A stretch of DNA of 64,000 nucleotides from Candidatus Yanofskybacteria bacterium (GCA_016185525.1 JACPNK010000002.1:11616-75615); one strand, 5' to 3'; shown: positions 1-64,000, numbered from the stretch's first letter. A program made the numbers and translations. The notes: generated by a model not told the origin, from the sequence alone.

Positions 1-10
1 CGATGAAAAT

Positions 11-370
11 GTGGGGCGATTACCGCTGGAAACCCAAAAAAGGCTTATCGGAAAGACGGGGTTTGTCAAGACGAAGATGCGGTTGAACATCCAACGTCTT
101 GGAGCTTACAGCATTTTCAGATTGACCGACATTTCCGGCAACCAATTTGTTTTTGAGGTCGATGATTGCCCTGGTTATGCATTTGTGATTTTTATCCCAC
201 AAATGAGGGAAAGTTTTGAAGATGCGACTTATTTTGGGAGCTGTTATGTTGGCGATCCTTACATTGAGCTTGACGAGAACTTGTATTTTACCGGCATTAA
301 AGGAATTAACGTGGTGAGGGGTATCCAAGATATAGAAGTTTTAGAAGAGCACATCCGCTTGCTTTCTTGA
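11..370 (+). CDS. hypothetical protein (119 aa)
   Basis: Intact ORF in the track with no recognisable motifs. The window edge may truncate its context. Confidence 0.35.
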
Positions 371-384
371 AAGATTATTCTACA

Positions 385-1062
385 ATGGGTTTTATGACAA
401 AACCCATTTTTATTTTTCTAATTATCGCGGTCATTTTGTTGGCTGGTATTTTTTTGTTTAAAGGCAGGAAAAATGGCTCTGAAGGTGTGCTAGTAACTCC
501 GCCTCCTGAGGACAGTCCTCAGGAGGCGGAGTTACCGGATAGAATTCTGGCCGTAATTGAAACGGTCCGCGGCAATATAGAACTGGAGCTTTACCCAAAA
601 GTTGCTCCTAAGACGGTTCTCAATTTTATTAGCTTGGCGCAAAAAGATTTTTATGACGGCACAAAATTTCACAGAGTCGTGTCGGGATTTGTAATTCAGG
701 GGGGAGACCCGTTGTCCAAGACGGACGATCCGGCGGTTGGGACGGGCGGACCGGGCTATGCTTTTGAAGATGAAATCAATCCAAAATCTTTGAGTGTGTC
801 CGAGGCGGTGATAAAACAGCTTGAGGCGGCCGGATATAAGTATGATTATAACTTAAAATCTTTGCCCAATTCTGTGGGCGCGATCTCAATGGCCAATGCC
901 GGTCCCAACACTAATGGTAGCCAATTCTTTATCATAACAGAACAGGATCAGCCCTCGCTTAATGGCAAGCACACTGTTTTTGGTAAAGTTGTAAAAGGTA
1001 TGGATGTGGTTAGGGCGATAAAGCAGGGAGATATTATTAAAAAGATTGAAGTTAAGATTTAA
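385..1062 (+). CDS. ppiB: peptidyl-prolyl cis-trans isomerase, cyclophilin type, with N-terminal TM anchor
   Basis: Cyclophilin motifs [26 protein letters not shown] and [16 protein letters not shown]. The ATG at 385 is preferred over the TTG at 367 in the track. Confidence 0.85.
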
Positions 1063-1117
1063 GGTATTTAACAAGATAATTCTTGGAAACAAAAACCCTA
1101 CACCATACGGTGTAGGG

Positions 1118-1741
1118 TTACTTTAAGCTTCCGAATTCGTCGGCGTCGTGATGAGGCAGAAGTTCCGAAAGATTGTATTCTCCTGATAAAATATGAAAGA
1201 TTTCGTGGCGCAGAGTATTCTCTTCTTCCAGAATATCGTATTTGCCGTTCTTTTCAGTTTCAATTCTTATAAATATTTTTCTTAAAAATATTTGAGCAAA
1301 AGCTTCAGACTGAGACCCTTGGCGGATAAGGTTGAAAGTTTTATATATTTCAGGGCGGACGAAAATAATTCTTATTCGCTTTCTTTGTTTTTTGCCCGGT
1401 TTTTCCAGTTTGTGTTTTTGAGCAATAAAGTTTTCAAAGTCATCGCAAGCTTTCTTTAAGACGGAGGACAGGGAATCTTTGTTTATTATCTTAATAGGCT
1501 TGCCGTCAAAACTATCGCTGTAAAAACAAATACTGTTTCCGTTTACCGTTTTTTCCAAAATAAACTTTTTAGTCAGGTTCAAGTATAAAAAACTTGTTTC
1601 GTAGTTGAGCCGTAAGATTATTTGGGGTTCATTGACCAAAAGGTATGCATATAGACAAATAATAGATGAAAGGGTTAGTAAAATAGTAATTAAAATCAAA
1701 ACGGCCGTTCTGCGCCAACCAGGTTCGGGTAGCAACTTCAT
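1118..1741 (-). CDS. hypothetical membrane-anchored protein with HExxH-like motif (HEIFH)
   Basis: N-terminal hydrophobic helix and LRHEIFHILSGEY near the C-terminus. No family recognised. Confidence 0.35.
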   Translation of the reverse strand: MKLLPEPGWRRTAVLILITILLTLSSIICLYAYLLVNEPQIILRLNYETSFLYLNLTKKFILEKTVNGNSICFYSDSFDGKPIKIINKDSLSSVLKKACDDFENFIAQKHKLEKPGKKQRKRIRIIFVRPEIYKTFNLIRQGSQSEAFAQIFLRKIFIRIETEKNGKYDILEEENTLRHEIFHILSGEYNLSELLPHHDADEFGSLK

Positions 1742-1899
1742 TCGTTCTCTCTCTTTTTTTAAAGACCAATAAAGCTTTATTGCTTATATAATATATCAAA
1801 AAGAGTATCAATACTATTTTTTGCAGGGCACAACTTGACAGAAGTCTGCTTAAGTTTAAGGTGTCAGTAGTTTCTTTAAATTAAATTTGAAGGAAGAAC

Positions 1900-2757
1900 A
1901 TGACTCTTAGAAATGTTCTGGGCACTTTGATTTTTTTAACGCTCGTTTTGGCTTGGGGGGTTACTAAAAATTGTGGACAAAAAAACAGTCCGCAACCTGA
2001 ATCTCAAGTGCGAGCTCGGGGTGATGCCAAAAAAGTAAAAGTCGTTGCAGAACCTGTGAAAGCGGAAAAACCACTAGAAGCGGCGATGGGGGCAGAAGAG
2101 GGGTCTGTCTTACAGCGCCTTGGCTACGAAAAAAAACTCAAGGAAGTTTTGGATAAAGTCCAGTTTGTTGTTTCGGTGAAGGTTGGAAAATCTTTTGTTT
2201 GCACGGGATTTTTTATTGATGAGCGGGGATATATTTTAACCGCTAGGCATTGCATGAGTGACTTAAACTCGGGTCTCAGGCTGTCTTTTGTCTTTACGGA
2301 TGGTAAGGAGCATCCTATGCGTTTTGTAGAGGAGATTCAAACCCTAGACATGATTTTATTTGCTTCGGACAAAGCTGTGGAATTTCAAGTGGCGGAGCTT
2401 GCTAATCCGCCGGAAGCTACCGGGCTTGATAAGTCTAGAAAAGAAAAAGAAGATAATTTAGAGAAAAAAATGGTGGTCATACCTTGTCGTGTCAAAAATG
2501 ACGGCTCTGCCAGAGCAATAAGAACATACTTAGGCGAACTTTTGTCTAAAGAATCAGACAAAAGAGTTTCTTTGTTGCAACTCCAGCAGGATATGGCTGG
2601 ATGCAGTGGAGCCCCTATCATTGATGTGGAGGGGAAGGTAATTGCGATCTTACATTCACGTTCCGGAGAGTATGTTTACGGTATTCCGGTTGCCGGCCTA
2701 AGAGAAGCGGTCGCGGCGGTTATTAGCGAAGATCTGTCAAGGACTGGTAAAAAGTAG
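1900..2757 (+). CDS. trypsin-like (S1/PA clan) serine protease, secreted
   Basis: Signal peptide. LTARHC places the catalytic His in context, and GCSGAPII is a Ser-active-site-like GxSGxP motif. Confidence 0.55.
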   Translation: MTLRNVLGTLIFLTLVLAWGVTKNCGQKNSPQPESQVRARGDAKKVKVVAEPVKAEKPLEAAMGAEEGSVLQRLGYEKKLKEVLDKVQFVVSVKVGKSFVCTGFFIDERGYILTARHCMSDLNSGLRLSFVFTDGKEHPMRFVEEIQTLDMILFASDKAVEFQVAELANPPEATGLDKSRKEKEDNLEKKMVVIPCRVKNDGSARAIRTYLGELLSKESDKRVSLLQLQQDMAGCSGAPIIDVEGKVIAILHSRSGEYVYGIPVAGLREAVAAVISEDLSRTGKK

Positions 2758-2816
2758 CGAATTTTGCTACTTTTTTGTTTGCGTCAAGGAGTTGTTTGAT
2801 GTTACTATAAATAGTA

Positions 2817-4286
2817 ATGCAAAAAGAAAAAACAAAAATTACGCCACAGCATTTCTATAAATTTTTCCAGTGTCCGCATTGGATTTGGTACGATCTCTAT
2901 GAAGACCAGCAGAAGAAGAAAGCTACACCGCCTTTGATGCAGATGATTTACGAAGACGGTCTAAAACACGAGCGGGAAGTTATCAAGTCAAAAAAATTTG
3001 AGGAAGTTGATACGGCTATGTTTAAGGATTTGGATGAAGCTTTTTTGGCTACGGCGGAACTGATGAAAAAAGGAAAAAATATTTATCACGGCGTTTTGAT
3101 GGACGAACACTGGGTGGGAATTCCCGATCTTTTGGAGGTTCGGCCGTTAAGCGAATTGGGCGATAAAAAATTAAAGTCTCATTTTGGCGATTATTATTAT
3201 GTGGTTTATGACATTAAAAACAGCAAAGACATCAAAGATGAACATAAATTCCAACTGGTTTTTTACAGTCTGATGTTGGAAAGGATTCAGGGAATTAGGC
3301 CGCGCGAAGCTTATATAATTAACAGCCAAGGCGAAGAAAAGTCTTTTGTTATTGACGAGTTTTTAGACTACTTCCACCTTACTCTGGGAAACATTGAGAA
3401 GATTTTAGAGGGCGAAAAACCGCCGCCATTTTTGAAGAGCGGTTGCAAGCGGACACCTTGGTATAGTCTTTGTTTGTCGGAGACAGAAAGTTGCCGCGAC
3501 GTTTCTCTGATTTATCGTTTAAGCCAGATGGACCAGCGCCAGCTCTATGATATCGGGATTAAAACCATAGATGATTTTGCCCATGCTGATTTGGAGGTTT
3601 TGCGTAGCCAGCTGATTAGCTGGAATTTTGATAAGTTGGTGCGTTTCCATAACCAAGCCCAGTCGTTGGTTAAAAATGAGTCCCTGATCTTAAAAAAGCC
3701 GGTTTTTCCGGAAGTGGAGACGGAAATATATTTTGATATTGAAAGCGACCCCACGCAGGACATTGACTATATGCTTGGCCTTTTAATTAAGCGGAAAAAT
3801 ATTAATGGCGAGCCGGAGTTCAAGTATTTCTTGGCAAATAATAAGTCTGAAGAAGAAAAAATTTGGCGGGAGTTTACCAAGTTTATTGAAGATTTGGATA
3901 ATTTTGTGATTTATCACTATGCCTTTTATGAAAAACAAACCTTTGACCGTCTAGCTTTGAGATATGGCGTTAGCGACAAAGCTTCAGAAAAATTTAAAAA
4001 TAATTCTATTGACTTGCATCGGGTGGTGGTTGACTCCGTCGTCCTGCCTTTGTATTTTTACAGCCTGAAAGATGTGGCCAGATATGTCGGTTTTCAGTGG
4101 CAAGCTGAAGATGCCGGCGGAGCGGAGTCGGTGGTTTGGTACAACCAGTGGAAAGAGACCGGCGATAAAAAGATTCTCCAGAAAATTTTGGATTACAACA
4201 AAGACGATGTTGTGGCGACCATGGTTGTCAAAGAGTGGTTGGAAAAGCAGAAACCTAAAATGCAAAGAGAAATATTGCCGGAATAG
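2817..4286 (+). CDS. RecB-family nuclease, TM0106-type (PD-(D/E)xK N-domain plus RNase-H-like C-domain)
   Basis: GIPDLLEV...YVVYDIKNSK fits a PD-(D/E)xK arrangement. A Cys cluster (CKRTPWYSLC...C) and a C-terminal IYFDIESDP...DYMLGL block resemble an RNase-H-like exonuclease fold. The 489-aa length matches the TM0106 family. Confidence 0.6.
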   Translation: MQKEKTKITPQHFYKFFQCPHWIWYDLYEDQQKKKATPPLMQMIYEDGLKHEREVIKSKKFEEVDTAMFKDLDEAFLATAELMKKGKNIYHGVLMDEHWVGIPDLLEVRPLSELGDKKLKSHFGDYYYVVYDIKNSKDIKDEHKFQLVFYSLMLERIQGIRPREAYIINSQGEEKSFVIDEFLDYFHLTLGNIEKILEGEKPPPFLKSGCKRTPWYSLCLSETESCRDVSLIYRLSQMDQRQLYDIGIKTIDDFAHADLEVLRSQLISWNFDKLVRFHNQAQSLVKNESLILKKPVFPEVETEIYFDIESDPTQDIDYMLGLLIKRKNINGEPEFKYFLANNKSEEEKIWREFTKFIEDLDNFVIYHYAFYEKQTFDRLALRYGVSDKASEKFKNNSIDLHRVVVDSVVLPLYFYSLKDVARYVGFQWQAEDAGGAESVVWYNQWKETGDKKILQKILDYNKDDVVATMVVKEWLEKQKPKMQREILPE

Positions 4287-4352
4287 AGCTAAACGTACCA
4301 AAGAAGCGGTGTTCGCCAAGTTTAGCTGTCCACCTAAATTTTAAAAACAAAT

Positions 4353-4376
4353 TTAAAAAACCCCGAAAGGGGTTCA
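4353..4376. terminator. bidirectional intrinsic terminator
   Basis: Hairpin ccccgaaagggg flanked by A-runs and T-runs between convergent genes. Confidence 0.6.
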
Positions 4377-4382
4377 GTATAA

Positions 4383-4673
4383 CTAGTCTCTGGTAGTGTG
4401 GCGTGGTTTTCTTGCTACGACAGCAGCTAGTTCCACATTAGCAGTCTTCAACTTTTTTTCAGTTTCATTAAGTTTTTCAAGAAGTTTTTGTATAAGTTGG
4501 GCTGCTTTTGACAAGACTCCGATTGTTTCTTGTGCATATTTCTGGAGTTCAGGCTTTGTGTTGTTTGTTATAGCCGACAGACTTTTTTGAGTAAGTGCCA
4601 TAACTTCTTGGAGTGCAACCATTAATTCTTTTTCAAATTCTAATTCTGCGTCTTTTGATGTTTGTAAAGACAT
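4383..4673 (-). CDS. small alpha-helical protein (96 aa), cassette 3 of 3
   Basis: Strong SD (aaggagg) and a predicted all-helical sequence. Palindrome site 1 lies about 95 nt upstream. Confidence 0.5.
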   Translation of the reverse strand: MSLQTSKDAELEFEKELMVALQEVMALTQKSLSAITNNTKPELQKYAQETIGVLSKAAQLIQKLLEKLNETEKKLKTANVELAAVVARKPRHTTRD

Positions 4674-4765
4674 TTTCTCCTCCTTTTTTTAAAGAGCTCC
4701 AAGATAAGGGAGCTACAAGCTAATATACATAATAGGCTGGTTGTGTCAACAGGTGGGTAACCGTC

Positions 4766-4792
4766 AGTCATCAAGGTTGAACCTTGATGACT
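4766..4792. promoter_or_regulatory. 27-bp perfect palindrome agtcatcaaggttgaaccttgatgact (putative operator)
   Basis: Perfect dyad read directly from the sequence. It is related to the dyads at 5237 and 5638. Confidence 0.5.
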
Positions 4793-4803
4793 AGGTCAAT
4801 TTA

Positions 4804-4825
4804 AAAAGCCCTTTTGGGGCTTTTG
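4804..4825 (-). terminator. intrinsic terminator of the 4827..5105 gene
   Basis: aaaagccc-tttt-gggctttt hairpin with a T-run on the - strand. It is near-identical to the terminator at 5276. Confidence 0.6.
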
Positions 4826-4826
4826 T

Positions 4827-5105
4827 TTAGACAAAGGACTGATCGTGTTCGGCCAAGTTTCGTTCAGCCAGAGCCAGCCTTTCTTTGAGTTCGACAGCTT
4901 CTTTTTCCAATTTTTCTTCCCGGTTCAGACTCGCGGACAGAAGCTGGTTATAAACGTCGCAAATTTCCACAAAAGACGAGACAAGTCTTAGAGTGTTAGG
5001 AGAGACAGATGTTTTTCTTTCCATTATTTCAAGAGCACCCTTTAAAAATGCGAGGTTTTTTCGGGCTTTTGCTAATTCCTCCAACGTCTTTTCTCTTTCC
5101 GTCAT
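4827..5105 (-). CDS. small coiled-coil protein, paralog A (about 93 aa)
   Basis: The C-terminus LNREEKLEKEAVELKERLALAERNL is about 70% identical to the 5301..5582 product. The start at 5105 was chosen by homology and because the same aggaaag SD precedes both paralogs. The track ORF extends to 5174. Confidence 0.55.
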   Translation of the reverse strand: MTEREKTLEELAKARKNLAFLKGALEIMERKTSVSPNTLRLVSSFVEICDVYNQLLSASLNREEKLEKEAVELKERLALAERNLAEHDQSFV

Positions 5106-5236
5106 TTTCTTTCCTAAAAAGATTGAGATTTCAAGAACTTGTCGTAGTTTACTATTTTTTATTTTTTGTGTCAAATTCTGAACCTGGACAATTCATTTGA
5201 CTTTATTCCATTTAATACAACCATCAAGGTCCAAAC

Positions 5237-5261
5237 ACCATCAAGGTTAAACCTTGATGGT
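5237..5261. promoter_or_regulatory. 25-bp perfect palindrome accatcaaggttaaaccttgatggt plus an extra half-site at 5221-5232
   Basis: Read directly from the sequence. It lies 60-130 nt upstream of the 4827..5105 gene. Confidence 0.5.
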
Positions 5262-5275
5262 CGTTGACAGATTTT

Positions 5276-5298
5276 AAAAGCCCTTTTAGGGCTTTTGT
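5276..5298 (-). terminator. intrinsic terminator of the 5301..5582 gene
   Basis: aaaagccc-tttta-gggctttt hairpin followed by a T-run. Confidence 0.6.
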
Positions 5299-5300
5299 TT

Positions 5301-5582
5301 TTAACTCCAACTTGGAGAACGACTCAAGTCTTGCTCAGCTTGGGCCAGCTTTTCTTTGAGTTCGGCTACTTCTTTCTCTAACTTTTCTTCCCGGTCGAGG
5401 CTTTCTGACCAGTATGTTGAAAGTAAATCATTTAAGTTTAAGAAAGCGTCGGTAATCGCAAGTATCTCTGGATGATTTCCTAACAAAGCTGGAATAGATA
5501 TTCTGGCATTGAGACTATGAATCTTAGATTTGCTTAATTCTTGTTTTGACTTTTCTCTCGGTGTAAGTTCTTTTTCTTTCAC
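5301..5582 (-). CDS. small coiled-coil protein, paralog B (93 aa, GTG start)
   Basis: LDREEKLEKEVAELKEKLAQAEQDL. An SD gaggaaag lies 5 nt before the GTG. Confidence 0.55.
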   Translation of the reverse strand: MKEKELTPREKSKQELSKSKIHSLNARISIPALLGNHPEILAITDAFLNLNDLLSTYWSESLDREEKLEKEVAELKEKLAQAEQDLSRSPSWS

Positions 5583-5637
5583 TATTCTTTCCTCTTTTCA
5601 ACCAACTAGAGTCATCTTATATTAATAAGTTTGTTTT

Positions 5638-5662
5638 GTCAAGGGGATAGAACACCCTTGAT
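5638..5662. promoter_or_regulatory. dyad gtcaaggggatagaacacccttgat in the divergent promoter region between the small-protein array and secD
   Basis: Shares the TCAAGG...CCTTGA arms with the palindromes at 4766 and 5237. Confidence 0.35.
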
Positions 5663-5691
5663 TTTTTAAAGATTGCTGTTACTGTTTCTTT

Positions 5692-7056
5692 ATGTCTCAA
5701 AGTTACGGGAAGAAATCTCTTATTATATTTCTTATTTCTCTTTTTCTCTTTTTTCTGGTCTATCCGGCCAGTTTTAATTTAAGCGCCGATTTTTTAAACT
5801 CAAAACTCAAGCTTGAAAAAGCCGGTTTCAGTATTCCCCACTTTTTCAATATCCCTTTTCGTCTCGGCTTGGATCTTCTGGGCGGTACCCATTTGGTTTA
5901 CAAGGCCGATGTTTCAAACTTGGTTGCCGGCCAAAGCTCCGCTGATGCAATGGAGGGAGTCAGAGATGTTATTGAAAGAAGGGTCAATATTTTTGGCGTG
6001 GCTGAACCGTTGGTTCAGGTTGAAGGAGAGGACAGACTGGTTGTAGAGTTGGCCGGAATCAAGGACATTTCAGAGGCAATTCGTTTGATAGGCGAGACTC
6101 CATTTTTGCAGTTTAAAGAAGAGCGTCCGGAGGCGGAGACGAACGCCATTTTAGAAGCTCAAAAAAAAGGCGATAAGCTGGATCAGGATCCTTACTTTAT
6201 TGATACTTCTTTAACCGGTAAATATCTTAACGGCGCCAGAGTTGTTTTTGGCGGAGGCGCAAGCCAGCTTTCGGGAGCGGAAGTTTCTTTGGAGCTGAAT
6301 GAAGAAGGCGGAAAGATTTTTAAAGAATTGACTGAAAAGAATTTAAATAAAAGATTGGCAATCTATTTGGACGGTGTGCCAATTAGCGCTCCGACCGTGC
6401 AATCTGTGATTCCTGACGGCAAAGCCGTTATCAGCGGCAATTTTAACATCAGTGAAGCCAAAGAACTAGTGACTCGTTTAAATGCCGGCGCTTTGCCGGT
6501 GCCGGTGTCTCTAATCTCACAGCAAAGCGTGGGCGCTTCTCTGGGCCGGGAATCTTTGGTCAAGAGCTTGAAAGCCGGAATTATAGGATTAATCTTGGTA
6601 GCTGTATTCATGGTTTTGTTTTACCGTTTGCCGGGTTTGGTTTCAGTCGCCGCCTTGCTGGTTTATGCGATTTTTGTTCTGACTTTCTACAAGTTGATAC
6701 CGGTTACTTTAACTTTGGCCGGTATTGCCGGTTTTATATTGTCTTTGGGTATGGCCGTTGACGCTAACGTTTTGATCTTTGCCCGAACGAGAGAGGAGTT
6801 AAGACAAGGAAAGTCTCTGAACTCTTCTTTCAGCGAGGGCTTTAGAAGGGCATGGCTTTCAATCAGGGATAGCCACGTAACTACGCTGATTGGCGCGATT
6901 ATTTTATATTTATTTACTACGTCTATAGTCAAGGGTTTTGCTTTGACTTTGGGTATTGGCGTGGCAATGAGTCTTTTTTCCGCAATCTTTGTGACGAAAT
7001 CTTTTTTGGCTCTTTTAATCGGTCCGTGGCTGGAAGGTAAAAAGTGGTTACTGTAA
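5692..7056 (+). CDS. secD: protein translocase subunit SecD
   Basis: Domain order and a C-terminal 6-TM block typical of SecD. It sits immediately upstream of secF. Confidence 0.85.
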   Translation: MSQSYGKKSLIIFLISLFLFFLVYPASFNLSADFLNSKLKLEKAGFSIPHFFNIPFRLGLDLLGGTHLVYKADVSNLVAGQSSADAMEGVRDVIERRVNIFGVAEPLVQVEGEDRLVVELAGIKDISEAIRLIGETPFLQFKEERPEAETNAILEAQKKGDKLDQDPYFIDTSLTGKYLNGARVVFGGGASQLSGAEVSLELNEEGGKIFKELTEKNLNKRLAIYLDGVPISAPTVQSVIPDGKAVISGNFNISEAKELVTRLNAGALPVPVSLISQQSVGASLGRESLVKSLKAGIIGLILVAVFMVLFYRLPGLVSVAALLVYAIFVLTFYKLIPVTLTLAGIAGFILSLGMAVDANVLIFARTREELRQGKSLNSSFSEGFRRAWLSIRDSHVTTLIGAIILYLFTTSIVKGFALTLGIGVAMSLFSAIFVTKSFLALLIGPWLEGKKWLL

Positions 7057-7062
7057 TTTTTT

Positions 7063-7947
7063 ATGAAACCTATTTATAAAATAATGTTTTTTGTTTCTAT
7101 ATCGCTGGTCGTTTTGGCTGTGGCGGCGACGGTGATTTTCGGTTTAAACTTTAGCGCCGATTTTAAAGGCGGGACTTTAATGGAAGTCCAATTTATCGGA
7201 CCCGAGGCGCCTGGCATTTCGGAGCTCCAGGACTTTGTGAAAAAAAGCCCCGAAACCAGTGACGCGGTGATAAGTCCTTCCGGCGCAGACTCTTTCATTT
7301 TTAGGCTGAAAGAAATTGACGAGGAAGTTCACCAAAAAATTGTAGAAAATCTCAAATTAAAATTCACAAACTTGGAGGAAAAAAGATTTGACTCTGTCGG
7401 CGCGGTGGTGGGCAAGGAACTTAAAAGCAGAAGCATTACGGCGATTGTTTTGGTTTTGATTTTTATCGTTCTTTATATTGCTTTTGTTTTCAGAAAACTT
7501 TACAGCACCCTTTCTTCTTTTACTATGGGCGTGGCTGCAATTGTTGCTCTTCTGCACGATGTATTAATTCCTATGGGGGTGTTCGCTTTGCTGGGTAAGT
7601 ACTATGGTGTTGAGATCACGGCCGTGTTTGTTGCTGCCGTTTTAACCATATTAGGCTATTCGGTTTCCGATACGGTGGTAGTTTTTGACAGAATCAGGGA
7701 GAATGTCATGCGTTTTGGAGGCAAGAGTAATTTTGGCCAGCTTGTTCACGATAGTATTTTGCAGACCCTGACTCGCTCTTTAAATACCACCGTTACGACG
7801 CTTTTGTCGCTTGTGGCCATTTATTTTTTTGGCGGCGAATCAATTAAATATTTTTCCCTGGCTTTGATAATAGGCATATTTTTAGGAGCATATTCTTCAA
7901 TTTTTGTTGCTTCGCCGATAGTGGTTTGGTGGTCAAAAAAAAGCTGA
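7063..7947 (+). CDS. secF: protein translocase subunit SecF
   Basis: 6-TM SecF-like sequence adjacent to secD. Confidence 0.85.
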   Translation: MKPIYKIMFFVSISLVVLAVAATVIFGLNFSADFKGGTLMEVQFIGPEAPGISELQDFVKKSPETSDAVISPSGADSFIFRLKEIDEEVHQKIVENLKLKFTNLEEKRFDSVGAVVGKELKSRSITAIVLVLIFIVLYIAFVFRKLYSTLSSFTMGVAAIVALLHDVLIPMGVFALLGKYYGVEITAVFVAAVLTILGYSVSDTVVVFDRIRENVMRFGGKSNFGQLVHDSILQTLTRSLNTTVTTLLSLVAIYFFGGESIKYFSLALIIGIFLGAYSSIFVASPIVVWWSKKS

Positions 7948-8039
7948 TTTGACAAGTTTTTGTTTGTTTGATAAGTTCTCCCTATTATTTGGGGTTGACT
8001 TATTTTTAATATATTATATTATTGTTTTAATACAAAAAT

Positions 8040-9092
8040 ATGACAAGTTTAGATAAAAACATTAAGAAGGTTGTGGTTAGTCTGGTCAAATCATTGTCTG
8101 AAAGAAATCGGGACATTGTTTTGCGCCGTTTCGGTCTAAAAACTGGCAGTCGCGAGACTCTGGAGTCAATCGGCCAAAGTTATGGCATCACGAGAGAAAG
8201 AGTGAGACAGATTGAGGAATATGCTTTAAAGAATCTGCGCACCGAATCCAGTGGTTCAATGGTTTCAGCAGTTAAGCCATATTTTGACTTTGTTAAAGAA
8301 TTGCTTGTCAATCACGGCGGATTCCTTTCGGAAAGCGATTTGTATAAAAAATTTAGCGGTCAAAACAAGGACAACGTGGCGAACTTGTCTTTTGCTTTTT
8401 TGCTTGCTTTAAATTCTGACTTTGCCAGGAACTACGAAAACGACAACTTCAATACCTTCTGGTCTCTAAATGACAGCTCATTAGACTCGGCGGCTAAACT
8501 CGTCGGATCGGTGGAGGCCGCTCTTAAGGAAAAAAATTCTTTGCTGACTAAAGACGAATTATATTCTTTATATAAAACTAAGACTAAAAGCAAACTAATT
8601 TCTATGGACGCGTTTCTAACGGCTGCGGCAGTATCTAAAAACATAGATAAAAATATTTTTGGTCAGTACGGTTTGGTCAGCTGGTCGGAAGTAAAGCCAA
8701 GGGGAGTTAGAGACCGTGCTTTTATGGTTTTGAAAAGAGAGGCGAAGCCTAAACATTTTAGGGAAATTACCAGTCTTATCAACACTGCCCAATTCGCTGT
8801 TAAAAAAGCCAACGTTCAGACTGTTCACAACGAACTCATCAAAGACAGTCGTTTTGTTTTGGTTGGCAGGGGCATTTATGGTTTGTCTGAATGGGGTTAT
8901 AAGTCTGGGACCGTTAAAGATGTTTTGGTTGATATCTTGAAAGAGTCAAAGAAGCCTTTGGATAAAAATACTTTAGTTGCCAAAGTTCTCTCTTCCCGTT
9001 ATGTCAAAGAAAATACCGTGGTGCTTAATCTCCAGGACTCAAAGATTTTTGCCAAAAAGCAAGATGGTACATACTCGCTTAAAGAAGCTTAA
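8040..9092 (+). CDS. sigma-70 region-4-like HTH protein with a C-terminal domain of unknown function
   Basis: The N-terminus LSERNRDIVLRRFGL...ETLESIGQSYGITRERVRQIEEYALKNLR matches the sigma70 region 4 consensus. The rest is unrecognised. Confidence 0.5.
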   Translation: MTSLDKNIKKVVVSLVKSLSERNRDIVLRRFGLKTGSRETLESIGQSYGITRERVRQIEEYALKNLRTESSGSMVSAVKPYFDFVKELLVNHGGFLSESDLYKKFSGQNKDNVANLSFAFLLALNSDFARNYENDNFNTFWSLNDSSLDSAAKLVGSVEAALKEKNSLLTKDELYSLYKTKTKSKLISMDAFLTAAAVSKNIDKNIFGQYGLVSWSEVKPRGVRDRAFMVLKREAKPKHFREITSLINTAQFAVKKANVQTVHNELIKDSRFVLVGRGIYGLSEWGYKSGTVKDVLVDILKESKKPLDKNTLVAKVLSSRYVKENTVVLNLQDSKIFAKKQDGTYSLKEA

Positions 9093-9103
9093 TAAATAAA
9101 CAA

Positions 9104-9136
9104 AAACCCGTTCTTTAAAAGAACGGGTTTTTGTTT
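9104..9136 (+). terminator. intrinsic terminator
   Basis: aaacccgttcttt-aaaa-gaacgggttt hairpin plus a T-run after the 8040..9092 gene. Confidence 0.65.
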
Positions 9137-9187
9137 ATAATAAATCTGTTATAATTGACTTAACTTAACATATCAATAATCTGAACC

Positions 9188-10444
9188 ATGTTGGAAGATC
9201 TTATTTTTGGCCTAGACCTAATAATAAACTACTGGTGGGTTTATATGCCTGTTCTGCTTTTGCTTGGTTTTTATTATGCCTGGTTGGAATACATACAAAC
9301 CGAATACTTTAACTCTTTGAATTGGACACTGTTGCATATTAAACCGCCACCGGACGTTGACCGAAGTCCTAAAGCCGCCGAGCAGATTTTTGCTGGTCTC
9401 CATGGGATATTTGTCAAGCCTGTGAGTTGGAAGGAAAAACTTTTCAAAGGCAAAATACCCGATTGGTTTTCTATAGAGATAGTCGGTCAAAACGGGGTTA
9501 CTAATTTTTACATCAGAACGCTGACAGATTATAAAAACGTAGTTGAGTCCAACGTCTTTGCCCAATATCCGGATGCCGAAATTAATGAAGTTGCAGACTA
9601 TATTAAAGAATGGCCGAGGAAGCTTCCAAATGAGGAATATGATCTTTTTGGGTCGGAGTTAATTTTAAGCAAAGAAGATGCTTATCCGATACAGACATAT
9701 CCGGCTTTTGAAGAAAAAATGGCTGGCTTGGAGCAGATCAAGCGCTTGGATCCGCTGTCTTCTCTTACCGAGGTTTTCAGCACCTTTCGTCTTGGAGAAT
9801 ATTTTGTGATTCAACTGCTGATCCGGCCGGTTGGCGACGACTGGGTAAAAAAGGCCCAGGAACCGCTGGACAAATTGCTTGGCAAAGAGTCAAAAAAAGA
9901 AGAAAACTTGATAGAGTCAATGTTTAATCAGATCGACAAGGTTTTTTTGCCCGGTGTTGAGGAAAAAAAGGAAGATAAAAAAGATAAAAAACTTTCTGCT
10001 CCGGAAGAGGAAATGGCCAAAGCTATCGGCAGAAAAACTTCAAAGATAGGTTTTGAGTCTGGCATCAGGCTGGTGTATGTATCAAAAAAGGAAGTTTTTC
10101 ACCGTTACCACTTTGCGGCGGTTATGGGGGGTTTTAAGCAACTCGCTACGGCCAACTTGAACAGCTTTAAAGTCAACAAAAAAACCCTGACTTACTCAAA
10201 AGGCATTTTTGCCGGCCCGTTTCCTTCGGATAAAGGTTTTCTTGCTGAACAAAAGACATTTGAAAAGAAAGTTAATCTTTTTGGATATTTAAAAAACAGA
10301 GTGTTTACTCAAAAAGTTTTTGTTCTTAACGTTGAAGAACTGGCTACGATTTTTCACTTGCCCGGCATAGAAGTGCAGGCGCCGATGCTGCCCAGAGTGG
10401 AGGCAAAAAAGGGCCAGCCCCCGGCAGGTTTGGGTATGGAATAG
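9188..10444 (+). CDS. membrane-anchored protein (1 N-terminal TM), putative partner of the downstream VirD4-like ATPase
   Basis: The N-terminal hydrophobic helix is followed by a charged soluble domain. It is separated from the ATPase gene by only 18 nt. Confidence 0.45.
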   Translation: MLEDLIFGLDLIINYWWVYMPVLLLLGFYYAWLEYIQTEYFNSLNWTLLHIKPPPDVDRSPKAAEQIFAGLHGIFVKPVSWKEKLFKGKIPDWFSIEIVGQNGVTNFYIRTLTDYKNVVESNVFAQYPDAEINEVADYIKEWPRKLPNEEYDLFGSELILSKEDAYPIQTYPAFEEKMAGLEQIKRLDPLSSLTEVFSTFRLGEYFVIQLLIRPVGDDWVKKAQEPLDKLLGKESKKEENLIESMFNQIDKVFLPGVEEKKEDKKDKKLSAPEEEMAKAIGRKTSKIGFESGIRLVYVSKKEVFHRYHFAAVMGGFKQLATANLNSFKVNKKTLTYSKGIFAGPFPSDKGFLAEQKTFEKKVNLFGYLKNRVFTQKVFVLNVEELATIFHLPGIEVQAPMLPRVEAKKGQPPAGLGME

Positions 10445-10462
10445 TTAACGGAAATAATTTTT

Positions 10463-12070
10463 ATGGACAACGACAAAGTATTATTTGGAGAAATTAACTT
10501 CCGCAATCAGCGGTCTCGTTTTGGCATTAAGCAGGGCGATCGTGATCGTCATATGTATGTCATTGGAAAGACCGGTATGGGTAAGACGGAAATTTTGAAA
10601 AATATGGTTATTCAGGATATTCAGGCTGGCCGGGGAGTGGCTTTTATTGACCCCCACGGTGATACCGCTGATGATTTGCCTAATTTTGTGCCTAAAGAAA
10701 GGATAAAAGATGTCATCATTTTTGACCCTTCTGATCTAGACTTTCCCATCGCTTTTAACGTTATGGACCAGGTGGACGACCGTTTCCGCCACTTGGTCGC
10801 TTCCGGTTTGCTTGGTGTTTTTAAGAAAGTTTTTGGCATTGAGGTGTTTTCAGCTCGCATGGAATACATTCTCAACAATACCATCTTGGCTTTGCTGGAG
10901 TTTCCCGGAGCGACTATTTTGGGCATTAATCGCATGCTTGCCGAAAAACAATTTCGTGAAGCTGTGGTGGAAAAAATTACCGATCCCTTGGTAAAAGCTT
11001 TCTGGACGCAGGAATTTGCCAAGTACACTGATCGTTTGGCTTCGGAGGCGACGGCTTCAGTGCAAAACAAAGTTGGCCAGTTCACTTCTTCCAGTCTCAT
11101 CCGCAATATTTTAGGACAAGTTCACTCTACGCTTGATGTACGCAAGGTTATGGACGAAAAGAAAATTTTAATTATGAATCTTTCAAGAGGCAAGATTGGC
11201 GAGGATGTGAGTCGGTTGTTGGGTGCCATGATGATTACCAAAATTCAACTGGCCGCCATGTCACGGGCTGATATTCCGGAAAAAGAAAGAGCCTCATTCT
11301 ATTTATATGTTGACGAATTCCAGCATTTTGCCACCGAATCTTTTGCTAACATTTTGTCTGAAGCCAGAAAATTCGCGCTAAATTTGGTCATCGCCCACCA
11401 GTACATAGCGCAGATGGAGGAAGAGGTGCAAAAAGCGGTTTTTGGCAACGTTGGTACGATTGTTACTTTTCGCATTGGCGCTGAAGACGCGGAAATTTTG
11501 GAAAAAGAATTTGCTCCTGACTTTACGGAAAACGACCTGGTGAATTTAGCCAAATGGCAGATTTATCTGAAGTTAATGATAGATGGTGTGGCTTCCAGAG
11601 CTTTTTCCGCCAATACTCTGCCTCCTTGGCCAAGACCGGACATTAGCTATGCCGAAGAGATACTTGCTTTTTCCAGAGAAACTTATGCTCATCCGAAAGA
11701 GGAAGTTGAGAAGCAAATTGGCGAATGGTCGGCCAAGTTAATTCAGCCGGAGATTAGAAAAGAACCACCCCAAAGACCATACAGTCAGTTTCAGCAGCCA
11801 TTTCAACCGAGAGAAAAGGTTTATGGTTCCGGCGTTTATCCACGGCTTCCAACACAACAAAAACCGGCTTCTTTGCAGGAAGCCATAAGAAGCGGTCCGG
11901 TTGATTTCAGGGGCAGAAAAATTATGCCACCGGCTCCTGTTTTAGAAAAAAAACCTACCACTTCTTCAGAAAAAGCTACTGTTGATTTGCAAAGTTTGAG
12001 GCAGACCCTTGGCCAGATAGTCAATAAAAATACTGATTTAAAAGATAAAGATGAATCTCAATCAAAATGA
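10463..12070 (+). CDS. soluble VirD4/TraG/TraD-family-like ATPase (type IV secretion system DNA-binding domain-containing protein)
   Basis: Walker A VIGKTGMGKTE and Walker B LYVDEFQHF. The block ARKFALNLVIAHQYIAQM...VFGNVGTIVTFRIGAEDAEILEKEF resembles the TraG-D_C region. There are no TM helices. Confidence 0.6.
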   Translation: MDNDKVLFGEINFRNQRSRFGIKQGDRDRHMYVIGKTGMGKTEILKNMVIQDIQAGRGVAFIDPHGDTADDLPNFVPKERIKDVIIFDPSDLDFPIAFNVMDQVDDRFRHLVASGLLGVFKKVFGIEVFSARMEYILNNTILALLEFPGATILGINRMLAEKQFREAVVEKITDPLVKAFWTQEFAKYTDRLASEATASVQNKVGQFTSSSLIRNILGQVHSTLDVRKVMDEKKILIMNLSRGKIGEDVSRLLGAMMITKIQLAAMSRADIPEKERASFYLYVDEFQHFATESFANILSEARKFALNLVIAHQYIAQMEEEVQKAVFGNVGTIVTFRIGAEDAEILEKEFAPDFTENDLVNLAKWQIYLKLMIDGVASRAFSANTLPPWPRPDISYAEEILAFSRETYAHPKEEVEKQIGEWSAKLIQPEIRKEPPQRPYSQFQQPFQPREKVYGSGVYPRLPTQQKPASLQEAIRSGPVDFRGRKIMPPAPVLEKKPTTSSEKATVDLQSLRQTLGQIVNKNTDLKDKDESQSK

Positions 12071-13337
12071 CAAGTGGATTCCTTGGCCTGGAATTGGCCA
12101 AGTTAATAAAAAACCCATTGCCTCTATAGTTGATAACCACTATTTCCGACGCTTAAGCGACAAGCGTCAGCTCTCTCTTGCTTATTTAGTTTTTCCTGGC
12201 GCAACTCATGACCGTAGACAGCATTCTCTGGGCGCCTACTACAGGACGTCTCAATTTACTGCTAAAATGGTCAAGCTAGGTGTTTTGACCAGCCAAGAAG
12301 AGGTCAACTTAAATCTTTATGCTCTTTTGCATGATATTGGACATGGCCCATTGTCCCATGTTATAGAAGTTTTTACTGAACGTAACCATCATACCAACGG
12401 ACTGAAGATTTTGGACAAGATGGTTGATGACATTGAAGCCTGCGGCGGTGATCTGGAATTGATAAAAAAATATATGTCCAGACAGGATCCCAAAGGCAAA
12501 ATTGTTGATGACAAAAATTTTGGCATGGAAAAACTTGACTACCTGATCAGGGATCAGGAATCTACACAGTTTGGACCCAATATCCGCTATTGCGTAGAAA
12601 GTGTTTTCAATCACCTTGATTTTAGAGACGGCCAGTTGGCGGTTGACCTCAAAGCCCTGGATTCGGCCATGGAAATCCAAAGGGCTTATATTTATTTTTA
12701 TCGCAATGTGCATTTGGAGAAAAGCAACTATCTTATCCAGCGCTTTATGCAGAAACTCATCTATCAGCTGTTGCATACGTCTCGCAATCAAGGCGGTATA
12801 GGCGAAGACGAGCTGTGGGAGATGGTAGACGGCGACTTGATTCATGCTTTGAAAAAATGCCAGAACGAATCCGTGAGAAACGGCATAAAAATTTTTGATA
12901 GCGGTGTCAAGCATTTTCCCAAAACGGCCATATCAATACGTCTTAAGAGTTATGGTTGGCTTGAAAGACGTGCCGGCAAATCGATTGATGTTTACGAGGC
13001 TGACAAAGAATTTTTTGAAAGATTTTATGAAAAATCCAGCCCAAGAGATCTGGAAATTATTGAGTCGCAAATCGCTAAGGCGCTTGGTTTAGAAAGCTGG
13101 CAGGTGGCGGTTAGTCACATTGTTGAGCGTGATCGCTTTATCCCACAGGATATTCTGTTTTTTGACGGTCCGAAAACCTACTCTTTAAAGGAAAAAGATC
13201 CGGCCTATTTTAACTTACTTGACAGAGAAGTGGAGAAGTATCTCTGTGTTAGAATTTGTGCTGTGCCGGAACACAGGCAGAAAGTTACAACGGAGAAAGA
13301 AAGACTGCTTAATATGCTTTTGAACTATGTCAAATAA
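12051..13337 (+). CDS. HD-domain dNTP triphosphohydrolase-like protein (dGTPase/SAMHD1-like, COG1078-type)
   Basis: FRRLSDKRQLSLAYLVFPGATHDRRQHSLGAYY and LLHDIGHGPLSH, with a DYLIRD motif downstream. Confidence 0.65.
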   Translation: MNLNQNDKWIPWPGIGQVNKKPIASIVDNHYFRRLSDKRQLSLAYLVFPGATHDRRQHSLGAYYRTSQFTAKMVKLGVLTSQEEVNLNLYALLHDIGHGPLSHVIEVFTERNHHTNGLKILDKMVDDIEACGGDLELIKKYMSRQDPKGKIVDDKNFGMEKLDYLIRDQESTQFGPNIRYCVESVFNHLDFRDGQLAVDLKALDSAMEIQRAYIYFYRNVHLEKSNYLIQRFMQKLIYQLLHTSRNQGGIGEDELWEMVDGDLIHALKKCQNESVRNGIKIFDSGVKHFPKTAISIRLKSYGWLERRAGKSIDVYEADKEFFERFYEKSSPRDLEIIESQIAKALGLESWQVAVSHIVERDRFIPQDILFFDGPKTYSLKEKDPAYFNLLDREVEKYLCVRICAVPEHRQKVTTEKERLLNMLLNYVK

Positions 13338-13423
13338 ATAATACTGTGGTTAGTTGCCGGTTGTTTTGGGATTTTTTTAGTGCTAATCTGGTAGAAGGTC
13401 ATTGAAAAGTTTGGAGTGACGAG

Positions 13424-14407
13424 ATGTCAGAAGACGAATCCGGTGGCGGGGGAGATTTTCGCAACCTTTTCAGAGCCGGAGAAATTCTATCGTTTTTGGT
13501 TTTTGCCTTTCTCATTGTCGCTTTCTTTATATTTTTAAATCAATCTGAAGACCAGATACCAAACAAAGGATCGCCGGGAGATTTACCGTCTTACGCAAAA
13601 TTAGAAAAAGAAATAGACCTTTTGATTTTGGAAATTAGAAATAGCGGGACTCTGCCTCCGCTGGAAGACGATTTTGAGATGGATGAATCTGTTGACTTGG
13701 AGTCACAAGACTATAATATTGTCCTAGAACATGAAAAAACAAAGCAGTATCTTGAACTCGTTCTTGCAAATTTACAAAAAGATTTTTCAGAGGAGTGGAA
13801 AAACAGGGTTTTAAAACTTCGTCTTTACGACGACCGTTTTGTCGGCAGAACCAACAATGCTTTTGCTCTGCCGGCTGAAACTATTTATGTTGGTATTACC
13901 CAAATAATGTGGGTTAACAATGAAGCCGAACTGGCGGCCCTTTTGAGCCATGAAGCTAGCCACATTAAGCTTAGACATGTAGCCGAGTCCAGAAGAGTAG
14001 TTAAAAATCTTACCGTTTTTGCCCAAAAAGCCTTCCTTGCAAAGGATTTTGAAAAAGTCGTACTTTTGGGCCTAGCCGCGCAAAAGTTATTTGGCTATAA
14101 CGGGTTTGTGGGTATTCTGCCTCTAGAGTATGAAAGTGAGGCTGACAAAAATGGTCAGGCCATGCTTAGAAATAGCGGTTACGACGACCTTGCTTTGGTA
14201 GGTTCTCTTGAAAGAATTAAAAAGATGTACAACAACAACCTTTTTTCACAAATTATGCAAAAGAGGATTCGTGACCTAAAGGATAACAGCAAAAATAAAT
14301 CGGATTTAAACGGCAGAGGCAAGACTTTTATTGTTTCAAAAGAGGAAGATTTGAGGCTGATTCAAGCAACACTCCAACAATTTCTTAACGACCTTGCGCT
14401 TAAATAA
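13424..14407 (+). CDS. membrane-anchored HExxH zinc metallopeptidase-like protein (M48/M56-like)
   Basis: An N-terminal TM, LSHEASHIKLRH (HExxH) and an acidic EYESEAD block downstream. Confidence 0.45.
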   Translation: MSEDESGGGGDFRNLFRAGEILSFLVFAFLIVAFFIFLNQSEDQIPNKGSPGDLPSYAKLEKEIDLLILEIRNSGTLPPLEDDFEMDESVDLESQDYNIVLEHEKTKQYLELVLANLQKDFSEEWKNRVLKLRLYDDRFVGRTNNAFALPAETIYVGITQIMWVNNEAELAALLSHEASHIKLRHVAESRRVVKNLTVFAQKAFLAKDFEKVVLLGLAAQKLFGYNGFVGILPLEYESEADKNGQAMLRNSGYDDLALVGSLERIKKMYNNNLFSQIMQKRIRDLKDNSKNKSDLNGRGKTFIVSKEEDLRLIQATLQQFLNDLALK

Positions 14408-14480
14408 GCGCATTTTAATTTGCTAAAGTCGTTTTTTTGTAATAAAATAGGTTTTAATTAGGTAGACTATCAAATACTGT

Positions 14481-14718
14481 CGGTCTTCCAAATATTGCTT
14501 TTTCCGGACGCTCGTCCCGCTCCAGCGGCGGGACTCGCTCTTTGTGAGATGTGGATTCTGTCCAGCTTAAGAAAGCTGTCCAGACCACGCCATTGAACTT
14601 ACAGCTTATCCGTCCCTATCGGTCCGAATGGGCTGTAAGATTCAATGGCTAGCAACCTGCCTGTCGGCAGACAGGTCCACAACTCACAGAGCCTACAAAA
14701 GCAATATTTGGAAGACCG
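14481..14718. mobile_element. MITE-like element with perfect 22-bp terminal inverted repeats (cggtcttccaaatattgcttttt / aaaagcaatatttggaagaccg)
   Basis: The TIRs can be read directly from the sequence. The 195-nt interior is hairpin-rich and GC-rich and has no ORF. A 25-nt fragment of the same end recurs at 25455-25479. Confidence 0.45.
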
Positions 14719-14780
14719 TAAACTAACAATCCGCCCGTAGCCCTGCCTGCCGGCAGGCAGGTCAGTTGGCGAAGATTAGT

Positions 14781-15017
14781 ATGTTTTTTGTGTACGTTCT
14801 TAAAAGTGAAAAAGATGGCAATCTTTACATTGGTATGACCAACGACTTGAAACGTAGATTGAATGAGCATAATTGTGGCAGAAACTTGTCTACAAAATAC
14901 AGAAGACCATTTAGGTTAATATACAGTGAAAAATTAAACGACAGGGTCAAGGCTAGATATAGAGAAAAGTTTTTAAAGTCTGGCACTGGAAGAGAGTGGA
15001 TTAAAAATAACTTATAA
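14781..15017 (+). CDS. GIY-YIG nuclease domain protein (YhbQ-like, 78 aa)
   Basis: FVYVLKSEKDGNLYIGMTNDLKRRLNEHN is a GIY-YIG motif. The ATG at 14781 is preferred over the TTG at 14766 in the track. Confidence 0.7.
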   Translation: MFFVYVLKSEKDGNLYIGMTNDLKRRLNEHNCGRNLSTKYRRPFRLIYSEKLNDRVKARYREKFLKSGTGREWIKNNL

Positions 15018-15030
15018 CAATTATAACCAT

Positions 15031-15105
15031 CCGCCCGTAGCTCAGCTGGTAGAGCAACTCCCTTTTAAGGAGATGGTCGTTGGTTCGACTCCAACCGGGC
15101 GGACA
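15031..15105 (+). tRNA. tRNA-Lys (anticodon TTT), CCA not encoded
   Basis: Cloverleaf folded by hand. Acceptor ccgcccg/cgggcgg, D-stem gctc/gagc, anticodon loop cTTTTaa, T-arm gttgg-ttcgact-ccaac, discriminator A. Confidence 0.8.
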
Positions 15106-15168
15106 ATATTTAAAAGTGTTGATAAGCCGTTTGGACTTTTGGCCGGAAAGAAATAAAATGAGGTTACT

Positions 15169-15759
15169 ATGAAAAAAACTGTTTCAATATTAGTTTTGTC
15201 AGTTTTTGTTCTTTTGGCTTTACCGGTTTTGGCTGATGACGTCAGTCCGACTCCGACCCCAAGTCCTTCAAAGTCTCCACTGATGGATCGTGGAATGAAA
15301 AAAAATGAGAGAGTTCAAAAGGTAAAAGAAAAGGCTATGGAAGTAAAAGACAGAGTCAAAGAAGTAAAAGAGAAGGTAAAAGAAACTAAGGATGTCAGAA
15401 AAGAAGCCGCTTTAGAAAAAGCCAAAGAACTTAAAAGGAGGGCAACAGAAAGGGCTCTTGCTTTGAAAAGAGCGGAGTTGGCTTATAAAGAAGCGTTAAA
15501 AATGGCAAGGGACACCTATTACGCCGCTTCAAAAAAGGCAAAAGAGGATTTTGACCTGGCCAAGCAAAGAGCCAAAGAGATGAATTCTAAAGAAGCGGCC
15601 AAAGCCGCCAGAGACTCTTATCAAAGCTCTAAAAAAGCGGCGCAACAAACTTTTGAAATGGCTAAAAAAGCCGCCAGAGTCGCTTTTGAAGCCGCTAAGC
15701 AGGGCATAAAAGCTTACTATTCAACTTCTCCGGCCACAACCCCAATGCCTACTCCGTAG
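15169..15759 (+). CDS. secreted Lys/Ala/Glu-rich repetitive helical protein with Pro/Thr-rich termini
   Basis: Signal peptide, a PTPTPSPSKSP linker, degenerate KE(A/V)K heptad-like repeats and a C-terminal TSPATTPMPTP. Confidence 0.5.
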   Translation: MKKTVSILVLSVFVLLALPVLADDVSPTPTPSPSKSPLMDRGMKKNERVQKVKEKAMEVKDRVKEVKEKVKETKDVRKEAALEKAKELKRRATERALALKRAELAYKEALKMARDTYYAASKKAKEDFDLAKQRAKEMNSKEAAKAARDSYQSSKKAAQQTFEMAKKAARVAFEAAKQGIKAYYSTSPATTPMPTP

Positions 15760-15784
15760 TTTTGGCCTAATCGCATTCTAACAA

Positions 15785-15816
15785 AACACCTCCTAAGCAA
15801 AGAGGTGTTTTGTTTA
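15785..15816 (+). terminator. intrinsic terminator
   Basis: aacacctc-ctaagcaaa-gaggtgtt hairpin plus a T-run. Confidence 0.6.
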
Positions 15817-15881
15817 CTCTTCCCAATTGTTTTTTGTTTCTGTAAGATTATAGGACATATTTGCGTGGATCTATATAAACA

Positions 15882-16856
15882 ATGACCAAGAAGCTTAAAA
15901 TAGGTGTTTTCATGGGTGGGCCTTCGGTTGAACACGAAGTGTCTTTGGCTACAGGAGCTCAAATTATGGCTAACTTAGATCCGAGCAGGTACTCTGTCGT
16001 GGCGGTAAAAATTTCTAAATCCGGGCGCTGGATGGCCAATGGCAAATATGAAAATCATTTGAAAATTTTTAAGATGATTGATCTCGCTTTTTTGGCTTTG
16101 CATGGCGAAGTCGGAGAAGATGGCCGGATGCAAGGCCTTTTGGATTTTCATGGAGTGCTCTACACCGGTTCCGGCCGCGGGCCGTCTGCCTTAGCAATGG
16201 ACAAATTGCATAGCCGGGAAATTTTTAAGCTGGCGGGGATTAGCACGCCCAAGACCCTTCATCTTAAAAAAGGCGAAAATAACTCCGCGCTTATTAAATT
16301 CTTTACTTCCAAGGTGGTGAAGATGCCGGTAGTGATTAAGCCAAGGTTTTTGGGCTCATCTGTCGGGGTCCACTTGGTGGACAGCGAAAAAAAATTGTTT
16401 ACAGCTTTGGAGTCAGTCTTCAAATTAGACAAGGACGCTCTGATAGAAGAACATATCAAAGGTACCGAAGTTGCCTGTGGAGTATTGGAAAACTTTTCCA
16501 AACAAAAACATTTTGTTTTGCCTTTAACCCAGATACAGCCGGTCAGGGCTAAATTTTTTGATTACAAAGCCAAGTACCAAAAGGGAGCGTCCAAGGAAAT
16601 TACCCCCGCTCCGGTTGACGCGGGTCGTTACAAGAAGGCCCAATCAGTCGCTCTTTTAGCCCATCAGCTTTTGGGTTGCCGTAGTTATTCGCGAAGCGAT
16701 ATGATTTTACGAAACGGCGCTGTCTACCTGCTTGAAGTTAATACGCTTCCCGGATTGACGCCGACTTCATTGTTTCCCCAACAGGCTGTTGCCGCCGGTT
16801 TGAGTTTCCCTCAACTTATTGATAGAATTATTGAAAATGCGAACTCAAATTTCTGA
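15882..16856 (+). CDS. ddl: D-alanine--D-alanine ligase
   Basis: LHGEVGEDGRMQGLLD and ATP-grasp motifs, in a cell-wall gene context. Confidence 0.85.
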   Translation: MTKKLKIGVFMGGPSVEHEVSLATGAQIMANLDPSRYSVVAVKISKSGRWMANGKYENHLKIFKMIDLAFLALHGEVGEDGRMQGLLDFHGVLYTGSGRGPSALAMDKLHSREIFKLAGISTPKTLHLKKGENNSALIKFFTSKVVKMPVVIKPRFLGSSVGVHLVDSEKKLFTALESVFKLDKDALIEEHIKGTEVACGVLENFSKQKHFVLPLTQIQPVRAKFFDYKAKYQKGASKEITPAPVDAGRYKKAQSVALLAHQLLGCRSYSRSDMILRNGAVYLLEVNTLPGLTPTSLFPQQAVAAGLSFPQLIDRIIENANSNF

Positions 16857-18225
16857 AACAAAAAATAAGGCCGGTGAGACAGTCCAGCTTTTCGGCTGGG
16901 TGCATACTCGCCGAGACCACGGTAAAATTATTTTTATTGATTTAAGAGACCGGTCCGGTTTGGTTCAGGTTGTCTTTACTCCCGTTAACAAAGAGCTTTA
17001 CCAAAAAGCTGAAGCTTTGAGATCTGAATGGGTGGTAAAAATTGTCGGAAAAGTTGCCCAGCGCCCAGAGGCGATGACAAACAAAGAATTTGAAACGGGT
17101 GAGGTTGAAATTCAACCGGTGGAGCTGGAGATTTTAAATGAGTCAGAGACAGCGCCTTTTCCCATAGATGACAGCGGCTATGGTATAGACGAAGAAATTC
17201 GGCTTAAGTATCGTTACATTGATTTACGCAGGCCAAGGCTTCAAAAGAATATTAAAGTTCGCTCCGAATTTGTTAGTAAGGCCCGTCAATTTCTATTTTC
17301 CAAAGGTTTTGTTGAGATAGAAACTCCCATTCTTAGCGCGCCCACACCGGAAGGATCAAGAGATTTTGTTGTGCCTTCCCGCCTGAATCCGGGCAAGTTT
17401 TTTGCCCTGCCTCAAAGTCCACAGCAATACAAACAACTTTTGATGACTGCCGGTTTTGAAAAATATTTTCAAATCGCCCGCTGTTTTCGCGATGAAGACT
17501 TGAGAGCTGACAGGGGATTTGAGCATACTCAGATAGATTTAGAAATGAGTTTTGTGAACCAGGCAGATGTCATGGCTCTTGATGAAGAGATGGTAACCGT
17601 CATCGTTGAGTCAATGGGCTACAAAATTAAAGAGAAACCATTTCCAGTTTTTACGCATGAAAAAGCAATGAAAAAGTTTGGCGCTGATAAATTTGATTTG
17701 AGAACTGAAGAAGAAAAAAAGAGCGGAGTTTTGGCTTATGCTTGGGTTACAGATTTTCCTTTTTTTGAGAAAGACAAAGGCGGGGGATGGACTTTTACCC
17801 ACAACCCTTTTTCAATGGCAAAGCCGGAACATTTGAATTGGCTTTTGAAAGGAGAAAACATTGATAAAATTTTAACTACTCAATATGACTTGGTTTGCAA
17901 TGGTGTGGAAGTAGGCGGCGGCAGTATCCGTGCTCATAAAACAGAAATGCTTCATGCCGTTTTTAAAATTATGGGCTATGGCGAGTCGGAAATAGAGCAA
18001 AATTTTGGACACATGTTGACCGCCTTTAAATTTGGGACCCCGCCTCATGGCGGTATTGCTCATGGCGTAGAACGCAACCTCATGACCATGTTAGGCGAAG
18101 AATACTTGAGAGAAGTTCAGGCCTTCCCACAAACCAGTTCAGGCAAAACTTCGGTAATGAACGCGCCTTCAGACTTAAGCAAGGCGCAATTAAAAGAACT
18201 ATGTTTATCCGTTAAAAATGAGTAG
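16837..18225 (+). CDS. aspS: aspartate--tRNA ligase, short archaeal/eukaryal-type (class IIb)
   Basis: FRDEDLRADR motif 2 and an OB-fold N-terminus. The ATG at 16837 is preferred over the TTG at 16819. It overlaps ddl by 20 nt. Confidence 0.8.
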   Translation: MRTQISETKNKAGETVQLFGWVHTRRDHGKIIFIDLRDRSGLVQVVFTPVNKELYQKAEALRSEWVVKIVGKVAQRPEAMTNKEFETGEVEIQPVELEILNESETAPFPIDDSGYGIDEEIRLKYRYIDLRRPRLQKNIKVRSEFVSKARQFLFSKGFVEIETPILSAPTPEGSRDFVVPSRLNPGKFFALPQSPQQYKQLLMTAGFEKYFQIARCFRDEDLRADRGFEHTQIDLEMSFVNQADVMALDEEMVTVIVESMGYKIKEKPFPVFTHEKAMKKFGADKFDLRTEEEKKSGVLAYAWVTDFPFFEKDKGGGWTFTHNPFSMAKPEHLNWLLKGENIDKILTTQYDLVCNGVEVGGGSIRAHKTEMLHAVFKIMGYGESEIEQNFGHMLTAFKFGTPPHGGIAHGVERNLMTMLGEEYLREVQAFPQTSSGKTSVMNAPSDLSKAQLKELCLSVKNE

Positions 18226-19212
18226 ATGCGGCAAAAAGTCACCATTCTAACAATCTTGGTCGGAGGGTTAGTTTTTTTGAGTCTTTTTATTGTCTATGGC
18301 GATATTAAAAACAGATCCGAGCTTTCTAAAAGTCGGTTTCAAAATTTTGGCCCGGCCTTAATAAACGCTTCTCTGGCTAATGAAAATTTTAACTCCCAAA
18401 CAGGATATATTCTGCCGGTTTCCGAACCGACTTATTTTCCCATAAGAAAGCCTGATGTTGCTGAACCTTTGCTAAAAGCAAAATCTTTTTTGTTGTATGA
18501 TGTCAAAAACGCTAAAGTTCTTTTTTCTAAAGATTCTCAAAAAGCACTGTCTATTGCTTCTTTGACCAAACTGCTTACGGCAATTGTTTCATTGGAAAAT
18601 CTTTCCCCGGAGACAATTATAGAGATTGGACCGGAGTCTATGAATGTTGACCAAGAAGGAGCAGATTTTTATTTAAAAGAAAAGTTTTATTTTCAGGATT
18701 TATTCAAGGCTATGCTGGTAAAATCTTCCAATGATGCGGCTTCAGCCATAGCTCGGACTGTGGAAACGAAAACCGGCACAAGTTTCGTTGACTTGATGAA
18801 CAAAAAGGCTTTGCAAATCGGTATGAACAATTCCAGATTTCTTGATCCGTCCGGTCTGAATGATTCGGCATATTCAACAGCCGAAGACCTGTTAAAGTTG
18901 GCAAGGAACGCCAGAAGGTTTAAGGAAATTAGAGAATCTTTGGCGGAACAGACGGTAGACGTTTTTTCAACTGACAAGAAATTAAAACATCGTTTTGTCA
19001 GCACCAATAAGCTGTTCGGAGTTTTACCTGACATGGTTGGGGCTAAAACCGGCTATACAGACGGGGCTCTAGGCTGTATCATACTGGAAGAGGCTTTGTT
19101 ATCAAGCGAGACCTCTCTTATTGCAATTGTTCTGGGGTCAACAGAAAGATTTGAGGACGCCGAGAAATTAGTAAATTGGGGCAAGTCGGCTTTTAGGTGG
19201 GAAGTTAATTGA
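18226..19212 (+). CDS. D-alanyl-D-alanine carboxypeptidase (S11, PBP5-like)
   Basis: SLTKLLT (SxxK), SSND (SxN) and KTGYT (KTG). Confidence 0.7.
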   Translation: MRQKVTILTILVGGLVFLSLFIVYGDIKNRSELSKSRFQNFGPALINASLANENFNSQTGYILPVSEPTYFPIRKPDVAEPLLKAKSFLLYDVKNAKVLFSKDSQKALSIASLTKLLTAIVSLENLSPETIIEIGPESMNVDQEGADFYLKEKFYFQDLFKAMLVKSSNDAASAIARTVETKTGTSFVDLMNKKALQIGMNNSRFLDPSGLNDSAYSTAEDLLKLARNARRFKEIRESLAEQTVDVFSTDKKLKHRFVSTNKLFGVLPDMVGAKTGYTDGALGCIILEEALLSSETSLIAIVLGSTERFEDAEKLVNWGKSAFRWEVN

Positions 19213-19219
19213 TTATTTT

Positions 19220-20299
19220 ATGTACGAAGGCGCTTTTACGGTCTTCAATGTAGTCAAGATTTTTGCGGTATCCACAGTTTCTTTTTTTGTGGCTATTTTA
19301 ATTACTCCGATTTGGAGCAAAATATTGTTGAAGTACTTTCGCCCTGGCAAGGAAATAGAGCGTGGCAAAAATACCTTTTGGGGCGAAACGCCCATTTTTA
19401 ACTCTCTTCACAAAAAGAAAGAGGGAACGCCGACCATGGGAGGACTGATAATTTGGTTTACGGTTGCTGTTTTGACTGTCTTATTTTGGTATTTTTCAAA
19501 TGTTTTTGACGGGTTCTGGTCCAAAATAAATTTTCTCTCGCGCAGTCAGACCCTTTTGCCTTTGGGTTTTTTGATTTTGGCCGGCTTAATTGGAATTGTG
19601 GACGATATCTTTGGCGTAAAGCGTCGAAAGGGACTGACTCTTGGAAAACGCTTGATCCTTTTTACTTTGTTGGCCATTTTCGGCGCTTGGTGGTTTTATC
19701 ATAAATTAGGCTGGAACTTTATAAATGTACCTTTTTTGGGAGATTTTACGGTTGGTTTGTGGTATGTCCCTATTTTTATTTTGGTTATTGTGGCTACGGC
19801 TTTTTCCGCTGACATAACTGACGGTTTGGATGGTTTAAGCGGCGGGATATTTTTACTTTCTTTCAGCGCTTTGGGGGCTATCGCTTTTGTTCAGGGCCGT
19901 ACAGACTTGGTTGTTTTTATAGCGGCTATTGTCGGAGCTTTAGTGGCTTTTTTGTGGTTTAACATTTATCCGGCCAGATTTTTTATGGGCGATACCGGTG
20001 TTATGGCTTTGGGTTTTGTTTTGGGCGTTGTTGCTATGCTTACCAACACATTTCTTCTTCTCCCGATTATCTGCGTGGTTTTTGTTCTGGAATCCTTATC
20101 GGTGATTTTGCAGACGGCTTCTAAAAAGATTCGCAAAAAAAAGATTTTCTTATCTACTCCAATCCATCATCATTTTGAAGCTCTTGGCTGGCCGGAAACC
20201 CAAGTTACCATGCGTTTTTGGATGATCTCGGCAATCGGCGCAATATTGGGAATTATAATTTTCTTGGTTGACTCTAAAATACCGCCGTTATTCAAATGA
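19220..20299 (+). CDS. mraY: phospho-N-acetylmuramoyl-pentapeptide transferase
   Basis: Polytopic membrane protein with IGIVDDIFGV and other MraY signature blocks. Confidence 0.85.
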   Translation: MYEGAFTVFNVVKIFAVSTVSFFVAILITPIWSKILLKYFRPGKEIERGKNTFWGETPIFNSLHKKKEGTPTMGGLIIWFTVAVLTVLFWYFSNVFDGFWSKINFLSRSQTLLPLGFLILAGLIGIVDDIFGVKRRKGLTLGKRLILFTLLAIFGAWWFYHKLGWNFINVPFLGDFTVGLWYVPIFILVIVATAFSADITDGLDGLSGGIFLLSFSALGAIAFVQGRTDLVVFIAAIVGALVAFLWFNIYPARFFMGDTGVMALGFVLGVVAMLTNTFLLLPIICVVFVLESLSVILQTASKKIRKKKIFLSTPIHHHFEALGWPETQVTMRFWMISAIGAILGIIIFLVDSKIPPLFK

Positions 20300-21381
20300 C
20301 CCAATTGGGGAGGAATATTATTATTTTAACCTTGCTTCTGATTGTTTTTGGCTTGGTCACGCTTTCCTCTGCCGGTATCATTGACGGCCAAAAGAAATTT
20401 GGTTCAGAATACTATTATTTCAACCACCAAATACTAAACGGCATATTGCCCGGTCTTTTGCTTTTTTTTATATTTTCTAAAGTCAAATACAAATTTTGGA
20501 AAAAAATCTCTTTGCCGCTTTTAATTTTCAGTCTTGCGCTTTTGTTGGCTGTGTTTGTTACGCGTTTTGGTTTTTCGGCTAAAGGCGCAACTCGCTGGCT
20601 TAACTTCGGTTTGATAAGTTTTCAGCCTTCAGAAATTTTAAAGTTAAGCCTCATTATTTACTTTGCGGCTTGGTTTAGCGGCAGAAGCGAAAAAATCAAA
20701 AGCTGGTCTTACTCGATAGTGCCTTTCTTTGTGGTTTTGGGTTTTGTCGGACTTCTTCTGGCTCTACAGCCGGATGTTGGAACTTTGGGCATAGTCGCTC
20801 TGATAGCCTTATCATTATATTTTTTCGCCGGCGCCAAGACATCTCACTTTGGGGGGTTGATTCTTGTTTTAGCCGTTGCTTTTTTTGTTTTGGTTCAGCT
20901 CGCGCCTTACAGATTTGACAGGTTTCTGACATTTTTTAATCCGGCCTCTGATCCCCAAGGCATTTCCTACCATATAAATCAGTCTCTTATCGCTGTGGGA
21001 AGGGGCGGTTTGTGGGGAGTCGGTTTTGGCCAAAGCCAGCAAAAACTTGGTTTTTTGCCGGAACCGGTCGGTGATTCTATTTTTGCTGTTATGGCAGAAG
21101 AATTGGGCTTGGTAGGCGCCGCTTCTCTCATCACTCTCTTCTTTCTGCTTTCCTTACAGCTGGTTAAAATTACACAAAATAGCACAGACCGTTTTGGCGG
21201 ACTTTTTGCTTTAGGAATGACTGTTTGGGTGGCGAGCCAGTCCTTGATTAATATCGGGGCAATAACCGGTTTACTGCCCTTAACCGGAATTCCTTTACCG
21301 TTTGTCAGTTATGGCGGGACTTCTATTGCCACTCTTTTAGCCGGTCTTGGTATCGCCGTGAATATTGCTAAGACGACTTAA
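20296..21381 (+). CDS. ftsW: SEDS-family peptidoglycan polymerase (FtsW/RodA)
   Basis: 10-TM SEDS pattern with a conserved C-terminal block. It overlaps mraY by 4 nt. Confidence 0.8.
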   Translation: MTQLGRNIIILTLLLIVFGLVTLSSAGIIDGQKKFGSEYYYFNHQILNGILPGLLLFFIFSKVKYKFWKKISLPLLIFSLALLLAVFVTRFGFSAKGATRWLNFGLISFQPSEILKLSLIIYFAAWFSGRSEKIKSWSYSIVPFFVVLGFVGLLLALQPDVGTLGIVALIALSLYFFAGAKTSHFGGLILVLAVAFFVLVQLAPYRFDRFLTFFNPASDPQGISYHINQSLIAVGRGGLWGVGFGQSQQKLGFLPEPVGDSIFAVMAEELGLVGAASLITLFFLLSLQLVKITQNSTDRFGGLFALGMTVWVASQSLINIGAITGLLPLTGIPLPFVSYGGTSIATLLAGLGIAVNIAKTT

Positions 21382-21382
21382 A

Positions 21383-21420
21383 ACAAGGCTTTAAGCCTTG
21401 TTTTGTTTTTTGTTCAGAGA
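21383..21420. terminator. bidirectional intrinsic terminator between ftsW and rpsT
   Basis: caaggc-ttta-gccttg hairpin flanked by T-runs. Confidence 0.6.
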
Positions 21421-21663
21421 TTGCGCCAGTCTTGATTTGTATCGACTGGCGGTGTTTTTTTTGATAACGCCTTTTTTAGCGGCTTTGTCTACGGCTTGAT
21501 ATACCACGGGCAGGAAAGTTTTTGCTTTTTCCAGATTGCCGGCAGACACTTCTTTGCGAAAGTCTTTTACGGCAGATTTAAAACCCCTTTTAAATTTTAG
21601 GTTTTCCAGATGGCGTTTTTTAGATTGTCTCAAGGCCTTCTTGGCCGATTGAGTTATGGGCAT
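21391..21663 (-). CDS. rpsT: 30S ribosomal protein S20
   Basis: MPITQSAKKALRQSKKRHLENLKFKRGFKSAVK. Confidence 0.85.
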   Translation of the reverse strand: MPITQSAKKALRQSKKRHLENLKFKRGFKSAVKDFRKEVSAGNLEKAKTFLPVVYQAVDKAAKKGVIKKNTASRYKSRLAQSLNKKQNKA

Positions 21664-21731
21664 TGTTTTGCAATAATAACACGGCGTTTAATTTTTGCAA
21701 GTATTAAAAACCGGCTTTTGTGCCGGCGGTT

Positions 21732-22316
21732 TTAGTCATGCCAACGGGATGAGGCGACTCTGTACAGGTTATTAACTAGTTTCTCAAAAGTGGTGCCTGG
21801 AGCGTACTCAAACTCAATATTGTAGTTGCATTCCGGACAATACAGCTTTATCCAGTCAGCTTTGCCTGTGGGTCGAAACCTCATTATTTGCTTCTTGCCT
21901 TGAGAGGTTCTGCAGTGCCAAGCTCTAAAGCCTTTTGGGCCTCCGGGCTCTAGGGTTATGTGTCCGTCTCTAAAGTGAACTCCTGCTACAGAATTAGATC
22001 CCGGCTGGATATTTTCCTCAACAAGATTATCAATTTGTTCGTTAATTAGTTTCTCTATATCAACATAAAATTTATCAAAATCTTTTTGTGGCAGGTCTCT
22101 TACTTCAAGTCTAAAGCCACAGTTTTTACAGAAAAGGACGGAAATGTTTTGGTTGGGTCTTGAAAATGACATTACAGAATATGACGAAAACGGATCGGAG
22201 TTACAGAAATGACGGCCTACTAGTCTGTCACCATCAAGCACTTCTATGTCTAGCATACCCAGTGGGGTTGTTCGTAAAGTATGTGCCAAAATATTTGCTT
22301 GCTTAGGCATTGTCAT
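21732..22316 (-). CDS. hypothetical protein with two CxxC zinc-ribbon-like pairs
   Basis: FCKNCGF and YCPECNY. No family recognised. Confidence 0.4.
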   Translation of the reverse strand: MTMPKQANILAHTLRTTPLGMLDIEVLDGDRLVGRHFCNSDPFSSYSVMSFSRPNQNISVLFCKNCGFRLEVRDLPQKDFDKFYVDIEKLINEQIDNLVEENIQPGSNSVAGVHFRDGHITLEPGGPKGFRAWHCRTSQGKKQIMRFRPTGKADWIKLYCPECNYNIEFEYAPGTTFEKLVNNLYRVASSRWHD

Positions 22317-22354
22317 CCTCTAATAATTCAAAGAACTTGTTAAGTGTGAGACTA

Positions 22355-23086
22355 TCATTTTTTGCTAAGACTGTCCAATCTTACTGATTTTCTAATGTTG
22401 TATCTGCCAATTCCGGTTCTGATAAGTTTTTCCAGATATCCGCCGGTCTTTAAGACTTTGCCTAAGTCATGGGCAAGTGAGCGAATGTATGTGCCGGAGG
22501 AAACTTTAGTTTCAATCTCTAAATAGGGCCACTTATATTTTAAAATTTTGATTGAGTAAATTTTTACTTTTCTTGGTTTTAATTCGGGTGTAATTCCGCG
22601 GCGGGCAAGTTCGTAGGCTTTCCTGCCTTTAATCTTGACGGCGGAAAACAAGGGGGGAGTTTGTATAATTTCTCCTGTAAATTTTTTCAAAACTTCTCTG
22701 ACTTTAGGCAAATCAGCTATACCACCTACCTTCGACCCTCGACTTGTCGCTCGGGAATTTTCAGGTAGGTGTATAGCTGATTTGCCACCAGAAATCCCTT
22801 GAGATTCTATTTGTTTTATGTGTCCGGTTAAATCTCCGGTGTCAGATTCCGCTCCGAGTTTAATTGTTGCTTTATAAGTTTTGTCCATCTTCAAAAATTG
22901 TCCCAATTTCTTAGTGTATTCCCGTCCTACGGCCACAATCAAAACCCCCTCGGCAAAAGGATCAAGCGTGCCAGCATGGCCGACTCTTTGTTCTCCGCTT
23001 AACTTTCTAATCTGATTAACGATGTCATGCGAAGTCGGCCCAGCCGGTTTGTATATGTTGTAGATACCGCATTTTAACTTTTTCAT
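22355..23086 (-). CDS. truB: tRNA pseudouridine(55) synthase
   Basis: GHAGTLDP catalytic motif. The track's N-terminal extension MPLATFTAL... is encoded by repeat A1, so the start is placed at the MKKLKCG methionine. Confidence 0.75.
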   Translation of the reverse strand: MKKLKCGIYNIYKPAGPTSHDIVNQIRKLSGEQRVGHAGTLDPFAEGVLIVAVGREYTKKLGQFLKMDKTYKATIKLGAESDTGDLTGHIKQIESQGISGGKSAIHLPENSRATSRGSKVGGIADLPKVREVLKKFTGEIIQTPPLFSAVKIKGRKAYELARRGITPELKPRKVKIYSIKILKYKWPYLEIETKVSSGTYIRSLAHDLGKVLKTGGYLEKLIRTGIGRYNIRKSVRLDSLSKK

Positions 23087-23101
23087 TGACACAAAAAACG
23101 T

Positions 23102-23260
23102 AGTCATTATGCCTCTGAGGGCAGTAAAAGTTGCGAGGGGCACGGTTTGTCAACGACCAGGCACTTTCGCAGAAAGTGCCTGGCTCTTGACAAGACGAGC
23201 AACTTTTTCTGATGACAAAACCTCGCTGGGGTTTTGGAAGTCCCGAAGAGGTATAATGAC
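23102..23260 (+). repeat. structured repeat family A, copy 1
   Basis: Aligns with the copies at 41492-41669 and 53719-53884. It has a conserved aaagttgcgag...gtttgtcaacgacc / ctcttgacaag.cgagcaacttt core and covarying stems. Orientation is given relative to the other copies. Confidence 0.6.
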
Positions 23261-23266
23261 GAAGTT

Positions 23267-25261
23267 TTAAAACAGTTTCTTCAGCTCTTTCATCTGCTCC
23301 CTAATCACCATTGCTTTTTCAAATTCCAGATTTTTAATTGCTTTGCTAATCTCTTTTTGTAGTTCTGCCAATTTGTTTTTATTTGAAACTGAATCTGAAG
23401 ATTTTGACAAGTCGTATCCAGCATAAACCATTTTAGGTGTTGCTGAAGCGGGCAAGTCGCTTTTTGTAATGTTTTTGTAAATTGTGGTCGGGGTGATCTT
23501 GTTTTTAAAATTATATTTTTCCTGTATTTTCCGGCGGCGAAACGTCTCTTTAGTTGCGGCTTCCATGGATTTGGTTTTTTTATCAGCATACATCAAAATA
23601 TGACCGTCAACGTTTCTGGCCGCTCTCCCCATAGTTTGAATTAAGGTGGTGGCGTTGCGCAGAAATCCTTCTTTGTCTGCGTCTAAAATCGCTATCAAGG
23701 AAACTTCGGGCAAATCCAGACCCTCTCTTAGCAAATTAACACCGACAATGACGTCATAGTTGCCCAAACGCAGGTCGTGTATAATTTCTAACCGTTTTAA
23801 GGTTTTAATTTCAGAGTGTATATAGTTAACTTTAATTTTTTCGTCAGCCAAATATTCCGCTAAATCTTCCGCCATTCTTTTGGTTAAGGTGGTGACTAAG
23901 ACCCTTTGTTTTTTGGCTACCCTTTTTCTTATTTCTGAAACGAGATGCGGTATCTGGCCTTCGGTCGGGAAGACCTCAATCGTCGGATCAAGCAGACCGG
24001 TGGGTCTGACCAACTGTTCGGCCAGACCCTTCTTGCCCGATTTTTTTAGCTCAAAAGTCTTTGGGGTCGCGGAAACATAAATTACCTGATTTATTCTTTC
24101 AGAGAATTCGTCAAATCTTAGAGGCCTGTTGTCAATTGCTGAAGGCAGTCTGAAGCCGTGTTCTATAAGCGTTGATTTTCTGGAATGGTCGCCATGAAAC
24201 ATGCCTCTGACTTGAGGAATGGTAATATGCGACTCGTCAATTATGGTCAAAAAATCTTTTTTTGTTTTGAAAAAATCAAGCATCGTGTAAGGCGGGTCTC
24301 CGGGATTTCTGAAATCAAGGTGGCAAGAGTAATTTTCAATGCCGTGGCAGTAGCCGGTCTGCTTAATCATTTCCAAGTCCAGTTCCGTGCGCTCTTTGAG
24401 ACGCCAGGCTTCTTCGCTTCGGCCGTCTTTTTTCAGTTTTTTAATATGTTTATCCAATTCCGTCTTAATGTTGCTTAAAGCTATAGAGAGTTTGTTTTGG
24501 GGAGCAATCCAGTATTTTGCCGGGAAGATCTTTGTTTCAACAACTCTGTGATATTTCAGATCGCCAAAGTCCAAAGCTTCTAGGTCAATATTTTCGGCCA
24601 CGCCCATTCTTTTTATCTTATTATTCAAAATTTTTATTTTTATAACACGATCTCCGGTGGCCGGTACAATTTCAAATTCTTCACTGGTTTTTCTGAACTT
24701 TCCTCTTTTAAGTTCTATGTCCTGGGCATACTGAAGACGGATTAAATTTTTGTGCAGTTCTGCGCCGGTCATTTTTTGGCCTTCAGAAACTTCCAAACTC
24801 ATTTTTTTGTATTCTTCCGGCGAGCCCAGGTTGTAGATGCAAGAAACGGAAGCGACGACGATAACATCATCTCTGGTCAGCAAAGCTTGGGTCGCGGCGT
24901 GGCGGAGCTTGTCAATTTCTTCATTGATGCGGGAGTCTTTTTCTATATAGGTTTTGGTGTGGGGTATGTAAGCCTCCGGCTGATAATAGTCGTAGTAACT
25001 TACAAAATAGTGAACTGAATTTTGAGGAAAGAATTCTTTAAATTCTTGGTAAAGCTGGGCGGCCAAGGTTTTATTGGGAGAAATAACAAGAGTCGGTTTT
25101 TTGATTTCGGCAATGACGTTGGCAATGGTAAAAGTTTTGCCCGAGCCGGTTACGCCCAAAAGTGTCTGGTGTTTTAAACCGGATTTTAACCCAGCCACAA
25201 GCTTCTCAACTGCTTGAGGCTGGTCGCCGGTCGGTTTAAATTTTGATGTTAATTTGAACAT
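23267..25261 (-). CDS. uvrB: excinuclease ABC subunit B
   Basis: Helicase motifs, a UvrB interaction domain and a C-terminal UVR coiled coil. The start is trimmed to MFKLTSKFKPTGDQP because the 23 codons upstream are repeat-derived. Confidence 0.9.
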   Translation of the reverse strand: MFKLTSKFKPTGDQPQAVEKLVAGLKSGLKHQTLLGVTGSGKTFTIANVIAEIKKPTLVISPNKTLAAQLYQEFKEFFPQNSVHYFVSYYDYYQPEAYIPHTKTYIEKDSRINEEIDKLRHAATQALLTRDDVIVVASVSCIYNLGSPEEYKKMSLEVSEGQKMTGAELHKNLIRLQYAQDIELKRGKFRKTSEEFEIVPATGDRVIKIKILNNKIKRMGVAENIDLEALDFGDLKYHRVVETKIFPAKYWIAPQNKLSIALSNIKTELDKHIKKLKKDGRSEEAWRLKERTELDLEMIKQTGYCHGIENYSCHLDFRNPGDPPYTMLDFFKTKKDFLTIIDESHITIPQVRGMFHGDHSRKSTLIEHGFRLPSAIDNRPLRFDEFSERINQVIYVSATPKTFELKKSGKKGLAEQLVRPTGLLDPTIEVFPTEGQIPHLVSEIRKRVAKKQRVLVTTLTKRMAEDLAEYLADEKIKVNYIHSEIKTLKRLEIIHDLRLGNYDVIVGVNLLREGLDLPEVSLIAILDADKEGFLRNATTLIQTMGRAARNVDGHILMYADKKTKSMEAATKETFRRRKIQEKYNFKNKITPTTIYKNITKSDLPASATPKMVYAGYDLSKSSDSVSNKNKLAELQKEISKAIKNLEFEKAMVIREQMKELKKLF

Positions 25262-25270
25262 GGCAAAAGT

Positions 25271-25432
25271 AAGCTTCGCAGATACAGCCTTTTCGGTACT
25301 TTCGCTGATTCCAGCGATCAGCTCACTCACTGTTCGCTCGGGTTGTGGAAGGAGTCGAAGAAATATTATACTCCTTCCAACCTAGCCAACCGCGAGCTCA
25401 CAGTGACCTCAAAGGCTGTATCTGCTACGCTC
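25271..25432 (+). repeat. structured repeat family B, copy 1
   Basis: Terminal dyad cgcagatacagcctttt / aaaggctgtatctgc. Three internal hairpins covary with the copies at 55001 and 31454. Confidence 0.6.
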
Positions 25433-25454
25433 TCTAGTCACACTAACAAGAAAC

Positions 25455-25479
25455 GAGCGTCCGGAAAAAGCAATATTTG
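25455..25479 (+). repeat. solo 25-nt fragment matching the end of the MITE-like element at 14481-14718
   Basis: gagcgtccggaaaaagcaatatttg is the reverse complement of 14488-14512. Confidence 0.5.
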
Positions 25480-25529
25480 CCAGACTAACCGCATCTCTAC
25501 TTTAAAAAAGTATTATTTTATGAAACAAT

Positions 25530-26129
25530 ATGAGGGTGATCTCGTTTATCAGCGGCACAATTGAGGCTGTTTCTGACCGATCGGTTATAGTAAACACCGG
25601 CGGACTGGGCTATAGGGTCATATTGCCAGAAAGAGTTCATGGTATTTTATCAAAAGTAGGCTCACAAGTCAAGCTTTTTGTGTACACTAATTTTAACTCG
25701 CGAGAAGGGATTTTTGATTTCTACGGCTTTGAAAAGCCGGAGGAATTGGCTTTTTTTCAATTGCTCTTGACTGTTTCCGGCGTCGGGCCGAAGTCGGCGC
25801 AGGGGTTGCTTTCCTCGGTTGACTTGCAGACTTTGCAGTTGGCTATTATCAAGGGCGATGACAATTACTTGAGAAAGTTGTCGGGTGTCGGCTCTAAAAC
25901 CAGTCAGCGCATAATTTTGGAATTGAAAAATAAATTATTAGAAAAAGGTCTTGGCGTGGGCCAAGACCGTGATTTTGCTTCTGAAGGCGAGGCAATAGAC
26001 GCTTTAGTTGCTCTTGGGTACTCCGCTTATCAGGGCAGAGAAGCGCTAAAAGAGGTCTCGGCAGATGCCAAGACCTCGGAAGATAAAATCAAAGAAGCAT
26101 TAAAAATTTTAGGCAAGAGTAAAAAGTAA
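25530..26129 (+). CDS. ruvA: Holliday junction branch migration complex subunit RuvA
   Basis: OB-fold N-terminus, tandem HhH (LLTVSGVGPKSAQ / LSGVGSKTSQRI) and a C-terminal RuvB-binding domain. Confidence 0.8.
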   Translation: MRVISFISGTIEAVSDRSVIVNTGGLGYRVILPERVHGILSKVGSQVKLFVYTNFNSREGIFDFYGFEKPEELAFFQLLLTVSGVGPKSAQGLLSSVDLQTLQLAIIKGDDNYLRKLSGVGSKTSQRIILELKNKLLEKGLGVGQDRDFASEGEAIDALVALGYSAYQGREALKEVSADAKTSEDKIKEALKILGKSKK

Positions 26130-27067
26130 TGAGCTTTTTGCAATCAAAAGACTGGTTGGAATTTCAAAAATTTTTAGGGAGGTCTGTTTTTGAATATGAC
26201 AAAGAGGGAATTAAAGCGGGAATCATAAAATTGCCCGAGCCTTTTAAGAAAAGCTATCTTTATATTGCTCACGGTCCGGAGATGGATTTTAATTCAATGG
26301 CGGGGGGGTTAAAAAATCCGGTTAGTAATTTTACAGCTTGGCTTAAAGATTTGGCTGAAAAAGAAAAATCAATTTTTATTAAGGCCGAACCTCTGGCCGA
26401 CAATATCGCCCAAGTTCTTGCTGAACATAAATTCAAAAAATCTAAAAAAGAAATACAGCCACCCAAAACAGTTATTTTGGATTTGTCCAAAAGCGAAGAC
26501 GACCTGCTTAACGCGATGCATCACAAAACCAGATATAACGTTAAAGTTGCGGAAAAAAACGGGATTGTTGTCAAAGAAAGCGATGACCTTGAGTCATTCT
26601 GGAAGTTGATAAAAAAAACTTCAAAAAGAGACAAATTTTCTTCTCACTCCAAGGACTATTACGAAAAACTTCTTAAATTTTTTAACGACGGCAAGGAGAT
26701 CACATCAGGGTTGAACCTCGCTTATTATAAAGATCAGCCAGTTGCCGGACTTATTTTAATGACTCACAAAGATACTGCTTACTATTTGCACGGGGCTTCG
26801 GACTATGATTACCGTCAGTACATGGCTCCATACAAACTACACTGGGAAGTGATTAAAAAGTTACAATGGGCATCTTTGCAGAAGTCTGCAAAGATGCCCA
26901 TTGTAGGATACGATCTTTGGGGGATTGATTCCAAGAAATGGCCGGGGGTAACTCGTTTCAAATTTGGCTGGGGCGGCAAAGTTGTTGAATATCCCGGCTC
27001 TTTTGACTTGCCGATTTCTAAATTTTGGTTTTTGGCTTATAAAGTAGCGAGAAGATTAGAACCTTGA
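26129..27067 (+). CDS. FemAB-family peptidoglycan aminoacyltransferase-like protein
   Basis: The block KLHWEVIKKLQWASLQKSAKMPIVGYDLWGI resembles a FemAB/GNAT-fold C-domain. Confidence 0.45.
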   Translation: MSFLQSKDWLEFQKFLGRSVFEYDKEGIKAGIIKLPEPFKKSYLYIAHGPEMDFNSMAGGLKNPVSNFTAWLKDLAEKEKSIFIKAEPLADNIAQVLAEHKFKKSKKEIQPPKTVILDLSKSEDDLLNAMHHKTRYNVKVAEKNGIVVKESDDLESFWKLIKKTSKRDKFSSHSKDYYEKLLKFFNDGKEITSGLNLAYYKDQPVAGLILMTHKDTAYYLHGASDYDYRQYMAPYKLHWEVIKKLQWASLQKSAKMPIVGYDLWGIDSKKWPGVTRFKFGWGGKVVEYPGSFDLPISKFWFLAYKVARRLEP

Positions 27068-27132
27068 CATTTTGTTTATTTTAGATTAGGATTGTTTAAG
27101 TTGTTTTAAATTTTGTAAGTTGAGGAGAAAAT

Positions 27133-27438
27133 ATGTTACAAGATCTTCAGCAAAGAGTTACTGAACTAGAAAAACATCTTGAAGGAATGACGTCAAATTG
27201 GAATCTTTCAATGTCGAGCCATACTGTTACCCAAGGTAGGTTGCGAGCAAAGGAAGAGCAGTTTGAACTTCTTTCTAAAGAGCTGGAGAGAGTTAACTAT
27301 CATGCGGCAGAGTTAAGAGGCCAACTGAATTTAGCAAACAAAAGAGAAGAAGATTTAAAACAAGAAATCAGGGAACTTAAGAATAGATATGACGAGCTGG
27401 TTGATAAATTGTTGGACAGGGTGAATGTTGCCGGGTAA
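27133..27438 (+). CDS. small coiled-coil protein (101 aa), distantly similar to the 4827/5301 paralogs
   Basis: LANKREEDLKQEIRELKNRYDEL versus LNREEKLEKEAVELKERL. A strong terminator follows. Confidence 0.45.
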   Translation: MLQDLQQRVTELEKHLEGMTSNWNLSMSSHTVTQGRLRAKEEQFELLSKELERVNYHAAELRGQLNLANKREEDLKQEIRELKNRYDELVDKLLDRVNVAG

Positions 27439-27451
27439 GAATTGTGTTATA

Positions 27452-27484
27452 AAGTGCGCTTTGACTGGACGCACTTTTTATTTT
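27452..27484 (+). terminator. intrinsic terminator
   Basis: aagtgcg-ctttgactgga-cgcactt hairpin plus a T-run. Confidence 0.65.
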
Positions 27485-27510
27485 GCGCAAATTGTTCTAA
27501 GCTTTGACTG

Positions 27511-28791
27511 ATGTTCAGAGAAAATAAAGTGTTGGAAAAATTACTTAATTTTGGTCGAAGGATTATTCCAAAGAAATTTTTTAAAGCCGGACAGCCGGTT
27601 TATCATTGGGGACTGGCTTGGGCGGGGGCTTTAATTTACGGTTTCCCTTCGCGCTCAATGAAGGTTGTCGGAGTAACGGGGACTAAGGGCAAATCAACGA
27701 CAGTTTTTTTGATTGCTAAAATTTTTGAAGAAGCGGGATTGCCGGTGGCTATGATTGGCTCGTTGGGATACAAAATCAAAGAAAAAGAGTGGCCCAATAC
27801 TTTGAAGATGACTATGCCCGGCAGACTCAAGATTCAGCAGTTTTTATATCGGGCAAAAAATGCCGGTTGTAAATATGTGGTCTTGGAGATTACCTCCGAG
27901 GGCATAAAACAAAAAAGACATCTGGGAATTAAATTTGATTCGGCGGTCTTGACCAATATCTACAAAGAACACATTGAAAACCACGGTTCTTTTGAGAACT
28001 ATGTCAGGGCCAAGGAACGGCTTTTTAAAAAAACAAAACTCACTCACATTCTTAATGAAGATGAACCATTACTTGAAAGGTTTAAAAAGTTCAAGTCAAA
28101 CAAAAAAATTTTGTATGGCTGGCATGACTGGGAGAAGTTGGGCTTGTCCACCGAGTTGAAGGGGGATTTTAACAAATACAATATTCTGGCGGCGATAGCA
28201 GTGGCTGAAAACTATGGAATCAGTCTGGATGTTATAAAAAAAGCTTTGGCAAAAGTTCACTTAATTCCCGGAAGGATGGAGTTTGTGGATGCCGGCCAGC
28301 CTTTCAAAGTCGTGGTTGACTACGCTCATACGCCTGATAGTTTAGATATGGTTTATGATACTTTGAAAAAAGACTTGTCGCCAAACGGCAGATTGATTTG
28401 CGTGCTCGGGGCGGCGGGTGGCGGCAGGGACAAATGGAAGAGGCCGGAGTTTGGCAGAATTGCGGCAAAGTATTGCGATGAAATTGTTTTAACTAATGAA
28501 GACCCTTATGATGAAAATCCGCTTGAAATTGTAAAACAAATTGAAAGCGGATTTTCAAAAAATCCAAATGACCCGCCTACGCCGAGGCTTCAGCGGGCAG
28601 GCAAAATCCAAATGACAAAATATGAAAAAATTTTGGATCGAAAAGAGGCGATTAAAAAAGCCTTGACTTCAGCCAAAGAAGGTGATACCGTCGTGATAAC
28701 GGGCAAGGGGTCAGAAACCTCCATGGCGGTTGCCGGAGGCCAAAAGATTTCTTGGTCCGATAAGGAAGTGGTGGAAGAACTTTTAAAATAA
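27511..28791 (+). CDS. murE: Mur ligase family protein, probably UDP-MurNAc-L-Ala-D-Glu:diamino-acid ligase
   Basis: GVTGTKGKSTT P-loop, DYAHTPDSL and a Mur ligase C-domain. It is shorter than the canonical MurE. Confidence 0.7.
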   Translation: MFRENKVLEKLLNFGRRIIPKKFFKAGQPVYHWGLAWAGALIYGFPSRSMKVVGVTGTKGKSTTVFLIAKIFEEAGLPVAMIGSLGYKIKEKEWPNTLKMTMPGRLKIQQFLYRAKNAGCKYVVLEITSEGIKQKRHLGIKFDSAVLTNIYKEHIENHGSFENYVRAKERLFKKTKLTHILNEDEPLLERFKKFKSNKKILYGWHDWEKLGLSTELKGDFNKYNILAAIAVAENYGISLDVIKKALAKVHLIPGRMEFVDAGQPFKVVVDYAHTPDSLDMVYDTLKKDLSPNGRLICVLGAAGGGRDKWKRPEFGRIAAKYCDEIVLTNEDPYDENPLEIVKQIESGFSKNPNDPPTPRLQRAGKIQMTKYEKILDRKEAIKKALTSAKEGDTVVITGKGSETSMAVAGGQKISWSDKEVVEELLK

Positions 28792-28806
28792 AAAAGGAGA
28801 AAAAAG

Positions 28807-29190
28807 ATGGAAGGTTTTTTGGTGTTTCTTTTATTTTTGGGACTATTTGTGAACTTTGTGATTTTAGTGAAGGCGGCTGTCGGGGACGATGATGTTTATA
28901 ATTTAGTTTTTTCGTTTTTAGGCATTATTTTTTTAGCCATCGTTTTGGTCAAAGCTCCTTTCAGTGGAGAGCCGTCTAAGGAGATACACAACGGCGTTTA
29001 CGAGGTTTCTTTTATTCAGGAAAGAGGCCCAGACGTGGTTTTGGGTCTTGAGGGTAAGGAAAACAAAACAGAAAGAAATTTAAGAGTTTATATTTTCCCC
29101 AAAGACGCATTTTCCGGGGAGATAAAAAAAGAATCAAAACAACTGAGAGTTTCCGAGACCGGCGATTTCAGAAAACTAGTTTTGGAGTAA
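28807..29190 (+). CDS. hypothetical small membrane protein
   Basis: Two N-terminal hydrophobic helices and an SD aaaaggagaaaaaag upstream. Confidence 0.4.
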   Translation: MEGFLVFLLFLGLFVNFVILVKAAVGDDDVYNLVFSFLGIIFLAIVLVKAPFSGEPSKEIHNGVYEVSFIQERGPDVVLGLEGKENKTERNLRVYIFPKDAFSGEIKKESKQLRVSETGDFRKLVLE

Positions 29191-29217
29191 GCGGGCTAAA
29201 AACCCGCCTTTTGTTTG
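29191..29217 (+). terminator. intrinsic terminator
   Basis: gcggg-ctaaaaa-cccgc hairpin plus a T-run. Confidence 0.6.
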
Positions 29218-29283
29218 CAAAATTTTTTCAATCTGTTAACTTATTTTCATTAAGTCGGACCTTAAAAAACTAGGAGCGGCTGT

Positions 29284-29787
29284 TTGGAGACAGAGACAAT
29301 TCCGGTTTTTGTTTTTTTGGATGAGAATATTGCGAATATGGATGAAAAAATTCTGGAATTTTTTCAAGAAGAAACCGATGAAAAGTTTGATTTTTTCACC
29401 TTGTTTTTCCCGCCCTTTCCGATAAAGACAAAGCCCAGCGGTAAGAAAAAGGGCAATAAGGACTATCAGGTAATGCAACTTGCCAGACAAAGCCTCTTTT
29501 CCAACAAGCATATCTTGAAATGTTTGTTTCAGGATGCTAAACCAAGATTTGTGTTTTTAACAAGAGACCGTGATTTTTTAGAAGATGTTATGAAAGAGAA
29601 AAAAGAAGACAACCAGCAAATTGGCGGGATAATCATGCCCGCAGAAAATAAAGTTTTATTTATTGAAAAAGAATTATCCATCCCGCTTTCTATTGTTTGG
29701 GTTAAACACGGGCAAAACGTTGGAAGCAGGGCAATGTCGACGGCCGTATCGCAAACGCTAAAAAACTTTCTAGTCAAACATTCTTAA
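29284..29787 (+). CDS. hypothetical cytoplasmic protein (TTG start; alternative ATG at 29339)
   Basis: ORF with aggag 8 nt upstream of the TTG. No motifs recognised. Confidence 0.35.
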   Translation: METETIPVFVFLDENIANMDEKILEFFQEETDEKFDFFTLFFPPFPIKTKPSGKKKGNKDYQVMQLARQSLFSNKHILKCLFQDAKPRFVFLTRDRDFLEDVMKEKKEDNQQIGGIIMPAENKVLFIEKELSIPLSIVWVKHGQNVGSRAMSTAVSQTLKNFLVKHS

Positions 29788-29816
29788 TCCCGCCATTTTC
29801 GGGATTTTGTTTTTTG
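29787..29816 (+). terminator. intrinsic terminator
   Basis: atcccg-ccattttc-gggat hairpin plus a T-run. Confidence 0.6.
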
Positions 29817-29870
29817 TGTAAATTTAGTATTATTTATCAAGAGGATTACCCGCACAAATAACCGGATACC

Positions 29871-30323
29871 ATGCCATCAATAAAACAAAAGTTATTGGAC
29901 AGATCGGAAAACCTTGAACCCAAGGGGTTGTCTTGGATTTTGGTTGTTTTGCTTTTAATCTTACTGTCGGTCGCAATTACCTATTTTGGCGCCAGCAGCC
30001 CGGACTCTTTTTCATCATCAGCCAGTCCCGGAGTTTCCAGCCGGCCGCCCCGCAGTTACTCCGTGTTTTACAGCGGGGGGGTTTTTAGTCCTACCAACCT
30101 AAGGATTCACCAAGGCGATTCTGTTCAGTTTCAAAACAAAAGCTTTTTTCCGATAAAAGTGGCATCGCAGGACTCTTCCAGAAGTTCTGAAAACTTGGGT
30201 TTTCAAACGAGCAAAGAAATTCTTCCCAACCAGGAGTTTTCATATATTTTTCAGTCTGCCGGTATTTTCAATTACTACAACGAAAGAAATCCGAATGAGG
30301 CGGGTACAATCATAATTAAGTAG
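29871..30323 (+). CDS. hypothetical secreted or membrane-anchored protein, Ser-rich linker, beta-rich C-domain
   Basis: N-terminal TM and an SSSASPGVSSRPP linker. The C-domain pattern is cupredoxin-like but lacks obvious Cu ligands. Confidence 0.4.
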   Translation: MPSIKQKLLDRSENLEPKGLSWILVVLLLILLSVAITYFGASSPDSFSSSASPGVSSRPPRSYSVFYSGGVFSPTNLRIHQGDSVQFQNKSFFPIKVASQDSSRSSENLGFQTSKEILPNQEFSYIFQSAGIFNYYNERNPNEAGTIIIK

Positions 30324-30333
30324 TAAACCAACT

Positions 30334-30630
30334 ATGAAAAACCCCTTAACTCTCAAAGTGGAGTCATCGCTGGGCATAGTTCTTTTAGCTTGCCTCGCGT
30401 TGTTTTTTATCTCCTTCTTTTTTATTGTCATGAAAAATTTTAACTTGGATGTGGATGCGGAGATTTTACAGGCTAGCAACATAAAAAGAATTAAAGTAGT
30501 TTCCGGGCCGGAGAGGGAACTCATAGACGGTTGGTTGAAAGGTAACACCTCGGTGATTATTTTACCTGAAAGTGAAAGTAAATACCGGTATATTTTGCAC
30601 AAATATCCCGATAAACCTTGGGCTAAATGA
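30334..30630 (+). CDS. hypothetical small membrane protein
   Basis: One TM helix. It overlaps the next gene by 4 nt, which suggests translational coupling. Confidence 0.35.
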   Translation: MKNPLTLKVESSLGIVLLACLALFFISFFFIVMKNFNLDVDAEILQASNIKRIKVVSGPERELIDGWLKGNTSVIILPESESKYRYILHKYPDKPWAK

Positions 30631-31445
30631 TTCTAAAGGGTTTAATTTTATTTGCATCAGCGCAGATTTTGGGGCTTTTAACGGCCCAGCGTTATTTGTC
30701 TGCTTTGCAGTCTGCCAATTTGTCTCTTCCCGGTTTGAAGTTTTCTTTCTGGGATATTTTTGTTTCTTCCGCGATACTTTTGATTTTTATTTTTTTTGTT
30801 TTCAGGCAAGGCAGGCCAAGCCGGATTTTTTTTAAAATTTTTCTTTGGCTGGTTATTTTTAGCGGTTCGCAGATAGTTTTTTCTGTTTTTCTTTCACCGA
30901 CAGTTGCCTTGATTGTGTTTGTTTTGTTTTTGATCTTAGTTTTAGCGATACCTAGAGTTGCGATTCAAAATTTGGCTGTGATTTTAGGCATTACTGGCAT
31001 TAGTTCTATGCTGGGCCTTAGCCTCACACCCATGACGGCGGTTATACTTTTAGCTTTGTTTTCCGTTTATGACATTATTGCCGTGTATTTTACCGGACAT
31101 ATGATAAAAATGGCCGAGAATATGATCCAGTCAAAGGCAATTTTTGGGCTAATCATTCCAAACAAGTTTTCAGATTTTAAAGAAAAAACTGGGAAGATGA
31201 GGCTGGGAGAACAATTCATGATCTTGGGAAGCGGGGATGTGGCCCTGCCTTTAATTTTAGTTTCCTCACTTGTCAGGGTTTCTTTGTCGCAGGCTTGGCT
31301 AGTGGCGGGTTTTGCTGTTGTTGGTTTTGTCGTTACCCATCTTTTATTTGCAAATCAAAAAGAAAGAAGGCCGATGGCCGCTTTGCCGCCCATTGCGGCA
31401 ATGTCAATTTTAGGATATTTGATTACCAACTTTTTTATATGGTGA
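30627..31445 (+). CDS. presenilin/signal-peptide-peptidase-like intramembrane aspartyl protease (A22 family-like)
   Basis: Polytopic membrane protein with LFSVYDIIAVYFTGHMIKMAE (YD motif followed by HM...AE as in archaeal PSH), MILGSGDVALPL (GxGD) and AALPPIA (PAL-like) in the canonical order. Confidence 0.6.
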   Translation: MILKGLILFASAQILGLLTAQRYLSALQSANLSLPGLKFSFWDIFVSSAILLIFIFFVFRQGRPSRIFFKIFLWLVIFSGSQIVFSVFLSPTVALIVFVLFLILVLAIPRVAIQNLAVILGITGISSMLGLSLTPMTAVILLALFSVYDIIAVYFTGHMIKMAENMIQSKAIFGLIIPNKFSDFKEKTGKMRLGEQFMILGSGDVALPLILVSSLVRVSLSQAWLVAGFAVVGFVVTHLLFANQKERRPMAALPPIAAMSILGYLITNFFIW

Positions 31446-31453
31446 CTTACCAA

Positions 31454-31613
31454 AGCACAGCAGATACAGTCTTTGAGGTCGCTGTGAGCCTGCGGTTTGC
31501 TTGGTTGGCTGGAGTATAATTATTCTGTAACTCCAGCCAAAACCCAGACGAACAGCGAGTGAGTCTGCCGCTGGAGCAGACGAAGGTACCGAAAAGACTG
31601 TATCCGCGAAGCT
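31454..31613 (-). repeat. structured repeat family B, copy 3 (inverted orientation)
   Basis: Its reverse complement aligns along the whole length with the copies at 55001 and 25271. Confidence 0.6.
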
Positions 31614-31630
31614 TTGCTGGGACAGCTTTT

Positions 31631-33013
31631 ATGAAAATAACTTTTTTTGGCGGGGCAATGTCGGTGACGGGAGCAAATTATTTGCTTGATTTCGGCTCCA
31701 AAAAAATTTTAGTTGACTGCGGGCTTTTTCAAGGTTCAAAATACGCGGAAGAGTTGAACTACTCTGATTTTAAATACGATCCCAAGACGATTGACTTTGT
31801 TTTTTTGACCCACAGCCACACTGACCACATCGGCAGACTTCCCAAACTTTACAGGGAGGGTTTTAGGGGCAAGGTTTTTACCACCAAACCGACAAAAGAT
31901 TTGATGGCAAGGGCTTTTCCTGATAATTGGAGGCTGGTGGCCGAAGAAGCTAAAAAAGACAACCATGAACCTCTTTACGAAATTGAAGATATTGAGGCGG
32001 TAATGGAACTGGTCGAGGGCGTTGATTATTACCAGAGGATTAAGATATCAGAAGATGTTGCCGTTACTTTTTTAAACGCCGGCCACATTCTTGGTTCGGC
32101 AATAATTTGTTTTGATTATAAAGAAAGCGGCGAAACCGAGAAGATTTATTTTAGCGGTGACTTGGGCAATTCGCCTTCACTTCTTTTGCCGGATAAAGAT
32201 TTTGTCAAAGATGCCGGCTATGTAGTGACCGAGTCGGCTTACGGAAGCAGAGTCCACGAAGATGTTGACCAAAGAAGTAAAGTTTTCAGAGAGGTTGTTG
32301 AGCATGTTATTCATAGCGGCGGCACTCTGATGATTCCGTCATTTGCCATTGAAAGGACGCAGGAGATGCTTTTTGAAATAAACAAACTTTTGAATACCGG
32401 TGTTATTCCCCAACTGCCGGTTTTTATTGACAGTCCTTTGGCGGCTAAAATGACCGAAGTTTACGCTCAATACCCGGATTATTTAAAAAAAGAAGCGCAC
32501 CAGTTCGGAAAAAATATTTTTAACTTTCCGAGTCTGCGCTACACCGAAACTACAGCGGATTCAAAAAACATAAACGACGTGCCGTCGCCAAAAATTATCA
32601 TTGCCGGTTCGGGGATGTCAAACGGCGGCCGAATTTTGCATCATGAACGAAGATATCTTTCCGACCCGAACAGCGCTATTGTTTTTGTCGGCTACCAAGT
32701 TGAAGGCAGTTTGGGCCGGAAAATTTTGGACAGTTCGACGGGCTCACTACGAGTCGGCCAGACGGAAGTCAAAATTTTCGGAGAAAATATCCCGGTCCGC
32801 TGTTTGGTCAAGGGTATTGGCGGTTACTCCGCTCATGCCGACCAATTGGCGCTGACCGAATGGGTTCGCAGGGCCAATCAGGCAAAGAAACTCAAGAAAG
32901 TTTTTGTAGTTCAAGGCGAAGAAAGCTCGGCTAAAGCGCTGACAGAAATTATCAAAAGCCGAGTTCATGTTGACACGATTGTGCCTATACCCGAAGAAGA
33001 GTTTGAATTATAA
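31631..33013 (+). CDS. MBL-fold beta-CASP ribonuclease (RNase J/CPSF-like)
   Basis: HSHTDHIGRLP (HxHxDH) followed by beta-CASP and C-terminal motifs. The start is moved to MKITFFGG because the track's N-terminal 24 codons are repeat-derived. Confidence 0.7.
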   Translation: MKITFFGGAMSVTGANYLLDFGSKKILVDCGLFQGSKYAEELNYSDFKYDPKTIDFVFLTHSHTDHIGRLPKLYREGFRGKVFTTKPTKDLMARAFPDNWRLVAEEAKKDNHEPLYEIEDIEAVMELVEGVDYYQRIKISEDVAVTFLNAGHILGSAIICFDYKESGETEKIYFSGDLGNSPSLLLPDKDFVKDAGYVVTESAYGSRVHEDVDQRSKVFREVVEHVIHSGGTLMIPSFAIERTQEMLFEINKLLNTGVIPQLPVFIDSPLAAKMTEVYAQYPDYLKKEAHQFGKNIFNFPSLRYTETTADSKNINDVPSPKIIIAGSGMSNGGRILHHERRYLSDPNSAIVFVGYQVEGSLGRKILDSSTGSLRVGQTEVKIFGENIPVRCLVKGIGGYSAHADQLALTEWVRRANQAKKLKKVFVVQGEESSAKALTEIIKSRVHVDTIVPIPEEEFEL

Positions 33014-33069
33014 ACTAAACTGTGTTATTGTTCTAATCGCATACTCGTTAAGTTAAAAAGGGGAAACTT

Positions 33070-33402
33070 TTGAATAAGTTTAGAGAAGTTTTTTTTAGTG
33101 GTTTGTTTGTGGCCGTTGTGTTGGTGACCATCTGGTTTCTTGGGCCAGGAAGCACGAGAATTAACTTTCGTTACGGGTATTATATAAGAGGGCTTAAAGA
33201 AAAAACTGTGGTTGTTCTTGCTTATAACCCGGAATTAGTCAGCTCATTTAGTTTTCATTATTCGACGACTGACGACATGGTATCTCCTGAAATCTTGTTT
33301 ATTTTCAAAGATAAAGAAACTTTTACTCAAGCCGGGCTTATGTTACAAACAGCAGTTAATGACATAGAAAAAGTAACCTCGTCTTCTCGGTCTTCTCGTT
33401 AA
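33070..33402 (+). CDS. hypothetical protein with N-terminal TM (TTG start)
   Basis: ORF with an SD aaaagggga. No family recognised. Confidence 0.35.
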   Translation: MNKFREVFFSGLFVAVVLVTIWFLGPGSTRINFRYGYYIRGLKEKTVVVLAYNPELVSSFSFHYSTTDDMVSPEILFIFKDKETFTQAGLMLQTAVNDIEKVTSSSRSSR

Positions 33403-33426
33403 TTCCCCTGTGGGGAATTTTTATTG
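33403..33426 (+). terminator. intrinsic terminator
   Basis: ttcccc-tgt-ggggaa hairpin plus a T-run. Confidence 0.6.
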
Positions 33427-33457
33427 TTTGATTTTTAAAAAGTTGTTATTATTGTCT

Positions 33458-33485
33458 TAATACTTAATACTTAATACTTAATACT
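33458..33485. repeat. heptanucleotide microsatellite (TTAATAC)x4 in the promoter region of the LOG-family gene
   Basis: Read directly from the sequence. It ends 6 nt before the ATG at 33492. Confidence 0.7.
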
Positions 33486-33491
33486 TAACAT

Positions 33492-34106
33492 ATGCTTTAT
33501 AAATTCGTAGTGTCAGGTTCGGCGGATATCGGGGAATGCGCGGTCGGAGGAAAAGACTGTGGTATTTGCTCGCCGGACGTCCAAATAAAAAGTGAGGAAA
33601 TAGGCCGTGAGATAGTCCGGCAGGGCGGTATTTTGATTACCGGCGCCACTACCGGCGCGCCATATGCGGCGGCAAAAGGCGCCAAAGAAGAAGGCGGCGT
33701 CAGTGTCGGCATTTCACCGGCGGCGACTTATGCCGAACATGTCAAATCATACCGTCTGCCGACCGACTATTTTGATTTTATAATTTATACCGGTTTCAAT
33801 TACTCCGGGCGCAACTTGATTCTTACCAAATCAGCCGATGCGGTCATCATATCCTGCGGCGGATTCGGCACGCTTAATGAATTTACCATTGCTTTGGAGG
33901 ATAACAAACCAATCGGCATTTTAGTTGGCAGCGGCGGCGCTACCGATGAAATCGCCCGTCTCTTGGAAAATATCAAAGACCCGCACAAACATGGCAAGGG
34001 CAGGGTTGTTTTCAGCGAAAGCCCGAAAGAACTTGTTTCAAAACTCGTAGAGTTGATAGAAAAAGAGTACAAAATTTCAAAAGCGCCAAAACATACAGGA
34101 GAGTGA
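33492..34106 (+). CDS. LOG/TIGR00725-family Rossmann-fold protein (putative nucleotide-binding SLOG)
   Basis: ILITGATTGAPYAAAKGAKEEGGVSVGISP and SCGGFGTLNEF motifs. Confidence 0.55.
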   Translation: MLYKFVVSGSADIGECAVGGKDCGICSPDVQIKSEEIGREIVRQGGILITGATTGAPYAAAKGAKEEGGVSVGISPAATYAEHVKSYRLPTDYFDFIIYTGFNYSGRNLILTKSADAVIISCGGFGTLNEFTIALEDNKPIGILVGSGGATDEIARLLENIKDPHKHGKGRVVFSESPKELVSKLVELIEKEYKISKAPKHTGE

Positions 34107-34279
34107 CCGTCCTGAGGACAGTCCTCCGGATTACTTCTTCTAATTACGTTTCCGATTATCAGGCTTCGTTGACTGCCCAACCTCGGTTTTCAATTTCGGC
34201 AGCCAAGAGACCCATGGATTTCTACGAGTTACGTTAGCACTCTTGACACGAGAGTGCTAATTGTTAAAATAGAACCATT

Positions 34280-36604
34280 ATGATTTCAAACAATAACTTT
34301 TCCAACAGCGAACTGCCTTTGATGGCTTTAAAAAATGTGGCTCTGTTTCCTCGCATTGCCATGCCTCTTGTGGTGCAAAGGTCTAAATCGGTTGCCGCTT
34401 TGGAGCAGGCTTTGTCTGCTAATAACGGCCAGGTTATTTTTGTTGCCCAAAGAAATCTGCAAGATAACGCCGGTCCCAAAGACTTGTTTAAAATCGGCAC
34501 GATTGGCCGCATTATTTCAGCTAACCGTTTATCTGACGGTTCCTTTAAAATTGAAGCGGAGGGCATAAGAAGAGTCAAAATTTTGCAGTTTATACAGGAA
34601 GAGCCCTTTTTTAAAGCTAAGACAGAGCCAGTTGAGTTGAAGTATCAAGAAAGTGTTGAAAGCGAAGCTTTGATTAGGACAATTATTGAGCAGTTTAGAA
34701 AAGTTACTGAAGCCAAAATATTTTCTTCGGTTTTGCCGTCTTTCCTGTTTACTCTTGGACAGATAAAAGAACCGGAGCAACTAGTCAACCTCATAGCCGT
34801 TAATTTGAATTTGGACTTGGTAGATCAGCAGTACATTTTAGAAACGCCGGATCTAAACGAGGCTCTGAAAAGAATAAGTTTTTTTCTGACCAGAGAATTG
34901 GAGATTTTAGAAGCGGAAAAAAAGGTTGCCAAAGAGACCAAGAAGCAGCTTGGCAAAATGCAAAAAGAAATCTTTTTGCGCGAACAACTGAAAAGCATAG
35001 AAAAAGAATTGGGTATGGAAGGAGAAAAAGGCGAATATGAACAGCTTAGAGCCAAGATAAAGAAGTCGGGAATGCCCAAAGAAGTTGAAAAGAAGGCCAA
35101 CAAAGAATTGAATCGTCTGGAAAAAATGCCCATGTTTAGTCCGGAGATTTCTTATCTGCGCACTTATCTTGATTGGCTGGTTGAGTTGCCCTGGTCGGTG
35201 AGCACCAGGAAGTCACTGGTTCTAAAGCAGGCTGAAAAAGTTTTGAATAGAGACCATTACGGATTGGATAAAGTCAAGGAAAGAATTTTAGAGTATCTGG
35301 CTGTGCAAAAACAGGTCGGTAAAGTTAAGGGTCCGATTCTTTGTTTTATCGGTCCGCCCGGAACGGGAAAAACTTCAATCGGGCGTTCCATTGCCAACGC
35401 TTTGGGTCGGAAGTTTGTCAGAGTGTCTTTGGGCGGACTTCATGACGAAGCTGAATTAAGAGGCCACCGCAGGACTTATGTCGGTGCTTTGCCGGGCAGA
35501 ATCATACAAGGCATACATACGGCGGGAGCCAAAGACCCCGTTTTTATGCTGGATGAAATAGATAAGATAGGCCAGGATTTCAGGGGCGATCCGGCGGCGG
35601 CTCTGCTTGAGGCTCTTGATCCGGAACAAAATTTTTCCTTTTCAGATAACTATTTGGAGGTGCTTTTTGACTTGTCTGATGTTATTTTCATAACTACAGC
35701 CAACAGACTGGACACAATTCCGCCGGCTCTTAGAGATCGACTGGAGATAATTGAATTTCCCGGTTACACCGAAGATGAAAAACTTTACATAGCCAAAAAG
35801 TTTCTTATTCCAAAGCTTTTCGGTCAGCATGGTCTTAAAACAACCACCTTTTCCATGAGTGATGAGATTATTTTGGACATTGTAAGAAAGCATACCAGTG
35901 AGGCTGGTGTCAGGGAACTGGAAAGGAAACTGGCTACTGTTTTCAGAAAAGTCACAAGACGGGTTGTGGAGAGTGGTCCAAAAGACAGACTTGTTGTAAA
36001 TGACAAAACTCTGCATCAGTTTCTGGGGCCCGCCAGATACACTCACCAACAGGGAGAAAAAAAGGATGAGATTGGTGTGGCAACCGGACTCGCTTGGACG
36101 CCTGTTGGCGGGGAGGTTTTGTCGGTTGAAGCGACAAAAATGCCCGGCAAGGGCAGATTGATATTGACCGGACATTTGGGAGAGGTTATGAAAGAGTCGG
36201 TCAGCGCCGCTTTGAGTTATGTGCGGTCCAGCGCTGAAAAGTTGAAAATTAAAAACGACTTTTACAAAGAAGATATACATATCCATATTCCTTCAGGGGC
36301 CATTCCCAAAGACGGGCCGTCGGCTGGCGTAGCTATGATTACAGCTATTGTTTCTATGCTTACCAAAAAACCGGTTCGCAAGGATGTCGGAATGACGGGG
36401 GAAATAACTTTGCGTGGCAAGGTTTTGGAAATAGGGGGAATAAAAGAAAAAGTCTTGGCGGCGCACAGAGCCGGCCTAAAAATTATTATTGTTCCGGAAG
36501 AAAACAAAAAGGACTTGGAAGATATCCCAGCCAAGATAAGAAAAGCTCTTAAATTTGTTTTTGCCCAAAGCGTTGATGACGTCTTGAAAGAAGCTTTAAA
36601 GTGA
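34280..36604 (+). CDS. lon: ATP-dependent Lon protease
   Basis: LON N-domain, AAA+ GPPGTGKTS and a protease domain PKDGPSAG. Confidence 0.9.
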   Translation: MISNNNFSNSELPLMALKNVALFPRIAMPLVVQRSKSVAALEQALSANNGQVIFVAQRNLQDNAGPKDLFKIGTIGRIISANRLSDGSFKIEAEGIRRVKILQFIQEEPFFKAKTEPVELKYQESVESEALIRTIIEQFRKVTEAKIFSSVLPSFLFTLGQIKEPEQLVNLIAVNLNLDLVDQQYILETPDLNEALKRISFFLTRELEILEAEKKVAKETKKQLGKMQKEIFLREQLKSIEKELGMEGEKGEYEQLRAKIKKSGMPKEVEKKANKELNRLEKMPMFSPEISYLRTYLDWLVELPWSVSTRKSLVLKQAEKVLNRDHYGLDKVKERILEYLAVQKQVGKVKGPILCFIGPPGTGKTSIGRSIANALGRKFVRVSLGGLHDEAELRGHRRTYVGALPGRIIQGIHTAGAKDPVFMLDEIDKIGQDFRGDPAAALLEALDPEQNFSFSDNYLEVLFDLSDVIFITTANRLDTIPPALRDRLEIIEFPGYTEDEKLYIAKKFLIPKLFGQHGLKTTTFSMSDEIILDIVRKHTSEAGVRELERKLATVFRKVTRRVVESGPKDRLVVNDKTLHQFLGPARYTHQQGEKKDEIGVATGLAWTPVGGEVLSVEATKMPGKGRLILTGHLGEVMKESVSAALSYVRSSAEKLKIKNDFYKEDIHIHIPSGAIPKDGPSAGVAMITAIVSMLTKKPVRKDVGMTGEITLRGKVLEIGGIKEKVLAAHRAGLKIIIVPEENKKDLEDIPAKIRKALKFVFAQSVDDVLKEALK

Positions 36605-36641
36605 GAGATAATAGTAATGTCCAAATAACTTAAGCATTACT

Positions 36642-37103
36642 ATGCTGGAATTTCCGGAAACATTTTTTAGAATATTACTGGCAACAGCTTTTGGGGCGGC
36701 TATTGGTTTTGAAAGAGAAAGATCCCACAAATCTGCCGGTTTGAGAACCAACGCCTTGGTTGCAATGGGCGCTTCTTTAATTACCGTGATTTCTCTTTCT
36801 GCTTTTTCCGATAATCCGCTTATTGATCCGACCCGTATTATTTCAAACATCATAGTCGGCATAGGTTTTATCGGCGGCGGAGCGATTATTCAACAAGGCC
36901 AGAAGATCAGGGGAATCACCACGGCTGCTACTTTGTGGGTGGTGGCGGCAATCGGTATAACTATAGGGATGGGTTTTTATCGGGAGGCCGTTTTTTCCGT
37001 ATTGGTAGTTTACTTTATTTTGACTTTTTTGTGGCTCGTTGAGAAGAAAACCGGAAACAAAATTCTTTACCAAGGCCTGAAAGAAGACGAATTTGAAAAG
37101 TAA
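36642..37103 (+). CDS. MgtC/SapB family membrane protein
   Basis: 4-TM protein with the characteristic Gly-rich helices (GIGFIGGGAII). Confidence 0.6.
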   Translation: MLEFPETFFRILLATAFGAAIGFERERSHKSAGLRTNALVAMGASLITVISLSAFSDNPLIDPTRIISNIIVGIGFIGGGAIIQQGQKIRGITTAATLWVVAAIGITIGMGFYREAVFSVLVVYFILTFLWLVEKKTGNKILYQGLKEDEFEK

Positions 37104-37121
37104 CTTAAGATATTTTGCAAA

Positions 37122-38252
37122 ATGCCCGATAAAAAATTTTATTCGGCGGTGTCTGTTTTGGTGGGTGGCATAGTGGGAGTGGGAATTTTCGGGGTGCCGT
37201 TTGTTTTTGCCAAAGCCGGTTTTTTAACCGGCTTTCTGTTTTTGGCGGGCTTGAGCGCGGTAACTCTGGTTTTTAATCTGGCTTATGGCGAAATAATTTT
37301 GCGCACCGACAAAGCCCACCAACTTGTAGGTTATGCCGGCACTTATTTGGGCGGTTTTTTTAAAAAACTGACTTTTTTTACTTTTGTTCTTGGAATTTAT
37401 TCCGCGCTTTTGGCTTATATTATTGTCGGCGGAGAGTTTTTGGCCAACATTTTGTCTTTTAATTTTTTTGTTTCAGCCGATTCTTTAAGCATTTTCTTCT
37501 TCTTTTTTGTGGCATTTGTTTTGTTGGGCGGCCTTAAAACTGTTTCGGCTGTCGATCTTTTCATGGCGGTTTTATATTTGGCGTCAGTATTTTTAATTGT
37601 TTTTTGGGGAGCGGGCCGTGTTGATTTTCAGAATTTTACTCTTTGGAATAAAGACTTCTGGTTTTTGCCTTATGGCGTTATACTTTTTGCTTTGAGTGGT
37701 ATGTCTTCAGTTGTTTTGCAGAGAGAGGTTTTGGATGGTCAGGAGTTTAAACTTAAAAAAGCTATTATTTGGGGTAGCTTGCTTCCGCCGATTATTTATT
37801 TGATTTTTGCTTTTTTGGTGGCGGGTGTGTCAGGAGAGGTAACTTCTCCCGAAGCATTTGCCGGTTTGTCTTCCTTTCTTGGCTCAAAAGTTGTTTTGGC
37901 CGGCTCTATCTTTGGTGTTCTGGCAATCTTTACTTCTTTTTTGAATTTAGGCCGGGTATTGCAGGAGTCTTTTCAGTTTGATTTTCGTTTAAATAAATTC
38001 ACAGCTTGGTTTTTGGCTCTTTGGCCTCCGTTTTTCTTATTTATTTTCGGCATCAGAAACTTTATTAATGTGATAGGACTTGCCGGTTCCGTGGCTATCG
38101 GGTTGCAGTCTATAGTTTTTGTTCTTATTTACGGCAAAGTGAAAAGAATGGGCCATCGCATTCCGGAATACTCTCTGAATATGCCGAAGTGGTTTTGGTA
38201 TCTGGCTATTGCCATTTTTATTTCGGGCGTTTTACTTGCTTTTATAACCTAA
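37122..38252 (+). CDS. polytopic membrane transporter, amino-acid permease-like
   Basis: About 11 TM helices. The N-terminal VGGIVGVGIFGVPFVFAKAG resembles aromatic or other amino-acid permease families. Confidence 0.4.
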   Translation: MPDKKFYSAVSVLVGGIVGVGIFGVPFVFAKAGFLTGFLFLAGLSAVTLVFNLAYGEIILRTDKAHQLVGYAGTYLGGFFKKLTFFTFVLGIYSALLAYIIVGGEFLANILSFNFFVSADSLSIFFFFFVAFVLLGGLKTVSAVDLFMAVLYLASVFLIVFWGAGRVDFQNFTLWNKDFWFLPYGVILFALSGMSSVVLQREVLDGQEFKLKKAIIWGSLLPPIIYLIFAFLVAGVSGEVTSPEAFAGLSSFLGSKVVLAGSIFGVLAIFTSFLNLGRVLQESFQFDFRLNKFTAWFLALWPPFFLFIFGIRNFINVIGLAGSVAIGLQSIVFVLIYGKVKRMGHRIPEYSLNMPKWFWYLAIAIFISGVLLAFIT

Positions 38253-39562
38253 TGCGCAAAATTGAAAAAATAGTTTTTTATCTTTTCATTTTCTGCATAC
38301 CTTTCCAAACCAGAGTTATTTTGTGGAAGCTTTCGCCTAAGGGTGATTTTAACGAATGGACCTCGGTTTTTATTTATGGCACAGATTTACTTATATTACT
38401 ATTATTTTTGTTCTGGTCTTTAAAAAAATTTCCTTCTTTGGTAAAACCTGATTTTGCAGATTTTTCTTTGATTTTTTTTGTTGCAATTTCCGGATTTTCT
38501 GTTTTGGCTGCCGGTAATAAGAGCTTAAGCTTATATAACTTTTTAAAGATTTTGGAATTTTTGTTTCTTTTTTATTATTTTCGTTTTGCTTTAAAAAGTT
38601 TATTAAAACCGGCTCATGTTTTAATTTTAGTCATAGCTTCCGGACTTTTTCAGTCTGTTTTGGCCATTGCCCAATCTTTTTTTCAGCACAGCCTTGGCTT
38701 AAAAATGTTAGGCGAATCTATTTTAAAGACTAATTTTAACGGTGTGGCTGTGGTGCTTTTTGGGGACGAGAAGTTTTTAAGGGCTTACGGCACACTGCCC
38801 CACCCCAATATTCTTGCGGCTTGGCTGTTTGTGGCTATTTTTGCTTTTTATTTTTGGTATTTATACGAAAAAAAAGACCGTCCGTTATGGACAGTGTTTT
38901 TAATCTATGTCTCCACTCTTTTGGCCTTTCTTTTGACTTTTTCCAGAGTAATTATCGGCTTATGGGTTGTCGGCTTGGCCATAAAGCTGGCCTTCGTTTC
39001 TTTAAAAAGAAAAAGTTATCCCATCAGTTCTATTTTTAAAAAGCGCGTGTTTTTTTTAGCCGCGGTTTCCTGTCTGGTTGTTCTGGTGTTTTCTTTTTTG
39101 CTTTGGCCTCAAGTGAGTTCAAGAATAAGTTTATCGGAGAAAGATCTGGCGGTATCGGAAAGGATTTTCTATAATAAGCTGGCTGGCGCTGAAGCTGTCT
39201 CAAAACCGATTTTGGGCTTGGGGACAGGCCAGTTTGTCCGGCATATGCTGGCTAGCTTTAACTTTGACAAGAACTATCTTTACCAGCCGGTGCACAACAT
39301 ATATCTTTTAATTGCCGCTGAAACAGGATTTTTTGGCCTTGCCGCTTTTTTGGCTTTTGTTTTCTTTTTGATACGGCACTATACCAAGAAGACTAAACTT
39401 AAAATGCTCTATCAGCTTTCTTTTCTAATTTTTTTTTCCTCAATTCTGGTTATAGGGTTGTTTGACCATTTTCTTTGGACAATTCAGCAAGGCCAGATCA
39501 TGCTTTGGCTGGCTCTGGGTCTAATGGCAGAAACGGGAAAAGATTGGCATAAAACAAGCTGA
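38252..39562 (+). CDS. O-antigen ligase/Wzy-like polytopic membrane protein
   Basis: Multi-TM protein with a large loop and a Wzy_C-like block. The start is set at the ATG overlapping the upstream stop codon, because the track's GTG start overlaps the preceding gene. Confidence 0.45.
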   Translation: MRKIEKIVFYLFIFCIPFQTRVILWKLSPKGDFNEWTSVFIYGTDLLILLLFLFWSLKKFPSLVKPDFADFSLIFFVAISGFSVLAAGNKSLSLYNFLKILEFLFLFYYFRFALKSLLKPAHVLILVIASGLFQSVLAIAQSFFQHSLGLKMLGESILKTNFNGVAVVLFGDEKFLRAYGTLPHPNILAAWLFVAIFAFYFWYLYEKKDRPLWTVFLIYVSTLLAFLLTFSRVIIGLWVVGLAIKLAFVSLKRKSYPISSIFKKRVFFLAAVSCLVVLVFSFLLWPQVSSRISLSEKDLAVSERIFYNKLAGAEAVSKPILGLGTGQFVRHMLASFNFDKNYLYQPVHNIYLLIAAETGFFGLAAFLAFVFFLIRHYTKKTKLKMLYQLSFLIFFSSILVIGLFDHFLWTIQQGQIMLWLALGLMAETGKDWHKTS

Positions 39563-39570
39563 TCAAAATT

Positions 39571-40251
39571 ATGGAAAGTTTTCTAATTTTTATACAAGAC
39601 AACGCCCCTTATCTGATTTCTTATAAATATCTCTTTTTGTTTTTGGGCGGGCTTATTGAAGGGATGAATGTTCTTGTCTTGGCTGGTTTTATCGCTTCAA
39701 GCGGACAGGTCAATCTCTGGGTTATTTTGCCTATTTTAATTTTTGCCCATTTTTTAAACGGCTGCGGCTGGTATCTTGTCGGGTATTTTGGCGGAGCGAA
39801 AGCTTTGGACAAGTGGGGCCACAAAAATAAATTAGGCCATCAGATTATTAACAGGATCGAAGAGTACTTTGAAAAATATAGCGGTCGTGCGATTATGTTT
39901 GCTAAGTTTACTTTCAGTTTGGAAATTGCGACTATGATTTTATCCGGTTCATTAAAATACAACTTAAAAAAGTTTTTTAAATATAACCTTTACGGTTCGG
40001 TGGGATGGGTGTTTGTTACCGTTTTTATTGGTTATTTTTTTGCTGAAAGTTTCAAGATTTTCTTTTCTTTTGTTAAAGACTTTACCCTTTTCCTTATTTT
40101 TCTTGCTCTGGCAATCGTCTTAATTTATGTAATAAAAATTTTGCTTAAAAGATACTTTGTCCGCTATCTTATTGTTCAGCAAAAAATTAGGGAATGGACT
40201 GAAAAGTTACGCGACGGCCTGAACGGCATTTTGACGGAAGAAGATGAGTAG
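39571..40251 (+). CDS. hypothetical membrane protein (DedA/VTT-like?)
   Basis: 4-5 TM helices with only a weak resemblance to DedA. Confidence 0.3.
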   Translation: MESFLIFIQDNAPYLISYKYLFLFLGGLIEGMNVLVLAGFIASSGQVNLWVILPILIFAHFLNGCGWYLVGYFGGAKALDKWGHKNKLGHQIINRIEEYFEKYSGRAIMFAKFTFSLEIATMILSGSLKYNLKKFFKYNLYGSVGWVFVTVFIGYFFAESFKIFFSFVKDFTLFLIFLALAIVLIYVIKILLKRYFVRYLIVQQKIREWTEKLRDGLNGILTEEDE

Positions 40252-40320
40252 GCAAGGGCTTTCTGATTGTGGATAACTACTAGAATTTTTGGTGAGTTCT
40301 GGTATAATAAACTTAAAGTT

Positions 40321-41478
40321 ATGAAAAGTCTCAAAAGCCTTTGTTTTTATGGTTTTTTGGCACTAGCTCTATTAGCGCCTTCTTCTGTTGGCGCGGTAGA
40401 GGGTGGCCGCTACTTGGTAAAGTCTAACAGCCAGTTTTGGAAAAATGCCTTTAATGCAAGGCATGAATTTAAAGACGGTTTTACGGCTGATTTGAATGAC
40501 TGGCAAATTCGTTTTGGCAAGCTTTTGGGGGTGTCGGTTGAGCCTGTGCCGGTTTTGCAAATTTTACCCGAGGAGGTCACTCGTATTGTCCCCAGTGATC
40601 AGACTCCATGGGGTGTGGAGTATGTCTACAAAGACCCTCTCATATTGAAAACCTCCGGAGGGGAAGGTGTCAAGGTTGCCGTTTTAGATACTGGCGTTAC
40701 AGTCGGACACCCTGATCTTAAAAATAGAATTGTTGGATGTAAGGATTTTACGAATATGCGTTTTCCGGTAGTTGACGGCAAGTGTGAAGATAAGAACGGC
40801 CATGGCACTCACGTGGCGGGAATTGTTGCGGCTGACGGAGGAGTTGATGGTTTGGGTATCTTTGGTGTGGCTCCACAGTCGTCTCTTTATGTGTTTAAAG
40901 TTTGCGGTTTGAACGGTTCTTGCTATGCCGATGATATTGCTTCGGCTATTAACACCGCGGCTGATAGTGGAGCCAACATAATCAACTTGAGTCTAGGTTC
41001 GGATAAAGAGTCCTCGCTTATAAGTGAGTCTATAAATTACGCAACCTCAAAAGGTGTTTTAACCGTCGCTGCTGGCGGCAATGACGGACCCTATTTTGCA
41101 AGTATTGATTATCCGGCGGCTAAGAAAGAAATTCTAGGAGTTGGGGCTTTTGGTGTGAATTTGGCGATTCCGGATTGGAGTTCAAGGGGTATTAACTCCC
41201 AGACCCTGTCTTATGTGGTTGAAGAAAAAGATATGGAATTTGCCGCGCCAGGCGTCAACATTGAATCCACTTGGAAGAATGGCGGCTATGCCATTCTTTC
41301 CGGTACATCTATGGCCTCGCCTTTTGTTGCCGGTTTAGCGGCAAAATACTGGCCGCTCTTTGCTTTAGAAACTAGTCCGGCAGATTCTCTGCGTAATTTT
41401 TTGCATCTTAACTCGCTTGACTTAGACGGACTTGGAGACGACGACTCTACCGGTTTTGGTTTTCCAAGAGTGCAATAG
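40321..41478 (+). CDS. subtilisin-like serine protease (S8), secreted
   Basis: VAVLDTGV (Asp), HGTHVAGIVAA (His) and GTSMASPFVAG (Ser). The start is at the MKSLKS signal peptide, with a tataat 8 nt upstream. Confidence 0.8.
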   Translation: MKSLKSLCFYGFLALALLAPSSVGAVEGGRYLVKSNSQFWKNAFNARHEFKDGFTADLNDWQIRFGKLLGVSVEPVPVLQILPEEVTRIVPSDQTPWGVEYVYKDPLILKTSGGEGVKVAVLDTGVTVGHPDLKNRIVGCKDFTNMRFPVVDGKCEDKNGHGTHVAGIVAADGGVDGLGIFGVAPQSSLYVFKVCGLNGSCYADDIASAINTAADSGANIINLSLGSDKESSLISESINYATSKGVLTVAAGGNDGPYFASIDYPAAKKEILGVGAFGVNLAIPDWSSRGINSQTLSYVVEEKDMEFAAPGVNIESTWKNGGYAILSGTSMASPFVAGLAAKYWPLFALETSPADSLRNFLHLNSLDLDGLGDDDSTGFGFPRVQ

Positions 41479-41491
41479 TCAACAATAATAA

Positions 41492-41669
41492 AATTAGAGG
41501 TAGTGTCTCTGAGGGCAGTAAAAGTTGCGAGGGGCATGGTTTGTCAACGACCCCTCCCCAGTTTTTCAAAGTAAAACTGGGGAGGGGCTCTTGACAAGAC
41601 GAGCAACTTTTTCTGATGAAGAATCCTCGCTGGGGATTCTGAAGTCCCGAAGAGATGCTACCTCTAATT
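41492..41669 (+). repeat. structured repeat family A, copy 2
   Basis: Perfect 12-bp outer dyad aattagaggtag / ctacctctaatt. Same core as copies 1 and 3. Confidence 0.6.
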
Positions 41670-41689
41670 TTATTAAAGTGATTCGGAAT

Positions 41690-42349
41690 ATGGTAAACAG
41701 AGTTATCAAAAAATTAGTTTTATCTGATTTTTTATTGAACTCCGCCTTTGGCCTTTTAGCGCCGATTTTTGCTATTTTTATTTTGAGAAATATAGAAGGC
41801 AGTACTTTGAGAGTAGTCGGTCTGGCCACGACTTTTTACTGGATTGCCAGAACCTTAACGACTGTTCCATTGTCAAGGTTTATGGACAGAACCGATGGCG
41901 AGCGCGATGAATTTTATTTTATTGTTGTCGGCTCGTTTATGATGTCCTCTATCCCGCTGTTCTTTTTACTGGCAAAAGTTCCTTGGCATATTTATCTCAT
42001 ACAATTTATCTCCGGGTTGTCGGCCTCAATGGCTGTGCCTTCCTGGCGTATTTTATTTACGGACCATCTGGACAAAGGGTCTACCGGCTACGAATGGTCT
42101 CTGGAAGATATAGCCATCGGAGTTTCGGTGGGCATCAGCGCTTATCTGGGGTCTTTGCTGGCGGATAAGTTCGGCTTTCATACAGTTTTTATATTTGTTT
42201 CTATGTTGGGTTATTTAGGCACGATGATTTTAATTCCCATCTCTCGTGATGCTAAAAATCTGGCTCAAATAAAAAAAGAACATCGTCTGGGGGCCATAAG
42301 GCTTAAACGAAAAAAAATATTGCCCCGCAAAGTTGATGGCATAAAATAA
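41690..42349 (+). CDS. 6-TM MFS-like membrane protein
   Basis: LSRFMDRTDGERDEF resembles MFS motif A. The start is set downstream of the repeat-derived N-terminal extension. Confidence 0.4.
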   Translation: MVNRVIKKLVLSDFLLNSAFGLLAPIFAIFILRNIEGSTLRVVGLATTFYWIARTLTTVPLSRFMDRTDGERDEFYFIVVGSFMMSSIPLFFLLAKVPWHIYLIQFISGLSASMAVPSWRILFTDHLDKGSTGYEWSLEDIAIGVSVGISAYLGSLLADKFGFHTVFIFVSMLGYLGTMILIPISRDAKNLAQIKKEHRLGAIRLKRKKILPRKVDGIK

Positions 42350-42362
42350 ACTGTAGGACAAT

Positions 42363-44408
42363 ATGCGAAGTAAGATTATAATCGCACTGCTTCTTGTTGG
42401 GGTTTCTTTTTTGGTAATGTTAAACTTGCCGGAAATATTAGAACAAATAAGCTTTAATTTTAATCTAGGTAAAGCGGAAGATTTAGAAATTGTTGGTACT
42501 GTGCAAGACTTAGGAAAATGGGTTGATGCAAGGCAGCAGGGATCTTATTACGCTAACTATAACTCTTTAATTAGAGACGATTCTGGAAGGATGCACTTAA
42601 CTTATTGTTCTTCAGGAGAGCTATTTAATCCTTTATATGCACCTGATTGGAGACCGACAACGACGTATGCAACAGACAAAGTGCGATATCAATATTCTGA
42701 CGATAACGGCAAAACATGGTCGGGTGCGCAGATAATCATTCAACCGTTCAGGGAAAATAATAAAGATAACCTGTATCAGGGGGCGTGCACTAGCAGTTTA
42801 ATTTATTATAAAGGATTTTATTATTTATATTTTGAATCTTCCAGTCCTCCTTCTGGGATTCTTGCTGTTCATGTAGCGCGCTCTTCAAATCCTGCCGGTC
42901 CTTACGAAGTCCTAACTTATGATGGTTGGAAACAGATTCCAACTAATTCAATTTGGAAACCTGTGCTTAACCCGGCAATACGAAGTGTACCCGGGGCAGA
43001 GGAATGGCTAAGAACCCACGAGAACAATGGCGTTTGGAGCAACTATTGGGGTGCTGGGATTCCAAGGGTAACACAGAAAGATGGAAAACTATATCTTTTT
43101 TTTGTGGATACAACCAATTGGATTATCTGGGCAGATTCCAGTGGAATACATGAATACGGCAGAGCTCCAAAGGACATGATTCCTTATACTCTGGTTGCAG
43201 TCAGCGAGGACCCAACTCGTTTTGAAAATATTTATGATAATAGATTAGTCAATGCAAGCGGAAATGAAATCTGGAACACGATAAATCCAAAATATTTCCC
43301 TGATGAAAATAAGTTTTATAATTTCTATTTGAAAAATGTAGATGGGCAGAATAAAATTGCATACAGAACTTCTGTCAATGGAATTGTTTGGAGCGCTGAA
43401 ATTGCCAAAACAGACGCAATTTCCGGGAACCTTAACCCAAATGAAGGAGATCCATCGCAAGCAGATAATATAATCCAATTATTCCACCACTTGGTTTTGC
43501 TTTCAGACAAAGAAGGAAAAGGAAAACTTTCAGACTTATATATGACATACCAAAAAGACCATCTTTTTGATAATGGTCCTGTTGGTTGGCAGGATACCCC
43601 TGACTATAAATGGTACTATGGGGGTGTGGATATTTATGGACTTAAAATGAATTTACAAGTTAGCTCAACTTCAATTTTAATTGTTACGACCACTTTGTCT
43701 CCTCCGACTACCACAACAATCACTACAACTGTTGCGCCAACAACTATCACCACGGCCGTTCCTACAACTGCAACAATTCTGTCTACGACCACAACTACGA
43801 CTATTGTTCCAACCACTACTACAACTTTGATTTCTACAACCATCACAACACAAACGCCGTCAACTACCATAACGACCAAGTCTCCGACCACAACTATCAC
43901 GACAATCTTACCGGTATCTCCCACTCTTATTCGCGCCTCTGGCGACACAAAAGTCTATAAAATTATTTCCAACAAAAAACTCTGGATACCAACGGCCGAG
44001 TCTTTTGTTTCTCAAGGATTAAAATGGCAGGATATTCAAAATTCAAGCAAAATGTTAGTTACAAGCTATGTTCGACTTAAACTCGCCAGAGCAGTGGGAG
44101 ACGTTAAGAGATATTATTTGACGGAATCTGGATTGAAACGTTATATTCCCAATGATGAAGTGTTTTTGTCTTATGGTAATAGGAATGAGGATATTGTTGA
44201 AATAACACAGCAAGAGCTTAACTCGTATCCAAACAACGACTTAATAAAAACAGAAGGAGATGAAAAAGTCTACAAACTGGAAAATGGACAAAAAAGATGG
44301 ATAAAAACAGCCGGAGCTTTTAATAGACTTGGATTTGACTGGTCTAAAATTGCCCCGGTTAACCAAACAGAAATTAACAGTTACCTAACCGGAAGTGTTA
44401 TAGAATGA
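42363..44408 (+). CDS. large secreted BNR/Asp-box beta-propeller-like protein with Thr-rich linker and three C-terminal ~45-aa repeats
   Basis: Signal peptide, YQYSDDNGKTWSG (SxDxGxTW) and a ~70-aa T/I/P-rich linker. C-terminal repeats are SGDTKVYKI...LWIPT, VGDVKRYYL...RYIPN and EGDEKVYKL...RWIKT. Confidence 0.5.
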   Translation: MRSKIIIALLLVGVSFLVMLNLPEILEQISFNFNLGKAEDLEIVGTVQDLGKWVDARQQGSYYANYNSLIRDDSGRMHLTYCSSGELFNPLYAPDWRPTTTYATDKVRYQYSDDNGKTWSGAQIIIQPFRENNKDNLYQGACTSSLIYYKGFYYLYFESSSPPSGILAVHVARSSNPAGPYEVLTYDGWKQIPTNSIWKPVLNPAIRSVPGAEEWLRTHENNGVWSNYWGAGIPRVTQKDGKLYLFFVDTTNWIIWADSSGIHEYGRAPKDMIPYTLVAVSEDPTRFENIYDNRLVNASGNEIWNTINPKYFPDENKFYNFYLKNVDGQNKIAYRTSVNGIVWSAEIAKTDAISGNLNPNEGDPSQADNIIQLFHHLVLLSDKEGKGKLSDLYMTYQKDHLFDNGPVGWQDTPDYKWYYGGVDIYGLKMNLQVSSTSILIVTTTLSPPTTTTITTTVAPTTITTAVPTTATILSTTTTTTIVPTTTTTLISTTITTQTPSTTITTKSPTTTITTILPVSPTLIRASGDTKVYKIISNKKLWIPTAESFVSQGLKWQDIQNSSKMLVTSYVRLKLARAVGDVKRYYLTESGLKRYIPNDEVFLSYGNRNEDIVEITQQELNSYPNNDLIKTEGDEKVYKLENGQKRWIKTAGAFNRLGFDWSKIAPVNQTEINSYLTGSVIE

Positions 44409-44420
44409 TTTTTTTACACC

Positions 44421-46148
44421 ATGAACTCTGATCTCTCTAAAATTTTAAATGAGCTGGCGGTTCTGCTGGATATTAAGGGTGTGGAATTTAAACCTCGGGC
44501 TTACGAGAAAGTCGCCTATATTATTGAGTCTTTAGCCGAAGAAGTTGACGAGATTTACAAAAAAGGCGGACTTAAGGCTCTGGAGGAAATTCCCGGAGTA
44601 GGCAGGGGTATTGCCGAAAAAATTGAGGAGTTTATAAAAACAGGAAAAATTCACGAACTGGAAAAACTAAAAACCGAGTTTCCTGTTGACATAAACGGCC
44701 TTAAAAAAGTGGAAGGGCTTGGCCCTAAGACAATCAAAAGACTTTACAACGAACTGGGCATTAAAGATTTAGGCTCCTTAAAAAAGGCGGCCGAAGCCGG
44801 CAAGCTTAAAAAATTGGAAGGCTTGGGCGAAAAGTCAGAGCAAAAAATTTTGAAAAGCATCAGTTTTTTGGAGCAATTCCGTGGCCGTTTTTCAATTGCC
44901 GCTGCCTTACCGCTTTCCCGAAGAATCGTGGAAAGATTGCGTTCTTTGCCGGAAGTTAAAAAAGCCGAGTTCGCCGGCTCAATTGCAAGAATGCAGGAAA
45001 CTGTCGGCGACTTGGATATTTTAGTGATTTCAGACAAGCCATCAAAAGTGATGGATTTTTTTGTGAAAATGCCGGAAGTGCAAGAGGTAACCGCTAAAGG
45101 CGACACCAAAACTTCAGTGCGTTTGAAAGTTGGCATGGATGCTGATTTGCGGGTTGTGGCGCCGGAATCTTTCGGCGCCGCTCTGCAGTATTTTATCGGC
45201 GATAAATACCACAATATAGCTGTCCGTGAGATTGCCGTTAAGAAAGGCTACAAACTTAACGAGTATGGCTTATTTGAAGAATCAGGAATTAAGAATCATG
45301 AATTAAGGGTGGCGGGCGAGACAGAAGAAGAAATCTACAAAACCCTCGGAATGCAATGGATGCCGTCGGAGATGAGAACTGACCACGGCGAAATTGAGGC
45401 GGCCCTTCAAAATAAATTGCCAGACTTGGTCGGTTATGAAGATTTGAAAGGCGACCTTCAAGTTCAGACCGACTGGACTGACGGCGACAACTCAATAAGA
45501 GAGATGGCAGAAGCGGCAAAAAAGCAGGGACTGGAATATATCTGTATTACGGACCATACCGCCGCTTTGGCTATGACCGGTGGCAATGATGAAAAGAGAC
45601 TCTTAAAACAAATGGCCGAGATTGATAAAGTTCAAAAAGAAGTTTCCGGAATTAAGATATTGAAAGGAGCTGAAGTTGATATTCACAAAGACGGCACTTT
45701 AGATATTGACGATGAAACTTTGGCAAAACTGGATGTGGTCGGCATTTCTGTCCACTCAAGATTTAAAATGACCGAAAAAGAGATGACCAAAAGAATTGTC
45801 AGAGCCATGGAAAATCCCAATGCAGATATCTTGTTTCATCCGACTGGCCGTCTGGTGCAAAAAAGAGAAGCTTATAAAATTGATATGGCGGAAATTATTA
45901 AAACCGCCAAAAAAACCGGAACCATACTTGAGGCCAATGCCTATCCGGAACGTCTGGACTTGAAAGACGAGTATATTAGGCAGGCGTTAGAATCAGGTGT
46001 TAAAATTTCTATTGACTCCGATGCTCACTCAACAAGCCATTTTCAATTTTTAGAGTACGGCATCGGCCAAGCCCGCCGCGGCTGGGCAGAGAAGAAAGAT
46101 GTGATAAATACAAGAAACTGGGAAGAGATGCTGGGGTTATTGAAATAA
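44421..46148 (+). CDS. polX: DNA polymerase X family protein with C-terminal PHP domain
   Basis: HhH motifs (GVGRGIAEKI, GLGPKTIKRL), a Pol beta-like nucleotidyltransferase core and a PHP His/Asp-rich C-domain. Confidence 0.8.
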   Translation: MNSDLSKILNELAVLLDIKGVEFKPRAYEKVAYIIESLAEEVDEIYKKGGLKALEEIPGVGRGIAEKIEEFIKTGKIHELEKLKTEFPVDINGLKKVEGLGPKTIKRLYNELGIKDLGSLKKAAEAGKLKKLEGLGEKSEQKILKSISFLEQFRGRFSIAAALPLSRRIVERLRSLPEVKKAEFAGSIARMQETVGDLDILVISDKPSKVMDFFVKMPEVQEVTAKGDTKTSVRLKVGMDADLRVVAPESFGAALQYFIGDKYHNIAVREIAVKKGYKLNEYGLFEESGIKNHELRVAGETEEEIYKTLGMQWMPSEMRTDHGEIEAALQNKLPDLVGYEDLKGDLQVQTDWTDGDNSIREMAEAAKKQGLEYICITDHTAALAMTGGNDEKRLLKQMAEIDKVQKEVSGIKILKGAEVDIHKDGTLDIDDETLAKLDVVGISVHSRFKMTEKEMTKRIVRAMENPNADILFHPTGRLVQKREAYKIDMAEIIKTAKKTGTILEANAYPERLDLKDEYIRQALESGVKISIDSDAHSTSHFQFLEYGIGQARRGWAEKKDVINTRNWEEMLGLLK

Positions 46149-46149
46149 A

Positions 46150-46186
46150 AAAGCCGTAAGCGGTGACTGCTTACGGACGGGAAAAA
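46150..46186. terminator. bidirectional intrinsic terminator
   Basis: ccgtaagc-ggtgact-gcttacgg hairpin flanked by A/T runs. Confidence 0.6.
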
Positions 46187-46192
46187 ACTGTC

Positions 46193-46399
46193 TTATTTAC
46201 CCAGTTCTTCAAAATTTACCCAGTAGCCAGAGATTACTGAACTGGGATATTGTTTGGCTATTGTTATTGCGGTTACTTTCAAGAAAGGATGTTCTTTCTT
46301 AAATTTTGCGAGAACTTTTCCGAAGTAATGTTCATCAACAATTTCAACAGTGAAGAAATACACGTTTGAACCAAAATTTGTCGGTTCAACGTATTCCAC
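46193..46399 (-). CDS. hypothetical small protein (68 aa)
   Basis: ORF only. Confidence 0.3.
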   Translation of the reverse strand: MEYVEPTNFGSNVYFFTVEIVDEHYFGKVLAKFKKEHPFLKVTAITIAKQYPSSVISGYWVNFEELGK

Positions 46400-46578
46400 C
46401 GTTTTTTTGACTGATTACGGTACTGGTACTGGCGACCAGGCTAACCAGATCAACGAGAAGAGCGAAATACTTACGGCCAGACACAGCAGGAACTCTAAAA
46501 GACCTATTCCTTTTTCTTTCATTTAACTCTCTTTTTATTTCAATTTACTAAAAACCATTATAATTCATTAAAAATCTT

Positions 46579-46839
46579 TTGTCAACAAGGACCAAATTTC
46601 AGGAGAAAATATATAAAGTCGTTTCTAAAATTCCAAAAGGGGAGACCTTAACATACAAACAAGTTGCGGAATTAGCCGGACACCCAAAAGCTTATCGAGC
46701 AGTCGGTAACATTTTAAATAAAAACCCGGATTTAGAAAAAATCCCTTGCCATAGAGTTGTTCGTTCTGACGGCAAAACGGGTGGCTATATACTAGGAGAA
46801 AAGAAAAAGTTAGAATTATTAAGAGGAGAATTGTTATAG
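46579..46839 (+). CDS. standalone MGMT/Ogt C-terminal domain protein (86 aa) with PCHRV active-site motif
   Basis: IPCHRVV and a helix-turn-helix-like VSKIPKGETLTYKQVAELAG. TTG start. No N-terminal Ogt domain. Confidence 0.5.
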   Translation: MSTRTKFQEKIYKVVSKIPKGETLTYKQVAELAGHPKAYRAVGNILNKNPDLEKIPCHRVVRSDGKTGGYILGEKKKLELLRGELL

Positions 46840-46911
46840 GTTGTAAGTTATAAGTTTTAAGCAAGAAATTACAAAAGAAAGTTATTACTTATAACCTGTA
46901 ACTTATAACTT

Positions 46912-48003
46912 ATGACAAAGATTTTGCTTGTCGGCGGAGGTTCTGGCGGTCATGTATATCCTTTGATTGCTGTTGCCGAAGCTCTGCAAAAAAAAATTAA
47001 AGATAGTGATACGGAGATAATATTGCTTGGTGAAGGCAAGTTTTTTGACGAAGCAGTCAAAGACAGCGATTTTAAATATAAAAAAATAATTGCCGGCAAA
47101 CTGCGGAGATATTTAAGTTTAGAAAGTTTTTTGGATCTGTTCAAAATGATAGCCGGTTTTTTCCAATCCTTTTGGTATATTTTCTGGCTTATGCCCGATG
47201 TGGTTTTTGCCAAAGGCGGCTATGCTTCTTTTTTTCCAGCCTTGTGGGCCAAGTTTTTTTTAATCCCTATCTATGTTCACGATTCTGACTCGGTTCCGGG
47301 AATGACTAACCGCCTTATCGGCAAGCTAGCCAAAAAAGTTTTTGTTTCTTTTGAGTCGGCTAAAAATTACTTTTCTCCGGGGAAGGTTGAGTTAGTCGGC
47401 AACCCTATTCGTTCAGGACTTCTGAACGGCAATAAAGAAGAGGCGTTTACTTTTTTTAATCTTTCATCTTTGTTGCCGACCGTTGTAATTTTGGGCGGCA
47501 GTCAGGGCGCTAAAAAAATAAATGAGGCTGTTTTGGCGGCAATTTTCCAACTTACCCGGGATTTTCAAGTTGTCCATCAGTGCGGGGATATTAATTTTAA
47601 AGAAGTTAGCGGTTTGGTTGGAGAGATTAATTCAGAGCAGGTAAAAAACAGATACAGGCTTTATCCATTTTTTAAGGACAAAGAACTTGCTTTGGCCTAT
47701 GCTCTGGGTGATGTCTTTGTCTCTCGCGCCAGCGCCGGCGGTATTTTTGAAATTTCGGCTTTGGGTAAGCCGGCGATTTTTGTGCCGATCAAAAACTCTG
47801 CCCAAAATCACCAGCATTTGAATGCTCTTGAGATTGTTAAACACGGCGGAATTCTGATAGAGGAAGAAAACTTAATTCCCAGCGTCTTTATAAACGAAAT
47901 TAAAGAGGCTTACCAGAAAAGAGAAGAACTGGGGGTAAAAATAAAATCTTTTGCCAGACTTGATGCGGCAGAAAAAATCGCGGAGGGAATACTGTTATTT
48001 TAA
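46912..48003 (+). CDS. murG: undecaprenyldiphospho-muramoylpentapeptide beta-N-acetylglucosaminyltransferase
   Basis: GGSGGHVYPLIAVAEAL and a GT-B C-domain. Confidence 0.85.
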   Translation: MTKILLVGGGSGGHVYPLIAVAEALQKKIKDSDTEIILLGEGKFFDEAVKDSDFKYKKIIAGKLRRYLSLESFLDLFKMIAGFFQSFWYIFWLMPDVVFAKGGYASFFPALWAKFFLIPIYVHDSDSVPGMTNRLIGKLAKKVFVSFESAKNYFSPGKVELVGNPIRSGLLNGNKEEAFTFFNLSSLLPTVVILGGSQGAKKINEAVLAAIFQLTRDFQVVHQCGDINFKEVSGLVGEINSEQVKNRYRLYPFFKDKELALAYALGDVFVSRASAGGIFEISALGKPAIFVPIKNSAQNHQHLNALEIVKHGGILIEEENLIPSVFINEIKEAYQKREELGVKIKSFARLDAAEKIAEGILLF

Positions 48004-48032
48004 CAGGAGAACCGAGATGTAGTTGAAGCTTT

Positions 48033-49649
48033 TTAACTATAAAATAGTAAAGTTATTTCTTCTCTAACCCCAATATTTCTAAGAAAATTTCTATCATGAG
48101 AAATAACTATCAGAGCTCCTTGAAAGTTTAATAAAGCGCTCTCTATTTGTTCAATACTATCTAGATCTAAATTATTTGTCGGTTCATCCAAGATAAGTAA
48201 TTGCGGGGGTTTATCTCCAGCCAAAATACAGGCAAGTGCGGCGCGCATTCTTTCACCGCCACTTAACACTTCTACTTTTTTAAAAACGTCCTCATTTCTA
48301 AATAAAAACCTTGCTAACCATTTTCTCGCAATATTATCATCAAGATTTGAAATATGTTTTAAGTTATCAATTAAGGTTTTATCTTTTTGCAAGACAGCAA
48401 CGTCCTGGTCAAGATAGGCAAATTTATCTACTCCCAAGGAAACCTCGCCGTTTAATGGCTCAAGTTCTTTTAGAAAAAGTTTAATAAGTGTTGTTTTGCC
48501 AGAACCATTTGGTCCATTAAGAGCAAGGCGAATTGGGCCGTGAAGTGAAATTGTAAAATTCTGAAATAATGGCTTGTTGTCTTCATAAGAAAAATTTAAA
48601 TCCTTAGTTTCTACTATCAGTTTTCCAGTCGGAACTTTGGTGCCGGAAAGATCAACATTAATTTGGTTTTCCGGCGAAATTTTTGCTTTTGCTTCGTCTA
48701 AATTACTTACTGCGCCTTCAATTCTTTTTTCATGCAACTTCTGAAGTCTTGATGAAGTGGTCTCGCTCGTTTCTTTCATTTTGCCCAGGATAATTTTGGG
48801 CATACCAATTTTATCTCTCAACTTTTTACCCTGGCTTGATCTTTTTTGTTGCTTTTCCTTTGTTCTTTGTGCTTGTTTTTTTATTTTCTTTAGCTCTTGT
48901 TCTGCGCCCACCAACTGTCTTTTGACAGCTTGTTCTTCAAGTCCTTTTTGCTCTTTATAGTTATCATAATTGCCGCCATAGATTTTTAGTTTTCCATTGG
49001 AAAGTTCTAGAATTTGGTCTAATAAATTTAGCAAATTTCTATCGTGGCTAACTACCAATAAACCATGTTGCCAATTTTTTATAAGTTCGTAAATAATTTC
49101 ACGCGATTCTCGGTCTAGATTATTTGTCGGCTCGTCAAGAATTATAAACTCCGGCTTGGAAATCAATAACTTGGCAATGACGACTTTTGTTCTTTCGCCG
49201 CCGCTAAGACTACTCAATACGCGGTTTAGATTTAGCCCCTCAATTTTCAATCGCTTAAATATTTCTGATATTCTACTTTGGATATCCCAATCTTTTCCAA
49301 CTACTTCAAGTAGCTCTGAACTTTTGTTCCCGCTTTCAACCTTGTTCAGTGCTTCCAATTTTTCTTTCACGCCAAGTGTCTCGGATACGGTTTGTTGAAG
49401 ATTTAACTGGTAATCCTGCGGCAAATAAACTATATGTCCCGCTCTTTGAATTTTTCCACTTGTAGGTTCTAATTCCCCAAAAAGCAAACGCAGGAGGGTT
49501 GTTTTCCCGCTTCCATTTTTGCCAACTAATCCGGTTTTTTCACCATTGAAACTAACTGATAAATTTCTAAAAATCGAAACTCCGCTCCTTACTTCAAAGG
49601 AAATATCATTGGTAACAATTATTGAATCGTGATGTTTTTGCCGATTCAT
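48033..49649 (-). CDS. ABC-F family ATPase (tandem ABC cassettes, no TM domain)
   Basis: Two Walker A sites (GKNGSGKTT, GPNGSGKTT), two LSGGE signatures and an inter-domain linker with a basic coiled coil. Confidence 0.8.
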   Translation of the reverse strand: MNRQKHHDSIIVTNDISFEVRSGVSIFRNLSVSFNGEKTGLVGKNGSGKTTLLRLLFGELEPTSGKIQRAGHIVYLPQDYQLNLQQTVSETLGVKEKLEALNKVESGNKSSELLEVVGKDWDIQSRISEIFKRLKIEGLNLNRVLSSLSGGERTKVVIAKLLISKPEFIILDEPTNNLDRESREIIYELIKNWQHGLLVVSHDRNLLNLLDQILELSNGKLKIYGGNYDNYKEQKGLEEQAVKRQLVGAEQELKKIKKQAQRTKEKQQKRSSQGKKLRDKIGMPKIILGKMKETSETTSSRLQKLHEKRIEGAVSNLDEAKAKISPENQINVDLSGTKVPTGKLIVETKDLNFSYEDNKPLFQNFTISLHGPIRLALNGPNGSGKTTLIKLFLKELEPLNGEVSLGVDKFAYLDQDVAVLQKDKTLIDNLKHISNLDDNIARKWLARFLFRNEDVFKKVEVLSGGERMRAALACILAGDKPPQLLILDEPTNNLDLDSIEQIESALLNFQGALIVISHDRNFLRNIGVREEITLLFYS

Positions 49650-49703
49650 GAAGTGAATTTATAAGCGAATTCTAACAAAGATTTTACAATTTAAAAACCC
49701 AGC

Positions 49704-51542
49704 CTAGTAGCTGGGTTCATCGCTTGCTTCTTCTTTAAGCTTCTTAATCTCGGAAAGATATTCAGTTTCTGTTTTCAAAAATTGGTTGAACAGGCCATTG
49801 CTTTGTACAAGCTCTTGATGCGAGCCTGATTCAACTATTTTCCCGTTATCCAGAACGATTATCTGGTCTGCTTGCCTTATCGTGCTTAAACGGTGGGCAA
49901 TAATGAAAATGGTTGCCAATCTTTTTTGCATCAAGTTATCAATTGTTTTTTGAACTTCTGCTTGGGATTCGGCGTCAAGCGAACTGGTTGCCTCGTCTAA
50001 AATCAAAATCTTTGGATTCCTAACGAGCGCTCGTGCGATTGCCAATCTTTGCCGTTGTCCGCCAGAAAGTTGAACTCCGTCCTCACCGATTAAGGTTTCC
50101 AGGCCTTTTGTCGTTTTTTCAACAAACTCCCAAGCATCTGCTTTTTTAAGAGCATCTACAACTTCGTCTGTGGTTGCTGAAGGCTTGGCTTTGCGGACAT
50201 TTTCTGCAATCGTGCCGTCAAAAAGATCAATTTTTTGGGAAACAATTGCTATCTCTTTGCGGTAACGATTATAATCCAACTCTTTCAAATCAATACCGTC
50301 AATTAAAATTTTTCCTTCGGTGGGGTCGTATTCTCTGATAAGCAAGGAGGCAAGAGTTGTTTTGCCGCTACCGGTTCGTCCGACAAAAGCCACACAGTGA
50401 AACGGCCGGACAGAGCAGTTGATTTTTTTAAGTATCGGGGTTTCAACACCGGGATATTTCATATTTACATTTCTCAATTCTACTTTTCCACGCATTCCTG
50501 ATTCCGGCCACTTGGGTTCTTTCGGCTGTATCACTGAAGGAATAATATCCAGCATGGCGCAGATTTCTCTGCCGGCTTCTTTGCCTTCATTCAGATGGCG
50601 TTCTAAGTTGTAGAAGCGGTAAAGATTGGAAAATATTCTTTCCATCCAGGCGGTTGCAAGAATGATTGAACCCCATTGGGCCGGGTCTGAAAATTTGAAT
50701 ATAGCGCCATACATTATCGCTCTGAATAAAGAAATGATGTCTTCTTTGCGATTGTAGTTTTTTCTAAAAATTTCAAACCTCGGCCTTTCTTTTTCGCAAA
50801 AATCCATCAAGAGTTTATCGTTTTCTCGGTAAGATTCTTCTTCAATTCCGAGCTGTTTTAGAATTCGCCAGTTTTTAACCAGCTCTGCGCCGTGCCTTTC
50901 TATTTTTTTCATTTGCTCGCGGAATTGTTTGCGCAAGGGCTCCATAATTTTTTCAGTTTTAATCAGAGAAATTGTAAAAGCAGCGATTGTTACCAGAGCA
51001 ATTGCGCCAAAATGCAGTCCTAACCACCAGATTCCCATGGCGGTAAAAATTATCCTCAAAGTGATTGGCGCGGTATTAAAGAGAAATTCGTCAGCTAAAT
51101 TTTCAACTTTTGTTACATTTTTAGCGACAATAGACTCTTTCTCTCCGGTGGAATGCTGAATATGCCAATCAGTCCCCAGTTTTTGCTGGCGGTATTGGCA
51201 GTAGTTCCATAAAGTCGCCCAGGTCAGCCAAAAGAAATGATTTCTGGGTTTATCCATTTTGTAGTGGATACGTGTGCCAAAGAGATAAACAACAAAGATA
51301 AGAATGCAGATACTTGCCATTGTTGTTATGGGCCACTTTTGGTTAAAGCCGTCAAAGAACCACTTGACCGGATAAGGCTCTAATACCATTACAAGTTCAG
51401 CAACAAGGGTCCATAAAACGAATTTTTTACCGAGGGTTTTTAATTCGGAAATTTTGCTTTCCAATACCGGGTCTCGAATAGTCTTTTTTAGGACCCGGAA
51501 CATTTGTTTATATGTCATTCCTTGGCCTATTTTTTCTTCCAC
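49704..51542 (-). CDS. ABC transporter permease/ATP-binding fusion protein (type I exporter)
   Basis: 6-TM N-domain, GRTGSGKTT, LSGGQRQR and ILDEATS. Confidence 0.8.
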   Translation of the reverse strand: MEEKIGQGMTYKQMFRVLKKTIRDPVLESKISELKTLGKKFVLWTLVAELVMVLEPYPVKWFFDGFNQKWPITTMASICILIFVVYLFGTRIHYKMDKPRNHFFWLTWATLWNYCQYRQQKLGTDWHIQHSTGEKESIVAKNVTKVENLADEFLFNTAPITLRIIFTAMGIWWLGLHFGAIALVTIAAFTISLIKTEKIMEPLRKQFREQMKKIERHGAELVKNWRILKQLGIEEESYRENDKLLMDFCEKERPRFEIFRKNYNRKEDIISLFRAIMYGAIFKFSDPAQWGSIILATAWMERIFSNLYRFYNLERHLNEGKEAGREICAMLDIIPSVIQPKEPKWPESGMRGKVELRNVNMKYPGVETPILKKINCSVRPFHCVAFVGRTGSGKTTLASLLIREYDPTEGKILIDGIDLKELDYNRYRKEIAIVSQKIDLFDGTIAENVRKAKPSATTDEVVDALKKADAWEFVEKTTKGLETLIGEDGVQLSGGQRQRLAIARALVRNPKILILDEATSSLDAESQAEVQKTIDNLMQKRLATIFIIAHRLSTIRQADQIIVLDNGKIVESGSHQELVQSNGLFNQFLKTETEYLSEIKKLKEEASDEPSY

Positions 51543-51856
51543 AGTTATCCCCGCTAGTGTAAAAGTGCGATATAATACTATATAGTATACTTATATTTAT
51601 GTCAAGTTTTTAGGATATTTCAATCTGTTGAAGTTAAACTTCAACAGATTACGGGGTGTGGATAAGTTTTGTTAGCAATTTGAGAGTTATTGTGGATATA
51701 ATTAAAACTAGGGTCGTAACTTCTTAAAAAGTTTATCAAGTAAAAATTAGTTCTAAGTTTGTAAAGTTCGTCAAGTTATAAAGTTTAAAGAATAAGAAGA
51801 TTATTCAATCAACTTTATGAACTTTATGAACCTGATGAACTTCTTAACTTAATATT

Positions 51857-52009
51857 ATGTGGACCTGGATTTTAGTTGTAGTAGTCGTTGTTGCCGTTTT
51901 GGTATGGTGGATGAAAAAGAAAGGAAAGAAATCGGACGGCGGGATGTCGGGAATGTCCGGTGGCAATATGCCTATGGGCGGAGGCCAAATGGGCGGCGGC
52001 AATATGTAG
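51857..52009 (+). CDS. putative 50-aa single-TM peptide with Gly/Met-rich tail
   Basis: ATG...TAG ORF MWTWILVVVVVAVLVWWMKKKGKKSDGGMSGMSGGNMPMGGGQMGGGNM. It is below the track's length cutoff and sits downstream of an AT-rich region with repeats. Confidence 0.3.
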   Translation: MWTWILVVVVVVAVLVWWMKKKGKKSDGGMSGMSGGNMPMGGGQMGGGNM

Positions 52010-52078
52010 TTTTGCGAAGTTTTTACTTTACTCAAAACTCCGTTTGAAAACGGGGTTTTGTTTTGCTATCATTGAGTT

Positions 52079-52933
52079 ATGTCTTGGCAAACCTTGGGTT
52101 TTCAGAAAAACAAGGAATTTTTTGAAAAAATTGTCCGAAATGGTGAGCTTGGCCACGCTTATTTATTTACAGGTCAAGAGATGATAGGCAAGAAAAGATT
52201 TGCTCTGGATCTGGCGGGTCTGGTCAATAGTTCTGGAATTGACTTTGAGAATGACCCAAATCTTTTGATTCTGGGTGGTGAAAATGGAATCTCCATTGAC
52301 CAAGTTAGAGATCTTAAAAAGTTTTTAAGTTTTAAGCCTTATAGCGGTAGTTACAAAATTGCTGTCATAAACGATTGCCATCTTATGTCCCAAGAGGCGG
52401 CTAATGCCCTTTTGAAGGTTTTGGAAGAGCCGGCTTCTCATTCTTTAATTATTCTAGTTACTTCAAATCCAAATTCTTTACTGCCGACAATTTATTCCCG
52501 TTGCGAAGAGATAAAGTTTGAGCCCCATATCCGCAGTCAACTACTTGGTCATTTAAAAGACATGGGACTAAGCCAGACTCAAGCTGAATTTTTGGCCGAT
52601 TTTTCCAATGGCCGTCCGGGACTAGCTTTCAGGTTAAAAGAAAAAAACAGCTTTAAAGAAATAAAAACAAAACTGGAGCAGTTTAATAAACTTTTAAAAT
52701 CAGATATAAATGAACGCTTTAATTTTGCGGAGAAAGCCTTACAGGAAAAAGAAGACCAAAACTTAAGCACGCTACTTTTGTACTGGATGTTTTATTTAAG
52801 GTCAGATTTGTCTAAGAGCTTGAAAATAAACCGAGGTAAAGTTTTAAAAAGCCTGCTGGAAGTGAATTATATTTTGTCCAAACCGCAATATAACCATAGG
52901 TTGGCTTTTGAAAATTTTTTATTGAGCTTGTAG
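52079..52933 (+). CDS. holB: DNA polymerase III delta' subunit-like AAA+ clamp-loader protein
   Basis: GHAYLFTGQEMIGKK P-loop-like block and SRC-type motifs (TSNPNSLLPTIYSRC). Confidence 0.65.
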   Translation: MSWQTLGFQKNKEFFEKIVRNGELGHAYLFTGQEMIGKKRFALDLAGLVNSSGIDFENDPNLLILGGENGISIDQVRDLKKFLSFKPYSGSYKIAVINDCHLMSQEAANALLKVLEEPASHSLIILVTSNPNSLLPTIYSRCEEIKFEPHIRSQLLGHLKDMGLSQTQAEFLADFSNGRPGLAFRLKEKNSFKEIKTKLEQFNKLLKSDINERFNFAEKALQEKEDQNLSTLLLYWMFYLRSDLSKSLKINRGKVLKSLLEVNYILSKPQYNHRLAFENFLLSL

Positions 52934-53164
52934 TTGGCATATTGATTCTTCAGTATGCTCACTCCGCCAGCGTCTCCGTTCGCTCGCGACGTCGGCAAAT
53001 TTGAAATGAAGTTAGGAAAAATTATACTTCATTTCAACCATGCAATTTGCCTCCTCAGCGACTTCAGAACCAATATGCCAACTACAAGCTAAGTCTGGTG
53101 ACAGCGAGTTTTCGCTAGAAGAAAACGAGTATCCGTAAAAAACAACAATTACAAAGCAAAAACC

Positions 53165-53710
53165 ATGGACTTAAATCAGCACAAAAAAGAGTTTGAAAAA
53201 ATTTTGGAACACTTTAGGGTGGAGGCGGCTTCGATTCGCACCGGACGAGCGGCCTCTTCTTTGGTTGACGAAATTATCGTGGAAAATTATGGCGCCAGAT
53301 ATAAGTTGAAAGAATTGGCGACTATTACTATTCCGGAACCAAAGACGATTTTAATACAACCGTGGGACAAAAGCGCCATCAGCGCCATTGAGAAGGCTAT
53401 CAAATCAAGCAATCTCGGTCTTAATCCAGTTTCCGACGCTCAAGGTATAAGGCTAATTCTGCCGTCTCTGACAGAAGAAAGAAGAAAAGAGTTTATTAAG
53501 CTATTGGGGCAAAAAACTGAAGAAGCCAGACAGAAAATACGGCATGTTAGGGGCAAAATTTGGGAAGATGTCCAAGAAAAAGAAAAAGCCCGTCAGATAG
53601 GTGAAAACGAAAAATTTAGAACAAAAGAAGACCTGCAAAAACTAGTTGACGAGTACAATCAAAAAATTGAAAAAGTTGAAAAAAAGAAGGAAGAGGAGTT
53701 GATGAGTTAG
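53165..53710 (+). CDS. frr: ribosome recycling factor
   Basis: Full-length RRF pattern (LE..R...G.A....VD.I.V..YG...L). Confidence 0.85.
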   Translation: MDLNQHKKEFEKILEHFRVEAASIRTGRAASSLVDEIIVENYGARYKLKELATITIPEPKTILIQPWDKSAISAIEKAIKSSNLGLNPVSDAQGIRLILPSLTEERRKEFIKLLGQKTEEARQKIRHVRGKIWEDVQEKEKARQIGENEKFRTKEDLQKLVDEYNQKIEKVEKKKEEELMS

Positions 53711-53718
53711 ATTGTTGA

Positions 53719-53884
53719 GGGGTAGCACTTCTGAGGACGCTCAAAGTTGCGAGCAGCACGGTTTGTCAACGACCAGGCACTTTCTTAAAATCTTAGAAAG
53801 CGCCTGGCTCTTGACAAGGCGAGCAACTTTGCGCGATGAGAAAAACTCGCTGGGTTTTTCGAAGGTCCGAAGAGGTGCTACCCC
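53719..53884 (+). repeat. structured repeat family A, copy 3
   Basis: Outer dyad ggggtagcac / gtgctacccc. Same conserved core as the other copies. Confidence 0.6.
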
Positions 53885-53900
53885 GATACAACCAGAAGAA

Positions 53901-54983
53901 ATGTTTACGGTAATTATTTTCATAATTGTTCTCGGTATTTTGGTGCTGGTCCACGAGTTGGGCCATTTTGTGATGGCTAAAAGAGCGGGGATGAAGGTGG
54001 AGGAATTTGGCTTTGGCTTTCCGCCCAGAATTTTTGGTTTCAAAAAAGGGGAGACTGTTTATTCCCTGAATCTAATTCCTTTTGGTGGCTTTGTGAAAAT
54101 TTTTGGCGAAGATGGATCAGAAGAAGCATTGAGAAGTTCAAGAAGTTTTTCTTCCAAAAAGGCGGGCGTTAAGGCCGGAGTAATTGTTGCCGGTGTTACC
54201 ATGAATTTAATTCTGGCTTTTGTTTTGTTGTCCTTTGGTAATTTCTTGGGTTTAAGAGTTGGTTTGGCGGAAGGGAATACCAAGGCGTCAGATTTGAAAA
54301 TTCAAATCGTCCAAGTTGTTGCCAATAGTCCGGCTAAAGAAGCGGGATTGGAAATGCTGGATGAAATTGTTGGCTTGAGATTTGGCCAGAATATTTTAGA
54401 AATAAAAAATATTGACGAGGTTCAGAACTTTATAAACCAGAATAAGGGCAATAAAGTTTTCATTAAAATTAAGAGAGGCGGCGAGGTTTTAGAAAAAGAA
54501 GTTACTCCGCGCCTTGAGCCGCCACCCGAAGAAGGTGCTTTGGGAATCTCTATGGCTTTGACGGGAGTTATTAAATATCCTTGGTACGAGGCTGTCTACA
54601 GGGGCGGACAGCAGACTGGAATTTTGCTTATTAACACTGTTTACGGCTATGCCGGCATAATTAAAAATGTTTTTATAACCGGTTCACCGGGGGCTGAATT
54701 GTCCGGGCCCATAGGCATTGCTAAATTTACCGGCCAAGCGGCAAGAATCGGTTTTGCCTATCTGATCCAACTTACGGCAATCTTGTCAATCAACCTAGCG
54801 ATCTTAAATATTATCCCATTCCCGGCTTTAGATGGCGGAAGGTTGCTTTTTATAATCATAGAAAAACTAAAAGGCTCGCCTATTTCCAGAAAAGTGGAAA
54901 CCTTGGTCAATTCTGTCGGCTTTGCCCTTTTGATATTACTCATGATTTATGTTACAACAAAGGATGTAATAAGGTTTTTCTAA
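53901..54983 (+). CDS. rseP: RIP metalloprotease RseP (site-2 protease, M50)
   Basis: LVHELGHF HExxH in TM1, a PDZ domain and a C-terminal TM. The start is set at MFTVIIF because the track's N-terminal 63 codons are repeat-derived. Confidence 0.8.
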   Translation: MFTVIIFIIVLGILVLVHELGHFVMAKRAGMKVEEFGFGFPPRIFGFKKGETVYSLNLIPFGGFVKIFGEDGSEEALRSSRSFSSKKAGVKAGVIVAGVTMNLILAFVLLSFGNFLGLRVGLAEGNTKASDLKIQIVQVVANSPAKEAGLEMLDEIVGLRFGQNILEIKNIDEVQNFINQNKGNKVFIKIKRGGEVLEKEVTPRLEPPPEEGALGISMALTGVIKYPWYEAVYRGGQQTGILLINTVYGYAGIIKNVFITGSPGAELSGPIGIAKFTGQAARIGFAYLIQLTAILSINLAILNIIPFPALDGGRLLFIIIEKLKGSPISRKVETLVNSVGFALLILLMIYVTTKDVIRFF

Positions 54984-55000
54984 GTACTCGTTAAGTTCAA

Positions 55001-55162
55001 AAGCTTCGCAGATACAGCCTTTTCGGTACTTTCGCTGACTCCAGCGATCAGCTCACTCGCTGTTCGCCTGGGTTTTGTCTGGAGTTACAGAATAATTATA
55101 CTCCAGCCAACCAAGCAAACCGCAGGCTCACAGCGACCTCAAAGGCTGTATCTGCTGCGCTT
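55001..55162 (+). repeat. structured repeat family B, copy 2
   Basis: About 90% identical to the reverse complement of 31454-31613 and about 75% identical to 25271-25432. Confidence 0.6.
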
Positions 55163-55171
55163 TTTATATAA

Positions 55172-56413
55172 ATGCGTTTATCACAATTATTCACCCGCAC
55201 CGAAAAAGAGGCGCCAAAAGATGAGGCAAGCGTAAATGCTCAACTTTTGGAAAGAGCCGGTTTTGTTTACAAAAATAATTCTGGAATTTACACCTATCTG
55301 CCTTTGGGTTGGCGGGTGATAAATAAAATCACGGCGATTATAAGAGAAGAAATGAACGCGATCGGCGGACAGGAGATGTTTATGCCGGCTTTAGTAGACA
55401 AAAGGTATATGGACTCCACTGGCCGCTGGGATGTGGAGGTGGCTTTTGAAGCCAAGGGCAAAAAAGAAAACGAAGCAAGGTTTACTCTCGGCTGGACTCA
55501 CGAGGAGGTTATCACAGAAATTGCCTCTAAGTATATCAGCTCATACAAAGACTTGCCGTTCTCTTCTTATCAGATACAAACTAAATTCCGCAACGAGCCC
55601 CGAGCGAAATCCGGCCTTTTACGGGGCAGAGAATTTTTAATGAAAGACTTGTATAGTTTTCATGCCTCGGAAGAAGATTTTTTGAGATATTACGAAAAAG
55701 TCCGCGGCGCTTATCACAAAATTTTTGAAAGATGCGGCTTGAAATCTTTCTACACTTTAGCGGCAGGCGGAGACTTTACGGCAAGCAATACTCATGAGTT
55801 TCAGGTTTTGGCGCCGGTGGGTGAGGATACTATTTTTATCTGCTCTAAATGCGAGTATGCCGAAAATAAAGAGATTTCTTCTCTAGCTAACGGTGGTTTG
55901 TGCTTAAAATGCGGCGGCAAAGTCAGGGAAGAAAAGTCCGTTGAAGTCGGCAACATTTTTCCTTTAGGCACTAAATACACCGAAGCTTTAAATTTACAAT
56001 TTACGGATGAACGGGGGAATAAAGAATTTGTGGTCATGGGTTCATATGGCATTGGTCTGGGCAGACTGATGGGAACTGTTGCCGAAATTTATCATGACAA
56101 AAACGGATTAATCTGGCCGGAGTCAATTGCGCCTTATAAATTTATTTTAATAACTCTAGACCACACCAAAGAAGAAGGGGATAAGTTATATCAAAAACTT
56201 TTGGAACAAGGGGCTGAAGTTTTATACGACGACAGAGAAGACAAAACCGCTGGCGAGAAATTTGCCGATGCCGATTTGCTGGGCATACCGATCAGGCTTG
56301 TAATTAGCCCCAAAACGTTAAAAGAAAAAAGCGTAGAGATGAAGATGAGAGGAAAAAAGGTGACAGAATTAACCAAACTCAAAGAAGTTGAAGAAAAACT
56401 GGACTTAAGCTAG
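55172..56413 (+). CDS. proS: proline--tRNA ligase (short archaeal-type)
   Basis: Class II motifs, a Zn-binding C-terminal CSKCEYAEN...CLKCGG cluster and an anticodon-binding domain. Confidence 0.8.
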   Translation: MRLSQLFTRTEKEAPKDEASVNAQLLERAGFVYKNNSGIYTYLPLGWRVINKITAIIREEMNAIGGQEMFMPALVDKRYMDSTGRWDVEVAFEAKGKKENEARFTLGWTHEEVITEIASKYISSYKDLPFSSYQIQTKFRNEPRAKSGLLRGREFLMKDLYSFHASEEDFLRYYEKVRGAYHKIFERCGLKSFYTLAAGGDFTASNTHEFQVLAPVGEDTIFICSKCEYAENKEISSLANGGLCLKCGGKVREEKSVEVGNIFPLGTKYTEALNLQFTDERGNKEFVVMGSYGIGLGRLMGTVAEIYHDKNGLIWPESIAPYKFILITLDHTKEEGDKLYQKLLEQGAEVLYDDREDKTAGEKFADADLLGIPIRLVISPKTLKEKSVEMKMRGKKVTELTKLKEVEEKLDLS

Positions 56414-57642
56414 TTACCAATTGGGCTATTGACACCATGGCATCAAGTTTGCTATACTGATAAAGCTCACCCAAAGAAGGGTGAGGGGCCAAAGGAGGGG
56501 CCCTGAAAACAAAAAACCCTCTCAACATAACCAACCACTCTTGTTGAAAAACAACGGAGGTGAGATTATGACTTGAAACCAAGCGCTTAGGCGCACGGTC
56601 TAAAAACCGCGGAACTTATAGTACCCAGGCGGGGAGCTGGTAAAATAAGGCTAAAAACCAGCTCCCACCCATTAAATAGTCCCGCTCTTTTGTTCTTTAT
56701 ATATTTTATTTAAAGAGCGGGGCTGCTTAATGGGTAATCCAAGGTTTACCCTTGGAAACATATCCTTGGAAACGCTTGACAGGGGTAGGGCGGTTGTGAT
56801 ATACTTAGAGTATAAGGTTGAAAACTAGTAAAAAGCCTTGCAAAATACTACTTTCTTTATGTAGAAATATGTAAAGGAAGTCGGATTTTGCGAGACTGAA
56901 GAATGTGGGAGAGCCACAAGGCAAGGGCCAACCAGCCTAATAAATCTCCCAAAAAAACTTAAGTCTCGCTCGATTTTCTGTCTCCAGCACAGTACTAGGG
57001 AGACAGAAACTGTGATGCGGCACAGTACCAAGACGGAGAGTAGCCGCTTCTACTCTCCACAGTTATAGCGAGGACCTGCTGAAGCTCGAAGTAGAACTTC
57101 CCTTGTGGGTGGTTCCGGGCGGGTTGAAGTTTCAAAACCCCAGCAGGTTCCTCGTTACTTTTAAAAAATAACGGCTCTGAAAAATAGCTTAAAAGATCTC
57201 ACTTATTAAAATTTTCTAGACAATCTGTCTAAGACTGAATTACTGATTTTTGAGGCTATTTTGCGGAGCTGGCGTCCCGCTCCCGATGTTGCGCGCCTTC
57301 TTGGCAAGCAGTACCAGACGCAGTACCAGACCAGAAGGACATGAATAGAAGTACAACATCGGGGGTAACGAAGAAGCACCAAACCCCAGGGATGCCCGCT
57401 CCGCTCGCTCTTTATATTTATTTTTTATTGCTACTAGCTATAGCTATTTTCTATTGCTAGTCCCTACACCGAATGGTGTAGGGCTTCGCAAGATATTTCT
57501 ATCGGAAATCAGAAATGGTGGAAGATGGAAGTATCTTGCGGAGGAGCAACAACCATCAGCAAGGGGTGCGGGGGAGCCATTAAGGAGGCGACCCCTCATA
57601 CCCTTGCCTCTTCCGCAGTTTAGTAAAGCTGTTTGTTTCACC

Positions 57643-57706
57643 GAGTGGGCTGGCTTGTAAGTTGTATTGCAAGCAAAGATGCTGTGCCAGCCCACTCACC
57701 TTTTTT
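57643..57706 (+). terminator. strong intrinsic terminator (12-bp GC-rich stem gagtgggctggc/gccagcccactc plus TTTTTT)
   Basis: Read directly from the sequence. Confidence 0.65.
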
Positions 57707-57982
57707 AAAATAAAGTCTTTCAGAAATAGTTCACAAAAATTTGCGAGTTATTTCTGTGAGACTGGTAATCGTCTAAAGGATAGGGCACCTCTTTCTGACT
57801 GAGCGGTCTTTGGGGGAAAAACCTGTTCGATTCAGGTAGCCAGTCTCACACTTCGCAAAATGTTTCTAAGTTATTGGAAATATTTTGCGGAGTGGGACGG
57901 CGACGTACTACAGGCGAAGGCGCATCACCCAAGGCCCTGTCGTAAGCAAACGCCTCCCCGCTCCGCAGTTAGTATTATTACG

Positions 57983-58018
57983 GCCCTATTGGAAACCCCG
58001 ATAGGGCTTTTTTCTTTT
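57983..58018 (+). terminator. intrinsic terminator (gccctat-tggaaaccccg-atagggc plus TTTTTT)
   Basis: Read directly from the sequence. Confidence 0.65.
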
Positions 58019-58060
58019 GCATAATTTCGGGATTTTGTTTAGAGTAACAAAAAAGCCCAA

Positions 58061-58447
58061 ATGACAAATGAACAAATGACAAATCAAATCCAAAGCTCAA
58101 ATGTCAAAAAATACGATTTGGAAGAAAGAACAGCAGTTTTGGGGCAAAACATAATCGATTTTGTAAGAACTTTATCTAAAAACTCAATTACTAATCCGCT
58201 TATTAGTCAAGTAGTTAGAGCTGGAACAAGCATCGGAGCAAACTACATGGAAGCAGACGCATCCGAATCAAAAAAAGATTTTCTACACAAAATTGGTATC
58301 TGCAAAAAAGAAAGCAAAGAAACGATGCACTGGCTAAGGATGATAGCGCATGCTATGCCTGAAAAACAAAACCAATGCAGGCAACTGTGGAAAGAAGCGC
58401 ATGAACTTTTATTGATATTTTCCAGTATTGCTAAAAGAAAGTATTAG
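58061..58447 (+). CDS. four-helix-bundle protein (23S rRNA intervening-sequence-type, TIGR02436-like)
   Basis: VVRAGTSIGANYMEADASESKKDFLHKIGICKKESKETMHWLRM matches the family signature. The gene is bracketed by imperfect inverted repeats rich in aatgacaaatga (58043-58075 and 58449-58496). Confidence 0.7.
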   Translation: MTNEQMTNQIQSSNVKKYDLEERTAVLGQNIIDFVRTLSKNSITNPLISQVVRAGTSIGANYMEADASESKKDFLHKIGICKKESKETMHWLRMIAHAMPEKQNQCRQLWKEAHELLLIFSSIAKRKY

Positions 58448-58503
58448 TTTGGATTTTGACATTGATTTGTCATTTGGATTTTGTCATTTGTCATTAAAAT
58501 TTT

Positions 58504-59553
58504 ATGTTAAACAAACTCTTCGGATTTTTCTCAAAAGACATTGGCATAGACTTGGGTACGGCTAATACCTTAGTTTATGTGCGGGGCAAGGGCATAGTTA
58601 TTAATGAGCCGTCAATTGTAGCCATAAACAACAAAACCGGGACAATTTTAGAAATTGGCCAGGAGGCCAGAAAAATGGTTGGCCGGACACCGGGTTACAT
58701 TGTGGTTGCCAGGCCTTTGGTTGCCGGTGTGGTTTCCGATTTTGAAGTAACCGAGCAGATGCTCAAATATTTTATTGACAAAGTTCATCAGGAAAGTTTC
58801 TCTCTTTTGCCACGGCCCAGAGTGGTGATCGGCGTGCCCTCCGGAGTGACTGAAGTTGAAAAAAGGGCGGTGGAAGACGCGGCTTACAATGCCGGCGCCA
58901 GAGAAGTTTATTTAATTGAAGAACCGATGGCGGCGGCAATCGGCGCCAGACTGCCGGTGCAGGAAGCGGCGGCCAATGTGATTATTGACATCGGCGGCGG
59001 CTCTACGGAAGTTGCCGTTATTTCTATGGGGGGCGTGGTTGCTTCCCGTTCTTTACGCATCGCCGGCAATAAATTTAACGAGGATATAATCCGCTATCTG
59101 CGCGAGGAGAGAAACATGCTGATAGGCGAGGCGACTGCCGAAAATATAAAAATTCGTTTAGGTTCGGCCTACCCTTTGGACGAGGAGTTGAGCGGAGAAA
59201 TCAGAGGCCGGGATTTGGTCAGCGGTTTGCCTCGTGAGATTGTCATTACTTCCGAAGAAATACGCAAAGCAATTTCACGGTCTGTCAAAAGCATTTTAAC
59301 TGACATCAAGGCTACCATAGAAGAAACTCCGCCGGAATTAATCGCTGACTTGTTGAGTCGAAATGTTTACCTTTCGGGCGGAGGCAGTCTTTTGCGGGGC
59401 ATGGATGAGATAGTTTCTCACGAAATTAAACTGCCGGTCAAAGTTGTTGATGACCCGCTGACTTCTGTCGCCAGAGGCTGTGGTTTTGTTTTGGAGAACA
59501 TAGATAAACTCAAAGAAGTTTTAGTGGAAACCTCTAAAGAGGCTTATCTATAA
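58504..59553 (+). CDS. mreB: rod shape-determining protein MreB
   Basis: Actin-fold motifs (IGIDLGTANT, DIGGGSTEVAV). Confidence 0.9.
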   Translation: MLNKLFGFFSKDIGIDLGTANTLVYVRGKGIVINEPSIVAINNKTGTILEIGQEARKMVGRTPGYIVVARPLVAGVVSDFEVTEQMLKYFIDKVHQESFSLLPRPRVVIGVPSGVTEVEKRAVEDAAYNAGAREVYLIEEPMAAAIGARLPVQEAAANVIIDIGGGSTEVAVISMGGVVASRSLRIAGNKFNEDIIRYLREERNMLIGEATAENIKIRLGSAYPLDEELSGEIRGRDLVSGLPREIVITSEEIRKAISRSVKSILTDIKATIEETPPELIADLLSRNVYLSGGGSLLRGMDEIVSHEIKLPVKVVDDPLTSVARGCGFVLENIDKLKEVLVETSKEAYL

Positions 59554-59556
59554 AAA

Positions 59557-60345
59557 ATGCAAAAGAGTTTTTTGAAAAAAATTTTGCTGGCACTGGCAAT
59601 CTTAGTCTTGCTGGTTTTTTTAAATAACTACGCAACTAACCAATTTTTCAAAAGTTTTTTGGTTCAAGCTCTCAAGCCTTTTTTAATCAAGACATATGCG
59701 AGCCTGAACAGTTTTCAATTCAGGCTGGTTTCTTGGTTTAGAATAGACAATATAATTTTAGAAAATCAGTTTTTAAGCCAGCAAAACCGCCAGTTATTTT
59801 CCAAGACTTTAAAAATGGAAGAACTGGAAAAAGAAAACGAGTTTCTTAGGAAAGAACTTGGCGTGTCTCAAAGAAGAAAGTGGCAGATTGAGATTGCCAG
59901 TATTTTCCAGCTTAACACTAGCGGAGCATTTCGTACGGCTTTTGTGGACAAAGGAAGCAACCAAGGGATTAAATCAGGCATGGCTGTCGTTTTTGGGGGT
60001 GAAATACTGGTTGGCGTTATCAAAGAAGTTTTTCCGGACAGTTCCATGATATTGCTGGTTACCGACCCCAGGCTTACCGTCAGCGTCAAATCAAAAGAAG
60101 CTGAAGTTTCAGCGAGAGCAGTCGGAAGTTTAGACCAAGGTTTGTTTCTGGAACTGGTTGCTAATCAAGAAAACGTTAAAACAGGCGACCTTTTTTTAAC
60201 CAGCGGTTTGGACAGTTTGTCAAGCGCTTTAGTCGTCGGCCGGGTGGCCAGTATAAAATCCGACGACAGAGGGTTGTTCAAAACCGTACGGCTTGAACCG
60301 GAATTTCAGAATATCTTGCCGGAAAGCGTATTTATCATAAAATGA
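59557..60345 (+). CDS. mreC: rod shape-determining protein MreC
   Basis: N-terminal TM plus coiled coil, a beta-rich C-domain and its position after mreB. Confidence 0.7.
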   Translation: MQKSFLKKILLALAILVLLVFLNNYATNQFFKSFLVQALKPFLIKTYASLNSFQFRLVSWFRIDNIILENQFLSQQNRQLFSKTLKMEELEKENEFLRKELGVSQRRKWQIEIASIFQLNTSGAFRTAFVDKGSNQGIKSGMAVVFGGEILVGVIKEVFPDSSMILLVTDPRLTVSVKSKEAEVSARAVGSLDQGLFLELVANQENVKTGDLFLTSGLDSLSSALVVGRVASIKSDDRGLFKTVRLEPEFQNILPESVFIIK

Positions 60346-60869
60346 ACAGCAAAAACTTTTTGATTATTGCTTTAGCTATTTTTCTGGTGAAAGTTGTGTT
60401 TTTACCTGCCGGCAAGGTTTGGCTTAACGCGGATCTTTTTGCTTGCCTAGTTTTGACCGCCGTCATAATTGACAAAAATTTTTCAGAAAAAGTTTTTTTA
60501 ATTTTAGTTTTTTCTTTGATTTTTGACGCTTTTTCCGGCAACACTTTCGGTTCGGCTTCTTTAGCGCTTTTCTTTTCAACACTGGTTATTTTTTGGTCCA
60601 AAAAATTCATACTCCTGTCTGACAAAAGTTTTTTTGTCAACTTTTTATGGCTTTTATTTTTTTATTTCTTGTATCTTTTTTTTCTTTCAGGCGCAGAAAG
60701 TTTATTCTACTTTTATCTCTATGATCAAGCAGTCTTGGCTTTTAGCAATATTTTTAAAGTAAATTTTACTTCATCAAATCTTGTTCAAACTTTTTTACTA
60801 TTTACGGTTTTTATATTTTTAATCAACCGCTATGTGGGGGAAAAAAAGATATCAAATTTCAAATTTTGA
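60342..60869 (+). CDS. mreD: rod shape-determining protein MreD-like membrane protein
   Basis: 5-TM small protein at the canonical position between mreC and mrdA. Confidence 0.5.
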   Translation: MNSKNFLIIALAIFLVKVVFLPAGKVWLNADLFACLVLTAVIIDKNFSEKVFLILVFSLIFDAFSGNTFGSASLALFFSTLVIFWSKKFILLSDKSFFVNFLWLLFFYFLYLFFLSGAESLFYFYLYDQAVLAFSNIFKVNFTSSNLVQTFLLFTVFIFLINRYVGEKKISNFKF

Positions 60870-62727
60870 GGAAGATACGGTTTCACCGGAAGAAACTTTG
60901 ATTGACTCTTTGAACAGCCGATCAAAAATTGAGCTGCCGATTTCGCAATCCATTATTCAAGTTTTTTATTTTCTGGTTGGCCTAGTGCTGTTTCTTTACC
61001 TTTTTTTCAGTTTCAAGCTTGGGGTTCTGGAGGGGAAAGACTTCCGAAGCTTGGCTTTAAGCAACCGCTCTACGGTTTACGATATTCCGTCTATGCGCGG
61101 GGCTATATTAGACAGTGACGGTGAGGTTTTGGCTGGCAACACTCCGGTTTTTGACCTGATAGCCATATCAGCCGACCTGCCCAAAAAAGAAGAAGAACTA
61201 AGATTTTGGTCTGAAAATCTGGCCGGAATTTTAAATGACAAGCCCGAAAACATATTTTCTATTCTGCAGGAAAAAGAGCGCCAAGCGGTATTTTTTGTAA
61301 AAAAAGATGTGGCAAAAGAAAAAGTCATACAGATACAAAACCGCTACCAAAAAGGGGTTTTTGTCGTTAGCGGAGCTCAACGGTCTTATTCGGAAAGTGT
61401 TAAATTTTCCAGTATTTTGGGCTACACGGGAAAGGTAAATCAGGATGATCTAAAGGATGAGTATTACATTATCAATGACCGTAAGGGCCGGTCTGGTTTG
61501 GAAGAAAAATTTGAAGACGTTTTGAGAGGCAAGCATGGGCAGATTTTTTTTGACAGAGCAAATAAAAGATATGTGGTTAAGCCGGCCAGTCCCGGCGGCG
61601 GTTTGGTTTTAAATATTGATTCCGATGTTCAGAAAGCGCTTTATGATTCCGTAGAAACTGTTTTGCGTTCTGTCGGCTTGAAAGCCGGTTCGGCAGTTGC
61701 CCAAAATCCGAAAACAGGTGAAATTTTGGGCATGGTCAGTTTCCCTTCTTTTGATAATAGTCTTTTTTCTTCCGAATTGAGCGAAGAGCTGTTTAAAAAA
61801 TATTTTGAAAACAAAAACAGGCCGATATTTAACCGGGCAGTGAGCGGGAAATATAACCCGGGTTCCACAATCAAGCCCTTGTTAGCGTTGGCCGGTCTGA
61901 AAGAAAATGTCATTTCTCCGGAAACTACGATTGTTGATCTTAATGGCTATATTACCGTAAAAAGCATCTACGATCCCAGTGTTGTTTACAAATTTAGAGA
62001 CTGGAAAGTGCAGGGCACTTTGAATTTAAAAAAGGCCATTGCTCAATCGTCCGATATTTACTTTTATTCTGTCGGCGGCGGTTACGGCATCATAAAAGGA
62101 CTTGGTTTTGAAAAGTTGGAAAAATATTTCAGGACTTTTTTGATAGATCAAGTTTTGGGCATAGATATTTCCGGCGAAGCGGCTGGCTTTGTGCCTAACG
62201 AAGAGTGGAAGCTGGAAAAGACCGGCCAACCTTGGTTTACGGGCGATACTTACAATGTTTCTATTGGACAAGGCGACCTTCTGGCTACTCCTTTGTGGCT
62301 TAGCTCTTATGTTTCGGCCATAGCCAATGGCGGCACTTTTTACAAACCGTTTCTGGTGAAAAAAATTATTGATGGAGAACAAAAAGCGGTGCAGATTTTC
62401 AAAAGCGAGGAGTTGGCCAAACTGCCTTTTGATGTCCGGACTTTGGATATAGTCAGAGAAGCTATGAAAGAAGTGGTTGTTTCCGGTACGGCCAAAATGT
62501 TGAACTCCTTGCCTGTCAAAATTGCCGCCAAAACCGGTACGGCCGAAGTGGGTGTCAAAGGTTCGGGCCTTAACTCGGTTTTCATCGCTTATGCTCCTTT
62601 TGATGATCCGGAGATTGCTGTTTCTATAGTTATTGAAAACATAGGACAGAAACAGGGTTTGGCTGTCTTGGCCGCAAAGCAATTTTTTGAAAAATATTTT
62701 GAGGACTTGATTCCTTCTTCAAATTAA
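60832..62727 (+). CDS. mrdA: penicillin-binding protein 2 (class B transpeptidase)
   Basis: N-terminal TM, STIKP (SxxK), SIGQGD region and KTGTA. Confidence 0.85.
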   Translation: MWGKKRYQISNFEEDTVSPEETLIDSLNSRSKIELPISQSIIQVFYFLVGLVLFLYLFFSFKLGVLEGKDFRSLALSNRSTVYDIPSMRGAILDSDGEVLAGNTPVFDLIAISADLPKKEEELRFWSENLAGILNDKPENIFSILQEKERQAVFFVKKDVAKEKVIQIQNRYQKGVFVVSGAQRSYSESVKFSSILGYTGKVNQDDLKDEYYIINDRKGRSGLEEKFEDVLRGKHGQIFFDRANKRYVVKPASPGGGLVLNIDSDVQKALYDSVETVLRSVGLKAGSAVAQNPKTGEILGMVSFPSFDNSLFSSELSEELFKKYFENKNRPIFNRAVSGKYNPGSTIKPLLALAGLKENVISPETTIVDLNGYITVKSIYDPSVVYKFRDWKVQGTLNLKKAIAQSSDIYFYSVGGGYGIIKGLGFEKLEKYFRTFLIDQVLGIDISGEAAGFVPNEEWKLEKTGQPWFTGDTYNVSIGQGDLLATPLWLSSYVSAIANGGTFYKPFLVKKIIDGEQKAVQIFKSEELAKLPFDVRTLDIVREAMKEVVVSGTAKMLNSLPVKIAAKTGTAEVGVKGSGLNSVFIAYAPFDDPEIAVSIVIENIGQKQGLAVLAAKQFFEKYFEDLIPSSN

Positions 62728-62786
62728 GTTAAAATTCTTTTCTATATTTTACGTTAAAAGTTAGAGCATATTTTTAAACAACATTT

Positions 62787-63251
62787 ATGATAAACAAAGG
62801 ACAATATTTCAGTCCGGAAGGGTTGGAAAAAATGAAGAAAGAACTTGAAGAACGCAAGTATGTTTTGCGCAAAGAAATTGCCGCTAAAATTCTTGAAGCC
62901 AAAGACTTGGGCGACTTGGCCGAGAACGCCGAATTTACCGAGGCCAAAGAAATGCAGGCCTTTAACGAGGGACGGATTGAAGAGCTTGAAAGCATTGTCA
63001 AAAACGCGATGCTGATTTCAAGCGGTAAACAAAACGGAATCATTTCCGTCGGCTCTTCCGTTAAGGTTAAATCTTCCGTGGGCGAGTACACTTTTACCAT
63101 TGTCGGCGCTTCGGAATCAAATCCGACTCAAGGCTTTATCTCTAATGAATCTCCTTTGGGCAAGGCTTTTTTGGGACAAAAAAAGGGGACTGAAGTAGAA
63201 GTTCAGACCCCCAAAGGAGTCGCTAAGTATAAAATTTTAGAGGTTCTCTAA
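62787..63251 (+). CDS. greA: transcription elongation factor GreA
   Basis: Coiled-coil N-domain with GDLAENAEFTEAKE and an FKBP-like C-domain. Confidence 0.8.
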   Translation: MINKGQYFSPEGLEKMKKELEERKYVLRKEIAAKILEAKDLGDLAENAEFTEAKEMQAFNEGRIEELESIVKNAMLISSGKQNGIISVGSSVKVKSSVGEYTFTIVGASESNPTQGFISNESPLGKAFLGQKKGTEVEVQTPKGVAKYKILEVL

Positions 63252-63821
63252 TTGAACCATTTCTTTGTGAAGTTCTGCTATGTTGGGCGGGAAAATCCAG
63301 GGATAGTTTTTTACAAAGTCCGGTAACTTGTCGTAACAAAAACTTTGTGCCCCACTGTCCCACAACTCTTCTTGCAGGCGGTAGAAAGTCAACAGTTTTT
63401 TTGACTCCGGATTTTGCTCTATAAAAACTTGCCAATGAGAAGATTTTCCTAGCAGTTTGTCATTATGCCATAACCTACGTTCACCATTACTATCTCTGAC
63501 ATAACTACATTTTGCCCAAAGGTATTCTTTTAGATAGTAGTCATCAGTCCAAGAATTACATGCTTGGTTTCTGGCCTTGTTATTTTTTTGATAAATAACG
63601 TCAACAATAAATCCATTTACGGTTCTTACATCGTCTGCCGTGATTCGGCGAGAGTTGGACTCCAACATGCACATAATGTAAGAATAAGCAATCATTATTT
63701 TTTCCAGAATTTTAATGTGACGATCCCTGATTTCGTTATCGGCTTTAATTCTGGCCACTAATTTTTCAAACGAAGTGCTTTTGACTAAGGCTAGTTCGGC
63801 TTGTTGATTCATTTGACTCAT
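63237..63821 (-). CDS. hypothetical protein (194 aa)
   Basis: Intact ORF with an SD aaggagg. Its start overlaps the stop of the upstream partial gene (ATGA). No family recognised. Confidence 0.4.
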   Translation of the reverse strand: MSQMNQQAELALVKSTSFEKLVARIKADNEIRDRHIKILEKIMIAYSYIMCMLESNSRRITADDVRTVNGFIVDVIYQKNNKARNQACNSWTDDYYLKEYLWAKCSYVRDSNGERRLWHNDKLLGKSSHWQVFIEQNPESKKLLTFYRLQEELWDSGAQSFCYDKLPDFVKNYPWIFPPNIAELHKEMVQLENL

Positions 63822-64000
63822 TCCGACACCTCCTTTTCCGCATTATCCAAGGGGACCCCTTGGATAGATAAATTTTCCAAAAGAGTTTGCCAGGCGTTTA
63901 TGTCTATCTGGTCCGAGTGTTTTTCTTCTTCAACCTTAAATTCGTAAGAGTTGTGAAGAACATGACCGTACTCACCTTGAAGCTGAATTGAAATCCTTGA
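63818..64000 (-). CDS. partial CDS (C-terminal about 60 aa, continues beyond the window)
   Basis: Open frame ...EYGHVLHNSYEFKVEEEKHSDQIDINAWQTLLENLSIQGVPLDNAEKEVSE-stop, translationally coupled to the 63237..63821 gene. Confidence 0.35.
   Translation of the reverse strand, partial: SRISIQLQGEYGHVLHNSYEFKVEEEKHSDQIDINAWQTLLENLSIQGVPLDNAEKEVSE

Follow-up and report, generated by a model that had tools for sequence, protein, structure and literature searches.

How does a gene of the protein family encoded in intervening sequences (IVSs) of 23S rRNA come to lie between proS and mreB, enclosed by inverted repeats and away from any rRNA gene? We addressed this question for a locus of Candidatus Yanofskybacteria bacterium, using a stretch of 64,000 nt (GCA_016185525.1 JACPNK010000002.1:11616-75615), in the following called the window. 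The gene together with its two flanking repeat arms is referred to as the cassette, and its features are listed in Table 1. Proteins of the IVS family have been on record since the early 1990s, and solved structures since 2006; the family is not known to have a function outside diversity-generating retroelements (DGRs).

Table 1 Features of the cassette and its surroundings, in positions of the window
Feature	Position	Strand	Remarks
proS	55172-56413	+	TIGR00409, 442 bits; directly abuts mreB in relatives
Non-coding, highly structured 1.63-kb region	56414-58044	+	between proS and cassette; context only
Intrinsic-terminator-like hairpin and T run	57982-58018	+	closes the upstream structured region
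5′ arm	58045-58109	+	~8 degenerate heptamers, CAAANNN type
Stem core, 5′ side	58060-58087	+	MFE fold
Four-helix-bundle protein gene	58061-58447	+	128 aa; PF05635 / TIGR02436; Avd-like fold
3′ arm	58448-58509	+	NNNTTTG heptamer array; begins directly behind the ORF stop codon
Stem core, 3′ side	58463-58496	+	MFE fold
mreB	58504-59553	+	PF06723; first gene of mreB-mreC-(mreD)-pbp2

The 128-aa protein is a bona fide member of the PF05635/TIGR02436 family. In profile HMM searches it scored 51.6 bits against PF05635 (cut-off 33.8, E-value 1.3e-13) and 74 bits against TIGR02436 (cut-off 24, E-value 9.6e-21); NF008911 and NF008912, two NCBIfam subfamilies, gave only 21 and 19 bits (cut-offs 137 and 124). 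The full family motif reads G-x2-R-x3-S-x3-N-x2-E (PMC3936711). Its part R-x3-S-x3-N-x2-E is intact in the 128-aa protein (R53, S57, N61, and E64, within VRAGTSIGANYMEA), and the leading G is replaced by Q50. An AlphaFold model of the monomer, built on 31 sequences (pLDDT 88, pTM 0.80), contains helices at residues 20–35, 44–66, 71–98, and 100–125; the arm-encoded residues 1–16 are disordered by prediction. The nearest solved structure by sequence is 2RLD (phmmer against the PDB, E-value 7.8e-12), and Foldseek aligned the model with 2RLD (TM 0.74/0.87) and 2GSC (TM 0.74/0.84), both of which have five chains per crystal entry. The sequence-only reading had assigned the product to a TIGR02436-like four-helix-bundle family by a signature that is indeed found in the protein, and the profile scores and the model agree with this assignment.

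A looser structural match links the model to the DGR protein Avd (bAvd, 4DWL and 8UB7; TM 0.60–0.77), which shares the four-helix-bundle fold; at the sequence level, phmmer against the PDB does not pick up the similarity. Avd resembles PF05635, and the CDD model cd16375 places it with the IVS-encoded protein family (PMC10053308). Homology with Avd makes nucleic acid a probable ligand of the 128-aa protein, and the heptamer arrays described below are possible targets. Its database relatives number in the thousands, are 65–74% identical, and extend across phyla; the gene therefore looks like one under selection and not like a relic.

A long imperfect stem holds the gene in its loop, as is the case for the ORF of an ORF-bearing IVS. 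An inverted-repeat search returned several overlapping arm pairs between 58052–58109 and 58448–58505, among them 58073–58101/58448–58476 (29 nt, 79%), 58052–58072/58462–58482 (86%), and a perfect inverted 12-mer at 58072–58083/58480–58491. The local inverted-repeat alignment score was 41, compared with 17.1 ± 2.8 in shuffled sequences (z 8.5). In the MFE fold of the 471-nt RNA of the whole cassette the two ends pair with each other. The stem core consists of a perfect 12-bp helix (58060–58071 with 58485–58496), which encloses the AUG start codon, and a 15-bp helix (58073–58087 with 58463–58477). Between them the heptamer 58478–58484 is looped out, as expected if the arms carry unequal numbers of units. 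A weaker outer pairing of 58045–58054 with 58500–58509 includes the start codon of mreB. After removal of the ORF interior, the arms joined by a short linker folded with −40.7 kcal/mol (z −5.9), and 0 of 200 shuffles were as good.

A flanking imperfect inverted repeat and an mRNA able to form a long-stem hairpin, as in ORF-bearing IVSs, had been noticed from the sequence alone. Both stand, but the arms are longer than first described, covering approximately 58045–58109 on the 5′ side and reaching to approximately 58509 on the 3′ side. The repeat unit had been given as a 12-mer and is in fact a degenerate heptamer, CAAANNN in the 5′ arm (for example, CAAATGA, CAAATCA, CAAAGCT, CAAATGT) and NNNTTTG in the 3′ arm, with a lag-7 autocorrelation of 0.54 in each of the two arms. 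The sequence AATGACAAATG occurs with at most one mismatch seven times in the window, four of them in the arms (expected 2.1; 0 of 100 shuffles reach 7). The start codon of the cassette gene (58061) and the first ~16 codons are situated inside the 5′ arm, and the outer end of the 3′ arm overlaps the start codon of mreB (58504–58506). Elsewhere in the 64-kb window we found no further heptamer array of the CAAANNN/NNNTTTG kind, so that it holds one copy of the cassette.

The arms are A/T-rich and repetitive, and short-read contigs break within the 3′ arm, as might be the case for chance low-complexity sequence or an assembly artefact. The probability of such an explanation is practically nil in view of the z values of 8.5 and −5.9 and of approximately 75 independent loci with the same design. 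Moreover, three other sequencing runs gave independent contigs of identical sequence, which match 55127–58480 and 58461–60000 at 100% and overlap one another here.

The genes within 5 kb of the cassette, assigned by Pfam and NCBIfam, are rseP, proS, mreB, mreC, and pbp2. Searching the entire window with Rfam at the gathering threshold yielded only a tRNA (15031–15103) and no rRNA, in line with the initial observation; the cassette thus lies outside the 23S or 16S rRNA gene location by which an IVS is recognized. To place the cassette in its genomic setting, we compared 80 metagenomic loci encoding MreB relatives with 53–78% identity. In 31 of these loci proS is located upstream of mreB, mostly in the order rseP-proS-mreB-mreC, and in 23 of the 31 the gap between proS and mreB is ≤150 nt. 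The corresponding gap in the window measures 2,090 nt and is made up of the 1.63-kb structured region and the cassette. A four-helix-bundle protein gene was found in 0 of the 80 loci. Since the 31 syntenic relatives have no such gene between proS and mreB, the cassette is, judged by gene order, an insertion into a short spacer and is co-oriented with the mre operon. This agrees with the earlier view that it had landed between the two genes, and it rests on presence and absence at a conserved site in relatives that are at most 78% identical in MreB, with junctions that are not alignable. The nearest relatives carry other insertions at the same spot, a permease gene in one and a structured non-coding stretch in another, which points to the proS–mreB spacer as an insertion hot spot.

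The cassette had also been linked to the structured region immediately upstream of it. That link is not upheld: at none of the fetched loci did we find a counterpart of the 1.63-kb region, neither beside other cassettes nor in the relatives, and it gave no match to an Rfam family, tRNA, or tmRNA. Its terminator-like hairpin ends ~27 nt before the 5′ arm, so transcripts entering the cassette either read through 57982–58018 or start after it. On the other side, mreB starts 8 nt past the last heptamer. A terminator would not fit there, and the stretch from the cassette to mreB yielded no good promoter. A conserved link between cassette and mreB, suggested by similar N-termini encoded downstream of the cassette at three loci (L048, L054, and L069), was discarded: the gene in question encodes a small membrane protein, and none of the 80 cassette loci described next contains homologs of MreB, ProS, RseP, or MreC.

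These 80 loci encode close homologs of the 128-aa protein (58–73% identity), obtained from a scan with one genome per species. According to the record titles, they belong to Patescibacteria, Dehalococcoidia, Nitrospirota, Desulfobacterota, Gammaproteobacteria, and others. Nearly all of them carry the same kind of flanks. The flanking inverted repeat exceeded z 4 against shuffles in 60 of the 77 testable loci, with a median score of 37 versus 18 in a direct-orientation control; the loci that failed had mostly mis-set starts or cut-off flanks. Across 72 loci, the lag-7 autocorrelation was 0.48 in the arms versus 0.25–0.27 in the ORF interior and the far flanks, and of 658 spacings between successive CAAA motifs, 348 amounted to 7 nt. 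The most frequent units were CAAATGT, CAAAATC, CAAATGA, CAAAGTT, and CAAAGCT. Predicted duplexes were slightly more stable between cognate than between non-cognate arms (−38.4 versus −34.8 kcal/mol, p 7e-4). The arms are thus nearly interchangeable within the close subfamily, and complementarity there comes mostly from the shared type of unit and not from compensatory changes. Comparing sense with antisense arm duplexes gave −38.4 versus −40.1 kcal/mol and 321 versus 389 G-U pairs, a comparison confounded by the partly coding 5′ arm.

At the close homologous loci rRNA was likewise absent, with 0 of 20 positive by Rfam and no match in 77 of 80 in a motif scan for 23S and 16S rRNA. The remaining three loci gave weak matches to peptidyl-transferase motifs, which Rfam did not confirm, and an rRNA context was rejected for them. 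Metagenome-assembled genomes are often devoid of rRNA operons, which qualifies the absence of rRNA at homologous loci. The sequence-only reading had called the cassette IVS-derived; the overwhelmingly free-standing close subfamily does not bear out this direction of descent, and it is just as conceivable that the copies in rRNA are one special form of a more general cassette.

The design recurs in more distant relatives. We examined 15 plasmid-borne homologs with 31–41% identity, from Nostoc, Anabaena, Planktothrix, Pseudanabaena, Aulosira, Dolichospermum, Chlorohelix, Bernardetia, Chondrinema, Monoglobus, and Treponema. The flanking inverted repeat reached z ≥ 3 in 14 and z > 7 in 11 of the 15, and together with the 60 of 77 close loci this confirms that it is kept at homologous loci. 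Most arms are tandem heptamers, such as (AATTCGC)4, (AATCCCC)4(AATCGTA)3, (AATTCAA)4-5, (GAGGTCG)3-4, (TAATTCG)4, and AAGTAAA, and the lag-7 autocorrelation in the two flanks was 0.51 and 0.47. When these cassettes and that of the window were taken together, cognate arms paired with −57.0 kcal/mol versus −35.2 kcal/mol for non-cognate arms (permutation p 5e-5). The differing units and the cognate-specific pairing imply that the family keeps complementarity and 7-nt periodicity, not sequence. In one Nostoc pair (L191 and L200), the ORFs are ~90% identical and the inner arms are shared, yet the outer arms are wholly different and still mirror images of each other. The new outer-arm segment is a dispersed Nostoc repeat present in 13 plasmid records. 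Such a concerted swap goes beyond point-wise compensation in RNA and points to copying at the DNA level or to insertion into pre-existing palindromes.

With regard to their genomic habitat, the cassettes are typically situated in spacers of operons. Among the close homologs, the upstream neighbor is co-oriented in 67 of 75 cases and the downstream neighbor in 65 of 75 (87–89%), compared with a background of 75% (p 0.0016 and 0.010) or an expectation of 50% (p < 1e-10). The median spacers around the cassette gene are 31 nt and 91 nt, so that the arms fill the spacers. There is no conserved partner gene among the 80 loci and no reverse transcriptase (RT) as a recurrent neighbor; the commonest neighbors are ABC ATPases, glycosyltransferases, HicAB pairs, and methyltransferases. 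Plasmid cassettes lie within operons between genes for an RND adaptor and an RND permease, between hsdS and hsdR, between helicase and methylase genes, and between csx2 and cas1. The co-orientation has exceptions: between cas2 and cas1, cassette copies lie on the strand opposite to that of their neighbors. Family members located between cmr3 and cmr2 were described previously by Zhang & Ye (PMC3936711). A role in defence or in phages was considered and rejected, as there were no PADLOC or PHROGs matches and only two weak phage matches.

The cassette had further been described as mobile, which recent movement does not substantiate. Exact copies of two homologs, P0031 and P0056, occur across 10 places in a single context each (ileS-orf-gene-recO for P0031), thus there is no sign of recent transposition. 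A transposase was found neither in the cassette nor as a recurrent neighbor at the 80 close loci. The arm ends are ragged, and we recognized no target-site duplication, given that no empty site is close enough to set the junctions. The arms themselves change: within the otherwise identical P0031 population, the 3′ arm is shorter by 46 nt in some contigs, owing to a deletion between two direct copies of TTTAACATTTGGATTTT.

Hairpins built from the same units but without an ORF also exist; those reported here were inspected by eye. Three are situated near cassettes (L033:2030-2150, L076:2690-2810, and L076:5975-6140), and a fourth hairpin near a cassette (L034:6080-6210) holds a remnant ORF. Others were found in operon spacers of the relatives of the window (L110:1688-1790 and L147:3575-3690), including one between mreB and mreC (L120:2415-2505). 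Such hairpins resemble products of deletion from full cassettes and would correspond to the IVSs without an ORF.

Among known systems, the ORF-bearing 23S IVSs of Coxiella burnetii and Leptospira are close to the cassette. They share the protein family and the position of the ORF in the loop of a terminal complementary stem, they are embedded in a longer transcript, and versions without an ORF exist (PMC4990558). In the IVS of Coxiella burnetii, a 28-bp terminal stem is cut by RNase III, and tandem GACAGAT heptamers in variable number precede the start of the S23p gene (PMC4990558). Shifted in register, GACAGAT becomes CAGATGA, one base away from the CAAATGA of the window cassette. The differences are equally clear. 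The host of a 23S IVS is helix 9, 25, or 45 of 23S rRNA, whereas that of the window cassette is the spacer of a protein-coding operon. Its arms are longer (~60 nt) and more degenerate than the Coxiella stem, and its 5′ arm encodes the N-terminus, unlike in the Coxiella IVS. The 128-aa protein is strongly conserved, in contrast to the decaying Coxiella ORF. Excision by RNase III without religation is known for the IVSs of Coxiella, Leptospira, and Salmonella (PMC4990558) and is a prediction for the window cassette. ORFs for IVS proteins have also been reported from rRNA insertions of CPR bacteria (PMC11270868).

Considering all of this, we lean modestly towards the view that the cassette is a free-standing IVS-type hairpin within an mRNA operon, transcribed with mreBCD and tolerated owing to an RNase III-type stem. 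Because the cassette lacks a terminator and is not separated from mreB by any good promoter, it would be co-transcribed with mreBCD and share one RNA with them. On this RNA the arms could pair over 27 core base pairs and up to ~55 in all, which would bury the cassette start codon and join the flanks. The 128-aa protein would then be translated mainly from nascent RNA, ahead of the synthesis of the 3′ arm. The stem might be cut by RNase III as in the rRNA IVSs of Coxiella, Leptospira, and Salmonella (PMC4990558); we infer such processing by analogy with these elements. The cut would release the cassette RNA, and the RNA on either side would keep its function. In the Coxiella case, the IVS protein is apparently not produced and the excised RNA is labile (PMC4990558), so the function of the cassette may be nil. 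An IVS-like hairpin carried in mRNA would account for insertions being tolerated in operons as well as in rRNA, for the orientation bias, for the tight packing, and for complementarity being kept rather than sequence. Four findings count against it: the terminator-like hairpin upstream of the 5′ arm, the near-interchangeability of arms within the close subfamily, the concerted outer-arm swap between L191 and L200, and the G-U comparison, which shows no sign of selection on the sense RNA, with the 5′ arm being partly coding.

Some of these findings fit better with the main rival, a foldback or otherwise mobilisable element whose arms work as DNA and whose RNA stem is a by-product. Here the arms would be terminal inverted repeats or hairpin DNA used in insertion, excision, or recombination by a factor supplied in trans or by the encoded protein, and their complementarity would be kept by template switching, by gene conversion between the arms, or because the insertion took place in the loop of a palindrome that was already there. 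The replacement of both outer arms in concert at ~90% ORF identity is in favor of this, as are the lack of asymmetry between sense and antisense G-U pairs and the change of arms by units or blocks, including the 46-nt deletion between direct repeats. Heptamer copy number also varies among Coxiella strains (PMC4990558), ORF-less hairpins of the same units are scattered in spacers as MITEs or REPINs are beside a full-length partner (PMC3116915), syntenic relatives are without the cassette, and it is spread over many phyla at 58–73% protein identity. Nevertheless, we judge an action of the arms as DNA to be unlikely: genes for a transposase, recombinase, or RT are missing from the cassette and do not recur beside it, the ends are undefined and show no recognized target-site duplication, exact copies of two homologs keep to one context each across 10 places, and a four-helix bundle has no known catalytic activity. 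The orientation bias of 87–89% is not expected from a DNA-only mechanism either, although selection for expression could create it.

It is also conceivable, if quite improbable, that the encoded protein, acting as a pentamer, binds the heptamer arrays of its own mRNA or DNA at multiple sites and thereby autoregulates its gene or the neighboring genes, the inverted symmetry being secondary. Periodic 7-nt tandem arrays accompany the gene across the family, an arm covers the start codon in the window cassette, 2RLD and 2GSC, which match the model, crystallize with five chains per entry, and Avd, of the same fold, belongs to the RNA-protein complex 8UB7. Sequence-specific binding is, however, hard to reconcile with units that differ radically between similar proteins, one and the same Nostoc strain having AATTCGC (L191) and GACTTGC (L196); in addition, one close pair has swapped heptamers for a non-periodic 50-nt palindrome, and the number of units per arm is variable. 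The hairpin in mRNA, the arms acting as DNA, and the protein binding to the arrays are not mutually exclusive. Far more remote is the idea that the gene is the Avd of a DGR. PF05635 resembles Avd (PMC10053308), the fold matches 4DWL and 8UB7, and the homolog P0056 lies 2.3 kb from a gene for a bAvd-RT fusion. Still, neither an RT nor a pair of template and variable repeats is found among the neighbors within 5 kb of the cassette, an RT does not recur beside the 80 close homologs, and PADLOC and PHROGs gave no matches; a DGR role was therefore rejected for this locus. We know of no DGR in which heptamer arms are a feature.

Several other repeat systems invite comparison. The REPIN-RAYT system likewise combines a gene flanked by inverted repeats, gene-less hairpin copies in spacers, and vertical stability of the gene (PMC3116915). 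In contrast to REPIN-RAYT, Correia, and ERIC elements, the flanked gene of the cassette is not a transposase, and its arms consist of short units in tandem instead of a fixed consensus of 20–150 nt. Correia elements are cut by RNase III within mRNAs. The STRR heptamers of cyanobacteria resemble the cassette arms in being tandem heptamers in transcribed intergenic spacers, and the cyanobacterial family members that we examined are flanked by tandem heptamer arrays of exactly the STRR kind. STRRs have been described as direct arrays without an assigned function, whereas the cassette arms are inverted around a gene, and in the searchable literature we found STRRs linked neither with PF05635 genes nor with inverted arrays that enclose a gene. 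Eukaryotic foldback transposons have long inverted terminal repeats composed of short tandem sub-repeats in variable number, with or without a coding loop; belonging to another domain of life and differing in size and proteins, they offer an analogy only.

Already known are the protein family, its presence outside rRNA (hence the neutral name used by NCBI) and in cas loci, as well as the stem and the heptamers of the Coxiella IVS. In the literature covered, in which subscription papers are mostly not included, we found no description of inverted tandem-repeat arms around family members outside rRNA, of the operon-spacer habitat of the cassettes, or of ORF-less derivatives in CPR genomes. To our knowledge, there is no agreed origin of rRNA intervening sequences. 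Our results indicate that the rRNA elements are the less frequent form of a general layout, in which a hairpin made of inverted tandem repeats carries a gene in its loop and the cassettes sit tightly inside operons of many phyla, including those for cas genes, restriction-modification, and efflux. What was an oddity of a few pathogens thereby becomes a testable, widespread system, in which the arms provide concrete RNA and DNA substrates. The system may be connected to the heptamer repeats of cyanobacteria, which lack an explanation.

A wider proposal, which we consider quite doubtful, is that PF05635 genes together with their inverted arrays belong to a single class of hairpin cassettes that is ancient and pan-bacterial, with an Avd-like pentamer acting on the heptamer hairpins. 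The pentamer would then maintain, spread, or process hairpins as RAYT does for REPINs, and cassettes would settle in transcribed hairpin tips or operon spacers; rRNA IVSs, the ORF-less hairpins of CPR bacteria, and at least part of the STRR arrays would be by-products or derivatives.

With respect to genome annotation, such cassettes offer an explanation for small genes of this family that interrupt operons and for short-read assemblies that break beside these genes. At the present locus, the contigs from the other sequencing runs tend to end in the 3′ arm. One contig terminates in a 19-nt run, CTGTCTCTTATACACATCT, that has no counterpart in the window and that we take to be Nextera adapter.

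The close homologue P0056 is 68% identical to the cassette protein, and its gene is flanked by one gene for a 582-aa product and one for a 717-aa intein/NYN/Fib_succ protein (L094-L099, e.g. L094:1220-6369). This homologue was named from a Pacearchaeota MAG. Its cassette precedes a bAvd-RT fusion gene by 2.3 kb; here, then, a diversity-generating retroelement with its own fused Avd, the four-helix-bundle accessory protein of such elements, adjoins a free cassette. Within another homologous locus (L101:911-3369), the gene of the 582-aa protein and the cassette are tandemly duplicated. Among the distant, plasmid-borne homologues, those of Anabaena and Nostoc (L184:1492-1839, L195:592-948) separate cas2 from cas1 and run on the opposite strand, and that of Pseudanabaena (L183) separates csx2 from cas1 and shares their strand. 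This recurrence in CRISPR adaptation modules agrees with an older report (PMC3936711). A further cassette follows a tRNA gene at a distance of 17 nt (L076:2913-2984), and this 6-kb locus contains additional ORF-less heptamer hairpins on either side of it.

Comparison of closely related copies revealed changes in the arms. On the contigs carrying the homologue P0031 (L083-L092), the aligned cassette region of ~520 nt is identical except for 46 nt of the 3′ arm, which are missing from some of them (site at about 3373-3426 in L083). The gap falls between two direct copies of TTTAACATTTGGATTTT, and it represents either a real length polymorphism or an assembly collapse of the repeat. The protein of this population is identical to one named from a Gribaldobacteria MAG. 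Two Nostoc cassettes (L191:500-1030 and L200:470-1020) share their inner arms exactly, and their ORFs are ~90% identical; the outer arms are wholly different, (AATTCGC)n versus a 30-nt unique palindrome half, and yet in both cassettes they mirror each other perfectly. The unique segment recurs, as a dispersed repeat, in 13 plasmid records of Nostoc.

The arms can persist after decay of the gene: an unannotated Monoglobus copy between hsdS and hsdR (L188:580-930) has two in-frame stop codons and intact 24-nt arms (z 8.4). Singleton heptamer arrays exist too. In two CPR relatives, (CAAAATT)5-6 arrays lie apparently within a homologous coding region (L126:2610-2648 and L130:6631-6669), with no complementary partner nearby.

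The stretch between proS and the cassette probably comprises several novel small RNA genes. Its longest ORF does not exceed 83 aa, local folding z-scores reach down to -8 versus ~0 in the flanking genes, and at least six hairpins of 50-70 nt can be recognized. The series of motifs listed for the two paralogous units is common to both. The stretch matched neither an Rfam family nor a tRNA or tmRNA; similarity comparison yielded no counterpart among the fetched loci or syntenic relatives. Such an ORF-poor region is unusual given the compact genome.

Features of the region between proS and the cassette
Feature	Window position	Remark
Non-coding structured stretch, 1.63 kb	56414-58044	between proS and cassette
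Near-consensus promoter	56429-56458	TTGACA-18-TATACT with extended TG
Near-consensus promoter	56776-56805	TTGACA-18-TATACT with extended TG
Paralogous unit 1, ~200 nt	57478-57705	CTTCGCAA...TTGCGGAG...CCGCAGTT
Terminator-like end	57640-57705	within the 1.63-kb region
Paralogous unit 2, ~200 nt	57840-58018	CTTCGCAA...TTGCGGAG...CCGCAGTT
Terminator-like end	57982-58018	within the 1.63-kb region

Upstream of proS, the spacer to rseP (window 55040-55199) folds more stably than its shuffles (z -4.3, 160-nt window), a structure that could serve as leader or terminator for proS. ProS itself (window 55172-56413) has only 413 aa, and the bacterial proS model matched it in two stretches (1-237 and the C-terminus), so that the inserted editing domain is apparently missing. 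The proS-mreB spacer of the closest relative contains tRNA-like acceptor and T-arm ends enclosing a long internal insertion (L103:4320-4450); this element was not called by ARAGORN and may be a tRNA that is degenerate or contains an intron.
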